A stretch of 43,816 bases of DNA, from the NCBI GenBank assembly GCA_009787115.1, contig WRGQ01000169.1, forward strand, positions 1-43,816, read 5' to 3'. The stretch's first letter is position 1. The number at the start of each line of letters is the position of its first letter. Source of the stretch: Bacteroidota bacterium (GTDB lineage Bacteria > Bacteroidota > Bacteroidia > Bacteroidales > WCHB1-69). The translations under genes and the position numbers were made by a program. Under the pieces are notes generated by a model. It saw nothing but the letters and a program-made list of their open reading frames with translations, was not told where the DNA came from and searched no databases. Positions 1 through 43,816 of this stretch are shown here, piece after piece.

Positions 1-58
1 AACCAGCGTTAAAAAGTTTGTAAAACAATAATTTGGGATAACTCCCAACAATAATCAA

Positions 59-89
59 TGGCTCTCCAAAACGGGGAGCCATTTTTTTT
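59..89 (+). terminator. Rho-independent terminator-like hairpin, probably ending a + strand gene that lies upstream of the window
   Basis: 9-bp stem TGGCTCTCC(59-67)/GGGGAGCCA(73-81) with one G-U pair, 5-nt loop AAAAC, followed by T8 (82-89). Could alternatively be the subterminal hairpin of the adjacent IS200-like remnant. Confidence 0.5.
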
Positions 90-138
90 GTACATTTTTC
101 CGTAAATCATTGTTTCGTAATTTTATTCCCGTTAGGGA

Positions 139-238
139 ATATCGCTCATCATATTCCAATTCAAAATCTTTTAAGATCTTTTTGTATTCGTTTAAAAATG
201 TTCTTTTTTTTATGGTGTTTACAGCATACAACGGGCAT
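139..238 (-). pseudogene. C-terminal remnant of an IS200/IS605-family (Y1, RAYT-like) transposase, frameshifted
   Basis: One minus frame reads MPVVCCKHHKKK (238-203). The adjacent frame reads KKRTFLNEYKKILKDFELEYDERY (down to 139). Removing one nt next to the A8 run (204-211) gives HHKKKTFLNEYKKILKDFELEYDERY. This matches the conserved C-terminal ...HHKKKTFxEEYxxxLxxxxIxYDERY tail I recall for Bacteroidota Y1 transposases. No N-terminal catalytic part is present; the mutY stop is at 258. Confidence 0.4.
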
Positions 239-257
239 ATTGGCTTAATGGCGGCAG

Positions 258-1301
258 TTACGTGACAATATCGTATATAATTCCCTTTAACACAATTGGA
301 AAGGGATATTTATCCAAATCTTCAACAGAAACCGACAACCGATTATTCGTTAATTGAGGGAAAAAATCCTTCACTACATAAAACCGAATGGTTAAATGCT
401 GGTGTGTAAGTTTATGTTTTATCTCTTTCAAAAAGACAGGTTCTATACTGCTGAGACCGGCATCTGAAAGTACCATGTCGGTAACTTTCTTGCAAACCGA
501 GAGGGTTTCTATCATTGGAAACTGAAATAGATTTTTCCAAATATCATCTTCAGTACGCTGTTCAATAATTGTTTTACCTTCTTTTATGAAGATAAAATAA
601 TGGAAATACCTGTCTTTAATTTTAATATTGTTAGATTTCACAGGTAGCACATTCACTAATTCATTTTCAAACGCAACGCATTGAGTAACAAATGGGCAAA
701 CCTCACATTTTGGCTTTTTCGGGGTACATTGCATAGCGCCCAACTCCATAAGCGCCTGATTAAAACTACCCGGATTTTTTTTGTCGATCAACTTTTCGCA
801 ATGCAGTGTGATTTTGCCTACTGTTTTTTGTTGTGCAATATCATCATAAATTCCGAATATTCGTGAAATTACACGCAAAACATTGCCATCTACGGCAGGG
901 TAGGGAAGGGCAAAAGCGATGGAAGCAATTGCTGCCGCCGTATAGTTTCCAATACCTTTCAATTTTCTAATTTTTAAATAATGATGAGGAAATATCCCTT
1001 GATATTCCTGCATAATTTGTTGAGCAGCAACGTGCATATTTCGCGCTCGCGTGTAATAACCCAATCCTTGCCACACATACAATACCTCTTGCAGCGGCGC
1101 GTTTGCCAACGTTTTCACATCAGGAAAACGGTCAATAAATTTCAGGTAATACTCCCACCCCTGATTTACGCGGGTTTGTTGCAAAATTATTTCGGAGACC
1201 CAAATCTTATAGGGGTCGGTTTCTCCGCGCCAAGGTAATGGTCGCCGGTTTTCTTCAAACCAATCCAATAAAATTTTTGAAAAAGATGAAATTGTAATCA
1301 A
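258..1301 (-). CDS. mutY: A/G-specific adenine DNA glycosylase MutY
   Basis: 347 aa. N-terminal LPWR...DPYKIWVSEIILQQTRV (HhH-GPD superfamily). Fe-S cluster loop C-x6-C-x2-C-x5-C (CTPKKPKCEVCPFVTQC). C-terminal NUDIX-like extension. The apparent start codon is TTG. Confidence 0.9.
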   Translation of the reverse strand: MITISSFSKILLDWFEENRRPLPWRGETDPYKIWVSEIILQQTRVNQGWEYYLKFIDRFPDVKTLANAPLQEVLYVWQGLGYYTRARNMHVAAQQIMQEYQGIFPHHYLKIRKLKGIGNYTAAAIASIAFALPYPAVDGNVLRVISRIFGIYDDIAQQKTVGKITLHCEKLIDKKNPGSFNQALMELGAMQCTPKKPKCEVCPFVTQCVAFENELVNVLPVKSNNIKIKDRYFHYFIFIKEGKTIIEQRTEDDIWKNLFQFPMIETLSVCKKVTDMVLSDAGLSSIEPVFLKEIKHKLTHQHLTIRFYVVKDFFPQLTNNRLSVSVEDLDKYPFPIVLKGIIYDIVT

Positions 1302-2183
1302 CTATTGACTGTCAATAATTTGGAAAAGTTCGTCTAATCTTGGCGTAAGGATAATTTCGGTACGGCGGTTTTTAGCGCGTGCCTCTTTTGAATCTTCATT
1401 ATCAATAGGAACATACTCGCTTCTTCCTGAAGCAGAAATGCGTTGCGGGTTAATCTCTTTATTTTTCAATAGTTCTTTAACCACTGCGGTGGCGCGCATT
1501 ACGCTCAAGTCCCAATTATCTTTTATGTAGCCGCTTCCTCTATAAGGAACGTTATCGGTATGACCTTCTATGACAACATTAATATTAGTGTCGTTGGCAA
1601 GCACCTTACCCAATTCGGTTAAGGCTTCCTTTCCTTTGCTGTCAATATCCCAACTTCCTGACGCAAAGAGCAATTTTTCATCTAAAGAGACATATACTTT
1701 TCCATTTTTTTCATAGATTGTTAAGCCCATATCCTCAAACCCTTTCAGAGCATTGGCTACTTTATTTCTTAGCGCCTTAACTTCTGCATCTTTTTGATCT
1801 AAAATACTTTGCAGTTCATTCAAGCGGGCTTCTTTTTCAGCCAAAAGCGCATTTTTAGTTATATTCTGATCGGTAAAACTTTTCAATAATTCGTCGTAAT
1901 CCCCTTTCGTTTTATCTAATTGACGTTCTATAATTCGCACTCTTCTTCTTATAGATGACGTGTCTTCTTTCAAATTTTGAATTTGTATTTTTAAAGCGGC
2001 TACTTCCGATGCCAAATCTTTGCTTTTATTTTCAAAGTCAATTTTTTCGGAAGTTGTATAATTTAGATCTTCCGTACATTTTTGGTATTTGGCATCCAAT
2101 TCTTTGTATTTACTTTTTGTAACACAACATGTTGCGATAAGAGCAACCATTACCGACAGAGATAAAATTTTGATAATTTTCAT
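1302..2183 (-). CDS. OmpA-family lipoprotein with a long coiled-coil N-terminal half
   Basis: 293 aa. Signal peptide with Cys (LIATCC). Heptad-like charged region. C-terminal OmpA/MotB peptidoglycan-binding motifs (GHTDNVP...NWDLSVMRA...NRRTEIIL). Confidence 0.85.
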   Translation of the reverse strand: MKIIKILSLSVMVALIATCCVTKSKYKELDAKYQKCTEDLNYTTSEKIDFENKSKDLASEVAALKIQIQNLKEDTSSIRRRVRIIERQLDKTKGDYDELLKSFTDQNITKNALLAEKEARLNELQSILDQKDAEVKALRNKVANALKGFEDMGLTIYEKNGKVYVSLDEKLLFASGSWDIDSKGKEALTELGKVLANDTNINVVIEGHTDNVPYRGSGYIKDNWDLSVMRATAVVKELLKNKEINPQRISASGRSEYVPIDNEDSKEARAKNRRTEIILTPRLDELFQIIDSQ

Positions 2184-2205
2184 ATTGTTTTAGATTTTGA
2201 TGTGG

Positions 2206-2213
2206 CAAAAATA
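2206..2213 (-). promoter_or_regulatory. Candidate Bacteroidota -7 promoter box (TATTTTTG on - strand) for the OmpA-like/mutY unit
   Basis: The + strand reads CAAAAATA, which matches TAnnTTTG on the - strand, 22 nt upstream of the ATG at 2183. No clear -33 TTTG. Confidence 0.4.
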
Positions 2214-2255
2214 TATTTTTTCCAACCGAATCAAAATGAAAAGATAAAACCTGTC

Positions 2256-2465
2256 TTAATTATTTACCACCAGAATTTTCCCGATGGAAGTATTCACCAA
2301 TTGAAGGGATTTTGAGTAACTGATTAAAGTTTCAATAATCGCTTTTCGAGGGGTTTGGTTAAGGTTTACTTTGGAAGGTTTTTTATAAAGGGTTATTGCT
2401 TGATTCATAGGCGTTGTATTCGTTTTTAACAGAATAAAAACGCCAATACAAAAGAAATATTGCAA
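2256..2465 (-). CDS. Small hypothetical protein downstream of the ECF sigma factor (start uncertain: TTG 2465 or ATG 2408)
   Basis: The ORF is 69 aa from a TTG start or 50 aa from ATG (MNQAITLYKK...). No recognisable motif. Position immediately 3' of an ECF sigma gene is the only context clue. Confidence 0.3.
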   Translation of the reverse strand: MQYFFCIGVFILLKTNTTPMNQAITLYKKPSKVNLNQTPRKAIIETLISYSKSLQLVNTSIGKILVVNN

Positions 2466-2494
2466 ATAAAGTGAAATAAAATGTTATTTTCTGA

Positions 2495-3082
2495 TTATGA
2501 AATGATCACGTTCTTTTCTTTGATAAGTTTTCTAAGGTTGATCAGGGCGTAGCGCATTCTTCCTAATGCGGTGTTGATACTTACGCCGGTAATTTCGGCA
2601 ATATCCTTAAAACTAACGTCGTCGTAGATGCGCATTTCCAGCACTTCGCGCTGTTCTTCGGGCAGGTATTGCACTAAATTTGTGATATCGCTGTAAATTT
2701 GTTCCATAATAATTTTTTGCTCAACAGATGAGTCGGTGCCATTTAAAACATCAAAGATGTTGAAATCGCTGTTAGACTCAAAAACGGGCATCCGTTGCAC
2801 TTTGCGGTAGTAATCAATTTTCAGATTGTTGGCAATTCGCATCACCCATTGCAGAAATTTTCCTTCTTCTTTATAGTTGTCGGATTTCAGGGTGTTGATA
2901 ACTTTAATAAAGGTGTCCTGAAAAATGTCTTCTGCAAGTTCACGACTTTTCACCGACATAAGAATGTACGAGAAAACCTTTTTTTGATGTCTGTTAATTA
3001 AATGTTTAAGGGCAACTTCATCGCCGGAAACATAACGAGTAATTAACTCATTATCGGTTAGCGTAATCGATTTCATAATCAT
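2495..3082 (-). CDS. ECF-type RNA polymerase sigma-70 family factor
   Basis: 195 aa. Region 2 (EDIFQDTFIKV...WVMRIANNLKIDYYR). Region 4 HTH (SFKDIAEITGVSINTALGRMRYALINLRK). Confidence 0.9.
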   Translation of the reverse strand: MIMKSITLTDNELITRYVSGDEVALKHLINRHQKKVFSYILMSVKSRELAEDIFQDTFIKVINTLKSDNYKEEGKFLQWVMRIANNLKIDYYRKVQRMPVFESNSDFNIFDVLNGTDSSVEQKIIMEQIYSDITNLVQYLPEEQREVLEMRIYDDVSFKDIAEITGVSINTALGRMRYALINLRKLIKEKNVIIS

Positions 3083-3163
3083 ATTTTTTGGTTACTGAAA
3101 ATTGAGTGTAGAAATTTAATCGATAACGTTCCTCCTATAATTTTAAATGAATAAAAATCGGTG

Positions 3164-3171
3164 CAAATATA
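3164..3171 (-). promoter_or_regulatory. Candidate -7 box (TATATTTG on - strand) for the ECF sigma gene
   Basis: The + strand reads CAAATATA, which matches TAnnTTTG on the - strand, about 80 nt upstream of the start at 3082. Confidence 0.3.
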
Positions 3172-3324
3172 TAACAACTTTAATGCGAAAATTAAAATTC
3201 AGTAAAAAGAGGTAGAAAAATACGTATATTGCTGTATTTCAATACGAAAAAAAATTAAAAAGTATGAATAAAGTTGGGTTTTGCTATCAAAGTGACAAAT
3301 AATTTCAAGGAATTTATCCGGATT

Positions 3325-4107
3325 TTATTCATAATAGTCGAATTTCAGATGTTTAATCGTCATTCCTTTGTTAATCAGTTGTCGGAGGGAGTCTATTCCA
3401 ATCTTCAGATGTTCGAGCGAGAACTGTTCGGTAACTAACTTGTCGGTTTTTTCAGTTTTAATACCATCGGAGAGCATAGGTTGGTCTGAAATCATAAGCA
3501 GTGCGCCCGTTGGGATTCTATTATAAAAACCTACTGAGAAGAGGGTTGCAGTTTCCATATCTATAGCGGTGGCTCTGATAGTTCGCAGGTATTCCTTAAA
3601 TTTTTCATCGTGTTCCCACAGTCTGCGGTTTGTGGTGTAAACCGTACCTGTCCAATAATCTTTCTGGTAGTCTCTAATGGTTGAAGAGATTGCTTTTTGC
3701 ATATTAAAAGCGGGTAATGCGGGTACTTCGGGCGGGAAGTAGTCGTTGGAAGTTCCTTCGCCTCTGATAGCCGCAATGGGAAGCAATAACTCGCCCAGAC
3801 CGATATAGTTTTTGAGCCCGCCGGTTTTGCCGAGAAAAAGTACGGCTTTCGGATTTACTGCCGTCAAAAGATCCATAATGGTAGCAGCCATAGCGCTTCC
3901 CATTGAGAAATTGATAATTGTAATATTATCTTTTGTAGCGCTTTGCATAGGATTATCAACTCCCATAACTTCCGTGTTCATTATTTCAGCAAAATTAGCG
4001 ACATAATTTTTGAAATTAGTGAGAATGATATATTTCCCAAAATCCGGCAATGCCGTTCCAGTATATCTTGGAAGCCAGTTTTCCGCAATTTCAATTTTTG
4101 TTTGCAT
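3325..4107 (-). CDS. Nucleoside phosphorylase-I family protein (short AMP nucleosidase-like)
   Basis: 260 aa. PNP/UDP-1 fold motifs (LFLGKTGGL, IDMETATLF). Size and sequence style match the ~260-aa Bacteroidota proteins usually annotated as AMP nucleosidase. Confidence 0.7.
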   Translation of the reverse strand: MQTKIEIAENWLPRYTGTALPDFGKYIILTNFKNYVANFAEIMNTEVMGVDNPMQSATKDNITIINFSMGSAMAATIMDLLTAVNPKAVLFLGKTGGLKNYIGLGELLLPIAAIRGEGTSNDYFPPEVPALPAFNMQKAISSTIRDYQKDYWTGTVYTTNRRLWEHDEKFKEYLRTIRATAIDMETATLFSVGFYNRIPTGALLMISDQPMLSDGIKTEKTDKLVTEQFSLEHLKIGIDSLRQLINKGMTIKHLKFDYYE

Positions 4108-4134
4108 AAAGTGCTCAATATGGATAAAGCCTAA

Positions 4135-6198
4135 CTATTTTTTCAGTTTTTTAGACGGCTTCATAGCCTCCTTAATCTTATCAATAGCCGTTTGCGTACT
4201 TGTAAGCAATTCTGTAGTATTAATTTGCGTTCCTACGGCGCGTTCCATCCAAAGTTTTGGGGTTAATTTTCCCATAGCGTACATTCTGCATACTTCGTTG
4301 CCGAGATTTTTGTTTTTCAGATAATTCCCAATCTGAAAATCAATGATATGTCCGATTGGATAAGCAGATAAGTACAGCGGGGCGTCAATCATGTGAGAAT
4401 AGATAGCCAGAATGGTTTGCTCTTCATAGCCGAAAACCGGTGCATAATATTGATTCCAAACTTCTTTGGCAATTCTCATCACCGCATATTTTAATTCTGC
4501 TGCATCAGTGTCGGGGTGCTGGTACATCCATTGCCACACTTTAATGTCCACCAAAGAGACTCCCATAATTTCATAACAACTCCAGAAAATATCCAGTGTG
4601 TTCAGAGACTCCGTCATTTCATCATTATTTTTATACCCCAGCAATTCTAAATCTTTTCCCTGAAAGGTAAACGCCAGCGCTTCGGTGAAGGCGGTGTTCG
4701 GCACGCCTTTCAGGAAATAGTTCGGAACATCGTGCAAAGAGATAGTTTGCTCTACATTATGTCCAAACTCGTGCGTTCCGATGTTATATCCCTTATAGTC
4801 CATACCTTCGTTTGTAAATCGGGTACGCAGCATAGATTTGTCGGTTCTCATTTCTGCGCCCCACGCGTGTCCTGCGCCAACGGAAGGATCAACCTGAACG
4901 TATTGGCAAATATAGTTGGCTTTTTGTGGCGTAAATCCCAGTTTTATCAAGATATTGGGCAAATCTTTCTGGAATGCATTCACATTGGGGTATTTTGCAC
5001 GCACCGCCATATCTAATGAATCTTGATTGAGAGTACTTCTCGATTTGAATCCGTCGTACCATATATCAAAGGGTTGCAATTTTCTTCCTAACCTTTTGGT
5101 AATGATTTCCGCTACCTGTTTTACTTGCGGGGAGGTGAGCAGAGAGATAAAGAGGTTTTCAACATCTTCAAGTTTCATTTCCAATTCGCTTTCAAATCTT
5201 CTTGAAATATAGGTACTTCCTTCATCATAGCACTTGTCGGTAGCGCGTACTGCCTTAAAAACATTGAGCAAGTGTTTGTATCGGGTGTTGGGTTCCGGAG
5301 TGCTTCCAACTTCAACCAATTCGTACAAGTATGTTTTATTTGTTATCGGTTTCCAGTAATACCCTTCTGTTTCGTTCATAATTTCAGCAGGAATTGACTG
5401 GTCAATAATGGCTTTCATTATTCCGTAGATTAATTGCTGTTTTATTAATCCTCTATAAGTATCGGCATAAGCGGCTTTCAGTTCATCGCGAAGCCCCCAG
5501 TGGGTAATCAATTTAGTGCCATACGACCAGTAGCGGTTGCTGGAGCCGTTTGCAATCAGCCACATAGGAATATTATAGTTAGAAATATACTGGTCTGCAT
5601 TTGCTAATGCAGTAGCAATATTTTGCTGTAGATTTGCCGGAACGCGGGAATGGAAATAGTCGCCCAACCGAACATAGCCCCACTCGGTTTCGTTCCACTT
5701 GTGACCGTTGTATTCTTTCTCGTCCAAATTAAAATAGGGAAAGTTTAATGCAACGAGCAAAGCAGTTTTATTGGCAAACATATCATCGGAAAAATGTGCA
5801 TTCACATCGTAAGTAGCGAAAAGGTCATCAACAGGCATTGGGTTGTAGCCCGTTACCTGTGTAGGGCGCAACAAGTCGAGCGTAATTCTGTTGTTATGTC
5901 CGAAAATAGTTTCAAAATTTTCCGCTACACGGTCAAAAAGACGTTTTTTTTCTTCTTTAGTTTTACAGAAATTAGCTAAACAGAAATTATAGAAATCGGT
6001 TTCTGTGCCGTCGGTATAATTCCACAGCATTGCCATTTGTTCCACCCCTCTTTCAATAACCGCTTTGGAAATTTCACTCTGACCGGAGAGATCCTGAATG
6101 GTTCTTTTTCGTGTACCTTCAAAAATAAATTGCGCATTTGTTGTAAAAAATTGTGTCATAAAGATTAGAGACAAAAGAATTGTTAAGATTTTTTTCAT
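4135..6198 (-). CDS. Secreted gluzincin-type zinc metallopeptidase (family not assignable by eye)
   Basis: 687 aa. N-terminal signal peptide (MKKILTILLSLIFMTQFFTTNAQ). HEFGH zinc motif with a downstream Glu in FTEALAF about 25 aa later. Confidence 0.6.
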   Translation of the reverse strand: MKKILTILLSLIFMTQFFTTNAQFIFEGTRKRTIQDLSGQSEISKAVIERGVEQMAMLWNYTDGTETDFYNFCLANFCKTKEEKKRLFDRVAENFETIFGHNNRITLDLLRPTQVTGYNPMPVDDLFATYDVNAHFSDDMFANKTALLVALNFPYFNLDEKEYNGHKWNETEWGYVRLGDYFHSRVPANLQQNIATALANADQYISNYNIPMWLIANGSSNRYWSYGTKLITHWGLRDELKAAYADTYRGLIKQQLIYGIMKAIIDQSIPAEIMNETEGYYWKPITNKTYLYELVEVGSTPEPNTRYKHLLNVFKAVRATDKCYDEGSTYISRRFESELEMKLEDVENLFISLLTSPQVKQVAEIITKRLGRKLQPFDIWYDGFKSRSTLNQDSLDMAVRAKYPNVNAFQKDLPNILIKLGFTPQKANYICQYVQVDPSVGAGHAWGAEMRTDKSMLRTRFTNEGMDYKGYNIGTHEFGHNVEQTISLHDVPNYFLKGVPNTAFTEALAFTFQGKDLELLGYKNNDEMTESLNTLDIFWSCYEIMGVSLVDIKVWQWMYQHPDTDAAELKYAVMRIAKEVWNQYYAPVFGYEEQTILAIYSHMIDAPLYLSAYPIGHIIDFQIGNYLKNKNLGNEVCRMYAMGKLTPKLWMERAVGTQINTTELLTSTQTAIDKIKEAMKPSKKLKK

Positions 6199-6289
6199 TA
6201 TATATTACTTTGATTATTAATAACTTACAGTAAGTTTTCTATTTTAGTAAAAAAGTTTGCGAAAATAGAAAAAGTTGCTAATAATCCTT

Positions 6290-6297
6290 TATCTTTG
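6290..6297 (+). promoter_or_regulatory. Candidate -7 box TATCTTTG upstream of the TonB-dependent receptor
   Basis: Matches TAnnTTTG. It lies only 9 nt before the ATG at 6307, implying a very short leader. TTTG at 6256-6259 is too far away for a canonical -33. Confidence 0.3.
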
Positions 6298-6306
6298 CCC
6301 GCTTTT

Positions 6307-8700
6307 ATGAAAAAACTTGTTTTAATATTTTCTACTTTCTTAATACTAACGTCATTAACTGCCCAGAAGGTTACACTTTCGGGGATAGTGAAAGATGCTG
6401 CGAACGGTGAAACGATTGTCGGCGCGTACATTATTCTTAAAGATTCGCTTTCAAAGGCTACTTCCAACGGCGCCGTTACCAACACTGCCGGCTTCTATTC
6501 CATCACCGTTGAAAAAGGAATCTATATACTTAACGTCAATTATTTGGGGTATAAACCCATCTCAGAGAAAATTACCATTACCTCCAATCTCAAGAAGAAC
6601 ATTGAAATTATGCCTTCCGCCATTATAGCCGATGAGGTGGTGGTGAAGGGAGAGGCTGCCGATAAAAATGTTTCCGGTATTGATGTTGGAAAAATGGAGA
6701 TGAAGATTGAAACTATTAAATCTATCCCTGCCTTTATGGGCGAGGCGGACGTTATACGTTCTATTCAGTTGCTCCCCGGCATTCAGTCAGGCTCGGAAGG
6801 GAACAGCGGCTTTTACGTGCGCGGTGGAAACTCCGACCAAAATTTAGTGATGTTGGACGAAACGCCCATCTTCAACCCGGGTCATCTGTTCGGCTTCTTC
6901 TTTATCTTCAATGCCGATGCTTTGAAAAGTGTAGATGTCATTAAATCGGGGATGCCCGCCAACTACGGTGGTCGCTTGGCGTCTATTGTAGATGTGTATC
7001 AAAAAGAGGGCAATATGAAGAACTACGAGTTAGACGGCGGCATTGGCGTTATCTTCTCCCGCTTTACCGTGCAGGGTCCGATTAAAAAAGATAAAGCCTC
7101 TTTTATCTTCTCCGGCAGAAGAACTTATATTGACTGGCTTATTCAACCTTTCCTGAAAACTACTTCGCCGTTTAAAGGCGCCAAATTCTATTTCTACGAC
7201 TTGAACGGCAAGTTTAATATCATTGTGAATGACAAACACCGGCTTTATATCGGTGGTTACTACGGAGATGATGTGTATGGCTTTAAATCCACGAGCGGCA
7301 ATATCAATTCGGTTTTTGCGTGGGGCAACGGGGCTGCTTCCGTGCGGTGGAACTACATTATTACCCCGAAACTGTTTTTAAACACCTCCGGTACTTTTAG
7401 CGATTATAAGTTTAAAACAAAAATGAAACAGGGCATTTACAATTTTGCCATCGGGTCGGGAATAAGAGATTATGCGTTGAAAACGGAACTCACTTTTTTG
7501 CCTAATCCCAAACACAATACTAAATTCGGGGTGTATTACATTTTCCACACTTTTTTCCCTTCCAATTTTGATGTGGAAGCCGGTGAGGGAAACTTCCTTA
7601 CTTTTCCGAAAACAAAACCTTTTTATGCCAACGAGTTGTCGGTCTATGCCAACGACGAATGGGATATTGTAAAATGGTTGAAAGTAAGTTATGGCATACG
7701 TTATTCACATTTTTCCCATATCGGGACATTTACACGTTTTGTTTTAGACGAACAGATGCGGGTGTTAGATTCTATCCAATACAAGCCCGGACAAATGATT
7801 TCTCAATACAATTATCCTGAGCCGCGCTTGTCTGCCCGTTTTTTATTAGATACCAACACTTCTGTAAAAACCTCATACACATTTAACTGTCAATATCTGC
7901 ATCAGATTTCTTTAGCAACCATTTCGCTGCCCACCGATGTTTGGGTGCCCAGTACCGAATTTGTGAAACCTCAAACAGGACATCAGGTCTCGCTGGGCGT
8001 TTTTAGAAATTTTTATAACAATATGTTTGAAGCCTATATTGACGCTTATTATAAAACGATGAACAACCTGACCGAATATAAAGACGGAATGGATTTATCA
8101 ACTTTTCAGGTAAATTCCGACCAGCGGCTTACGCAAGGGAAAGGCTATTCGTGTGGGGTTGAGTTTTTTCTGCAAAAAAACAGAGGACGTTTTACAGGGT
8201 TTGTGGGTTATACCCTCTCTTTTACTCAGAGAAAATTTTCGGAACTCAATAAGGGAGAATGGTTTTGGGCAAAATATGACCGCCGCCACGACGTCTCTGT
8301 CAGCCTCAACTACGAAATTATCCGGAATAAACTGTCGGTGGCTGCCGTTTGGGTATTTGCAAGCGGAAATACAATGACTATTCCTGTGGGATACTACTTT
8401 TTCAACGGCGACCTTATGACGGAGTACAACGACAGAAATGCCTACCGACTGCCCCCCTACCATCGTTTAGACCTTTCCGTGAACTGGAACATTGTGAAAC
8501 GCAAACACTTTGAAACAGGGCTGAACTTCTCTATTTATAATGTTTACAATCGTAAAAATCCTTTCTTTATCTTTTACGAAACCACCACCAACTTTGACCC
8601 CACCACCACTCCCCCTGTTTTTGAAATCGAAACAAAAGCCTATAAAATGAGCTTATTCCCGATAATACCTTCTATCAATTGGAACTTTAAAATAAAATAA
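6307..8700 (+). CDS. TonB-dependent outer-membrane receptor with N-terminal carboxypeptidase-regulatory-like domain
   Basis: The ORF opens at 6295, but MKKLVLIFSTFLILTSLTAQ from 6307 is a typical signal peptide. CarbopepD_reg-like segment (LSGIVKDAANGETIVGAYI). Plug motifs (IQLLPGIQSG...GFYVRGGNSDQNLVMLDETPIFN). Long beta-barrel. Confidence 0.85.
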   Translation: MKKLVLIFSTFLILTSLTAQKVTLSGIVKDAANGETIVGAYIILKDSLSKATSNGAVTNTAGFYSITVEKGIYILNVNYLGYKPISEKITITSNLKKNIEIMPSAIIADEVVVKGEAADKNVSGIDVGKMEMKIETIKSIPAFMGEADVIRSIQLLPGIQSGSEGNSGFYVRGGNSDQNLVMLDETPIFNPGHLFGFFFIFNADALKSVDVIKSGMPANYGGRLASIVDVYQKEGNMKNYELDGGIGVIFSRFTVQGPIKKDKASFIFSGRRTYIDWLIQPFLKTTSPFKGAKFYFYDLNGKFNIIVNDKHRLYIGGYYGDDVYGFKSTSGNINSVFAWGNGAASVRWNYIITPKLFLNTSGTFSDYKFKTKMKQGIYNFAIGSGIRDYALKTELTFLPNPKHNTKFGVYYIFHTFFPSNFDVEAGEGNFLTFPKTKPFYANELSVYANDEWDIVKWLKVSYGIRYSHFSHIGTFTRFVLDEQMRVLDSIQYKPGQMISQYNYPEPRLSARFLLDTNTSVKTSYTFNCQYLHQISLATISLPTDVWVPSTEFVKPQTGHQVSLGVFRNFYNNMFEAYIDAYYKTMNNLTEYKDGMDLSTFQVNSDQRLTQGKGYSCGVEFFLQKNRGRFTGFVGYTLSFTQRKFSELNKGEWFWAKYDRRHDVSVSLNYEIIRNKLSVAAVWVFASGNTMTIPVGYYFFNGDLMTEYNDRNAYRLPPYHRLDLSVNWNIVKRKHFETGLNFSIYNVYNRKNPFFIFYETTTNFDPTTTPPVFEIETKAYKMSLFPIIPSINWNFKIK

Positions 8701-8724
8701 CCACTAACCACTAACCGCTAACCC
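8701..8724. repeat. Heptamer tandem repeat CC(A/G)CTAA x3 plus CCC
   Basis: CCACTAA CCACTAA CCGCTAA CCC fills exactly the gap between the receptor stop (8698-8700) and the coaX TTG (8725). TAA falls in all three + frames. Confidence 0.9.
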
Positions 8725-9447
8725 TTGAACCTCGTAATTGACATCGGCAACACCCTTCGGAAAATCGCTGTTTTTAACAACGATGAATGTGTGTATTGTC
8801 AATCTTTTTCCGTTATCACAAGAGATCTCCTTACCTCAATTTTAAATCAGTTCTCAATAGAAAATTCCATAATATCTTCAGTTGCCGATGTAGATGTGCA
8901 GGTAACAGAGTTTTTGAAAACCAATACGAAACTGATTCATTACACACATCAGACAAAATTGCCGGTTACACTTTTGTACCAAAGCGTTGCAACTCTGGGT
9001 TTGGACAGAATTGCCAATGCTGTGGGTGCGGCAAGTATGTTTCGCAACAGAAATGTACTCTCCATTCAAGCCGGTACCTGTTTGGTTTTCGATTTTGTGA
9101 ATGAAAAGGGAGCATATTTTGGCGGTTCTATCTCTCCCGGAATGAAAATGCGCTTTGAGGCGCTTCACGAAAAAACCAAAAAACTGCCGCTCATAAGGGA
9201 GCATGAAAAAGATATTCACTTTTTGGGAATGAACACCGAAGAATCAATTTTATCAGGAGTTATTGTTGGTATGTGCTGTGAAATTGATGGGTTAATTAAT
9301 GAATACAAAGCACAATTTAATGCGTTGGTTGTATTATTTTCGGGGGGAGATGCTGCTTTGTTGCAAAAATCAATAAAAAATACGATATTTGCCGCCCCAA
9401 ATGTAGTACTGAAAGGGTTAAATGAAATTATCAAATATAATGTGTAA
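8725..9447 (+). CDS. coaX: Type III pantothenate kinase
   Basis: 240 aa. The N-terminus MNLVIDIGNT is the CoaX phosphate-1 motif. TTG is the only plausible start. Confidence 0.9.
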   Translation: MNLVIDIGNTLRKIAVFNNDECVYCQSFSVITRDLLTSILNQFSIENSIISSVADVDVQVTEFLKTNTKLIHYTHQTKLPVTLLYQSVATLGLDRIANAVGAASMFRNRNVLSIQAGTCLVFDFVNEKGAYFGGSISPGMKMRFEALHEKTKKLPLIREHEKDIHFLGMNTEESILSGVIVGMCCEIDGLINEYKAQFNALVVLFSGGDAALLQKSIKNTIFAAPNVVLKGLNEIIKYNV

Positions 9448-10744
9448 AACACCAAAAACTTTTCCGCTTTTGCTGATTCTCATGCTGTTATCCGTTTTTG
9501 GAATTGCACAAAACGACATCAACTCGCCCTATTCCGGTTTTGGGATAGGCAATCTGTCTCCGCGAACGAATAGCATATTGAGCGCTATGGGCGGTACAGG
9601 CTACGCACTCCAAAATCCGTACTATATCAACTTTAAAAATCCGGCTTCCTACACTGCCTTCGACTCGCTTTCGTTTGTCGGCGATGTAGCGTTTAACATT
9701 ACGAATCAAAAACTAAGAACAGAGGATCAAGAATATAAGGGGGCTTTTGCCCAGTTGGATTACATTGCGATAGGGTTGCCCATTTTAAAGGTGTGGCGCA
9801 CAAGCATCGGCATTATGCCTTACAGCGATATAGGGTATGATATCCTTGATGCTTACCATAAAGATACTATTGGCAATATCACCAATAAATATAAAGGGGA
9901 AGGCGGGCTTATGCTCCTCTACTGGGGAAACGCTTTTAAAATTTGCAAAGGATTAACTTTGGGAATGAATCTGTCTTATCTTTTTGGTACTATCAACTCA
10001 TTGAGATTTGCAGAATACGAAATGCCAAACTCTTTCAATTTTGTAGTTACCAATTTCCGTTATATAGACGGCATTCAAATAACAGCAGGTATTCAATACC
10101 ATACAACCATTAAGGAAAAACACCAGTTGGGTTTTGGCGCCATTTATGAAAATGCCGCTAAAGTCTGGTCAAGAGAAAATCTGCTCGTCTTATCTTATTC
10201 CGGTACCTATTCACCCGGAGGGAGTAGTTATATGGACACCGTGAAGGCTCAAATCGGGAAAAACGCTTTGAAAAGTAACGTGAAAATGCCGCATATTGTT
10301 GGAGGAGGAATCTCTTACGGATATAAAGACAAACTATTGGTTGCAGGGGATGTTACCTGGCAAAACTGGAAAAGTTTCTATATGTCGGAAAATAATTCAA
10401 AAAGTAAAGATTCTTTGAAAAATAATCTCATCACAGCCATAGGACTGCAATATGTACCCAATGCTATGTCATCAAAATATTACAACAAAATAAATTTCAG
10501 AGTTGGAACGAGATTTTCTACAGGATACCTTATTTTAAACAATAAATCCATTACTGAATTAGCTTTTTCAGCAGGACTGGGGTTGCCTATCCGTGTATTC
10601 AATTCCCGTTCTTCTATTAATATAATGTTTGAATACAGTAGATTAGGAACACTCAAAAACGATCTGATCTTACAAAACTATTATAAATTATCTTTTAATT
10701 TCATTCTTCAAGAGAAATGGTATCAACGCAGAAAATTAGATTAA
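9422..10744 (+). CDS. Outer-membrane beta-barrel protein of unknown function (FadL/PorV-like style)
   Basis: 440 aa. Signal peptide (the start may be ATG 9440, MCKTPKTF...). SPYSGFGIGNL and MGGTGYAL motifs near the N-terminus. Alternating aromatic/Gly beta-strand pattern. Confidence 0.55.
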   Translation: MKLSNIMCKTPKTFPLLLILMLLSVFGIAQNDINSPYSGFGIGNLSPRTNSILSAMGGTGYALQNPYYINFKNPASYTAFDSLSFVGDVAFNITNQKLRTEDQEYKGAFAQLDYIAIGLPILKVWRTSIGIMPYSDIGYDILDAYHKDTIGNITNKYKGEGGLMLLYWGNAFKICKGLTLGMNLSYLFGTINSLRFAEYEMPNSFNFVVTNFRYIDGIQITAGIQYHTTIKEKHQLGFGAIYENAAKVWSRENLLVLSYSGTYSPGGSSYMDTVKAQIGKNALKSNVKMPHIVGGGISYGYKDKLLVAGDVTWQNWKSFYMSENNSKSKDSLKNNLITAIGLQYVPNAMSSKYYNKINFRVGTRFSTGYLILNNKSITELAFSAGLGLPIRVFNSRSSINIMFEYSRLGTLKNDLILQNYYKLSFNFILQEKWYQRRKLD

Positions 10745-10824
10745 TAATGCAATTTTTATATCAGATTTTCGTTATAAGTTGCCAATAAAAAAAATAATCA
10801 ACCCAAAATCTAAATCATATTGTT

Positions 10825-12285
10825 ATGAAAAAAATTATGCTTTTCGTCATTGTAACCTGTTTTACATTAGGAAGTTTTGCGCAATCAACGCCTTGTGGGT
10901 TTCAGTATGGAAAAACCGAAGCAGATTCTTTAAACTGTTTGCAAGAGGTCTCCCTGTTTAGAACCTTTTACGATCAAAAAAATTATCAAGATGCTTATCC
11001 ACATTGGAAACAAATTGTAGAAACCTGTCCGTGTTCGTGGAACGCCATTTTCAATACCACTTATCTGCAAAATATGTTTGATGCATTAATCAAATCGGCA
11101 GAAGATAATGAGGAGTTGAAAAATCAATATATTGACGATCTGTTGAATAGTGTTGGAAACCGCCACCTCTATTTTCCCAAAAACTTTACGGAAGGAAATG
11201 GCATTGGATTTAAGGCGTTTTATATGATTAAGTATAAAAATAAAACTACGGAAGATATATTGAATGCGTTTAATCTCTTTATTGAATCTATTGAAATGGA
11301 GAAAGAAAAAACCCAACCCAATATATGGGATATCTATTTCAATGTTGCCGAACAGATTGCCCGTGCCAAAAAAGATACCACCATTATGATTGATGCCTAC
11401 GAACGTGCTACAGAATATATTGAAACATCTATTAATAATTACTATAAAGAGATTGATAAACAGATTCTTAATTTTGAAAATCTGGAACAAGCCCTTGAAG
11501 CTGGGAAAATTACACCAACCGACTATGAAAATAAAAAACTGAAACTGATTCAGGATACGGCTCGCTCTATGCAGTTTATTACCAACTACCAAAAAACATT
11601 AAAGAACATTGAAAACAAATTCACTCCATTTGCTCCTTGTGGCGTGTTGGAGCAGGTATATAGCAATAAATTTGAACAAATAAAAGACGATCTCACAAAA
11701 CTTAAGAAGATGTTGATAACCCTGAACAAAGGGGGCTGTACTACATCACAGATTTTTGCCGATATGTTGAATATTGTACACAAAGCCGAGCCCAGCGCCC
11801 AAACCGCTAACCTAATGGGATATTACAGTTTAAATATAGAAGACTATGATAAAGCTCTCGAATTTTTCAGAGAAGCCGTTGAACTTTTTGAAACCAATGA
11901 ACAAAAAGTAGATCCCTTGTATATGATTGGTCTTATCAACCAACTCAAAGGAAATTATCAGGAAGCAAGAAACGCCGCTTTGCAAGTGCTGAAAATTAAA
12001 CCCAACAGTGGAAAAGCATATATCCTGATTGGAGATTTATATGCCGCCTCCGGAATTAAATGCACTAACGAAGATACTCTTCCTTTTGATTACAATTGGG
12101 CTGCCGCAGATAAATACTCACGCGCTGCCGCTGTGGACCCCTCTGTTGCCGACTTAGCCAGAGCAAAACGTACACAATTAAGAATGCCAACCGAGCAGGA
12201 AAGATTCCAGAGAGGATATACCACAATTGGGGCTGAATATAAAGTAGGATGCTGGATTCAAGAAACAACTACCGTAAGAAATTAG
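10825..12285 (+). CDS. Secreted tetratricopeptide-repeat (TPR) protein
   Basis: 486 aa. Signal peptide MKKIMLFVIVTCFTLGSFAQ. C-terminal TPR-like helices (YDKALEFFREAVEL, YQEARNAALQVLKIKPNSGKAYILIGDLYA). Confidence 0.65.
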   Translation: MKKIMLFVIVTCFTLGSFAQSTPCGFQYGKTEADSLNCLQEVSLFRTFYDQKNYQDAYPHWKQIVETCPCSWNAIFNTTYLQNMFDALIKSAEDNEELKNQYIDDLLNSVGNRHLYFPKNFTEGNGIGFKAFYMIKYKNKTTEDILNAFNLFIESIEMEKEKTQPNIWDIYFNVAEQIARAKKDTTIMIDAYERATEYIETSINNYYKEIDKQILNFENLEQALEAGKITPTDYENKKLKLIQDTARSMQFITNYQKTLKNIENKFTPFAPCGVLEQVYSNKFEQIKDDLTKLKKMLITLNKGGCTTSQIFADMLNIVHKAEPSAQTANLMGYYSLNIEDYDKALEFFREAVELFETNEQKVDPLYMIGLINQLKGNYQEARNAALQVLKIKPNSGKAYILIGDLYAASGIKCTNEDTLPFDYNWAAADKYSRAAAVDPSVADLARAKRTQLRMPTEQERFQRGYTTIGAEYKVGCWIQETTTVRN

Positions 12286-13094
12286 GTTGGATAGCCACTG
12301 GCGCCGTATGTGCAATTACTGCCACCGCTTGCCTGTCTGATACTTACAATACACAATCCATTATCGGGTTGTGTGTTGCTTTTTTATTGCTTTGTATTAT
12401 TGGACTTTCGTTCAAAACAACAACCATTCAACATTTTCGCCCGCTTATATTACTGTGTTCGCTGGTCTATTTCGGGTTTATTGCCGGTGGGTGCAACTGC
12501 ATTCTTTTCTATTTTCAAGGGTTTATACTGTTTTTAATGGGAAAGAGCGCATTTTGGCTCTCGTTTACGGTTATTATGGTCATTCTCATTCTTTCGGTTA
12601 TTTTTGGTTCAATCTGGTGTGGCTGGCTTTGCTGGCTCGGCGCCTTACAAGAGTTTATTTTCCGGCAAAATAAATGGAGACTGCTGAAAACAAAAAAAGC
12701 ACAGAAGATTTTGATATATATTCAAACTCTCCTGTTTGTATCTCTGGTAATCTGGGTGGTCATCTCCCAACGTCCCGTGCTATGTGCCTATGACCCGTTT
12801 GTTGCTATCTTTAAATTGAAAATTTTCAATTGGATGGGATATATTACCGTACCTCTATTAATCATTTCTTCCCTTTTTATTTACCGCCCCTTTTGCAGAA
12901 TCTTTTGCCCTATTGGATGGCTTTTATACATCATAAAATTTATCCCTTTTGCTGCCAAACTGAAATTAGTGGGATGTACAGACTGCCGGAAATGCCATTC
13001 TTATTGTAAAACTGATGCCATTCACGACAGGGAAGTTGAGAAAACCTGCATTCTGTGCGGAGAATGCAAAAGAGCAAATTGTAGTTTTATTTAG
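12249..13094 (+). CDS. Polytopic membrane 4Fe-4S ferredoxin-type protein (NapH/MauN-like)
   Basis: 281 aa. Several TM helices. Cys motifs CxxCxxCxxxC (CTDCRKCHSYC) and CILCGECKRANC. Overlaps the 3' end of the TPR gene by 37 nt. Confidence 0.65.
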   Translation: MLDSRNNYRKKLGWIATGAVCAITATACLSDTYNTQSIIGLCVAFLLLCIIGLSFKTTTIQHFRPLILLCSLVYFGFIAGGCNCILFYFQGFILFLMGKSAFWLSFTVIMVILILSVIFGSIWCGWLCWLGALQEFIFRQNKWRLLKTKKAQKILIYIQTLLFVSLVIWVVISQRPVLCAYDPFVAIFKLKIFNWMGYITVPLLIISSLFIYRPFCRIFCPIGWLLYIIKFIPFAAKLKLVGCTDCRKCHSYCKTDAIHDREVEKTCILCGECKRANCSFI

Positions 13095-13102
13095 TATTTT
13101 TG
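13095..13102 (+). promoter_or_regulatory. Candidate -7 box TATTTTTG upstream of the secreted protease gene
   Basis: Matches TAnnTTTG, 44 nt upstream of the ATG at 13147. Confidence 0.4.
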
Positions 13103-13146
13103 CGGACTTAAATTTCAATAAACAATATTAATTAATTTATTCAAAT

Positions 13147-15312
13147 ATGAAAAAACACGACCTTTTCTTAAAATTATTGTTTCTTTTTTTAGCAATACAT
13201 TGTTTTACTAACACTTTTGCACAAGTTAGTTTTGGAGGTATTCCACCAAGTTTTTCCTTTGAAACTGAAAATGAAATACTGAGTACTACCGAAAATCTTC
13301 CGATTATTTTTGATGTGGCAGCGATGCGTGCAGAGGATGCCGAACGTAAACTTGATAATTTACCTCCCCGCGTAGGCAAAACTATTCCGGTAAATTTCAC
13401 TACGGATAATTCCGGTGAATGGACACTACTCCCCAATGGACAGGATATTTGGAGGCTCTGCATCATTGCCGAAGACGCCATAGCAATTATGTTGACTTAC
13501 GACAAATTTGAAATCCCTGCCGGAGGAAAGTTGTTTATTTATAACGATGACCGTTCACAGGTATTGGGCGCTTATACCGAAGAAACCAACCCGAAAAGGG
13601 TTGAATTTGCTACCGAATTTGTTGTAGGCGACATTATTACACTGGAATATGTGGCGCCACCATCTACAAATTACGAATCACCCATCATTATTACCGGTGT
13701 GGTTTATGGATACAACAATTTATATTCCGGAAAATCTCATGATGGGAGTAAATCAGGAGTAAGTTTTCTATCAGATCCTTGTGAGGTAAATATAAACTGT
13801 CCTGAAGGCGACAATTGGCAAGACCAGAAGAGAGGTGTTGCGCGTATTATAATCCCTGCCGGAGGAGGTTATGTTTATTATTGTAGCGGTTCGCTGGTAA
13901 ACAATACTTCCAACAATTTTGACCCGCTTTTTTTAAGCGCTTATCACTGCTATGACGGCGCTACTCAGCAGCAGGTAAATCAATCTGTTTATTATTTTCA
14001 TTATGAATATCTTGCCTGTAATGGCGGGGGGTCAGCAACCCAAAGAACTACAACAGGCGCTACTATTTTAGTGAATATTCCTATGAACGGCGCTTCAGAC
14101 GGCACTTTATTACGCTTAAACAACGCTATTCCTTCCAATTGGAGTGTTTACTACAACGGTTGGGATAGAAGAAATATTCCTGCTACCAGCGGTGTAAGTA
14201 TTCATCATCCCGATGGGGACAGAAAGAAAATTTCAACATTTACTTCTCAACTTGTTTCTGCCGGCTCAATCAATTTCGGTAGTGGTGTCGTTACAGCGCC
14301 TAATTCAGCATGGCGCGTTACGTGGGCGCCTACCGTTACCAATCACGGCGTTACCGAAGGAGGTTCCTCCGGCTCCCCTATTTTTAATCAGAATGGACGT
14401 ATTGTCGGAACACTTTCCGGTGGCAGTTCGTTCTGTACTACTCCGTACCAGCCTGACTTCTACGGCAAACTTTGGTACCACTGGGATCAACATCCTACAT
14501 TACAGATGAAAACCTATTTAGACCCCACTAACTCCGGCGTCGAATTTATTGACGGTATATACGCTGAAGCGCCCTGTAACCCGCCAACAAACCTGACGGT
14601 TACTTATACTATTGATTGTAAAGCCGTATTAACGTGGGATGCTCCTGCCGGCACAGGCTTAACGTACAAAATTTTCAGAGACAACACCCAAATTGCATCA
14701 GATATTACAGCAACAACATACACCGATACTACTTATAACCATGCTAAAGGGCACACGTGGGCTGTGGCGACCGTATGTTCTTCAGGAGGAGAATCAAATA
14801 AGATAAGCTATAATCTACCAAACGGCTGTACTGCTGTTTATACGGTATCCGTATCGGCAAATCCGCCGGTAGGTGGTACGGTAAGCGGCGGCGGCGACTA
14901 TGATGAGAACACCAGTGTAACTGTTACCGCAGAGCCTGCCGAACATTACAAGTTTATTAACTGGACAAAAAACGGCACAGAAATATCAACAGAAAGTGTT
15001 TACACTTTTCCGGTAACCGCAAATGTTGAGTTAGTGGCAAACTTTATTGACAATACAGGCATTGATGAAAATAAATTAACCGAATACTTTACACTTCATC
15101 CAAATCCCGCAGGAAATCTATTAAATGTTATGAGAACCGATGCAGGAAATGCGCAAATAGTGATCTATAACAATATCGGTCTTATAGTACTCTCAAAAGA
15201 GATTTCCAACAAGGATACCCAAATTAATATCTCAACATTAAGTTCCGGAATCTATTTTATTAGAGTAACCGACAGCCGAAATTCCGCTACGAAATGTTTT
15301 ATGAAAGAATAA
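13147..15312 (+). CDS. Secreted trypsin-fold serine endopeptidase (lysyl/glutamyl-endopeptidase-like) with T9SS C-terminal sorting domain
   Basis: 721 aa. Signal peptide. His/Asp/Ser triad in order (SAYHCY, SDGTLLRL, EGGSSGSPIF). FN3-like segment. Listeria-Bacteroides-type repeat (YTVSVSANPPVGGTVSGGG...KFINWTKNG). Terminal T9SS CTD (LHPNPAGNLLNV...SGIYFIRV). Confidence 0.8.
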   Translation: MKKHDLFLKLLFLFLAIHCFTNTFAQVSFGGIPPSFSFETENEILSTTENLPIIFDVAAMRAEDAERKLDNLPPRVGKTIPVNFTTDNSGEWTLLPNGQDIWRLCIIAEDAIAIMLTYDKFEIPAGGKLFIYNDDRSQVLGAYTEETNPKRVEFATEFVVGDIITLEYVAPPSTNYESPIIITGVVYGYNNLYSGKSHDGSKSGVSFLSDPCEVNINCPEGDNWQDQKRGVARIIIPAGGGYVYYCSGSLVNNTSNNFDPLFLSAYHCYDGATQQQVNQSVYYFHYEYLACNGGGSATQRTTTGATILVNIPMNGASDGTLLRLNNAIPSNWSVYYNGWDRRNIPATSGVSIHHPDGDRKKISTFTSQLVSAGSINFGSGVVTAPNSAWRVTWAPTVTNHGVTEGGSSGSPIFNQNGRIVGTLSGGSSFCTTPYQPDFYGKLWYHWDQHPTLQMKTYLDPTNSGVEFIDGIYAEAPCNPPTNLTVTYTIDCKAVLTWDAPAGTGLTYKIFRDNTQIASDITATTYTDTTYNHAKGHTWAVATVCSSGGESNKISYNLPNGCTAVYTVSVSANPPVGGTVSGGGDYDENTSVTVTAEPAEHYKFINWTKNGTEISTESVYTFPVTANVELVANFIDNTGIDENKLTEYFTLHPNPAGNLLNVMRTDAGNAQIVIYNNIGLIVLSKEISNKDTQINISTLSSGIYFIRVTDSRNSATKCFMKE

Positions 15313-15380
15313 CATTGAAAGTAATGATTTAAAAGTTGCCATTTTTTATATTTTCGCCAACCAATTTTTAACTGTAGTTA

Positions 15381-17993
15381 ATGACTAATAGATGCTGTAG
15401 ATTACTTTTCTTATTAACCCTGCTAAATATATGCAGTTTATTGAGTTATGGACAGGTGCAACTCATTCCCGATGAAGAAAAACCGAGAATAGAAATAGAT
15501 TTTTTCTATCCTAAAAAGTATGAAATAGGTGGTATTACTTACACAGGCGTTGCCAATTTTGACACAAGGCTGTTGCTGTTCCAGGTGGGAGATGTCATTG
15601 AAATTCCGGGAGAACAAATCTCAAAATCTATAAAAAATATTTGGAAGTCAGGACTATATGAAGATATTGATATTACTTTGACTCGTGTGGTGGATAATCT
15701 TGCGTTTATTAATATTCAACTAACGGAACGAAACAGATTGGTTGCTTTCGGTTTTAAAGGTATTAGAAAGGGACAGGAAACCGACCTGCGCGACAAAATT
15801 AAATTGGCACAAGGTAATATAGTGAATGAAAATATGGTACAAACCTGTGTCAATGTTATCAAAAAATATTACATAGAAAAAGGATACTATAACTGCGGAG
15901 TTAAACCGGAAATAAAACCCGACGATAAAATTAACAAAGGGGTAACTATTGTTTTTGATATTGATAAGGGAAGAAAAGTAAAAATTGACCGCATTCTTGT
16001 TTCAGGGGTAAGCATACCGCAGGGAAGGCTTACCAAAGTAATGAAAGGTACGAAGGAAAGAACCCGATTTGAACCTATGTCGAAAGCAGATACTATGTTC
16101 CGGTTTATGGTTAAACACATGGATTACTATAAATCGAAAGATTTGCTTGAACATTTGGGCGACTATTTTTCCGACAGAGTGAAATTCAGAATTGCCAAAT
16201 CATCTAAATTCAATAAAGATGATTATGAAAATGATAAGGTGAGTTTGATTAACAAGATGAATGATTATGGTTTTCGAGATGCTTATATTAATTTCGATAC
16301 CGTAATTTTTGAAAACAGTTTTGCGTATGTTCTTATTGATGTGAACGAAGGAAACAAATACTATTTCAGAAATATTGATCTTGTGGGAAATACAAAATAC
16401 CCTACCAAATTGTTAAAAGAGATTCTGAATATTGAAAAAGGGGATGTTTATAATCAGTCTTTATTGGAAGAAAAATTGCAGATGGATAAAAATGGTAACG
16501 ATTTGTCTTCTCTCTATATGAATGACGGTTATCTTTTCTTCAGAGCCAATCCTGTTGAGGTAAGAGTAGAGGGAGATTCTATTGACTTGGAAATACGTAT
16601 TTTTGAAGGGAAACAGGCAACAAATAACAAAATAACCGTTTCCGGTAACACCAAAACAAGCGACAGGGTAATTCTGCGCGAATTAACAACAATACCGGGG
16701 CAATTGTTTAATCGGGAAGATTTAATCAATTCGCAACGACTGTTGCTCGGATTGGGTTATTTTAATCAGGAATCTATTAATGTAATTCCAAAACCCAATG
16801 AGACTGAAGGTATTGTAGATTTAGAGTATGTTGTGGAAGAAGCCTCTTCCGACCAGTTGGAACTTCAGGTTGGGGCAGGCGCAACAGGATTTATGCTAAC
16901 CGCCGGAATTGCATTCAATAACTTCTCATTCAAAAAAATCTTTAAAAAAGATGCGTGGAATCCTATCCCTGCCGGAGACGGTCAGAAATTAGCATTCAGA
17001 GCATCCTCAAGTCTCAATAGAACTTATGTTTATCAATATTATACTGCGTCATTTACAGAACCCTGGGTGGGAGGTAAAAGACCTAATTCTTTAACGGCAG
17101 GCATAAGTTATCAGGTGCAATCTACGGGCAACAGAAAAGATGAATTCAATTATCATTCTATGAGAATTTTCGGAGTTTCCGTAGGTTATGAAAAGAAACT
17201 TCAATGGCCCGACAACTTTTTCAGGATGATGCACACACTAATGTATCAACATTACAATGTACATAACTTTACTTCCGAATTGGCGTTTGCTACAGGAAAT
17301 TCCAATACTATCAGCTATATTTTTACTCTGGTAAGAAACTCTGTAGATGCCATTATCTATCCGCGTGCCGGCTCGGAAATTATGTTTTCGGCGCAACTTA
17401 CGCCACCCTATTCACTTTTCTCAAATAAAGACTATTCAACAGCAACTCTTCAGGAAAAATATCGCTGGATAGAACTGCATAAATGGAAATTCAATATTTC
17501 GTGGTTCACACGGATAGTGGAGAATTTGGTAGTTAATATACGCTTCAAATCAGGTTTTATGGGATGTTACAACAAAGCTATCGGAATCTCTCCTTTCGAA
17601 CGTTTTTATATGGGTGGCGACGGATTAGGAAACTATTCCTATATTTGGAGTGAAATGATTCCGATGCGCGGGTACGGCGACAAAGATTTATCTCCGCAAG
17701 ATGGAGCATCTATTTTTAATAAATTTACTGCCGAATTGCGCTACCCCATTACTTTAAACCCAAGCGCTACCATTTATCTGTTAGGTTTTGCAGAAGCAGG
17801 AAACTCCTGGATTGACAAACGCGCTTACTCACCTTTCAAATTCTATAAGTCAGCCGGTTTCGGCGTCCGTATATTCCTGCCGATGTTCGGTCTGCTCGGC
17901 TTCGACTGGGGGTACGGTTTTGATGAAGTACCCGGAAAACCGGGGGCGAATAAAAGTCACTTCCACATCTCTATTAACTCATCTATTGATTAA
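15381..17993 (+). CDS. bamA: Outer membrane protein assembly factor BamA (Omp85)
   Basis: 870 aa. Signal peptide. Repeated POTRA-like units. C-terminal Omp85 barrel (GGDGLGNY...RGYGD..., FGVRIFLPMFGLLGFDWGYGF). Confidence 0.9.
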   Translation: MTNRCCRLLFLLTLLNICSLLSYGQVQLIPDEEKPRIEIDFFYPKKYEIGGITYTGVANFDTRLLLFQVGDVIEIPGEQISKSIKNIWKSGLYEDIDITLTRVVDNLAFINIQLTERNRLVAFGFKGIRKGQETDLRDKIKLAQGNIVNENMVQTCVNVIKKYYIEKGYYNCGVKPEIKPDDKINKGVTIVFDIDKGRKVKIDRILVSGVSIPQGRLTKVMKGTKERTRFEPMSKADTMFRFMVKHMDYYKSKDLLEHLGDYFSDRVKFRIAKSSKFNKDDYENDKVSLINKMNDYGFRDAYINFDTVIFENSFAYVLIDVNEGNKYYFRNIDLVGNTKYPTKLLKEILNIEKGDVYNQSLLEEKLQMDKNGNDLSSLYMNDGYLFFRANPVEVRVEGDSIDLEIRIFEGKQATNNKITVSGNTKTSDRVILRELTTIPGQLFNREDLINSQRLLLGLGYFNQESINVIPKPNETEGIVDLEYVVEEASSDQLELQVGAGATGFMLTAGIAFNNFSFKKIFKKDAWNPIPAGDGQKLAFRASSSLNRTYVYQYYTASFTEPWVGGKRPNSLTAGISYQVQSTGNRKDEFNYHSMRIFGVSVGYEKKLQWPDNFFRMMHTLMYQHYNVHNFTSELAFATGNSNTISYIFTLVRNSVDAIIYPRAGSEIMFSAQLTPPYSLFSNKDYSTATLQEKYRWIELHKWKFNISWFTRIVENLVVNIRFKSGFMGCYNKAIGISPFERFYMGGDGLGNYSYIWSEMIPMRGYGDKDLSPQDGASIFNKFTAELRYPITLNPSATIYLLGFAEAGNSWIDKRAYSPFKFYKSAGFGVRIFLPMFGLLGFDWGYGFDEVPGKPGANKSHFHISINSSID

Positions 17994-18061
17994 CACAAAA
18001 GAATTGACATAATAATAATCATATAAAAACCACGTTACATACATTCACAAAAAATTATTTT

Positions 18062-18589
18062 ATGAAAAAGACCCTCCTATTATTCGTTTTAACCGTTAGT
18101 TTGTCGTTGACGGCATTCTCGCAAGCGCCAAAACAAGGATATGTTGACTCAGAATATATTTTGAGTAATATTCCTGAATATAAAGAAGCTCAAAAAGAGT
18201 TGGACAGATTAGCTGCCAACTGGCAAAAAGATATTGAAAAGAAATTTGCTTCTATTGATTCTATGTATAAAAAATATCAGGTAGAAGCCATTACGCTTCC
18301 GGATAACCTTAAACAAAAAAGAGAAGAATCTATCATCAAAGCCGAACAGGAAGCCAAAGATTTGCAGAAAAAACGTTTTGGCAAAGACGGAGACCTGTTT
18401 AAGAAAAGAGAAGAGTTGGTGAAACCCATTCAGGATAGAGTTTTTAACGCCATTGAAGCCATTGCCAAAGATAAAGGCTACGCTTTTGTTTTTGACGTTG
18501 CAGGCTCTATGACCATTGTCTATGCAGACCCTAAATTCGATCTGAATGATCACGTACTGCAACGACTTGGAATATCAGTAAAACAATAA
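18062..18589 (+). CDS. ompH: OmpH/Skp-family periplasmic chaperone (copy 1)
   Basis: 175 aa. Signal peptide. Charged coiled-coil core. Position immediately after bamA. Confidence 0.85.
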   Translation: MKKTLLLFVLTVSLSLTAFSQAPKQGYVDSEYILSNIPEYKEAQKELDRLAANWQKDIEKKFASIDSMYKKYQVEAITLPDNLKQKREESIIKAEQEAKDLQKKRFGKDGDLFKKREELVKPIQDRVFNAIEAIAKDKGYAFVFDVAGSMTIVYADPKFDLNDHVLQRLGISVKQ

Positions 18590-18671
18590 TTGGCGCTCCC
18601 ACAAAAGCACGCTAATCGTAAATAAATAATTAAAACACAGAAATTTATAAAACATTAAAATAGACATTATT

Positions 18672-19608
18672 ATGAAAACATTAAAATTGTCATTAATCTG
18701 TTTATTACTATTATTTGTTTGCCGAAATACGTATGCACAATATATACCATCTATTGAAGTTTTATTGATAAATGATGTTGAAGGTTCTGATTCAAATATG
18801 CTGAATTTAAGAAATGGAGATGCTTACGATTTTTACAATAATTTGCGCACATGGATACCCTATTGTAATTCGGAACCATTAAAAAATCCTCCTATAACCT
18901 ATATTGAGATCGCTTTTCATGTATTTCTTGACAATAACGGAGAACATAATGTATATACAAATACACAAGAAGGAAAAGATAAACTTCTAACCGATTATTA
19001 TAACGGCATTATTGAAAACGAGGAACTGTTGCAGGAAACAATAAATTATCACAATGAAATATTGGCAGTTACGAATTATATGGAAGAAATAAGTCGGAGC
19101 GCTTTATTTAGCCGCAAAAGCGATAGCCTGATAGATCTCAATCAAATTAGAGATTGGTATGACGAAATCTATACTTTAAACGCAAAATATTCGTTGGCAG
19201 AAACCTACTACCAACTTGGCAAATTTGAAGAAGGCTTTAAGACTTTGGCATTAATTCCGAAAAAATACAATTTGAATGAAGATGAGATGATGAGACGATT
19301 AGATGATGAGGTGATTAACGATGAAGAAAATCTTACGGTCTTACAATCTTCCGGTCTTCCGGTCTCAGACAATATTACTCTTATACCCACCCCCACCACC
19401 GGCGAACTACAAATATTAGGGAGCAATAAACAATTAATAATGAAAAACGTTGAGGTATTCGATGGTTATGGTAAAAAGTTATTATCGCATACCGCAGACC
19501 ATACACCGCACACCGTATTAGACATTTCCCATCTTGCATCTGGATTGTATTTTATAAAAATAAAAACCGAAAACAGGCGAAGTAGTTAAGAAAGTAGTGA
19601 AACAGTAA
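18672..19608 (+). pseudogene. Decayed T9SS cargo gene: signal peptide, metalloprotease-like N-terminal fragment without HExxH, and T9SS CTD with a terminal frameshift
   Basis: The ORF 18672-19589 ends ...IKIKTENRRSS*. Skipping A19575 gives ...TENGEVVKKVVKQ* (stop 19606-19608), a canonical last strand of a T9SS CTD. The N-terminal part (IEIAFHVFLDNNGEHN) resembles the start of secreted Zn-protease domains, but there is no HExxH anywhere. An octamer repeat array sits at the joint. Confidence 0.5.
19332..19363. repeat. Octamer tandem repeat CTTACGGT CTTACAAT CTTCCGGT CTTCCGGT
   Basis: Four 8-nt units lie inside the ORF and are translated as LTVLQSSGLPV. The 10-mer CTTACGGTCT recurs at 43571-43580. 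Confidence 0.85.
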
Positions 19609-19670
19609 AAAAATAAAATGCTAAAGAAACAATTATTAGAAATCAATTAATTATAATACATATTAAAAAA

Positions 19671-20165
19671 ATGAAAAAGATTACACTTATTTTAACCTTA
19701 TGCACGATTTGCATTACCCCCATTTTTGCGCAAAAGTATGGGCACGTCAATTCCTACGAAGTTATGATGGCAATGCCCGGAATAGATTCTATTCAAATTA
19801 AATTAGCCGGATTTCAAAAAGATTTGGAAACTCTTTACGAAAATATGGTTAACGAGTATCAAACAAAAAGAGAAAAATTCGACAAAGAAGCCGGTACTAT
19901 GTCTTCAGCCGTTAGAAAATTAAAAGAAGATGAACTTAGAAGCATTGAAAGTAGAATTATGGAATTTCAAAATAATGTCCAACAAGATGTTGAAGAAGAA
20001 CAGGAAAAACTGATAGCGCCCTATCAGACAAAAGTACAGAATGCTATCAATGATGTTGCAAAAGAACACAAATACAACTATATCTTTGATACCCGCGTCT
20101 TACTTTATTATGACGGCGGAGACGACGTAACTCCGATCGTAAAGAAGAAGTTAGGAATAAAGTAG
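19671..20165 (+). CDS. ompH: OmpH/Skp-family periplasmic chaperone (copy 2)
   Basis: 164 aa. Signal peptide MKKITLILTLCTICITPIFAQ. OmpH-like coiled-coil. Paralogous to copy 3. Confidence 0.85.
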   Translation: MKKITLILTLCTICITPIFAQKYGHVNSYEVMMAMPGIDSIQIKLAGFQKDLETLYENMVNEYQTKREKFDKEAGTMSSAVRKLKEDELRSIESRIMEFQNNVQQDVEEEQEKLIAPYQTKVQNAINDVAKEHKYNYIFDTRVLLYYDGGDDVTPIVKKKLGIK

Positions 20166-20167
20166 TT

Positions 20168-20313
20168 GTTTAAGATTTAAAATTTAAAGTTTAATGTTTA
20201 AAGTTCAATGTTCAATGTTTAAAATTCAAAAATCAAATCATCTCATCCACACATCATCTAATCATCTAATCATCATATCTGCTTTCTGCTTTCTGTTTTC
20301 TGCCTTCTCCTTT
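20168..20313. repeat. 146-nt mosaic of tandem heptamers and octamers (GTTTAAA/GTTCAAT family, CATCTAAT, CTGCTTT family)
   Basis: At least 10 consecutive 7-nt units at 20168-20237. CATCTAAT x2 plus CATCATAT at 20255-20278. CTGCTTT CTGCTTT CTGTTTT CTGCCTT CTCCTTT at 20279-20313. Confidence 0.95.
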
Positions 20314-20772
20314 TTTTCCGGCTCTGCGCAATCCAAATTCGGACACGCCGACTACACCGGTATTCTTTCCAATATGTCAGGGATTGATTCTATCCAAAAA
20401 GTTTTGGCTAATTATGTTGCCGACCTGCAAACTATCGGGGAACAAATGGAAAAAGAATTTGTAGAAAAACAAACAGCGCTAGAACAAATGGTCAATGCCG
20501 GTAACACCTCGCAGGCAATATTAAAAATAAAAGAAGATGAATTGAAGGCTATGTATAAACGTATTATGGATTTCAAACAATCTGCCGACGCCGATATTCA
20601 GGATAAACAGGTGGAATTGTTAGAACCTTATCAGAATAAACTCTCTGATGCCATTAAGAAAGTAGCCAAAGCCAATAACTATAATTATGTTTTCGATATC
20701 TCTGTCTTGTTGTTTTATGCCCCGGGCGATGACCTGACCAATAAAGTGAAAGCAGAATTAGATATTAAATAA
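20194..20772 (+). CDS. ompH: OmpH/Skp-family periplasmic chaperone (copy 3), with N-terminus and signal peptide encoded by the repeat mosaic
   Basis: 192 aa. The mature part aligns with copy 2 (KFGHADY.. vs KYGHVNSY.., ..NYNYVFD.. vs ..KYNYIFD..). The first ~45 aa (MFKVQCSMFKIQKSNHLIHTSSNHLIIISAFCFLFSAFSFFSGSAQ) are read from repeats. Start could be ATG 20194 or ATG 20215. Confidence 0.75.
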   Translation: MFKVQCSMFKIQKSNHLIHTSSNHLIIISAFCFLFSAFSFFSGSAQSKFGHADYTGILSNMSGIDSIQKVLANYVADLQTIGEQMEKEFVEKQTALEQMVNAGNTSQAILKIKEDELKAMYKRIMDFKQSADADIQDKQVELLEPYQNKLSDAIKKVAKANNYNYVFDISVLLFYAPGDDLTNKVKAELDIK

Positions 20773-20814
20773 TGCAGTTTTCTCTCTTTTTTACATAAAT
20801 GTTGCCTCAAATAT

Positions 20815-20822
20815 TATTTTTG
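20815..20822 (+). promoter_or_regulatory. Candidate -7 box TATTTTTG upstream of grpE
   Basis: Matches TAnnTTTG, 55 nt upstream of the ATG at 20878. Confidence 0.4.
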
Positions 20823-20877
20823 GCAGCATTTTTGCAAATAAACGGGTTCGTAAAAATATTCAAAAAGAAAAGAGTAT

Positions 20878-21366
20878 ATGACTAAGAAAAAAAGTATCCA
20901 GGAAACCGATTCTAATCTACAGATTGAAACTTTAACTGTAGAAAACGCAGAACTGAACGACCGTTTTTTGCGCCTTTATTCAGAATTTGAAAATTACAAG
21001 AAAAGAACTGCCAAAGAAAAAATTGACATTATTGCTACTGCCTCCGAAAAAGTAATATTGGGACTGCTCCCCATTGTTGACGATTTTGAAAGAGCCATTA
21101 CACAAAACCAGAACATTGAAGATGTAACCGTGCTCAAAGAGGGTTTTGAACTTATCTATAACAAATTACTGGCATTACTAAAACGTTTTGAAGTAGAAGA
21201 GATAGCAGCATTAGGAGAACCTTTTGATACCGATTTACACGAAGCAATTACCCACTTCCCCGCCCAATGCGAAGATGATAAAGGAAAAATAATGGACGTT
21301 ACACAAAAAGGATATAAATTGAAAGATAAGGTGATTCGATTTGCGAAAGTGGTAGTTGCTAATTAG
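20878..21366 (+). CDS. grpE: Nucleotide exchange factor GrpE
   Basis: 162 aa. Typical LRLYSEFENYKKR and LLPIVDDFERA motifs. Immediately upstream of dnaJ. Confidence 0.9.
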   Translation: MTKKKSIQETDSNLQIETLTVENAELNDRFLRLYSEFENYKKRTAKEKIDIIATASEKVILGLLPIVDDFERAITQNQNIEDVTVLKEGFELIYNKLLALLKRFEVEEIAALGEPFDTDLHEAITHFPAQCEDDKGKIMDVTQKGYKLKDKVIRFAKVVVAN

Positions 21367-21394
21367 CGGTATGCGGTCACTTGTCACTTAATAT
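21367..21394. repeat. Degenerate heptamer array CGGTATG CGGTCAC TTGTCAC TTAATAT
   Basis: Fills the grpE-dnaJ spacer. Units are shared with 23729-23742 (GCGGTAT) and 28842-28848 (CACTTGT). Confidence 0.65.
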
Positions 21395-21400
21395 AATACA

Positions 21401-22576
21401 ATGAAAAGAGATTATTACGAAATTTTGGGAGTAGAAAAAAACGCTTCTGCGGAGGTGTTGAAAAAAGCCTACCGAAAAAAAGCGATGGAGTATCATCCAG
21501 ATAGAAATCCGGGTAACAAAGATGCTGAAGAAAAATTTAAAGAAGCAGCAGAGGCTTATGATGTATTAAGTTCTCCTGAAAAACGGGCAAGATACGACCA
21601 GTTCGGACACGCAGGTATGGGCGGCGCAGCAAGTGGCGGTAGCAGTGGCTTCGGCGTTGATTTTGATTTGGAAACTATTTTTGAACGTTTTGGAGATTTG
21701 TTCGGGGGACACTTCGGCGGTGGCGGCTTTAGCGGGTTTTCAGGCGGCTTCGGAAGCGGAAGAAGACAACAACGCCAACAGGTGCGGAAAGGAGCAAACC
21801 TCCGCATCACTGTGAAATTGACATTGGAGGAGATTGCTGTAAATACGGAAAAAAAACTTAAAATAAAAAAGCAAGTGGTCTGTCAGCAATGTCAGGGAAA
21901 AGGCGCCATCAATAGCGCTGATGTTGTTACCTGCCCCAAATGCAACGGCTCAGGGCAAGTTATCGTGCAGCAACGCAGTATGTTCGGCATTATGCAACAG
22001 GCAGTGATGTGCGATCAATGTCACGGCGAGGGAACAATCATCAATAACCCCTGTCCTACCTGTCACGGAAAGGGTACGGTTACAGGCGAAGAGGTGGTTA
22101 CTGTTCAAATTCCGGCAGGTGTACAGGACGGTATGCAACTCTCCATGCGCGACAAGGGTAATGCTGCCCCAAGAGGCGGCATCAATGGCGACCTGATTGT
22201 GGCTATTGAAGAACTACCCCACGATGTTTTTGAACACGAAGGAAACAACCTCTATCTAAATTATTACATCTCATTTCCGCAGGCGGCGCTTGGCGGAAGC
22301 GTGGACATTCCTACTTTAGACGGAAAAGCCCGTATAAAATTAGCCGCCGGCACACAGGGAGGACAAGTACTTCGCCTGCAAGGAAAAGGATTACCCGAAC
22401 TGAACAGCCATAGAAAAGGCGACCTGATTGTTAACGTAAATGTTTGGACGCCAAAAACACTTTCAAAAGAAGAACGTGAGGCGGTTGAAAAATTCTTAAA
22501 ATCAGATAACTTTATCCCAAAACCGGGGAAAAACGAAAAATCGTTTTTTAATAGGGTGAGACAGTTTTTTTCATAA
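21401..22576 (+). CDS. dnaJ: Molecular chaperone DnaJ
   Basis: 391 aa. J-domain with HPD (YHPDRNPG). G/F-rich linker. Four CxxCxGxG zinc motifs ([32 protein letters not shown]). Confidence 0.95.
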
Positions 22577-22611
22577 AAATAGGTAAATAAACCGTTGCTA
22601 TAAAATTCGTG

Positions 22612-22619
22612 TAAATTTG
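22612..22619 (+). promoter_or_regulatory. Candidate -7 box TAAATTTG upstream of the ROK-family gene
   Basis: Matches TAnnTTTG, 19 nt upstream of the ATG at 22639. Confidence 0.4.
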
Positions 22620-22638
22620 CCATTCCAAAAAATAACTT

Positions 22639-23742
22639 ATGAATTGCCATCCTAATCACGACAAACGCATTGTTGTTACTTTAGATGCCGGCGGCACAAA
22701 CTTTGTTTTTGGCGCTATTCAAGATTATCAATTTATTGTAACACCTGTTACAAAACCATCAAATTCAGATGTTCTAGAAAAATGTTTGAACACTTTGACG
22801 GAAGGGTTTACAGAGGTAATCAATCAGTTGCCGGAGCCTCCGGTGGCTATCAGTTTTGCTTTTCCAGGTCCCGCAGACTATCCCAATGGCATTATTGGTG
22901 GCTACCTGCCCAACTTCCCCTCTTTCAGAAATGGAGTAGCCTTAGCCGATTTCTTACAGGAAAAATTGAAACTGCCCGTTTTTATTAACAACGATGCAGA
23001 CCTCTTTACCTACGGCGAAGCAATTGCAGGCGTTTTGCCCGAAATTAATCAAAGATTAGAAAATTTGGGTAGCGCAAAACGCTACCGAAATCTCATCGGT
23101 TTTACTTTTGGAACAGGCTTTGGGTTCGGAATCTCCGTGAACGGCAAAATGTATGTGGGAGACAATAGTTGCTCCGAAATCTTCTGTTTACCACACAAAC
23201 ATCTGCAAAACATTATTGCAGAAGATGGCGTTTCTATTCGTGCGGTGAAAAGGGTGTATGGAGAATTAGCCGGTGACCCTGCGCATAGTTTAGAACCGTT
23301 TGATATTTACCAGATTGCAGAAGGTGTCAAAATTGGAAATCGCGAAGCCGCACAAAAGGCATTTGCGCTTATGGGCGAAGTCGCAGGAAATGTTATCGCC
23401 ATTTGTGCCTCTTTGTTAGATGGACTTATCGTCATTGGGGGTGGACTCACCAAAGCGGAAAAATATTTTATGCCTGCATTGCTCAAAGAGATGCGCAGCA
23501 ACTTCTCAACCATTTCGGGAGAAACGGTGGCGCGTGTGCAAAGTAATGTCTATGACCTGCAAAACGACGAGGAGTTCCTGCAATTTGCCAAAGGCAATCA
23601 GCAACCCCTCAAAGTTTTTGGCTCTGAAAAAGAAGTAATTTACGACCCGCAGAAAAGAATAGGCATCACTATCTCAAAATTAGGAGCAGACGTTGCCACC
23701 TCGCTCGGTGCCTACGCATTTGCGGTGAGCGGTATGCGGTGA
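22639..23742 (+). CDS. ROK-family sugar kinase/regulator-like protein
   Basis: 367 aa. N-terminal ATP-binding LDAGGTNFVFG. DADLFTYGE and GTGFGFG motifs typical of ROK/glucokinase-type ASKHA proteins. The last 7 codons and stop lie in a GCGGTGA array. Confidence 0.65.
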   Translation: MNCHPNHDKRIVVTLDAGGTNFVFGAIQDYQFIVTPVTKPSNSDVLEKCLNTLTEGFTEVINQLPEPPVAISFAFPGPADYPNGIIGGYLPNFPSFRNGVALADFLQEKLKLPVFINNDADLFTYGEAIAGVLPEINQRLENLGSAKRYRNLIGFTFGTGFGFGISVNGKMYVGDNSCSEIFCLPHKHLQNIIAEDGVSIRAVKRVYGELAGDPAHSLEPFDIYQIAEGVKIGNREAAQKAFALMGEVAGNVIAICASLLDGLIVIGGGLTKAEKYFMPALLKEMRSNFSTISGETVARVQSNVYDLQNDEEFLQFAKGNQQPLKVFGSEKEVIYDPQKRIGITISKLGADVATSLGAYAFAVSGMR

Positions 23743-23789
23743 GATGATTAGATGATGACCTATTAACCCTTTAACCCTTTAACCCCTAA
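23722..23789. repeat. Composite repeat: GCGGTGA GCGGTAT GCGGTGA, then GATGATTAGATGATGA (reverse complement of the CATCTAAT array), then CCTATTAA CCCTTTAA CCCTTTAA CCCCTAA
   Basis: Read directly. Spans the ROK 3' end and stop (TGA 23740-23742) up to the rfbC ATG (23790). The TAA triplets of the octamers fall in all three + frames. Confidence 0.95.
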
Positions 23790-24335
23790 ATGAAAACCCT
23801 TGAACCCCTCCCAATTTCAGGCTTACGACTTATTCAACCCGATATTTACAATGATGCTCGCGGTTACTTTTTTGAAAGTTATAACTATGAAACGTTTAAA
23901 AACTTAGGTATTGAAGATATCTTTGTGCAGGATAACCAATCGGTTTCTAAAAAAAATGTAATCAGAGGGTTACATTTTCAAATGCCGCCATTTGCGCAGG
24001 CAAAATTAGTGCGTGTAGTGAAAGGTGCCGCATTAGATGTTGTAGTGGATATAAGAAAAGAGAGCCCTACGTACGGACAACATTTATCGGTCTTACTAAA
24101 TGATGAAAACCAACTGCAATTATATATTCCTGTGGGTTTTGCGCACGGATTTGCCGCATTGGAAGATGATACGCTGTTTGCATATAAATGCTCTAATCTC
24201 TACCATAAAGATTCTGAACAGAGTTTGTTATTTAATGATAAAGATTTGAATATCAATTGGAATATTGAAAACCCTATCGTTACTGATAAAGATTTGCAGG
24301 CAATCTGTTTTAAAGATTTCATCTCTCCGTTTTAA
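23790..24335 (+). CDS. rfbC: dTDP-4-dehydrorhamnose 3,5-epimerase
   Basis: 181 aa. DARGYFFESYN...RGLHFQ...KLVRVVKGAALDVVVDIR...GFAHGF are canonical RmlC motifs. Confidence 0.9.
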   Translation: MKTLEPLPISGLRLIQPDIYNDARGYFFESYNYETFKNLGIEDIFVQDNQSVSKKNVIRGLHFQMPPFAQAKLVRVVKGAALDVVVDIRKESPTYGQHLSVLLNDENQLQLYIPVGFAHGFAALEDDTLFAYKCSNLYHKDSEQSLLFNDKDLNINWNIENPIVTDKDLQAICFKDFISPF

Positions 24336-24338
24336 GAT

Positions 24339-25046
24339 ATGATAAAACTCATTATTTTTGATTTGGACGGCACATTGCTGAATACATTAGACGATTTGGC
24401 AGATTGTACCAACTATGTTTTACAACAAAACAGATACCCGACCCACAAAATTGATGCATATAAATATTTTGTCGGAAATGGCGTAGAGATGCTATTGCGC
24501 CGCGCACTGCCCAAAGATATTACCGAAACTGCTTTTGCTGAAATTTTACAACAATTTATGAATTACTACGAAATTCATAAAGCAGATAAAACTGCGCCTT
24601 ACGAAGGCATAATCGAAACGCTTGAAAAATTACAGCAGAAAGAAATTTTGTTAGCCGTAGCCACCAACAAACCGCACGAACTGCTGCCTGAGTTGATGCA
24701 ATACTATTTTCCAACCATAAAATGGGCAGCCGTTTTTGGTAATCGAAAAGATGTTCCCATAAAACCTCACCCGCAAATTGTTTACGATATTTTGAACGCC
24801 TGCAAGGACTGTTTTGTGTCCTTTGTGCCTTCTTTGTGTCCTTTGTGGTTAAAAAAACTTTTAAGACACCCTCATACCAACCAAATATTATATGTAGGCG
24901 ATACCGCAGTGGATATGGAGACCGCGCAAAACGCCGGCATCAAAAAAGTGGGCGCGCTGTGGGGATTTCGCACCAAAGAAGAACTACTACAGGCAAATGC
25001 CGATTATATTATGGAACGCCCGCAAGAACTAATAGAACTTTGTTAA
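24339..25046 (+). CDS. HAD-superfamily hydrolase (phosphoglycolate phosphatase-like) carrying a repeat-derived in-frame insertion
   Basis: 235 aa. Motif I IIFDLDGTLL, motif II ATNKP, motif III KPHP, motif IV YVGDTAVDMETA. About 27 extra codons (24804-24884) lie between motifs III and IV. Confidence 0.8.
   Translation: MIKLIIFDLDGTLLNTLDDLADCTNYVLQQNRYPTHKIDAYKYFVGNGVEMLLRRALPKDITETAFAEILQQFMNYYEIHKADKTAPYEGIIETLEKLQQKEILLAVATNKPHELLPELMQYYFPTIKWAAVFGNRKDVPIKPHPQIVYDILNACKDCFVSFVPSLCPLWLKKLLRHPHTNQILYVGDTAVDMETAQNAGIKKVGALWGFRTKEELLQANADYIMERPQELIELC
24812..24848. repeat. CTTTGTG-type short repeat x4 inside the HAD hydrolase CDS
   Basis: TTTTGTG(24812) ... CTTTGTG(24821) ... CTTTGTG(24832) ... 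CTTTGTG(24841). Translated as CFVSFVPSLCPLW. Confidence 0.85.
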
Positions 25047-25051
25047 AACTT

Positions 25052-25072
25052 CACTCATTACTCGTCACTCAT
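25052..25072. repeat. Heptamer array CACTCAT TACTCGT CACTCAT
   Basis: Read directly, 6 nt after the HAD hydrolase stop (25044-25046). Confidence 0.65.
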
Positions 25073-25138
25073 ACATATTATACCAAATTATTTATAATTT
25101 CGCTGCAAAATTATTTGTCAAACATAAATTAAATTCAA

Positions 25139-25696
25139 ATGAAAAAAATATCACTTTTAGCAATTCTTTTAATTGCAACAAGCACTCTTGTATTGGCGCA
25201 ACCCAGAGCCATCGGCGGACGTTTAGGCTGGGATCTCGGCGCTTCTTATCAACATCAAATCGGCGAGAAAAATATGATTCAGGCAGATTTAGACTTCTTA
25301 GGCTGGGGCTTGTGGGGTACTCAAGCCACAGTAACCTTTAACTGGCTCATCCCATTAGTTTCTGTGAATGCCGGAGAATTGAACCTGTATCCCGGCGTAG
25401 GTATTGGCGGCGGCTATGAATGGTTTGAACGCAAATATTGGGTATGGTATACCGAATATCCTTATGCCGGTTGGGCAGGCTCTGCCTTTGTGGGTGTTGC
25501 CGGAATGATAGGTATAGAATGGCGTTTTAAATTTCCGTTAGAACTCTCTTTTGAATATCGCCCGCTAATAGGTCCTGAATTTTATTCCACTAAAAGATAT
25601 GGATATACTAATGGTATCAGCACTTGCTTTTATTGGAATGGTTTATGGGCAAGCGCAGTTGCTGTTGGGGTGAGATATAAGTTTGGCGGGAAATAA
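25139..25696 (+). CDS. Small outer-membrane beta-barrel protein (porin-family/OmpW-like)
   Basis: 185 aa. Signal peptide MKKISLLAILLIATSTLVLAQ. Gly/aromatic-rich alternating strands. C-terminal ...VGVRYKFGGK. Confidence 0.6.
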   Translation: MKKISLLAILLIATSTLVLAQPRAIGGRLGWDLGASYQHQIGEKNMIQADLDFLGWGLWGTQATVTFNWLIPLVSVNAGELNLYPGVGIGGGYEWFERKYWVWYTEYPYAGWAGSAFVGVAGMIGIEWRFKFPLELSFEYRPLIGPEFYSTKRYGYTNGISTCFYWNGLWASAVAVGVRYKFGGK

Positions 25697-25734
25697 AATG
25701 TTAATGAAAGTTAAAAAATAATTAACTGTAATTC

Positions 25735-25767
25735 AGCGCTATAAGATGTTATGGCGCTATTTTTTTT
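25735..25767 (+). terminator. Rho-independent terminator after the small OMP gene
   Basis: Stem AGCGCTATA(25735-25743)/TATGGCGCT(25750-25758) with one G-U pair, 6-nt loop, then A plus T8. Confidence 0.65.
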
Positions 25768-25831
25768 ATATTTTTTAAAATTTATATAGAAATTGTACTA
25801 TTTTCGCCGCCTAATTATTAAATATAATTTT

Positions 25832-26065
25832 ATGGCAGAAATTATTGAACGAGTTCAAGAAATCATTGCAGAAAAACTTAGTGTTAACCCTGCAGACGTA
25901 ACCCCGGAGAAAAGTTTTACCAACGATTTAGGCGCAGACTCGCTTGACACTGTTGAATTGATTATGGAATTTGAAAAAGAGTTTGGAATCTCTATTCCTG
26001 ACGATCAAGCCGAAAAAATTACAACGGTTGGAGACGCAATTGAGTACATTAAATCAATGAGTTAA
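25832..26065 (+). CDS. acpP: Acyl carrier protein
   Basis: The ORF opens at 25793, but [12 protein letters not shown]... from 25832 matches the ACP N-terminus. Phosphopantetheine site [13 protein letters not shown]. Confidence 0.95.
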
Positions 26066-26082
26066 TTTAACACTCTTTCTTA

Positions 26083-27330
26083 ATGAAAGTTAAAAGAGTT
26101 GTTATTACCGGATTAGGCGCACTTACTCCTATTGGTAATACGCTTCCTGATTATTGGAACGCTTTACTAAAAGGGGTAAGTGGTGCTAATTTGATTACTT
26201 ATTTTAATACGGAAAATTTTAAAACTAAGTTTGCCTGTGAAGTAAAAAACTTCGACCCTAACAATTTAATTGACAGAAAAATATCCCGCTCTATGGATAA
26301 GTGTGGGCAATATGCTTTTGTTACTGCTATGGAAGCAATTAAAGATAGCGGTTTAGACATTGAAAAAATTAACAAACAAAGGGTAGGTGTAATTTTGGGA
26401 ACAGCCATCGGCGGCATAGGCTCTATCATTGAAGCATTTAATACCTTTAATGAAAATGGCGGAGTTCCTAAGTTCAGTCCTTTTTTACTTACCCGATCTT
26501 TAGGCGATATGATTTCCGGAAATATAGCATTACACTATGGATTTTCGGGGACGAACTGTGTAACAACCTCTGCCTGCGCTTCCTCTGCTAATGCGTTAGC
26601 CGATGCGTATCACGCTATACAGTTAGGAAAAGTGGACATTGTAATCTCCGGCGGCGCGGAAGCCTGCATTAACCTCTTTGGCGTTGGCGGTTTTAATTCT
26701 ATGAACGCCCTCTCTATTCGCAACGATGAATATGAAACTGCTTCCCGTCCTTTTGACTTTACCCGCGATGGGTTTGTGCTGGGCGAAGGTTCGGCAACCT
26801 TAATTGTGGAAGATTACGAACACGCCAAAGCACGCGGCGCTAAAATCTATGCCGAACTTGCCGGCGTGGGATTAATAACCGATACACACCACATTACCGC
26901 TCCGCACCCGCAAGGCGAAGCCGCTAAATTAGCTATGCAAATTGCTATTGAAGACGCCAAATTAAAGATCACCGATATTGGACATATTAACACACACGGA
27001 ACCTCTACTCCGCTGGGCGATATATCAGAATGTATTGCCATTCGTAATCTATTTGGTGAACACGCTTACAAAATTGCTATCAATGCTACCAAATCTATGA
27101 CCGGACACATGCTGGGCGCTGCAGGTGCGGCTGAAGCAATCGCTACTATCCTTGCCCTGCAAAACGGAATTGTGCCACCAACTATTAACCTGAAAGAAAG
27201 AGATCCGGAAATTCCAGACTTTAATTTTGTCTCTAACCGTGCAACCGAATATAATTTTTATGCCGCAATCTCTAATTCTTTTGGCTTTGGAGGACACAAT
27301 GCATCATTAGTTTTTTCGAAATTTGATTAA
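26083..27330 (+). CDS. fabF: 3-oxoacyl-ACP synthase II
   Basis: 415 aa. Active-site Cys (TTSACASSANAL). His residues (HINTHGTSTPLGD, KSMTGHMLGAAG). C-terminal NSFGFGGHNASLVF. Confidence 0.95.
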   Translation: MKVKRVVITGLGALTPIGNTLPDYWNALLKGVSGANLITYFNTENFKTKFACEVKNFDPNNLIDRKISRSMDKCGQYAFVTAMEAIKDSGLDIEKINKQRVGVILGTAIGGIGSIIEAFNTFNENGGVPKFSPFLLTRSLGDMISGNIALHYGFSGTNCVTTSACASSANALADAYHAIQLGKVDIVISGGAEACINLFGVGGFNSMNALSIRNDEYETASRPFDFTRDGFVLGEGSATLIVEDYEHAKARGAKIYAELAGVGLITDTHHITAPHPQGEAAKLAMQIAIEDAKLKITDIGHINTHGTSTPLGDISECIAIRNLFGEHAYKIAINATKSMTGHMLGAAGAAEAIATILALQNGIVPPTINLKERDPEIPDFNFVSNRATEYNFYAAISNSFGFGGHNASLVFSKFD

Positions 27331-27341
27331 CAGATTAGGGT

Positions 27342-28049
27342 TTGAATATTTTTGTTAAAAAGCATAGTTCCGAAAAAGAAATCACAAAATTTCTTAAAAA
27401 TGTTTTAGGTATAAGACCTAAAAATTTAGATGTTTATAAAATGGCATTCATTCATTCCTCAGCTTCTTCTAAAAATGCGGTAATCAACGCACTGAACAAC
27501 GAACGTCTGGAATATTTGGGAGATGCTGTGCTAAACACGGTTGTGGCTGATTTTTTGTTTAAGAAATTTCCACTCCATCTGGAGGGACCCCTTACAGAAA
27601 TGCGCTCAAAAATTGTTTGCAGAGACCACCTGAACAAACTTTCATATAAAATGGGACTCAATAAATTTGTTATAATTGAACCCAAATGTCGCCCAAATTC
27701 TATTCAGGGAGATACTTTTGAAGCGCTTATCGGTGCGCTCTATTTAGATAAAGGCTATAATAAAACCAAGAGCATTATCATTAACAAACTGTTGCTCACT
27801 TTTATGGATTTAGATACTGTTTTACGTGAAGAACATAACTATAAAAGTAAACTCATAAATTGGACGCAGAAAAAAGGTTTGAAAATAAAATTTGAAAGTA
27901 AAACCATTGGTAATTCCAACGGAAGGAAACTATTTCTTTCACAATGTTTTATAAATGGAAACTTCATTGCCGAAGCAGAAGATTTTAAAGTAAAGAAAGC
28001 CGATCAATTAGCCGCAGCAAAAGCATGTGAAAAACTACAACTTACGTGA
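27342..28049 (+). CDS. rnc: Ribonuclease III
   Basis: 235 aa. RNase III signature NERLEYLGDAVL. C-terminal dsRBD (KSKLINWTQKKG...ADQLAAAKACEKL). TTG start, with no upstream ATG. Confidence 0.9.
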   Translation: MNIFVKKHSSEKEITKFLKNVLGIRPKNLDVYKMAFIHSSASSKNAVINALNNERLEYLGDAVLNTVVADFLFKKFPLHLEGPLTEMRSKIVCRDHLNKLSYKMGLNKFVIIEPKCRPNSIQGDTFEALIGALYLDKGYNKTKSIIINKLLLTFMDLDTVLREEHNYKSKLINWTQKKGLKIKFESKTIGNSNGRKLFLSQCFINGNFIAEAEDFKVKKADQLAAAKACEKLQLT

Positions 28050-28053
28050 TGAT

Positions 28054-28803
28054 ATGGCAAAGCAGCATAAAAAGAAAACCTTAAATACTGCCGATTTCTT
28101 CGGTGTCTATAACACCTATCGCATTTTTGCCTTGCAATCGGAGGCTTCGGCGTTTCCTTTTGCGCACCAATTAGGAGAGGCTATGCAAACCTCATTTTCT
28201 ATTTTGCCCGATTTTGAATATCATTCCAACAAATTTATCGCCAAATTCTCTGTCTTTTATGCTGAATATTCTCAGGAAGAATCCATTCATTTTCTGTTGT
28301 TGGAAAATAAAACGGTACATTTTAATCAAACAGACATCTTTGTTTCCAAAATTGAAAAAAACCTTCCGTTTCAAACGCTCTCTTTATTTGAAGAGTGGTT
28401 GTATCTCTTTAACAATCAAGGATTGCGCTGCTTTGATTCGGGAATTGACAATGCGGATTATCTTTTATTATTATATGCTAAAAAAGATATTGAAAACGAC
28501 ATATTTGCACATATTTTGAAAAAAATTGCTCCATTTAAAGCAAAAGATATTTCATATTTAATTGAAAGAGAACAAACCTCTGCTGAAGTAAAAATGGTTT
28601 CATTTTTAAGAGATTTCTATTGCAAATATGAAGTAAAAGCCACCTATTTTTCCAGAAAAAGAAAAATGGATATCTTAGCCCCTGTAAAACAGATTCCGAG
28701 AAAGAACTTGCAGTATCCTATTCCCATATTGCTGGAAAACAATTCTATTGCAGATAATTTGCTGTTGTCGGAAGAGAATCTGGCGATACTTCGTGACGCG
28801 TAA
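28054..28803 (+). CDS. Hypothetical protein (no recognisable motif)
   Basis: The ORF opens at 28027 inside rnc. ATG 28054 (MAKQHKKK...) lies 4 nt after the rnc stop. Coding-like composition with no motif I can name. Confidence 0.5.
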   Translation: MAKQHKKKTLNTADFFGVYNTYRIFALQSEASAFPFAHQLGEAMQTSFSILPDFEYHSNKFIAKFSVFYAEYSQEESIHFLLLENKTVHFNQTDIFVSKIEKNLPFQTLSLFEEWLYLFNNQGLRCFDSGIDNADYLLLLYAKKDIENDIFAHILKKIAPFKAKDISYLIEREQTSAEVKMVSFLRDFYCKYEVKATYFSRKRKMDILAPVKQIPRKNLQYPIPILLENNSIADNLLLSEENLAILRDA

Positions 28804-28810
28804 CAAATAG

Positions 28811-28854
28811 CTCACATCATCTAATCATCTAATCATCTAATCACTTGTCTCACG
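28811..28854. repeat. CTCACAT, then CATCTAAT x3, then CACTTGT CTCACG
   Basis: Three perfect 8-nt units at 28818-28841, in the convergent spacer between the hypothetical gene and tsaB. TAA falls in all three + frames. Confidence 0.95.
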
Positions 28855-28862
28855 AAAATTAC

Positions 28863-29552
28863 TCATAATCCTTTTATCCCTGATTTTTTAGCAACATATT
28901 CTTTAAAATAGAACGGCTCGAAATAGGCAACGTCTTCAAATTCTTTGTTATTAAATTTTTCCAATGCAGGGCGCAGCATATTGTCCGCATATAAAGGAGT
29001 GTCAATAAAACGGGCGTTGGGGTGTTTTATAACAGGTTTGCATTTTGCCATTCCGTTGCCACAAAAACAGATAATCCGGTTTTCTAATTCATGGGAAAAT
29101 GAATTTTCATCAATAATTTTATTTTCTACTTCTGTAATTCTCTCGCCGGTATCATTGAATAGTGCCGTAAAAACTTCCATACGTCTCGCATCAATCATTG
29201 GGCAGTATAATGCGTTCTGTTCCGGTTTCTGTTGGTTTAAAACTCCAAAAACAACACTTTGCAGTGTAGAAATGCCGATGAGCGGAATATTAAGTGCATA
29301 GCAAATCCCCTTTGCTGCAGAAGCCCCAATACGCAATCCTGTGTAAGAACCGGGTCCCATACTCAATACTACGCCATCAATTTCGGAGATATTGCATTGG
29401 CTTTTCGCCAACACTTGTTCAATAAAAGGAAACAGATGCTCCGTATGAGAATTGCCCTTCTCTAAACAAATAGAAGCAACAATATCATTTCCTTTGGATA
29501 ATGCAACAGAACAAACCTCTGTAGCCGACTCTATATATAGTAATTGGGGCAT
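28863..29552 (-). CDS. tsaB: tRNA N6-threonylcarbamoyladenosine biosynthesis protein TsaB (YeaZ)
   Basis: 229 aa. LYIESATEVCSVAL N-terminus and the GPGSYTGLRIG motif. Confidence 0.85.
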   Translation of the reverse strand: MPQLLYIESATEVCSVALSKGNDIVASICLEKGNSHTEHLFPFIEQVLAKSQCNISEIDGVVLSMGPGSYTGLRIGASAAKGICYALNIPLIGISTLQSVVFGVLNQQKPEQNALYCPMIDARRMEVFTALFNDTGERITEVENKIIDENSFSHELENRIICFCGNGMAKCKPVIKHPNARFIDTPLYADNMLRPALEKFNNKEFEDVAYFEPFYFKEYVAKKSGIKGL

Positions 29553-29597
29553 TGTTTAAGTGTTAAGTTTATTCCTAATTCGTAATTCGTTATGTTT
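29553..29597. repeat. TGTTTAAG TGTTAAG TTTATTC CTAATTC GTAATTC GTTATGT array
   Basis: Fills the whole hutH-tsaB spacer. The TAATTCG/CGTAATT unit is the same family as 40951-40978. Confidence 0.8.
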
Positions 29598-31079
29598 TCA
29601 TGCGTCACGCAAAAACTCCTGTGATTTGTGCATCAGTTCATACATCAGCGTATCGTTTTCTACAAAGGGGATTTGCTCTCTATAACAGGCAACGAACTCT
29701 TCCAGCGAGGGCGAGGTTTTCAAGGGGCGGCGGAACTCTAAAGCCTGGGCAGCGTTCAGTAGTTCTATAGCTAATACTTTTTCCACGTTATTGATAACGA
29801 TGTAGGCTTTTGTGGCGGCATTAGCGCCCATACTGACATGGTCTTCCTGTCCTTGCGAAGACTCGATAGAATCGGCAGAAGCAGGCATACAGAGGGTTTT
29901 GTTTTGACTTACAATAGACGCCGCCGTGTATTGCGGAATCATAAATCCCGAATTGAGTCCCGGATTTTTTACTAAGAATGAAGGCAACCCTCTTTTCCCA
30001 GAAATTAACTGGTAAATTCTGCGCTCCGAGATGTTAGCAAGTTCCGACATGGATAGCGTTAGAAAGTCTATAGCCAATGCCAGGGGCTGTCCGTGAAAGT
30101 TTCCGGCTGAAATAATCATATCTTCATCAGGGAAGATCGTAGGATTGTCGGTAACGGAGTTAATTTCTGTTTCTACAACACTCTTTACGTAGTTAATGGC
30201 ATCTTTGGTGGCGCCGTGCACTTGCGGGATACAGCGAAAAGAATAGGGGTCTTGTACGTGTTCTTTTTTGAGCGCCAAAATTTCAGAATCTTCCAGAAAA
30301 TCGGTAATGTTGGCGGCGGTAGCAAGTTGCCCAATGTGCGGGCGCACTATATGTACCGACAGATGAAACGGCTCAATATGTCCCTGAAAAGTATCTAAAG
30401 AAAGTGCGGCAATCATATCTGCAAGGTGGGATAGTTTTTCCGATTTCAGTACCAACCACGTGGCATAAGCGCTCATAAACTGAGTGCCGTTCAGTAGCGC
30501 CAGCCCTTCTTTAGATTGCAGGGAGAGAGGCTGCCATCCAAATTTGGCATTCACATCGGCGGCTTTCTGTTTTTTGCCTTTGTAATATACCTCACCCAAA
30601 TTGAGCAAAGGCAAAGAGAGGTGCGCCAACGGCGCCAAATCTCCTGAAGCACCCAGCGAACCTTGTTGATATACCACCGGATATACATCGTTGTTGAAGA
30701 AATCAATTAAGCGTTCAATAGTTGCCGTTTGCACGCCGGAGTGCCCGTATGACAGGGATTGTATTTTCAAAAGCAACATCAGTTTTACAATCTCTTGCGG
30801 CACTTCATCACCAAAACCGCAAGCATGAGAAACCACCAAATTGCGTTGCAGTTGCGCAAGGTCTTCTTTTGAAATGCTTGTATTACAGAGAGAACCAAAA
30901 CCGGTAGTAACACCATAAACCGGAGTAGTTTGATGTTCCATTTTGTCATCTAAATAAGTGCGGCATTTTTCTACTGAAATTTTAGAATCTTCCGAAAGTT
31001 CAATTTTGAGTTTTTTATGAATGATGTTATGGATATTTTCGAGCGTTAAAAACTCGTTTGAGATGCGGTGTTTTTTCAT
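29598..31079 (-). CDS. hutH: Histidine ammonia-lyase
   Basis: 493 aa. MIO-forming GASGDLAPLAHL. TGFG. The LVVSHACGFG (Ser-His) selectivity motif is typical of HAL rather than TAL/PAL. Confidence 0.8.
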   Translation of the reverse strand: MKKHRISNEFLTLENIHNIIHKKLKIELSEDSKISVEKCRTYLDDKMEHQTTPVYGVTTGFGSLCNTSISKEDLAQLQRNLVVSHACGFGDEVPQEIVKLMLLLKIQSLSYGHSGVQTATIERLIDFFNNDVYPVVYQQGSLGASGDLAPLAHLSLPLLNLGEVYYKGKKQKAADVNAKFGWQPLSLQSKEGLALLNGTQFMSAYATWLVLKSEKLSHLADMIAALSLDTFQGHIEPFHLSVHIVRPHIGQLATAANITDFLEDSEILALKKEHVQDPYSFRCIPQVHGATKDAINYVKSVVETEINSVTDNPTIFPDEDMIISAGNFHGQPLALAIDFLTLSMSELANISERRIYQLISGKRGLPSFLVKNPGLNSGFMIPQYTAASIVSQNKTLCMPASADSIESSQGQEDHVSMGANAATKAYIVINNVEKVLAIELLNAAQALEFRRPLKTSPSLEEFVACYREQIPFVENDTLMYELMHKSQEFLRDA

Positions 31080-31125
31080 AACAGTTTATTTTTTTGATAA
31101 ATATGATGTTTCAAATGGGTGGCTC

Positions 31126-31133
31126 AAAAATAT
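31126..31133 (-). promoter_or_regulatory. Candidate -7 box (TATTTTTG on - strand) for hutH
   Basis: The + strand reads CAAAAATA, 46 nt upstream of the ATG at 31079. Confidence 0.4.
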
Positions 31134-31164
31134 AATAAAAATGTTTAAGGTAACAATAAAAATA

Positions 31165-31172
31165 TACTTTTG
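31165..31172 (+). promoter_or_regulatory. Candidate -7 box TACTTTTG for the hypothetical-lptB unit
   Basis: Matches TAnnTTTG, 23 nt upstream of ATG 31196. It overlaps the region just before the TTG (31184) used by the ORF track, which favours the ATG start. Confidence 0.4.
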
Positions 31173-31195
31173 CGGGGTAGTTATTGGATAATACT

Positions 31196-31606
31196 ATGAA
31201 CATTTTCTCTCCCCCCACCCGCGTAAACATCTCTGCCGAGAAACTCTTTAACTTGTCGGGCAATTGCCGAAACTTTGCTCATTTTTTAGATGAGCAGGCG
31301 AAAGATATCAGCGCAACGGAAGATATTTGCAGTTTTACTGTTGAAAATATTGCCAGAATTAATTTGAAAATATTGGAGAAAACGCCTTTCACTGCTATTC
31401 GTTTTGCAGCTGCAAATGATAAAAATATTCCATTTTTTATTACATTGAATTATTCAGTTGCCTCTGAAAATGAAACAGATGTTACCGTAAACCTAGATAT
31501 AGACCTGCCCATTTTTTTGAGACCTGTACTACAAACACCTTTACAGCGTTTTATGAATACATTATCTGAAAAAATTAAAAACAACGCTGAAAAATTAGAA
31601 GCATGA
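31196..31606 (+). CDS. Hypothetical protein, possibly SRPBCC-like, translationally coupled to lptB
   Basis: 136 aa from ATG 31196 ([10 protein letters not shown]...). ATGA overlap with the lptB start. No motif I can name with confidence. Confidence 0.45.
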
Positions 31607-32334
31607 GTCATTGTATCAGAACTGAGAATTTAGTAAAGATTTATAAAAATCGTAAGGTTGTTAACGAAGCCTCTTTTGATGTAAAACAAGGAGAGATTGT
31701 AGGGTTGCTCGGTCCAAACGGCGCAGGAAAAACCACCTCTTTTTATATGATTGTAGGAATCATTAGACCCTTTTCCGGAAATATTTTCTTAGATGATGTT
31801 GATATTACGAAACTCCCCATGTATAAGCGCGCCCAAATGGGGATATCGTACCTGCCGCAGGAAGCCTCTGTTTTTCGCCATCTCTCCGTAGAAGACAATA
31901 TTCGCGCTATCCTGCAATTTTCCGGAAGAAGTAAAGAGGAGCAAAATGAGCGATTGGAAAGCTTGATACAGGAGTTTAACATACAAAAAGTTCGGAAAAA
32001 TTTGGGACAAAATCTTTCCGGCGGAGAGCGCAGGCGTACCGAAATTGCACGTTGCCTGGCGTCAAATCCTAAATTTATATTGTTAGACGAGCCTTTTGCC
32101 GGCGTGGATCCTATTGCTGTGGAAGATATTCAAAACATCGTTTGGAAACTGAAGGAGAAAAACATCGGTATTCTCATTACTGACCACAATGTGCACGAAA
32201 CTTTGTCCATTACCGATAGAGCGTATCTGCTCTTTGAAGGGCGCATTATCAAAACCGGAACTGCCGAAGAACTCGCCGAAGACGAGTATGTGCGAACGGT
32301 GTATCTGGGAAAGAATTTTGAGCTAAGACGGTAG
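31603..32334 (+). CDS. lptB: LPS export ABC transporter ATP-binding protein LptB
   Basis: 243 aa. Walker [10 protein letters not shown], signature LSGGERRR, Walker [10 protein letters not shown]. The [18 protein letters not shown] stretch is typical of LptB. Confidence 0.9.
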
Positions 32335-32344
32335 AAGAAATATC

Positions 32345-33652
32345 TTACTTGACAGACAGTGTGCTCGCACCTATCAACTTGTCGTAAGAGGTTCCCTCTT
32401 CTTGCAGATACAATAGAATGGTATAGTTATTGGGCGTTTCCCAGTGACTGCCTTCAATGTAAGTATCATTAATGGTTTTAGAACCTTTTGGAATAAATAC
32501 ATACATATAATTATAAAAGCCCTGTTTTAAATAAAAGTCAGTTTCCCAATAATTATTTTTGGAGTTGAAAGCTAATTTGGCTTTGGGATCAATACGCCAA
32601 TCGGTAAGTTCTCCAAAAACGTACAGATTTCCGGGTTCAACCTGAAAGTCGCACCGTAATGTAAAATGCACCAGCACATAATCTTCGGTGTTTGATCCTG
32701 CAAAATCCTGATTTCCATAAAAGCAGTATCCTTTCAAGGTAGTGTTTGAAACGTAGGCACCCCACGGACGAGCCAAATCTTCCATCACGTATGCCTGATT
32801 AATTCTGTTGTTGAAATTTACGGAAACAATCCTGTCTGACGTTGAACGTAACGTTCTAATATCAAATGTCCTAAAATCGTTTATTCCATTAAAAACGTTC
32901 TTATTCAGGTTGTCGAAATTAAAACCGTATTCTCCGGTTTTTGATGTTCTGCAACTTAGTCCTTCAATGGCATTGTCCCAACGTCCGTTTTGTAAAATGG
33001 TAGCGTGCAAATACATACTTGAATTTCTGATAGCGTACGCGCCGGTATATGCAGTAAAATCAACCTGTTGTTTGGTAGAACGAAATTCAATATCTTGCGC
33101 CCATGTAACGTTTCCTTTTATACTCGCCTGTTGTTTTTCAACTACCATAAATCTTCTGGTTAATAAAGGATTATCAATAGTTTCATCATACACTACCAAT
33201 AGATAATTACCCGATTTGGTAATGCGCATCTCTTGGGTCGGAAATATTAATCTGTATCGGGTATAAGGAACTATGGTATTGAATGAAAATGAATACTCAT
33301 TAATTAAATCTTCAACAAAACCGTCCAAATACTCAATTTGGTTTAATTGGGAGTATTGCCAATTATGGGTACAATGAATGAATGTGTATTTTAAAAACCT
33401 GTCTTTTTGAAGCAAATCATCAAAAGTTAATACCAATCTTTCTCCTGAAAAAAGTTGAATAACGGGCTGTCCCATATCAACGCCCTGAGAAGTAAGTTTA
33501 ATGCTAAGAATCGTTTCGTCGTAAACGTTATTAGCAGTAGAAATATCTGTTGGCGCTTGCGCTAAAGAATGGAAAATTGTAAACTGAGAAATGAGCATTA
33601 AAAGAAAAAAGATAAATTTTTCTGCTTTTTGGTTTTTAAATTTTGTATTCAT
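32345..33652 (-). CDS. Secreted beta-rich protein, possibly DUF5103 / T9SS plug-protein family
   Basis: 435 aa. Signal peptide. N-terminal VYDETILSIKL...PVIQLFSGERLVLTFDDL resembles my recollection of DUF5103 proteins. Unverified without an HMM search. Confidence 0.4.
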   Translation of the reverse strand: MNTKFKNQKAEKFIFFLLMLISQFTIFHSLAQAPTDISTANNVYDETILSIKLTSQGVDMGQPVIQLFSGERLVLTFDDLLQKDRFLKYTFIHCTHNWQYSQLNQIEYLDGFVEDLINEYSFSFNTIVPYTRYRLIFPTQEMRITKSGNYLLVVYDETIDNPLLTRRFMVVEKQQASIKGNVTWAQDIEFRSTKQQVDFTAYTGAYAIRNSSMYLHATILQNGRWDNAIEGLSCRTSKTGEYGFNFDNLNKNVFNGINDFRTFDIRTLRSTSDRIVSVNFNNRINQAYVMEDLARPWGAYVSNTTLKGYCFYGNQDFAGSNTEDYVLVHFTLRCDFQVEPGNLYVFGELTDWRIDPKAKLAFNSKNNYWETDFYLKQGFYNYMYVFIPKGSKTINDTYIEGSHWETPNNYTILLYLQEEGTSYDKLIGASTLSVK

Positions 33653-33655
33653 TGA

Positions 33656-35518
<1,863 letters not shown>

Positions 35519-35549
35519 CGTTTAATATTTTGAAAACAAATTAACGCAG

Positions 35550-35557
35550 CAAAAATA
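35550..35557 (-). promoter_or_regulatory. Candidate -7 box (TATTTTTG on - strand) for batD
   Basis: The + strand reads CAAAAATA, 31 nt upstream of the ATG at 35518. Confidence 0.4.
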
Positions 35558-35582
35558 GAAATATTACTTATTTATAATAAAG

Positions 35583-36053
35583 TTAAGATGAGTGGAAATA
35601 GAAATCCTTTAAAGCGGGTACTATCGGTTCAATATATTTATAGGTAAACGATTTTTCTACGGCTTTTTCCGTTAAGATGGCGTGCTTTGAATCAATACTG
35701 TTAATCAAGTAGAAAACTGCGCTGAAGATTACGAGAACTTTGGCAATTCCAAACAAGCCGCCGAGCAGATTATTCACAAATTCAGGAATTACAAGTTTAA
35801 TGATTTTTTCTACTAATCTGCCCAGCAAATAAACCGCAATGAGAACAATAAGAAAAGTAATGGCAAAATATACTTCCTTAGGAATTGCGGGGTTGTTGAT
35901 CCATTTTTCCACGAAATCGGTAAAAACAAAAGCGGCGTAAATACCGAGAATAAGCGCTGCCAAAGAAGCCAATTCGCGAATCAGCCCGTGTGTAAAACCT
36001 TTGTATCCAAACCAAAGTGCAGGGATAATAACAATAATATCAAGATAACTCAT
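35583..36053 (-). CDS. cvpA: CvpA-family membrane protein
   Basis: The ORF opens at 36101, but MSYLDIIVIIPALWFGYKGFTHGLIRE from 36053 is the canonical CvpA N-terminus. Four TM helices. Confidence 0.8.
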   Translation of the reverse strand: MSYLDIIVIIPALWFGYKGFTHGLIRELASLAALILGIYAAFVFTDFVEKWINNPAIPKEVYFAITFLIVLIAVYLLGRLVEKIIKLVIPEFVNNLLGGLFGIAKVLVIFSAVFYLINSIDSKHAILTEKAVEKSFTYKYIEPIVPALKDFYFHSS

Positions 36054-36057
36054 AAAA

Positions 36058-37188
36058 CTACTTTCTTTGATAATGCACCAAGTTAAATTGGGGAAGTGCA
36101 ACGAGAACGTGTTCCATCACTTCGGCTTGTATTTTCTCGTAATCCAACCATTCAATAGTTTTTGCGAAGCAGTAGAGTTCTACAGGTACTCCAAATTCAT
36201 TGGTAGGCAGTAATCTTATCAGTAGCGTTGAATCGGTGGAGATATCGCCTCTGTTTTTTAAATACTCAGCCAAATATTCGCGGAAGCAACCCAGATTGGT
36301 TTCTTGCGGGAGGTTGATTTTTGATAGCATTTCGGGTGTAGGTTTTGCAATACTGGAAGAATCAATGAAAAATGAGCGTTTGATTCTTCTCACCCCCTGT
36401 TCTTCCATACCGCGCCAGTTTTGAAATGTGTCGGTAACTAATTGACGTACCGGAACGGTGGAGATAGTATTGTCGAAATTGCGTACCTTCACGGAGATGA
36501 GATTTATCTCCTCTACAGTACCGTCTGCATCATATTTGGATACGGTAATCCAATCGCCATTTCTGACTAAATCGTTGGAAGACAGTTGTATGCTATTTAC
36601 AAATCCTACAATTGTGTCTTGAAATACAAGCATTAAAATAGCTGTAAATCCGCCCAAACCGGTTAAAAACAACGCAGGCGATTTATTGATAAGAATGGAA
36701 ACAATGAGAATGATGGAGATCGCCCATATAATAATGGAAACAATTTGTACATAACTCTTTATAGGTTTATCTTTGGACGCTTCCAATTGTAACAAAATAT
36801 CGCAGAGCGCCCGAAGAAAAGCTATCAGAATCAAAGTAACATTTAAGATGAGAAAAATGTTGAGGATCGCCGCAAATACTATCTCCGATTTTGTACCTTG
36901 TAAGAAAAATTCCGACGCTAAATTTCTGATTATAAGTATAGGTAGAATAAAGGAGAGTTGAATAAAAAACCGTTCTTTTAATAGAGATGTTTTCCATTTT
37001 GATGGGAATCTCTTATTGGCAATTCTAATAGCATTTTGTAATATAATCCGGATAATGTAGTATAGAATAACCCCTGCGCAAATCAGCATGGCTGCGGTAG
37101 TTATAGCAGAAACAAAGGATAAAAACTGTCCTGATAAACCTAATTGGGAAAAAAATAATCGTATGGCTTCACGAATCCAATTGAACAT
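36058..37188 (-). CDS. Mechanosensitive ion channel family protein (MscS-like)
   Basis: TM helices followed by the MscS beta-domain motif (GDWITVSKYDADGTVEEINLISVKVRNFDNTISTVP). Start moved to ATG 37188 (MFNWIREA), supported by the -7 box at 37219-37226. The ORF track start is 37284. Confidence 0.8.
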   Translation of the reverse strand: MFNWIREAIRLFFSQLGLSGQFLSFVSAITTAAMLICAGVILYYIIRIILQNAIRIANKRFPSKWKTSLLKERFFIQLSFILPILIIRNLASEFFLQGTKSEIVFAAILNIFLILNVTLILIAFLRALCDILLQLEASKDKPIKSYVQIVSIIIWAISIILIVSILINKSPALFLTGLGGFTAILMLVFQDTIVGFVNSIQLSSNDLVRNGDWITVSKYDADGTVEEINLISVKVRNFDNTISTVPVRQLVTDTFQNWRGMEEQGVRRIKRSFFIDSSSIAKPTPEMLSKINLPQETNLGCFREYLAEYLKNRGDISTDSTLLIRLLPTNEFGVPVELYCFAKTIEWLDYEKIQAEVMEHVLVALPQFNLVHYQRK

Positions 37189-37218
37189 ACTTTCAGTATT
37201 ATATTTTGATTTTGACGG

Positions 37219-37226
37219 CAAAAATA
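37219..37226 (-). promoter_or_regulatory. Candidate -7 box (TATTTTTG on - strand) for the mscS-cvpA unit
   Basis: The + strand reads CAAAAATA, 30 nt upstream of ATG 37188. It lies inside the longer ORF-track version of the gene. Confidence 0.4.
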
Positions 37227-37259
37227 GGGTTTTTATTTTTACTGTGATTAGAAAAATAT

Positions 37260-37267
37260 TATTTTTG
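37260..37267 (+). promoter_or_regulatory. Candidate -7 box TATTTTTG for the glycogen debranching enzyme gene
   Basis: Matches TAnnTTTG, 26 nt upstream of ATG 37294. Confidence 0.4.
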
Positions 37268-37293
37268 CCTTTCAAATTTTTCACTTAAAAACT

Positions 37294-39240
37294 ATGAGCT
37301 ATATTGAATTTGACAAAGAGAAATTAGTGAATATCAATTTTTCAAAAGGGAAAGAGATTTTGCGTTGCAGTAGAACCGGTGCTTATGCTTCTACCACATT
37401 ATTAGGCTTAAATACCCGCAAATATCACGGTGTTTTAGTAACACCGCAAGACCATATTGACGGCGAACGCCACGTATTGGTTTCTTATCTGAACGAAACT
37501 ATCATTATTGATAATATGGAGTTTCATTTGGGAGTACACCAGTATAAAGGAGGCGTCATTGCGCCGAAAGGGAATAAATACCTTCAAAAATTTACCATTG
37601 ACTCAATCCCTACCTATTATTTCAGAGTAGGAAAATTTAATTTTACGAAACAATATCTGATGTGTAATGAAGAGGACAGGTTGATAGTAAAATATACGAT
37701 ATTAGATGATTACGAATCAGCACAAATTTTATTTGAACCGTTGTTAGCATTTAGAAATGCACATCAATTAACTTGCCAAAACCCATATATTAACACAAGT
37801 TACAAATCTGTTAGAAATGGTATAGAATATTGTTTGTATGATAACTACACGCCTTTATCTTTTCAATCTAATGAACATATCTCTTATTTGCATGCGCCTG
37901 TTTGGTTTCATAATTTTGAGTACGAAGAAGAATTGAAACGCGGCTACGACGGACACGAAGATTTGATTAATCTGGGTAAAATCAGTGTGAAAGTAGCGAA
38001 TAAAGAGATTTATCTCTCTATCGGGACTAAACCGATTTCTCCGGGCAAGATTTCAACATTGTTTGAAGAAGAATTGACCAAGCGCACTAAGCGCTCTTCG
38101 TTTGTAAATTGTTTGCAAAATGCAGCCGAACAGTTTATTATAAAACGTAATGGAAAAACACAAATCATTGCCGGTTACCCCTGGTTTGGTCGCTGGGGAC
38201 GGGATACTTTCATTGCATTGCCGGGTTTGACACTGGCGCTGAACAAACCTAAACTTTGTAAAGAAGTGATGGACAATATGCTTGCAGAGATGCAAAACGG
38301 GCTTTTCCCCAATATCGGTGAAGGAGAACAAGCCGCCTACAACTCCGTAGATGCCCCACTTTGGTTTATCCGTACACTACAAAAATATGCCATTTTTACC
38401 AAATCACAAAAGAAAATCTGGAAAGAGTATGGAGACGCCGTAAAAAAAATATTGTATGCTTATAGAAACGGCTCATTATTTAATATCAAGATGTTAGATA
38501 ACGGATTGATCTATGCAGGAGATGATAAACACGCACTTACGTGGATGGATGCTGTGGTGAACGATGTGCCTATTACCCCACGCACCGGCTGTCAGGTTGA
38601 AATTAACGGATTGTGGTACAACGCTATGAAATTTGCTTTAGAAGTGGCTGCTTATGATAACGATGAGGCTTTTATCAAAGATTGGGAAGCATTAGCTACA
38701 AATTTTCCCGCTGTTTTTAAAGAAACTTTTTGGGATAAGGAAAGAGGTTATTTAGCAGACTATGTCAACGGCGACGACAAAAACTTTCAGGTGCGCCCTA
38801 ATATGGTGATTGTGGCTTCGTTGCCCTATTGTCCCATAAGTGAAAAAATCAGACAGTTAATTTTGAAGAAAGCACGTGAAGAGTTGCTCACCCCAAAAGG
38901 ATTGCGTACCCTTTCGCCCAACGACCCCGATTATAAAGGAAGATATTTTGGCAATCAAGCCGAAAGAGACGCCGCCTACCATCAAGGTACGGTGTGGCCC
39001 TGGCTTTTAGAACCTTTTGCCGAAGGATTGATGGCTGTGCACCAACAGGAAGCGTTGCCTGTTTTAGAAAAGATTTTCTACAATTTTGATACCTGTATGT
39101 TAGACTACGGAATTTCTACTGTGGAAGAGATTACCGACGGCGACCCGCCTTACCGCTCTAACGGGTGCATCTCGCAGGCTTGGAGTGTGGCAGCGCTACT
39201 GACAATAAAAAGGATTCTTGACGGAGCGAGAGAAGGGTAG
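37294..39240 (+). CDS. Glycogen debranching enzyme (amylo-alpha-1,6-glucosidase family, archaeal-type GDE)
   Basis: 648 aa. GDE N-terminal domain style (TRKYHGVLV) and GDE_C motifs (GYPWFGRWGRDTFIALPGL, HALTWMDA, YHQGTVWPWLL, SQAWSVA). Confidence 0.85.
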   Translation: MSYIEFDKEKLVNINFSKGKEILRCSRTGAYASTTLLGLNTRKYHGVLVTPQDHIDGERHVLVSYLNETIIIDNMEFHLGVHQYKGGVIAPKGNKYLQKFTIDSIPTYYFRVGKFNFTKQYLMCNEEDRLIVKYTILDDYESAQILFEPLLAFRNAHQLTCQNPYINTSYKSVRNGIEYCLYDNYTPLSFQSNEHISYLHAPVWFHNFEYEEELKRGYDGHEDLINLGKISVKVANKEIYLSIGTKPISPGKISTLFEEELTKRTKRSSFVNCLQNAAEQFIIKRNGKTQIIAGYPWFGRWGRDTFIALPGLTLALNKPKLCKEVMDNMLAEMQNGLFPNIGEGEQAAYNSVDAPLWFIRTLQKYAIFTKSQKKIWKEYGDAVKKILYAYRNGSLFNIKMLDNGLIYAGDDKHALTWMDAVVNDVPITPRTGCQVEINGLWYNAMKFALEVAAYDNDEAFIKDWEALATNFPAVFKETFWDKERGYLADYVNGDDKNFQVRPNMVIVASLPYCPISEKIRQLILKKAREELLTPKGLRTLSPNDPDYKGRYFGNQAERDAAYHQGTVWPWLLEPFAEGLMAVHQQEALPVLEKIFYNFDTCMLDYGISTVEEITDGDPPYRSNGCISQAWSVAALLTIKRILDGAREG

Positions 39241-39278
39241 GGGAGTGGACATTATTTCGCGATTTGACAGGCATTAAA

Positions 39279-41000
39279 TTATGGCGCCCGCAGCAGAATA
39301 TCCTCCTCAACATCCCAAAACCCTCTGATATTTATATCTTTCTCAATAAGGAAAATCTTTTCAGGTTGCTCTTTTTTGTGATAGTCTCCGGTGTCCCATT
39401 TACCGTTTTTATTTCTATCTTCTACAACCTTAATACGATAAGCGCCGGGCAAAAGATGCTTGTATTCTATTGTTCTGGAAGATGATATTACTTCGTTGAA
39501 TATTACTTTCTGATTTGATGAGAGCAATTCCACAAGAAAATCGGCATCGTTATCCGCATCAACTTTATAATGAATGATTAAATTCCCGTAATATTTTTCT
39601 GTTTTCTTTGAAAATGAAAACATTACAGTATCATTCGTAGCGCCGTCATAGCCATAAAACAGAGAATCCCGAAACCATAATGTATAGTTAATTTTAGGTT
39701 CAAATTTAAAAGGCACGGGAATCTGCATAACAAAATCGTCCGGAATATTTACAAAGACCGATGTCGTATCTTTTCCTGTAAAAAGTGTAGCAATAACCAA
39801 CATTTTGGCGCTGTCCGCCGGCTTTACCGGATAGGAGAAATTAAGTAGCGTTGGTGCGTACAAGTCCTCTTTATTTGTCAGATTGATATTTAGTTTTGTC
39901 GCAACAGGTTTGGTGGCTTTCCCTGCGCTACGCGGGATTTGATAAGGCTGCAGTTCTACAGTATCGGTTTTTGCAGTATCGGTTTGAATATAAACCATTG
40001 CGGAATCCTTAAAAAATGTTTTTAAATACAAAGAGATTGTATCGCTTGTTGCATTAATTTTTGAGAAGAAATCTATAATGGTGTCGCTTTCTACTTGTAA
40101 ATCAAAAGAATGTATGGGGATTTTATATGGAAAACGATATACGCCCTTTTGGGAATTAATATAAGGGTCAAGCAATTGCACCGTATCGGCTTCCTGAAAC
40201 AGACGTAAGGTTATAGATGCTTCCGTATCTGCATGAAATAATGAATCGGTTTCATAATATTTGGCTTGAAACGTGCTGTCTGCAAAGGCAATAAGTTCAT
40301 TAGGCAGATTGTATTTCAAATCGGAATTAATATCTTTCAGTGCAAATATTTTGTAGTTTTTTTGTTTTAGATGATGAAAAAAGAAATCTCCTTGAGCATT
40401 GGTTTTGGTTAAGTAATTTGGACGTGTTGTAAGAGGGAGGGAATCAATATCTTCTTCGTACAACATCACAAAAACGCCTGCTTCCGGTTTGCCGGTTTCC
40501 GCATTTACAACCCTTCCGAAAAGTTTATGACCGTCAATAGAGTCTCCCGTAGAAAATGCAAAATTGTACCCCGATAACTTGTTCCCTTCGTGATAATCCT
40601 GAATACAATCCGAAAATAAAAGATTATAAGTGGTATTACTTCTTAGCGTATCGTTAAATTTTACCAGCACGGATTTTCCTTGTGTGGTATAATCCACACG
40701 CTTATCCATAGGTGGCGAAAAAATAACATTTTCGTTAGGATTATTTAATGTAACAAATTCATCGAAAGTGATTTTAATGATTTTTCCGTTAAAATTTGCG
40801 CTACCGTTTTCAGGTTTTTCGCCAACAACTTGTGGGGGGGTAGTATCTTTGGGACCTCCGGAGGGGAGTACTTGCCGGGCGCATCCGGAAAGGAGTATGA
40901 AGAAGGCAGAAAACAGAATGCAGAAAGCAGAATACAACGTGTAGTTTGTTCGTAATTTGTAATTTGTAATTCGTAATTTATTTGGGATGTGGGTAGTCAT
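39279..41000 (-). CDS. Ig-like (Big_5/SbsA-type) domain lipoprotein, with signal peptide encoded by repeat modules
   Basis: 573 aa. Lipobox LLSGC followed by GGPKDTTPPQVVGEKPENGSANFNGKIIKITFDEFV, typical of Bacteroidota Ig-like lipoproteins. The single ATG at 41000 sits 19 nt from a -7 box. The first ~38 codons are read from heptamer arrays. Confidence 0.75.
   Translation of the reverse strand: MTTHIPNKLRITNYKLRTNYTLYSAFCILFSAFFILLSGCARQVLPSGGPKDTTPPQVVGEKPENGSANFNGKIIKITFDEFVTLNNPNENVIFSPPMDKRVDYTTQGKSVLVKFNDTLRSNTTYNLLFSDCIQDYHEGNKLSGYNFAFSTGDSIDGHKLFGRVVNAETGKPEAGVFVMLYEEDIDSLPLTTRPNYLTKTNAQGDFFFHHLKQKNYKIFALKDINSDLKYNLPNELIAFADSTFQAKYYETDSLFHADTEASITLRLFQEADTVQLLDPYINSQKGVYRFPYKIPIHSFDLQVESDTIIDFFSKINATSDTISLYLKTFFKDSAMVYIQTDTAKTDTVELQPYQIPRSAGKATKPVATKLNINLTNKEDLYAPTLLNFSYPVKPADSAKMLVIATLFTGKDTTSVFVNIPDDFVMQIPVPFKFEPKINYTLWFRDSLFYGYDGATNDTVMFSFSKKTEKYYGNLIIHYKVDADNDADFLVELLSSNQKVIFNEVISSSRTIEYKHLLPGAYRIKVVEDRNKNGKWDTGDYHKKEQPEKIFLIEKDINIRGFWDVEEDILLRAP
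40902..40978. repeat. CTGCTTT-family module (40902-40936, read on -) and AATTACG/AATTACA x4 array (40951-40978, read on -)
   Basis: The - strand reads AATTACG AATTACA AATTACA AATTACG ... ATTCTGCTTTCTGCATTCTGTTTTCTGCCTTCT. A 33-nt stretch is 31/33 identical to 20278-20310. Confidence 0.95.
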
Positions 41001-41019
41001 TGTTTTTTTGTCTTGGCGG

Positions 41020-41027
41020 CAAAAGTA
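41020..41027 (-). promoter_or_regulatory. Candidate -7 box (TACTTTTG on - strand) for the Ig-like lipoprotein gene
   Basis: The + strand reads CAAAAGTA, 19 nt upstream of the ATG at 41000. Confidence 0.4.
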
Positions 41028-41084
41028 AGTTTTTTTTTCTTCTCAATGCAACCTCTGGGTATTCTTATATCTGAAGAAATATTC

Positions 41085-41092
41085 TATTTTTG
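41085..41092 (+). promoter_or_regulatory. Candidate -7 box TATTTTTG for the tolC-adaptor unit
   Basis: Matches TAnnTTTG, 58 nt upstream of ATG 41151. Confidence 0.4.
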
Positions 41093-41150
41093 CCAATAAT
41101 TTCTAAAATAGGAAACAACTGAGACAAGCAACGCTAACTAATATCTATTT

Positions 41151-42449
41151 ATGAAACCCAAACTCTTCTGCTCATTTCTTCTGCTCATTTCGTTCTTTTG
41201 TGCAAAGACACAAACCTTAACTTTGGCAGATTGTGTGCAGCAAGCGCTTGAATCGAACTACGGCATTCAAATCGCGAAAAATTCGGAAAACATCAGTCGC
41301 GTGAATTTGAAAAGTTACAGTGTTTTTTTGCCTGTTATCTATGGAGATGCAAATTACAGAAGTAGTTACAATAATTCTAAAATAGAAAGAGTGAACGGAG
41401 AGATTATTGAATTTCATAATTCAAATGCTTTAAATGACGGGGCAAGCCTCAACATGAACTGGCGCATTTTCGACGGTCTCTCTATGTTTTTTACCAACTC
41501 TAAAAATAAAGTATTGTTAGATATCAGCACGTTGAATACGGTTTTGGAAATTGAACAACTTATTGCAAATGTGAGCGCTGCATACTATAATGTGTGGATT
41601 CAAACCAAACTCTTAGAAGCCACAGAAAATATTGTGGATATTTCAATGCAACGTTTCAATATTGCCAATAGCAAATACCAAATCGGCGCGATTTCAGGAT
41701 TGGAGTATCGCCAAAGCAAGATTGACCTGAATGCCGATAGTTCACAACTTATGCTTCAAAAACAGGCGCTTACCAATGCCTATATCTCTTTAAATACTTT
41801 AATGAACAGAGATTTAACCAAAGAAAATTATGTGCAGGATACTTTAACGCTGATGCCGCTGTTCAATTATAACCAAATTGTGGACAGCGCTTTGCAAAAT
41901 AATAGTTCGTTGTTAATCTACCAAAAAGGGATCAGATTGTCGCAGATGGAGGTGAAAAACAGTTTGTCTCAGTTTTTCCCCTCTATTGATTTTACTACTG
42001 GATATCAGTATTCCAATGCCTTAACCCCTGCATCGGTTACCTCTATTCAAAGTATGTCGCACGGATTTTACTGGGGATTAACGGCGCGCATTCCTATTTT
42101 TAGCCGCATGGAAAATTTGCGCAATAACAAAGTCGCAAAGTATCAACTGCAAAATGCGGAATTGCAATATAAAGACGTTGAACTTAGTGTGTTAAGCGCA
42201 TTGGCAGAACTCTACAATGTCTATAAAAATAATCATGTTCTATTGGAATTTGAAATGGAAAATGTTGAGATTACCTCTGAAACTTTGGAGATTGCCCTCG
42301 AAAAATATCGCATCGGCTCGCTGTCGGGGGTAGAGTTTAGAGAGTTTCAACGTTCCTATATTGAAGCCGTTAAACGATTAATGAATGCCTCTTATCAAGC
42401 AAAAGTATCTGAAATAGGATTACAGTTGTTAAGCGGAAAATTAAAATAA
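41151..42449 (+). CDS. tolC: TolC-family outer membrane efflux protein
   Basis: 432 aa. Signal peptide. LTLADCVQQALESNYGIQIA start and two OEP repeats typical of TolC-like proteins. Confidence 0.85.
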   Translation: MKPKLFCSFLLLISFFCAKTQTLTLADCVQQALESNYGIQIAKNSENISRVNLKSYSVFLPVIYGDANYRSSYNNSKIERVNGEIIEFHNSNALNDGASLNMNWRIFDGLSMFFTNSKNKVLLDISTLNTVLEIEQLIANVSAAYYNVWIQTKLLEATENIVDISMQRFNIANSKYQIGAISGLEYRQSKIDLNADSSQLMLQKQALTNAYISLNTLMNRDLTKENYVQDTLTLMPLFNYNQIVDSALQNNSSLLIYQKGIRLSQMEVKNSLSQFFPSIDFTTGYQYSNALTPASVTSIQSMSHGFYWGLTARIPIFSRMENLRNNKVAKYQLQNAELQYKDVELSVLSALAELYNVYKNNHVLLEFEMENVEITSETLEIALEKYRIGSLSGVEFREFQRSYIEAVKRLMNASYQAKVSEIGLQLLSGKLK

Positions 42450-42457
42450 AAACCATT

Positions 42458-43516
42458 ATGAACCTTAAAAGAATTATTTACATTTCGCTTCCCATTTTAG
42501 CCGTGCTTGTTTTTGTTGGATATAAAGTGTTCTTTTCCAAAAGCAAACAAACAGAGGAAGAACAAAAGCCAAAAGGCGGTGGGGCTATCTCTGCCAAACT
42601 CTATGTGGTAGAACCCAACCTGTTAAGCAACGGCATTAATGCTGTGGGAACGCTTCTGCCCAACGAAGAGGTGGAACTGATCAGCGAAGCCGCCGGAAAA
42701 GTGGTAGGGATATTTTTCGACGAAGGCACAACGGTTACAGCCGGACAACTTTTACTGAAAGTTGATGATTCTGAACTGCAAGCGCAATTGAAACGCGCAG
42801 AATATCAACTGGCTCTCTCTGGAGAACGTTTGAACCGCCAAAAAATTCTGTTGGAAAAAGACGCTGTGAGCCGCGAAGAATTTGATCAGGTGCAAACCGA
42901 CTATAATATCCTGCAAACCGATATTGACCTGTTGAAAACGAAGATTGCCAAAACGGAAATCAGAGCGCCCTTTGCAGGTACTATCGGTTTCCGCGGCATA
43001 AGTTTGGGCAGTTATTTACAACTTAATACTATCATTGCAAGGTTGATAGACCAGAACAAACTGAAATTGGAGTTTTCCATTCCCGAAAAATATGCCTCTA
43101 TCTGTTTTACCGGAAATAAAATAAAGTTTCGCACCGAACTCTCTCCCGACGAATTTGAAGCCCTTGTGTATGCCGTTGACCCGAAAGTGGATGCGGCTAC
43201 CCGAACGATAACGGTAAGAGGAATTTACAATAATGCCAACCGAAAACTGTTAGCCGGTATGTTTGCCCGTATCAACCTCATTATCAACCAATCTAATGAA
43301 GTGATTTTGATACCTACCGAATCTATTGTTCAAGAAATGGAAGGCAAAAAAGTGTGGGTAGTTTCCAACGGAAAAGCCTTTTCTAAATCTATCACCACAG
43401 GTTTCCGCAGCAACAATCAGGTGGAAGTAGTAACCGGTTTGCAAATGGGCGATACTATTATGGTTACGGGGTTGATGCAGGTGAGGGAAGGAATTGCGGT
43501 GAACGGTGAGCGGTGA
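42458..43516 (+). CDS. Efflux transporter periplasmic adaptor subunit (MFP/HlyD family)
   Basis: 352 aa. N-terminal TM anchor. Lipoyl-like hairpin (AGKVVGIFFDEGTTVTAGQLLLKVDD ... IRAPFAGTIG). Coiled-coil. Beta-barrel. The last codons and stop lie in a GCGGTGA array. Confidence 0.85.
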   Translation: MNLKRIIYISLPILAVLVFVGYKVFFSKSKQTEEEQKPKGGGAISAKLYVVEPNLLSNGINAVGTLLPNEEVELISEAAGKVVGIFFDEGTTVTAGQLLLKVDDSELQAQLKRAEYQLALSGERLNRQKILLEKDAVSREEFDQVQTDYNILQTDIDLLKTKIAKTEIRAPFAGTIGFRGISLGSYLQLNTIIARLIDQNKLKLEFSIPEKYASICFTGNKIKFRTELSPDEFEALVYAVDPKVDAATRTITVRGIYNNANRKLLAGMFARINLIINQSNEVILIPTESIVQEMEGKKVWVVSNGKAFSKSITTGFRSNNQVEVVTGLQMGDTIMVTGLMQVREGIAVNGER

Positions 43517-43566
43517 GCGGTGGAAATTTAAAATTTTAATGATTAATGATTAATGATTAATGATAA
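43496..43566. repeat. GCGGTGA ACGGTGA GCGGTGA GCGGTGG, a spacer, then ATGATTA x3 plus ATGATAA
   Basis: Read directly. The adaptor stop TGA (43514-43516) is inside the third unit. TGA of the ATGATTA array falls in all three + frames. Confidence 0.95.
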
Positions 43567-43602
43567 AATTCTTACGGTCTTTTAAAATAATAACATAGCA
43601 AA

Positions 43603-43816
43603 ATGAAATACACCAACATTCGCGAAGAAGAACTAAAAAATAAAATAGCGCAAGACTATTTTTGGCTGTATGATTGTACTAAAATTATCGGCAACGTGGA
43701 TTTTTGCGTGTGTATGATTCAAAGTAGTAAAGAGTTTGAACAAGAGTCGTTACTTTGGGCAGAGGCGAAAAAAGGTTCTTCCGATGTTTATAAATCTTTA
43801 GTACAACTTATTTTAA
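43603..43816 (+). CDS. 5' part of an ORF running off the window; possible PD-(D/E)xK nuclease-type N-terminal domain
   Basis: ATG 43603 is open to the window end (MKYTNIREEELKNKIAQDYFWLYDCTKIIGNVDFCVCMIQSSKEFEQESLLWAEAKKGSSDVYKSLVQLIL). The pattern D(FCV)...E-A-K followed by Q resembles HsdR-N/restriction-type nuclease cores. It is clearly not an RND or ABC pump N-terminus. Confidence 0.35.
   Translation, partial: MKYTNIREEELKNKIAQDYFWLYDCTKIIGNVDFCVCMIQSSKEFEQESLLWAEAKKGSSDVYKSLVQLIL

Follow-up and report, generated by a model that had tools for sequence, protein, structure and literature searches.

Dispersed heptamer and octamer tandem arrays in spacers and secretion-signal coding sequence of a Lentimicrobiaceae-like, termite-gut lineage of Bacteroidota

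The DNA analysed here, called the window, is a stretch of 43,816 nucleotides (contig WRGQ01000169.1) of a compact Bacteroidota chromosome with a G+C content of 38%. Its genes include those for BamA, three OmpH/Skp paralogs, T9SS components and cargo, GrpE/DnaJ, and FabF/ACP. The search with Tandem Repeats Finder (TRF) gave 15 merged arrays of period 7 or 8 covering 447 bp in total, all of them built, as long simple-sequence repeats (LSSRs) are, from head-to-tail units of no more than 11 nt. In 100 dinucleotide-preserving shuffles of the window, the number of arrays was 2.75 ± 1.8 (maximum 8) with a mean coverage of 49 bp, and the 15 arrays are beyond the base-composition expectation, which is another feature of LSSRs. 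The excess was confined to periods 7–9, and no array of period 5–6 was found in the window by TRF. The arrays occupied 198 of 2698 intergenic bp and 249 of 41118 bp of ORFs, nearly all of the latter at ORF termini. The sequence-only reading of this DNA had placed short repeats at 11 gene boundaries. Nine of the 11 loci were recovered by TRF, whereas the one at 21367–21394 was not called at score 30 and the one at 24812–24848 is irregular (period 9/11); the arrays at 19281–19315 and 19486–19515 had been overlooked. Nearly all arrays are indeed in spacers or ORF ends, but those at 19281–19515, 24812–24848, and 40897–40979 are inside ORFs. The exclusion of REP, CRISPR, and MITE elements in that reading was well founded, the units being direct, contiguous, 7–8 nt long, and free of TIRs. 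They are direct repeats and not the palindromic hairpin units of REP/BIME elements, and the RNA of the Skp2|Skp3 junction folds worse than 200 of 200 shuffles; the repeats of ∼23–50 nt with unique spacers of similar length that define CRISPR are absent from these contiguous units; and the blocks shared between loci have variable ends and carry neither the terminal inverted repeats nor the target-site duplications of MITEs. No Rfam family was matched in a scan of the window.

Three short spacers are made wholly of arrays (8701–8724, 23743–23789, and 29553–29597). The first of these is the entire 24-nt spacer between the stop codon of a TonB-dependent receptor gene and the start of the type III pantothenate kinase gene, with 3.7 copies of CCACTAA (8698–8723). 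The second, between the ROK kinase and RmlC genes, is filled with two copies of GATGATTA, which is the inverted ATCATCTA unit, followed by 2.9 copies of TTAACCCT (23743–23785; TRF array 23763–23785), and three copies of GCGGTGA (23722–23742, + strand) close the ROK kinase ORF by supplying its final five codons and its stop. The third, between the TsaB and HAL genes, contains GTTTAAG-like units and then TAATTCG in 2.9 copies (29553–29597; TRF array 29571–29590). Between the convergent hyp249 and TsaB genes, CAC is followed by 3.5 perfect copies of ATCATCTA and then by CACTTGTCTCAC (28813–28854; TRF array 28816–28843). The array at 21367–21394 is a weak remnant (CGGTATG/CGGTCAC/TTGTCAC) in the GrpE|DnaJ spacer, and CACTCAT in 3.1 copies with 73% matches (25051–25072) is immediately 3′ of the stop codon of the HAD phosphatase gene. 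Close to the end of the window, 3.9 copies of GCGGTGA (43496–43522, + strand) form the C-terminal tail and stop codon of an HlyD-family ORF, and 4.1 perfect copies of TTAATGA are present at 43536–43564, this unit being repeated 6.6 times in the relative L003.

Several arrays are translated. The ORF at 18672–19589 holds three of them, all on the + strand: 4.4 copies of GATGAGAT, the reverse complement of the ATCATCTA unit (19281–19315), translated as EDEMMRRLDDEV; 4.4 copies of CTTACGGT (19331–19365), translated as NLTVLQSSGLP; and 4.3 copies of a CGCACAC-type unit (19486–19515) in the loop that separates FDGYGKK from SGLYFIK in the T9SS C-terminal domain of the protein. The irregular CTTTGTG-type array at 24812–24848 (+ strand) is within an in-frame insertion that adds ∼20 aa to the HAD phosphatase at a point between positions 156 and 184 of the profile. 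The junction of the Skp2 and Skp3 genes, taken here as the type locus, had been read as a 146-nt junction built throughout from repeat units; only 49 nt of it (20166–20214) turned out to be spacer, and 20215–20313 code for the Skp3 signal peptide. The first array, GTTTAAA/GTTCAAT in 8–9 copies (20168–20230, + strand), fills the spacer and is the source of the Skp3 start codon, ATG at 20215, on which gene caller and reading frame agree. It is followed on the same strand by ATCATCTM octamers (20234–20277, perfect core 20253–20274) coding for the n-region SNHLIHTSSNHLIII and by 5.1 copies of CTGCTTT (20278–20313) coding for the hydrophobic core SAFCFLFSAFSFF of the h-region, after which come SGSAQS and the conserved mature sequence KFGH. 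The RNA of this locus was less structured than all 200 shuffles (z = +2.58). A Big_5 lipoprotein gene (39279–41000, − strand) has a design similar to that of Skp3, in which four copies of AATTACR (40952–40979, − strand) encode the n-region KLRITNYKLRTNY, the reverse complement of the CTGCTTT block (40897–40936, − strand) encodes the h-region SAFCILFSAFF, and a lipobox-like LLSGC follows. The leader MFKIQKSNHLIHTSSNHLIIISAFCFLFSAFSFFSGSAQS is an example of an array-encoded leader.

The T9SS C-terminal domains were compared across 17 loci, and arrays of the ATCATCTA type were found between FDVYGRK and GxYFVK, where they encode (V/L)SSNHLITSSSNHLINIS; the window and L003 have units of other types at that loop position. 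The spacing in these domains is 87, 111, or 135 nt, that is, in-frame steps of three units. Of the 17 arrays, 16 are in frame, and that of L109 (103 nt) deviates from the frame of L169 by one unit. Altogether, translated arrays supply signal-peptide n- and h-regions, loops of T9SS C-terminal domains, C-terminal tails, and the HAD insertion.

The closest genome in the species-representative collection was that of the Lentimicrobiaceae MAG Co191P3bin3 (L003), with 90% amino-acid identity in ROK. In this name, Co191 denotes Cornitermes sp. and P3 a hindgut compartment (PMC7024585). Its synteny with the window ends right after the ROK gene, and it carries 0.53 arrays of period 7/8 per kb, including the TTAATGA array. 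Ingroup loci fetched by Skp3 or ROK protein homology, and hence not seeded with a pattern, contained 0.415 arrays per kb (137 kb), compared with 0.079 per kb in 79 other Bacteroidales loci (mostly Alistipes MAGs, 1.2 Mb) and 0.063 per kb in the window shuffles. The nearest outgroup locus, L212 (Skp3 56% identical), had no arrays in 20.5 kb; its Skp2|Skp3 spacer is 11 nt long and its Skp3 signal peptide is an ordinary one of the MKK type. The leading period in the spectra of the window and related loci was 7 once the seeded octamer had been discounted. The over-representation is lineage specific with heptamers in the lead, as in LSSRs, and the abundance of arrays is particular to one lineage, which is Lentimicrobiaceae-like and from the gut of higher termites. 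A metagenome scan for ATCATCTAATCATCTAATCA gave at least 119 loci. About 75 loci among the matches listed came from a handful of JGI projects with identifiers matching termite MAGs, and their contig names and project identifiers point to a termite-gut source. Viral contigs were also scanned for the octamer pattern and gave five unrelated matches.

The unit vocabulary was studied in a set of 447 kb comprising 75 loci among the matches listed for ATCATCTAATCATCTAATCA, the window, and L003, a set that carries an ascertainment bias from being seeded with one octamer pattern. With genes called by a crude longest-ORF rule, arrays made up 16% of the intergenic bp and 1% of the ORF bp in this set, and 198 of 286 arrays were intergenic or straddled a gene end. 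The arrays had a median of 4.4 copies and a median length of 32 nt, with 73–100% matches, and formed multi-unit composites. When the 228 non-seed arrays were reduced to canonical units, 103 units were obtained, compared with 186 (minimum 175) in a composition-matched null in which the letters were shuffled within each unit; similarly, 132 arrays were made of units seen at least three times, compared with 28 (maximum 48) in the null. Window units that recurred in the set were AATCATT (equal to TTAATGA), AATTACG, AAACTTT (equal to GTTTAAA), and AACCACT. A common unit vocabulary across ∼450 kb of related contigs is statistically real. An earlier count of units shared between the window and related loci within one mismatch (83 against 49 ± 14) was dropped in favour of this exact-unit concentration test because it was too permissive for AT-rich heptamers. 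The proposal of dispersed, shared units is borne out beyond the window by these numbers, but within the window the sharing was only modestly above the null (6 pairs within one mismatch, 1.4 expected), and the argument from recurrence rests on identity of blocks and not of units.

Stop codons were present in 87% and 78% of units on the two strands, compared with 49% expected. This enrichment was set aside as evidence of function because arrays lacking stops are absorbed into ORFs by the caller. Arrays run with or against the flanking genes and are also present between convergent genes, and the commonest unit was antisense 20 times and sense 11 times relative to co-directional genes.

The identity of blocks was evident from comparisons of non-orthologous sites. 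The segments 20278–20308 and 40901–40931, on opposite strands, are 97% identical over 31 nt when taken as complements, and both CTGCTTT blocks have the variant units in the order CTGCTTT, CTGC[T/A]TT, CTGTTTT, CTGCCTT. With this identity and the identical order of variants, the two blocks are therefore copies by descent and not products of independent slippage. In addition, 20250–20279 and 28813–28842 are 93% identical, L134 and L148 have 72 identical nt in common within unrelated flanks, L117 and L193 have 95 nt in common at 94% identity, again with unrelated flanks, and many more pairs of loci have 50–90 nt in common. The polarity of the composites is fixed: (GAATTAA)n or (GTTTAAA)n is followed by (ATCATCTA)n, after which (ATCATTA)n and (ACCACTA)n often come and then ATG, in front of differing genes. 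The order GTTTAAA to ATCATCTA of the type locus was also found in L094, L161, L171, L134, and L148.

The orthologous junctions were then compared between relatives. Conserved spacers with promoters are without arrays, an example being BamA|Skp1 in the window, L207, L208, L210, and L213, whereas the Skp2|Skp3 junction together with the Skp3 leader contains arrays in all five, with differing units: GTTTAAA, ATCATCTA, and CTGCTTT in the window; GTTTAAA and CTGCTTT in L210; AATTACA and a CTGCTTT-like unit in L207; TTCTCAA in L208; and TCTCCTT in L213. The sequence GTTTAA(A)GATTTAAAATTTAAAGTT directly 3′ of the Skp2 stop codon is common to the window and L210 and is an orthologous remnant. Every ingroup ortholog has the mature Skp3 N-terminus AQSKFGHVDY and a different leader, the leaders being differing mosaics of MFKVQ, SYKLQVT, SSNHLI/SSHHLI, and SAFCFLL, and divergent leaders on a constant mature Skp3 were also seen within clusters of 90% identity. 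In L214 and L215, Skp2 and Skp3 are ∼99.7% identical, but the segment between two arrays, a (GAATTAR)n array at the Skp2 stop codon and a (TCTCCTT)n array in the h-region, is wholly different. It is 72 nt long with three copies of CTTTCGYG in L214, and 146 nt long in L215, with a hairpin, (ATTTAAAA)n, a new ATG, and five copies of CCTCAYA; identity restarts inside the arrays. Judged from the aligned sequences, this difference is a complete cassette replacement with breakpoints within the arrays. Likewise, the entire composite is replaced between L216 and L217, which are ∼94% identical. No full-length donor was found for the swapped cassettes, the matches being at the level of arrays. The opposite behaviour was seen in L097 and L137 (80% identical overall), where the AATTACA, ATCATCTA, and CTGCTTTT arrays of the leader are kept without indels at 87% identity, compared with 81% in the upstream coding sequence. 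Comparison of orthologous junctions had been named beforehand as a check on the modules, and its outcome, a different set of arrays at Skp2|Skp3 in every relative and the replaced cassette of L214/L215, upholds the view put forward in the sequence-only reading that copying or recombination between loci, and not only local slippage, has been at work; the blocks at non-orthologous sites and the fixed polarity of composites point the same way.

The explanation that we consider moderately probable is that the arrays are LSSRs that arise by slippage, are dispersed and traded through recombination of like arrays with one another, and are tolerated only in unconstrained sequence. Arrays would, as we infer, be created and lengthened when heptamer and octamer units undergo replication slippage or template switching, and arrays of like units at different loci or alleles may serve as homology patches for recombination or gene conversion, which would copy composite blocks to new sites and swap cassettes with breakpoints inside the arrays. 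The block copying and the cassette replacement can be read off the alignments given above, and slippage and recombination are the processes that would probably account for them. The positions at which arrays survive suggest a filter by selection, under which they would persist only where the sequence is almost unconstrained; short spacers without promoters, the very 3′ ends of ORFs, surface loops, cleaved Sec signal peptides, and the loop of the cleaved T9SS C-terminal domain would be such permissive places. Such a filter fits because many of these positions are protein parts removed by cleavage (signal peptides and T9SS C-terminal domains). Where an ORF ends in an array, three copies of a unit containing TAA or TGA are enough to stop all three frames, and in signal peptides pyrimidine-rich units such as CTGCTTT, TCTCCTT, and TTCTCAA are translated into hydrophobic h-regions that should be usable. 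The arrays would be passively transcribed and translated and would form no dedicated regulatory device. The stability of the arrays in L097 and L137 is unexpected for purely neutral filler, and the stop-codon enrichment and the low structure of the type-locus RNA would fit a selected function too.

A more active form of recombination-based module shuffling can be entertained tentatively, although on the whole we doubt it. Here, like arrays would act as portable crossover sites by which intergenic linkers and cleavable targeting sequences are assembled, traded, and renewed, possibly via a lineage-specific enzyme. The targeting sequences concerned would be the n- and h-regions of Sec signal peptides and the loops of T9SS C-terminal domains, with renewal at strain-level speed. 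If so, repeat DNA would be a generator of secretion signals and more than filler.

It appears unlikely that the arrays are functional spacers in RNA, either as unstructured, stop-rich intercistronic linkers or as enhancers of translation initiation. Bacteroidota is a phylum without Shine-Dalgarno initiation, in which such a function would be suitable. Array ends are often 0–10 nt before a start codon, the units are rich in stop codons, and the poor folding of the type-locus RNA noted above would also agree with it. In L122, four copies of TAACTGA abut the ATG exactly as in Beggiatoaceae (PMC4679880), and by analogy with the proposal made for TAACTGA repeats such spacers may possibly contain S1, Csp, or CsrA-like binding sites. 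However, the orientation of the commonest unit is mixed and arrays are also found between convergent genes, which argues against a strand-specific RNA element, and some arrays are inside ORFs. Furthermore, near-identical strains have unrelated units at one junction, and hence no single word is preserved at any given site, and the abundance of stop codons is confounded by ORF calling.

The identical heterogeneous blocks at unrelated sites, the conserved polarity of the composites, and the cassette swaps in near-identical strains could also be produced if the composites were the cargo of a dedicated copy-and-paste machinery placing templated cassettes at gene boundaries, such as a RAYT-like Y1 transposase or a retroelement, and a Y1_Tnp gene adjoins the Skp3 junction in L210/L211. 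This origin we regard as improbable. The blocks are without terminal inverted repeats, target-site duplications, or constant ends, their boundaries vary from pair to pair, and the search for donors of the swapped segments gave none of full length. A Y1 transposase as the driver was rejected, a Y1_Tnp homologue being found only in L210/L211 and the Alistipes-type L081 among the loci compared. The missing terminal repeats, target duplications, and constant ends, together with the lack of a transposase gene that tracks the arrays, weaken the mobile-element reading.

A role as contingency loci, in which gain or loss of a 7- or 8-nt unit would shift frame or spacing and switch secreted and surface proteins on and off, including T9SS cargo and those with array-encoded leaders, is more doubtful still. 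The periods are not multiples of three, T9SS C-terminal domains and the 5′ coding ends of secreted proteins carry arrays, strains differ strongly in their leaders, and the C-terminal domain of L109 is one unit out of frame with respect to L169. That pair is the one case seen here of a single-unit difference between close strains, other differences being multiples of three units or cassette swaps, and strain differences are in general replacements of cassettes rather than steps of one unit. The arrays are short and imperfect at a median of 4.4 copies and 32 nt, and such tracts slip poorly; a long, near-perfect tract of a single unit, as expected of contingency loci, was not found among these short, multi-unit arrays. 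Their shortness and imperfection and the block swaps argue against classical phase variation as the main role. Moreover, 16 of the 17 C-terminal-domain arrays are in frame and differ in size by multiples of three units, many arrays adjoin housekeeping genes (GrpE/DnaJ, PanK, RmlC, and TsaB), and three assemblies of the window organism are identical base for base.

That the arrays are assembly artefacts of low-complexity reads is scarcely credible, since, although contigs L002 and L213 end inside arrays, the arrays read identically in the output of three assemblers (as the ENA, JGI, and Logan contigs may share reads, this is independence of assembler and not of sample), L208 equals L209 and L210 equals L211, arrays are conserved between 80%-identical orthologs and shorter than the k = 141 of the ENA contigs, and the reading frames of 16 of the 17 T9SS C-terminal domains are intact.

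For decades, the short tandemly repeated repetitive heptamers (STRR) of cyanobacteria, TAACTGA repeats, and LSSRs have been on record with, to our knowledge, no mechanism to explain how they spread. The present lineage offers unusually clear sequence evidence for such a mechanism in its common words and composites and in strains that are ∼99.7% identical apart from a swapped cassette. In addition, repeat DNA is routinely translated here into disposable protein parts, which suggests a route by which secretion signals may be rapidly turned over or arise de novo. In practice, the arrays break metagenome assemblies, mislead the calling of start codons and ORFs, and inflate the apparent diversity of protein N- and C-termini in MAG catalogues.

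Among known systems, the contingency loci of Haemophilus, Neisseria, and Campylobacter are long, perfect tracts of a single unit that vary by single units within populations. The arrays described here resemble them in that tandem units whose length is no multiple of three stand in the 5′ part of coding regions or ahead of genes for surface proteins, but differ in being short, imperfect, and multi-unit, in flanking housekeeping genes too, and in being replaced as blocks between strains. STRR of heterocystous cyanobacteria comprise several families of tandem heptamers scattered over many non-coding positions in one genome. The likeness to STRR drawn in the sequence-only reading is a fair one, as recurring heptamer families are dispersed at many non-coding loci here as well. 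The present units differ from them in being AT-rich and stop-rich, in including octamers, and in forming arrays that reach into coding leaders; the host is a member of Bacteroidota and not a cyanobacterium, and the STRR consensus units CCCCAGT, TTGGTCA, and CAACAGT had no tandem occurrence in the 447 kb.

The earlier statement that no such system was described in Bacteroidota went too far. Direct repeats of the heptamer TAACTGA, mostly intergenic and often a few nt from a start codon, have been reported in Beggiatoaceae, cyanobacteria, and five Bacteroidetes, with “larger assemblages of heptamer repeats” in Elizabethkingia, Gramella, and Aequorivita (MacGregor, 2015; PMC4679880), and TAACTGA itself is present in this clade, with the four copies in L122 and two in L132, although no run of at least two direct copies was found in the window. 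In that system one unit is dominant with a strong forward orientation, the unit stops all three frames, and contigs break at the repeats (PMC4679880). A literature search found no description of the present system in termite-gut Bacteroidota, nor of array-encoded signal peptides, arrays in loops of T9SS C-terminal domains, or cassette swaps. In a survey of LSSRs with units of 5–11 nt, as summarised in PMC4679880, over-representation was lineage specific, heptanucleotides were commonest, units that are not multiples of three were kept from coding regions, and polymerase slippage was proposed (Mrazek, Guo & Shah, 2007); the cross-locus vocabulary, ordered composites, and cassette exchange seen here are not part of that survey in this summary. 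The arrays belong to the class of LSSRs, as do cyanobacterial STRR and TAACTGA repeats, and are unusually abundant and modular. They share with TAACTGA repeats the heptamer direct repeats, the mostly intergenic location, the frequent proximity to start codons, and the breaking of contigs, but differ from them in comprising more than 100 units, octamers included, in both orientations, in being joined into ordered composites, in being translated as signal peptides and loops of T9SS C-terminal domains, and in being replaced as cassettes between strains.

In the window, the Skp1 and Skp2 genes are separated by a 305-aa open reading frame (18672-19589) whose product has an ordinary signal peptide and ends in a T9SS C-terminal domain. 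Among the relatives L207, L208, L210, L213, L215 and L216, Skp1 and Skp2 are adjacent genes separated by a spacer of 18-23 nt, and the reading frame is present at this interval in the window only. It looks like a recent insertion. The C-terminal third of the reading frame holds three arrays. Its start codon is spanned by a 26-nt direct repeat (window 18645-18700; AAAACATTAAAATAGACATTATTATG / AAAACATTAAAATTGTCATTAATCTG).

The T9SS C-terminal domains of two pattern-matched metagenome contigs, L109 (558-661) and L169 (129-240), are relatives with 86% identity, but a difference of one 8-nt unit puts the L109 domain out of frame relative to that of L169. The L109 copy may represent a pseudogene or a phase-off allele, or else result from an assembly error. 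Repeats of other periods were also noticed in coding sequence of the window. The minus-strand BatD gene (33656-35518) contains a (TGT)16 trinucleotide repeat at 35079-35126, so that its BatD-domain product has 16 consecutive glutamines. The 13-nt unit TCTTCTGCTCATT, repeated 2.5 times at 41164-41196, falls within the signal peptide of an outer-membrane efflux protein (MKPKLFCSFLLLISFFCA), indicating that leaders are also built by repeats of periods other than 7-8.

Contigs of two assemblies end inside arrays, namely L002 from another assembly of the window organism, which stops at window position 20233, and the relative L213 (10686-10715). These ends are compatible with an assembly graph broken by dispersed repeats, and assembly breaks at dispersed repeats have likewise been noted in Elizabethkingia (PMC4679880). 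The near-identical contigs L214 and L215 become unrelated directly 3' of the Skp3 stop codon (beyond 976 and 3549, respectively), past which L214 runs into (AGGAGAA)-type arrays; thus, gene order, too, is broken at this boundary.

Array composites in several termite-gut contigs (L104 7907-8307; L117 2950-3030; L127) directly adjoin a dispersed element of a separate kind, which has paired hairpins such as TGCCCTTTCAGGGCGCAATTTTATACACCGCTAATCCGCAACCCATGGCGTTGCCATGGGC. In four further metagenome contigs (L114, L131, L142 and L196), the G+C-rich hairpin CCCCCGCCAGCGGGGGAG is followed at once by ATCATCTA-type arrays near the pattern match, and blocks of 74-83 nt are shared within this set.

The relative L210 carries a gene of the 23S rRNA intervening-sequence protein family (PF05635; 12639-13152, equal to L211 4806-5320) flanked by the inverted heptamer arrays (AGGAGAA)x5.7 and (CTCCTTT)x6; base-pairing between the two arrays could form a long stem. 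At 1.3 kb upstream of the PF05635 gene, adjoining Skp3, is a Y1 transposase-like gene of 151 aa. Some ruminant Alistipes/Rikenellaceae MAGs also contain pairs of heptamer arrays inverted at a short distance (L035 11746-11855; L044 9809-10087; L052 12-145; L081 3735-3808; L021 20596-20671), such as (AAACTGA)n with (TTTTCAG)n and (GTTTAGA)n with (AAACTCT)n. Each such pair could potentially fold into a long repeat-built hairpin, and the AAACTGA unit differs by one base from the published TAACTGA unit (MacGregor, 2015).

What the first reader, a model, noticed from the sequence alone, without database searches (positions are those of the whole stretch)
40902..40978. Near-identical 33-nt repeat module encodes the signal-peptide hydrophobic core of two unrelated exported proteins
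On the - strand, 40933-40901 reads TCTGCTTTCTGCATTCTGTTTTCTGCCTTCTTC. On the + strand, 20278-20310 reads TCTGCTTTCTGCTTTCTGTTTTCTGCCTTCTCC. That is 31/33 identical. Both are translated in the same frame. The result is SAFCILFSAFFILLSGC in the Ig-like lipoprotein, where it runs into the lipobox Cys. In the third OmpH/Skp paralog the result is SAFCFLFSAFSFFSGSAQ, where it runs into an AxA-like cleavage site. In both genes the basic n-region upstream is also read from a different heptamer or octamer array: NKLRITNYKLRTNY from AATTACG/A, and MFKVQCSMFKIQKSNHLIHTSSNHL from GTTCAAT/CATCTAAT. The lipoprotein has only one possible ATG (41000), 19 nt downstream of a TAnnTTTG box, so the repeat-encoded leader is very likely translated. 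This looks like a portable, repeat-derived export-signal cassette, or at least repeated exaptation of the same module as a signal peptide.
Basis: partly seen in the sequence, partly recalled or inferred. Interest (0 to 1): 0.75.

Follow-up and report, generated by a model that had tools for sequence, protein, structure and literature searches.

The report
Heptamer DNA repeats encoding signal peptides
The "33-nt module" is a short tandem array of the 7-base unit TCTGCTT, and in this bacterial family (Lentimicrobiaceae) such 7- and 8-base arrays appear to be translated as the export signals of several unrelated secreted proteins; this is unusual, though Neisseria opa genes are a precedent.

Summary
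The lipoprotein copy lies at 40931-40899(-), 2 nt from the stated coordinates, and matches 20278-20310(+) at 31/33.

The 33-mer is not a discrete cassette. It is a degenerate (TCTGCTT)~4.7 heptamer array. Homology stops at the array edges. Unrelated TCTGCTT arrays from other metagenomes match just as well (30-31/33).

The window holds about 15 arrays of period 7 or 8, and the same units recur at several loci. Because 7 is coprime to 3, TCTGCTT reads SAFCFLL in every frame. That peptide is in the top 2.4% of stop-free heptamers for hydropathy.

Among Lentimicrobiaceae orthologs, 15/40 lipoprotein and 27/79 OmpH3 leaders carry this motif. None of 37 distant homologs does. Both families also share n-region repeat motifs (YKLQVT, SSHHLII, KVQS).

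Leaders turn over fast: 58% DNA identity against 92% for the mature part. An in-frame ATG was present upstream in all 9 loci examined.

Perfect (TCTGCTT)≥3 arrays also form the hydrophobic core in GldD, FKBP, T4SS-pilin and T9SS-cargo leaders elsewhere.

Verdict: repeated recruitment of the same repeat unit is supported. A portable cassette is not. Translation is inferred, not shown. The closest analogue is the Neisseria opa CTCTT leader repeat. This is a new variant of a known kind.

The parts
20278..20313 (+). Degenerate (TCTGCTT) x5.1 heptamer array. It encodes SAFCFLFSAFSF, the hydrophobic core of the OmpH3 leader.
   Evidence: TRF period 7, 82% matches; translation; 30/33 to a perfect array.
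40899..40931 (-). Degenerate (TCTGCTT) x4.7 heptamer array. It encodes SAFCILFSAFF, the hydrophobic core of the lipoprotein leader. Coordinates corrected by 2 nt.
   Evidence: TRF rows at 40897-40936.
40881..40898 (-). Non-repeat c-region ATA CTC CTT TCC GGA TGC = ILLSGC. The lipobox is LSGC, with Cys at residue 40 of the ATG-41000 form.
   Evidence: An LL(A/S)(S/G)C-A(R/K) motif is conserved in orthologs.
40952..40979 (-). (AATTACA/G) x4 heptamer array. It encodes KLRITNYKLR, the basic n-region, if translation starts at ATG 41000.
   Evidence: TRF. The same unit recurs at 29574-29594 and upstream of an unrelated gene in L235.
41020..41027 (-). TACTTTTG, which matches the Bacteroidetes -7 promoter consensus TAnnTTTG. 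It lies 19 nt upstream of ATG 41000.
   Evidence: The box and ATGACTACC are conserved in L240, and the box is also present in L241 and L244. Promoter function is inferred from the known consensus.
39279..41000 (-). Big_5/DUF2141 Ig-like lipoprotein gene. The 573-aa form starts at ATG 41000; a 552-aa alternative starts at TTG 40937.
20168..20230 (+). Mosaic of (GTTTAAA)/(GTTCAAT)/(TTCAAAA) heptamers starting right after the OmpH2 stop. The candidate start codons ATG 20194 and ATG 20215 lie inside these repeat units.
   Evidence: TRF. The same array type sits at the same place in L242, L243 and L246.
20253..20274 (+). (ATCATCTA) x2.8 octamer array. It encodes SSNHLII, part of the OmpH3 n-region.
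   Evidence: TRF, 100% matches. The same unit is at 4 window loci against 0.1 expected.
20194..20772 (+). Third OmpH/Skp paralog (OmpH3). The mature part starts at the conserved (S/A)A|QSKFGH.
41164..41196 (+). 13-nt tandem repeat (TCTTCTGCTCATT x2.5) encoding LFCSFLLLISFF. This is the hydrophobic core of the TolC-like (OEP) protein leader, a third repeat-built leader in the window.
   Evidence: TRF.
28816..28843 (+). Non-coding (ATCATCTA) x3.5 array between two convergent genes. It is an example of the intergenic pool that uses the same units.
43496..43564 (+). (GCGGTGA) x3.9, overlapping and supplying the TGA stop of the HlyD-like gene, followed by (TTAATGA) x4.1 in the spacer. Another example of the array pool at gene boundaries.

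Best explanation
The two 33-mers are degenerate tandem arrays of one heptanucleotide, TCTGCTT.

This Lentimicrobiaceae genome, like its relatives, carries many short tandem arrays of 7- and 8-nt units at gene boundaries. They draw on a small recurring set of units.

When a stop-free array lies between the start codon and the signal-peptidase site of an exported protein, it is translated. Because 7 and 8 are coprime to 3, an array gives the same periodic peptide in all three frames.
- The pyrimidine-rich TCTGCTT gives SAFCFLL, which serves as the hydrophobic core.
- A-rich units (AATTACA, GTTCAAA, ATCATCTA) give K/R/N/H/Q-rich n-regions and can even supply the ATG.
- Only the last few codons stay non-repeat and conserved: the lipobox LSGC, and SGSA|Q.

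Signal peptides are cleaved off and need only charge, hydrophobicity and a cleavage site. Arrays could therefore replace the ancestral MKK-type leader, and they turn over quickly by slippage or unequal exchange. Selection keeps the ATG in frame and keeps a hydrophobic unit in the core position.

The 31/33 identity between the two genes comes mainly from both using the same unit, not from a mobile cassette.

Shown: the anatomy, the recurrence, the turnover and the preserved frame. Inferred: translation, export function, and how the arrays arise and spread.
For: - Array nature: TRF period 7; 30/33 and 29/33 to a perfect array.
- Excess of arrays: 6 strict period-7 arrays against 0 in shuffles. 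There are 15 TRF arrays of period 7 or 8 in 43.8 kb, and these periods also dominate in L244 and L245. Units recur: ATCATCTA at 4 loci against 0.1 expected, and GCGGTGA at 2.
- Frame independence and hydropathy: SAFCFLL in all frames, mean Kyte-Doolittle hydropathy (KD) 2.39, rank 38 of 1612 stop-free heptamers. The reverse complement gives the hydrophilic KQKAESR.
- Spread across the clade: motif in 15/40 and 27/79 orthologs against 0/26 and 0/11 distant homologs (Fisher p = 2e-4 and 0.03). Leaders are about 10 aa longer. Six leader motifs occur in both families.
- DNA of orthologs shows the arrays directly.
- Translation: the mature OmpH and the lipobox Cys need a leader, and the array is the only hydrophobic segment. 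All 9 loci examined have an in-frame ATG upstream with an open frame. The promoter box and ATGACTACC are conserved upstream of the arrays. The best 12-residue hydrophobic window scores KD 2.68-2.93, equal to the non-repeat leaders of OmpH1 and OmpH2, and the n-regions carry net charge +2 to +4.
- Turnover: leader DNA identity is 58% against 92% for the mature part, window versus L240.
- Other families: GldD, T4SS pilin, T9SS-CTD protein, FKBP.
- No cassette: no flank homology.
Against: - No experimental start site is available and no SignalP or LipoP run was possible.
- With ATG 41000 the lipobox Cys is residue 40, later than the usual 15-35. With TTG 40937 the n-region has no charge. So whether the n-region array is translated in this gene is uncertain.
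- The two window copies share the same order of variant units (TCTGTTT then TCTGCCT). Copy B matches copy A (31/33) better than any of 120 unrelated arrays (maximum 30/33). Some exchange within the genome is therefore not excluded.
Only 18 low-GC arrays were classified, and 5 of those are convincing leaders.
- Why the same few units recur is not explained by slippage alone.
Confidence: 0.72

Rival explanations
1. Portable cassette or gene conversion. A specific 33-nt (or longer) export-signal module was copied recently between the two genes, or from a third locus, by recombination or a mobile element.
For: - Identity is 31/33, with the same order of variant units.
- Copy B matches copy A better than any of 120 unrelated arrays (maximum 30/33).
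- The same leader motifs occur in both gene families across the clade.
Against: - Homology ends at the array: the local alignment is 31 nt and the flanks score like shuffles.
- Copy A matches 10 unrelated arrays equally well at 31/33.
- The OmpH3 array resembles its own orthologs' arrays, 31/33 to L242, including the shared TCTGCCTTCTCCTT tail. This points to vertical descent at that locus.
- No inverted repeats, duplications or common flanks were seen around arrays.
Confidence: 0.12
2. Phase-variation switch of the opa type. The non-triplet repeats in the leader change copy number at high frequency and switch the exported proteins on and off.
For: - A non-triplet repeat lies in the leader-coding region, as with CTCTT in Neisseria opa (PMC3960869, PMC3899988).
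- Orthologs differ in array length.
- Some relatives have longer perfect tracts, such as CATCTCAT x4 in L242 and TTCAATCC x6 in L246.
Against: - The window arrays are degenerate, with at most 2 perfect units in a row.
- Three independent assemblies are 100% identical across the locus: the window, SRR5247074 and SRR9983640.
- All 9 loci examined are in frame, so no OFF allele was seen.
- Targets include housekeeping proteins (Skp/OmpH, GldD, FKBP) rather than surface antigens.
Confidence: 0.08
3. Element acting mainly at the RNA level. The arrays act in the mRNA as unstructured, protein-binding platforms (for example for cold-shock or S1-type proteins) that tune translation initiation. Being translated is incidental, and the n-region arrays may lie in the 5' UTR.
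For: - MacGregor 2015 proposes this role for TAACTGA heptamer repeats upstream of start codons in Beggiatoaceae, Cyanobacteria and five Bacteroidetes. That paper notes that CspB binds one T-rich heptamer per protein (PMC4679880).
- The leader mRNAs here are less structured than shuffles: z = +0.48 and +1.68, with 193 of 200 shuffles folding at least as well for OmpH3.
- Arrays of the same units also occur in clearly non-coding spacers.
- One gene caller placed the lipoprotein start at TTG 40937, after the n-region array.
Against: - The h-region array must be translated, because no other hydrophobic segment precedes the cleavage site.
- In L240, L241 and L242 there is no in-frame ATG, GTG or TTG between the n-region arrays and the core.
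- This role cannot explain why core-position units are specifically hydrophobic-coding.
- The idea is compatible with the main explanation rather than exclusive of it.
Confidence: 0.06
4. Chance or codon-usage convergence of two ordinary signal peptides.
For: - Signal-peptide cores are rich in L, F, S, A and C, and these use T/C-rich codons.
Against: - The 31-mer has 0 chance matches in 100 shuffles.
- There is clear 7-nt periodicity at the DNA level.
- Distant homologs have ordinary non-repeat leaders.
Confidence: 0.02

Closest known systems
Neisseria opa (P.II) CTCTT pentamer coding repeat in the leader peptide
   Same: Both are pyrimidine-rich tandem repeats whose unit length is not a multiple of 3. 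Both sit in the signal-peptide-coding 5' end of an exported protein and read as hydrophobic residues in every frame (PMC3960869, PMC3899988; the frame-independence of CTCTT is my own knowledge).
   Different: - The opa tracts are long, perfect and experimentally phase-variable at about 1e-3 per generation, and they are confined to surface adhesins.
- Here the unit is 7 nt and the tracts are short and degenerate.
- Three assemblies are identical.
- The n-region is also repeat-built.
- The targets are housekeeping periplasmic or outer-membrane proteins across a whole family of bacteria.
Heptanucleotide tandem-repeat arrays: cyanobacterial STRR, and TAACTGA repeats of Beggiatoaceae, Cyanobacteria and Bacteroidetes (MacGregor 2015, PMC4679880)
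   Same: - Tandem 7-nt units occur at many loci per genome.
- The same unit recurs at unrelated genes.
- They cluster at gene boundaries and often just upstream of start codons.
- Different heptamer arrays abut one another.
- Indels come in 7-nt steps.
- They are present in some Bacteroidetes. My scan found TTCTGNN arrays in many phyla.
   Different: - Those arrays are described as non-coding. TAACTGA contains stops in the forward orientation, and a translational-regulator binding role is proposed.
- Here stop-free units lie inside the ORF and supply the n- and h-regions of signal peptides.
- The units differ: TCTGCTT, AATTACA, ATCATCTA and others.
- STRR is cited from my own knowledge; my literature search for it found nothing.
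Long simple sequence repeats in prokaryotes; heptameric repeats noted as over-represented (PMC4692102 abstract; Mrazek et al. 2007 as cited in PMC4679880)
   Same: This is the general class: tandem repeats with units of about 5-11 nt, sporadically abundant in some bacterial lineages.
   Different: The papers found and read here report no link to export signals.
Haemophilus influenzae tetranucleotide repeats near 5' ends of ORFs (lic1; PMC3899988)
   Same: A non-triplet repeat lies within the first codons of an ORF.
   Different: Those repeats act as frameshift switches. They do not build the functional hydrophobic core of a leader.

Membership tests
Heptanucleotide tandem-repeat arrays (STRR / TAACTGA-type) | Head-to-tail copies of a 7-nt unit, at least 3 copies | tested here: met
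   TRF gives period 7 with 5.1 copies at 20278-20313 and 4.0 copies at 40952-40979, among others. There are 6 strict period-7 arrays against 0 in shuffles.
Heptanucleotide tandem-repeat arrays (STRR / TAACTGA-type) | The same unit recurs at several unrelated loci of one genome | tested here: met
   TCTGCTT at 2 leader loci, ATCATCTA at 4 loci (0.1 expected), GCGGTGA at 2, and AATTACG at 2-3.
Heptanucleotide tandem-repeat arrays (STRR / TAACTGA-type) | Located at gene boundaries or intergenic spacers, with different arrays abutting | tested here: met
   Example: GCGGTGA then TTAATGA at 43496-43564. The OmpH3 5' end carries four array types in a row.
Heptanucleotide tandem-repeat arrays (STRR / TAACTGA-type) | Non-coding (as described for the family) | tested here: not met
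   The focal arrays lie inside ORFs, downstream of a conserved in-frame ATG, and provide the only hydrophobic leader segment.
Phase-variable coding repeat (opa-type contingency locus) | Non-triplet repeat inside the 5' leader-coding region | tested here: met
Phase-variable coding repeat (opa-type contingency locus) | Long perfect tract prone to slippage | tested here: not met
   At most 2 identical units are adjacent in either window copy.
Phase-variable coding repeat (opa-type contingency locus) | Copy-number polymorphism among isolates or within populations, with ON and OFF frames | tested here: inconclusive
   Three independent assemblies are identical and all 9 loci are in frame. Consensus assemblies cannot reveal minority variants, and reads were not available.
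Sec signal peptide cleaved by signal peptidase I (OmpH3) | Positively charged n-region, hydrophobic core of 10 or more residues, small residues at -1 and -3 | tested here: met
   Net charge is +2 or +3. The best 12-residue hydrophobic window scores KD 2.68, the same as OmpH1 and OmpH2. With cleavage as ...SGSA|QSKFGH, residues -1 and -3 are A and G, read directly from the sequence under the Bacteroidetes N-terminal-Q pattern (my own knowledge). itself scored a cut after Q, giving S and Q at -3 and -1. The junction is conserved in 79 orthologs. This is a rule-based check only; SignalP was not available.
Lipoprotein signal peptide (signal peptidase II) | Lipobox [LVI][ASTVI][GAS]C after a hydrophobic core | tested here: met
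   LSGC, with Cys conserved in orthologs.
Lipoprotein signal peptide (signal peptidase II) | Cys within about the first 15-35 residues, plus a K or R near the N-terminus (PROSITE-style rule, from my own knowledge) | tested here: inconclusive
   The ATG 41000 form has Cys at residue 40 and charge +4. The TTG 40937 form has Cys at residue 19 and charge 0. Each start fails one criterion.
Mobile cassette or miniature transposable element | Homology extending beyond the repeat, terminal inverted repeats, or target duplications | tested here: not met
   The local alignment is confined to 31 nt. For the upstream and downstream 100 nt, 189/200 and 89/200 shuffles respectively score at least as well.

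The most novel reading that the evidence does not exclude
Lentimicrobiaceae, and perhaps other low-GC Bacteroidota, may have an active, sequence-specific process that seeds and homogenises a small set of 7- and 8-nt arrays at gene boundaries. The agent could be a repeat-binding or repeat-propagating factor, or frequent recombination between loci. The cell would then use these arrays as frame-independent, interchangeable building blocks for export signals. The arrays could also act as heritable tuners or switches of translation and export for part of the envelope proteome.
Probability: 0.2. Interest if true: 0.8.

Novelty: new variant of a known kind. Interest (0 to 1): 0.6.

Why it matters
Signal peptides are known to tolerate great sequence variety, but little is known about how new ones arise. 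Here a whole bacterial family appears to have replaced ordinary MKK-type leaders of housekeeping envelope proteins with translated micro-repeat arrays. Those proteins include Skp/OmpH and an Ig-like lipoprotein; GldD, FKBP and pilin show the same in other low-GC contigs. The arrays draw on a shared pool of units.

If confirmed, this gives three things:
- A natural experiment on the minimal requirements of Sec and lipoprotein signals.
- An example of non-coding simple repeats being recruited into coding sequence. The coprime unit length helps, because it makes the peptide independent of the reading frame.
- A possible function, or at least a fate, for the unexplained heptamer repeats seen in Cyanobacteria, Beggiatoaceae and Bacteroidetes.

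There is also a practical point. Gene callers disagree on the starts of these genes: 552 against 573 aa here, and calls starting at MPSGG... or MAQSKF... that drop the leader entirely. Export predictions for such genomes will be systematically wrong.

Tried and rejected
- **Genome-contig scan** with TCTGNNTTCTGNNTTCTGNNTTCT. It returned TTCTGNN arrays from many phyla and said nothing about enrichment in Lentimicrobiaceae. It was useful only as a side observation.
It returned only short spurious ORFs over long arrays (Neolewinella, a Gammaproteobacterium, Aeromonas). It did not recover real leaders.
- **Representative-library phmmer with the 46-aa OmpH3 leader**. It gave 0 hits at E <= 0.001. 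The query is short and low-complexity, so this is uninformative.
- **ORF classification of arrays in high-GC contigs**. Rejected as unreliable, because long spurious ORFs abound there. Only the 18 low-GC arrays were used.
- **"Truncated" ortholog calls as possible frameshifted OFF alleles** (MPSGG..., MAQSKF...). Rejected: the DNA shows intact in-frame leaders, so these are gene-caller artefacts.
- **Concerted-evolution test** (within-genome against between-genome array similarity). I could not pair the two genes from another single genome.
- **Rfam**: no match in the window.
- **RNA folding**: no stable structure.
- **Extended homology around the 33-mer**: none. The shared TTTCCGG is at chance level.
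- **Literature searches** for Lentimicrobium plus tandem repeats, and for STRR plus heptanucleotide, found nothing relevant.
Full report
**1. The observation**

Both sequences are present. 20278-20310(+) reads TCTGCTTTCTGCTTTCTGTTTTCTGCCTTCTCC. The lipoprotein copy reads TCTGCTTTCTGCATTCTGTTTTCTGCCTTCTTC and lies at 40931-40899(-), 2 nt from the stated coordinates. They match at 31/33. A 31-mer search allowing 3 mismatches finds only these two sites, with none in 100 shuffles.

Both are read in the same frame. They give SAFCFLFSAFS in ORF 20194-20772 (Pfam OmpH) and SAFCILFSAFF in ORF 39279-41000(-) (Pfam Big_5 and DUF2141).

The upstream repeat arrays, the single in-frame ATG at 41000, and the TACTTTTG box 19 nt upstream of it are all as described. 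An in-frame TTG at 40937 is an alternative start. One gene caller used it (552 aa) and another used the ATG (573 aa).

**2. What the 33-mer is**

It is a degenerate tandem array of the heptamer TCTGCTT: TCTGCTT TCTGC(T/A)T TCTGTTT TCTGCCT TCT.. (TRF period 7). The two copies match a perfect array at 30/33 and 29/33.

The window is full of such arrays. TRF lists 15 with period 7 or 8, and a strict count gives 6 period-7 arrays against 0 in shuffles.

The units recur at several loci:
- ATCATCTA sits at 4 loci (0.1 expected). These are the OmpH3 leader, a spacer between convergent genes, after a stop codon, and inside a T9SS-cargo ORF.
- GCGGTGA sits at the 3' ends of two ORFs.
- AATTACG sits at 2-3 loci.

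Arrays of period 7 and 8 also dominate in related contigs L244 and L245. NCBI names for the nearest named homologs are Lentimicrobiaceae bacterium and Bacteroidales bacterium.

**3. Why a heptamer can write a signal peptide**

Seven is coprime to three, so three units make seven codons and all three frames give the same cyclic peptide. TCTGCTT gives SAFCFLL. Its mean Kyte-Doolittle hydropathy (KD) is 2.39, rank 38 of 1612 stop-free heptamer necklaces (top 2.4%). Its reverse complement gives the hydrophilic KQKAESR.

The A-rich units give polar or basic peptides: AATTACA gives NYKLQIT and GTTCAAT gives VQCSMFN. GTTCAAT repeats also contain ATG, and both candidate OmpH3 start codons lie inside such units.

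**4. Comparison with relatives**

*Lipoprotein orthologs (54-90% identity).*
- Leaders have a median of 28 residues. Of 40, 15 carry a rotation of SAFCFLL at >=6/7.
- Homologs at 43-47% identity have ordinary leaders of about 19 residues, and 0/26 carry the motif.

*OmpH3 orthologs.* 27/79 carry the motif against 0/11 distant homologs.

*Shared motifs.* Both families also share YKLQVT, SSHHLII, KVQS, HTAYR and LLFSF. At least one such motif is present in 19/40 and 55/79 leaders, against 0/26 distant lipoprotein homologs.

*Ortholog DNA.* It shows the arrays directly:
- L241 has (AAAGTTC)n followed by TCTGCTT x5.7.
- L242 has AAAGTTC, then CATCTCAT x4, then TCTGCTT x5.7.
- L243, L245 and L246 show the same kind of layout.
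- L249 and L250 use TCTCCTT-type units.

*Turnover.* Between the window and its closest ortholog (L240, 90% aa identity), the leader is 58% identical at the DNA level and differs in length. The next 600 nt are 92% identical, and the TACTTTTG box and ATGACTACC upstream are conserved.

*Reading frame.* Every one of the 9 loci examined keeps an in-frame ATG upstream of the arrays and an open frame to the mature protein. This includes three whose database proteins had been called without a leader.

**5. Other protein families**

I scanned JGI metagenomes for perfect (TCTGCTT)x3. Most hits are in high-GC contigs of other phyla and look non-coding.

Of the 18 low-GC arrays, 8 sit in sense orientation within the first 60 codons of a long ORF. 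One is antisense, one is internal and 8 are intergenic.

Five of the 8 are convincing leaders:
- GldD lipoprotein: ...FLLSAFCFLLFSC
- T4SS pilin: MKKLLKNKILLFFCFLLSAFYFLSEANA
- T9SS-CTD protein: MKKIIYFFAFCFLLSAFSLSAQ
- FKBP lipoprotein: MIRYFLLSAFCFLLSC
- an unassigned protein: MKKQHIIKSSLLLSAFCFLPFWASAQ

L235 also has (AATTACG)x6 just upstream. That is the unit which forms the n-region of the window lipoprotein.

**6. Is it a portable cassette?**

The evidence is against a discrete module.
- The best local alignment between the two loci is the 31-nt array itself. For the upstream and downstream 100 nt, 189/200 and 89/200 shuffles respectively score at least as well.
- Copy A matches 10 of 120 unrelated arrays at 31/33 and 27 more at 30/33. 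Copy B reaches a maximum of 30/33.
- The OmpH3 array matches its ortholog in L242 at 31/33, and the two share the TCTGCCTTCTCCTT tail. This suggests vertical descent at that locus.

The shared TCTGTTT-TCTGCCT order in the two window copies is a small excess. It leaves limited room for exchange within the genome. I could not test this further, because I could not pair both genes from another single genome.

**7. Function**

The array-encoded cores are as hydrophobic as the non-repeat leaders of OmpH1 and OmpH2 in the same window: best 12-residue window KD 2.68-2.93 against 2.64-2.69. The n-regions carry net charge +2 to +4. The c-regions are a lipobox (LSGC) and SGSA|Q. These are rule-based checks, because SignalP was not available.

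For the lipoprotein, the ATG start puts the Cys at residue 40, which is late. The TTG start leaves no charge. Translation of that n-region array is therefore less certain than translation of the core.

The leader mRNAs are less structured than shuffles (z = +0.48 and +1.68), and Rfam finds nothing. This is compatible with an added RNA-level benefit or role, as MacGregor proposed for TAACTGA heptamer repeats upstream of start codons in Beggiatoaceae, Cyanobacteria and five Bacteroidetes (PMC4679880).

Phase variation of the opa type (PMC3960869, PMC3899988) is unlikely here.
- The tracts are degenerate.
- Three independent assemblies are identical.
- No out-of-frame allele was seen.
- The targets are housekeeping proteins.

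Read-level data would be needed to exclude it.

**8. Comparison with what is known, and novelty**

Two known things meet here. One is the heptanucleotide tandem-repeat arrays of some bacterial lineages, described as non-coding. The other is the Neisseria opa CTCTT repeat, a non-triplet pyrimidine repeat that encodes the leader's hydrophobic core.

My searches of the held literature turned up no description of the combination seen here. That combination has four features:
- 7- and 8-nt arrays build both the n- and h-regions.
- They do so in several unrelated housekeeping exported proteins.
- They do so across a bacterial family.
- They draw on a shared set of units and turn over rapidly.

I rate it a new variant of a known kind, with interest about 0.6. 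How the same units come to recur at many loci remains unexplained.

Noticed in passing
window 19281-19515 (ORF 18672-19589, +): A T9SS-cargo ORF (Por_Secre_tail at residues 239-303) contains three internal arrays: GATGAGAT x4.4, TCTTACGG x4.4 and CGCACAC x4.3. They translate as EDEMMRRLDDEV, NLTVLQSSGLPVS and SHTADHTPHTV. The last lies inside the C-terminal sorting domain. So 7/8-nt arrays are also read through in mature protein regions.
   Followed up: partly
window 23722-23742 and 43496-43523: GCGGTGA arrays overlap the 3' ends of two unrelated ORFs (22639-23742 and 42458-43516) and supply their TGA stop codons. Each is followed by a different array (GATGATTA-type at 23741-23756; TTAATGA x4.1 at 43536-43564).
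   Followed up: partly
window 41164-41196: The TolC-like (OEP) protein leader MKPKLFCSFLLLISFFCA is encoded by a 13-nt tandem repeat (TCTTCTGCTCATT x2.5). The unit length is again coprime to 3, and the unit contains TTCTGCT.
   Followed up: partly
L001-L119 (genome-contig scan): Tandem heptamer arrays of the form TTCTGNN (TTCTGAC, TTCTGAA, TTCTGCC, TTCTGTC, TTCTGGC, TTCTGGT and others) occur in MAGs of many phyla: Cyanobacteria, Acidobacteriota, Planctomycetota, Verrucomicrobiota, Bacteroidota, Desulfobacterota, Nitrospirota, Omnitrophota and Chloroflexota. Blocks of different units often abut (L008, L027, L034, L066). Some form inverted pairs around a GC-rich hairpin (L077, L102, L114). The shared TTCTG core across phyla is unexplained.
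   Followed up: no
window 39279-41000 (-); P0008, P0009, P0031, P0135, P0155 and others: Gene callers disagree on the starts of repeat-led genes. This gene is called at 552 or 573 aa. About 20% of database orthologs are called from an internal Met, which drops the whole leader, although the DNA has an intact in-frame leader (checked for L244, L245 and L246).
   Followed up: yes
window 35079-35126 (ORF 33656-35518, -): (TGT)16 encodes a run of 16 glutamines in the ORF on the minus strand.
   Followed up: partly
L245 11400-11600: A 200-nt intergenic block between a histidyl-tRNA synthetase gene and a SpoU methylase gene is made of three abutting arrays: TAGTGAT x5, AGGTGTAT x4.9 and TAATTCT x15.7. 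This is the largest array block seen in a Lentimicrobiaceae relative.
   Followed up: no
window 18622-18696: A 25-26-nt tandem repeat (about 2.6 copies, AT-rich) spans the spacer upstream of the T9SS-cargo ORF and its first codons (MKTLKL...).
   Followed up: no
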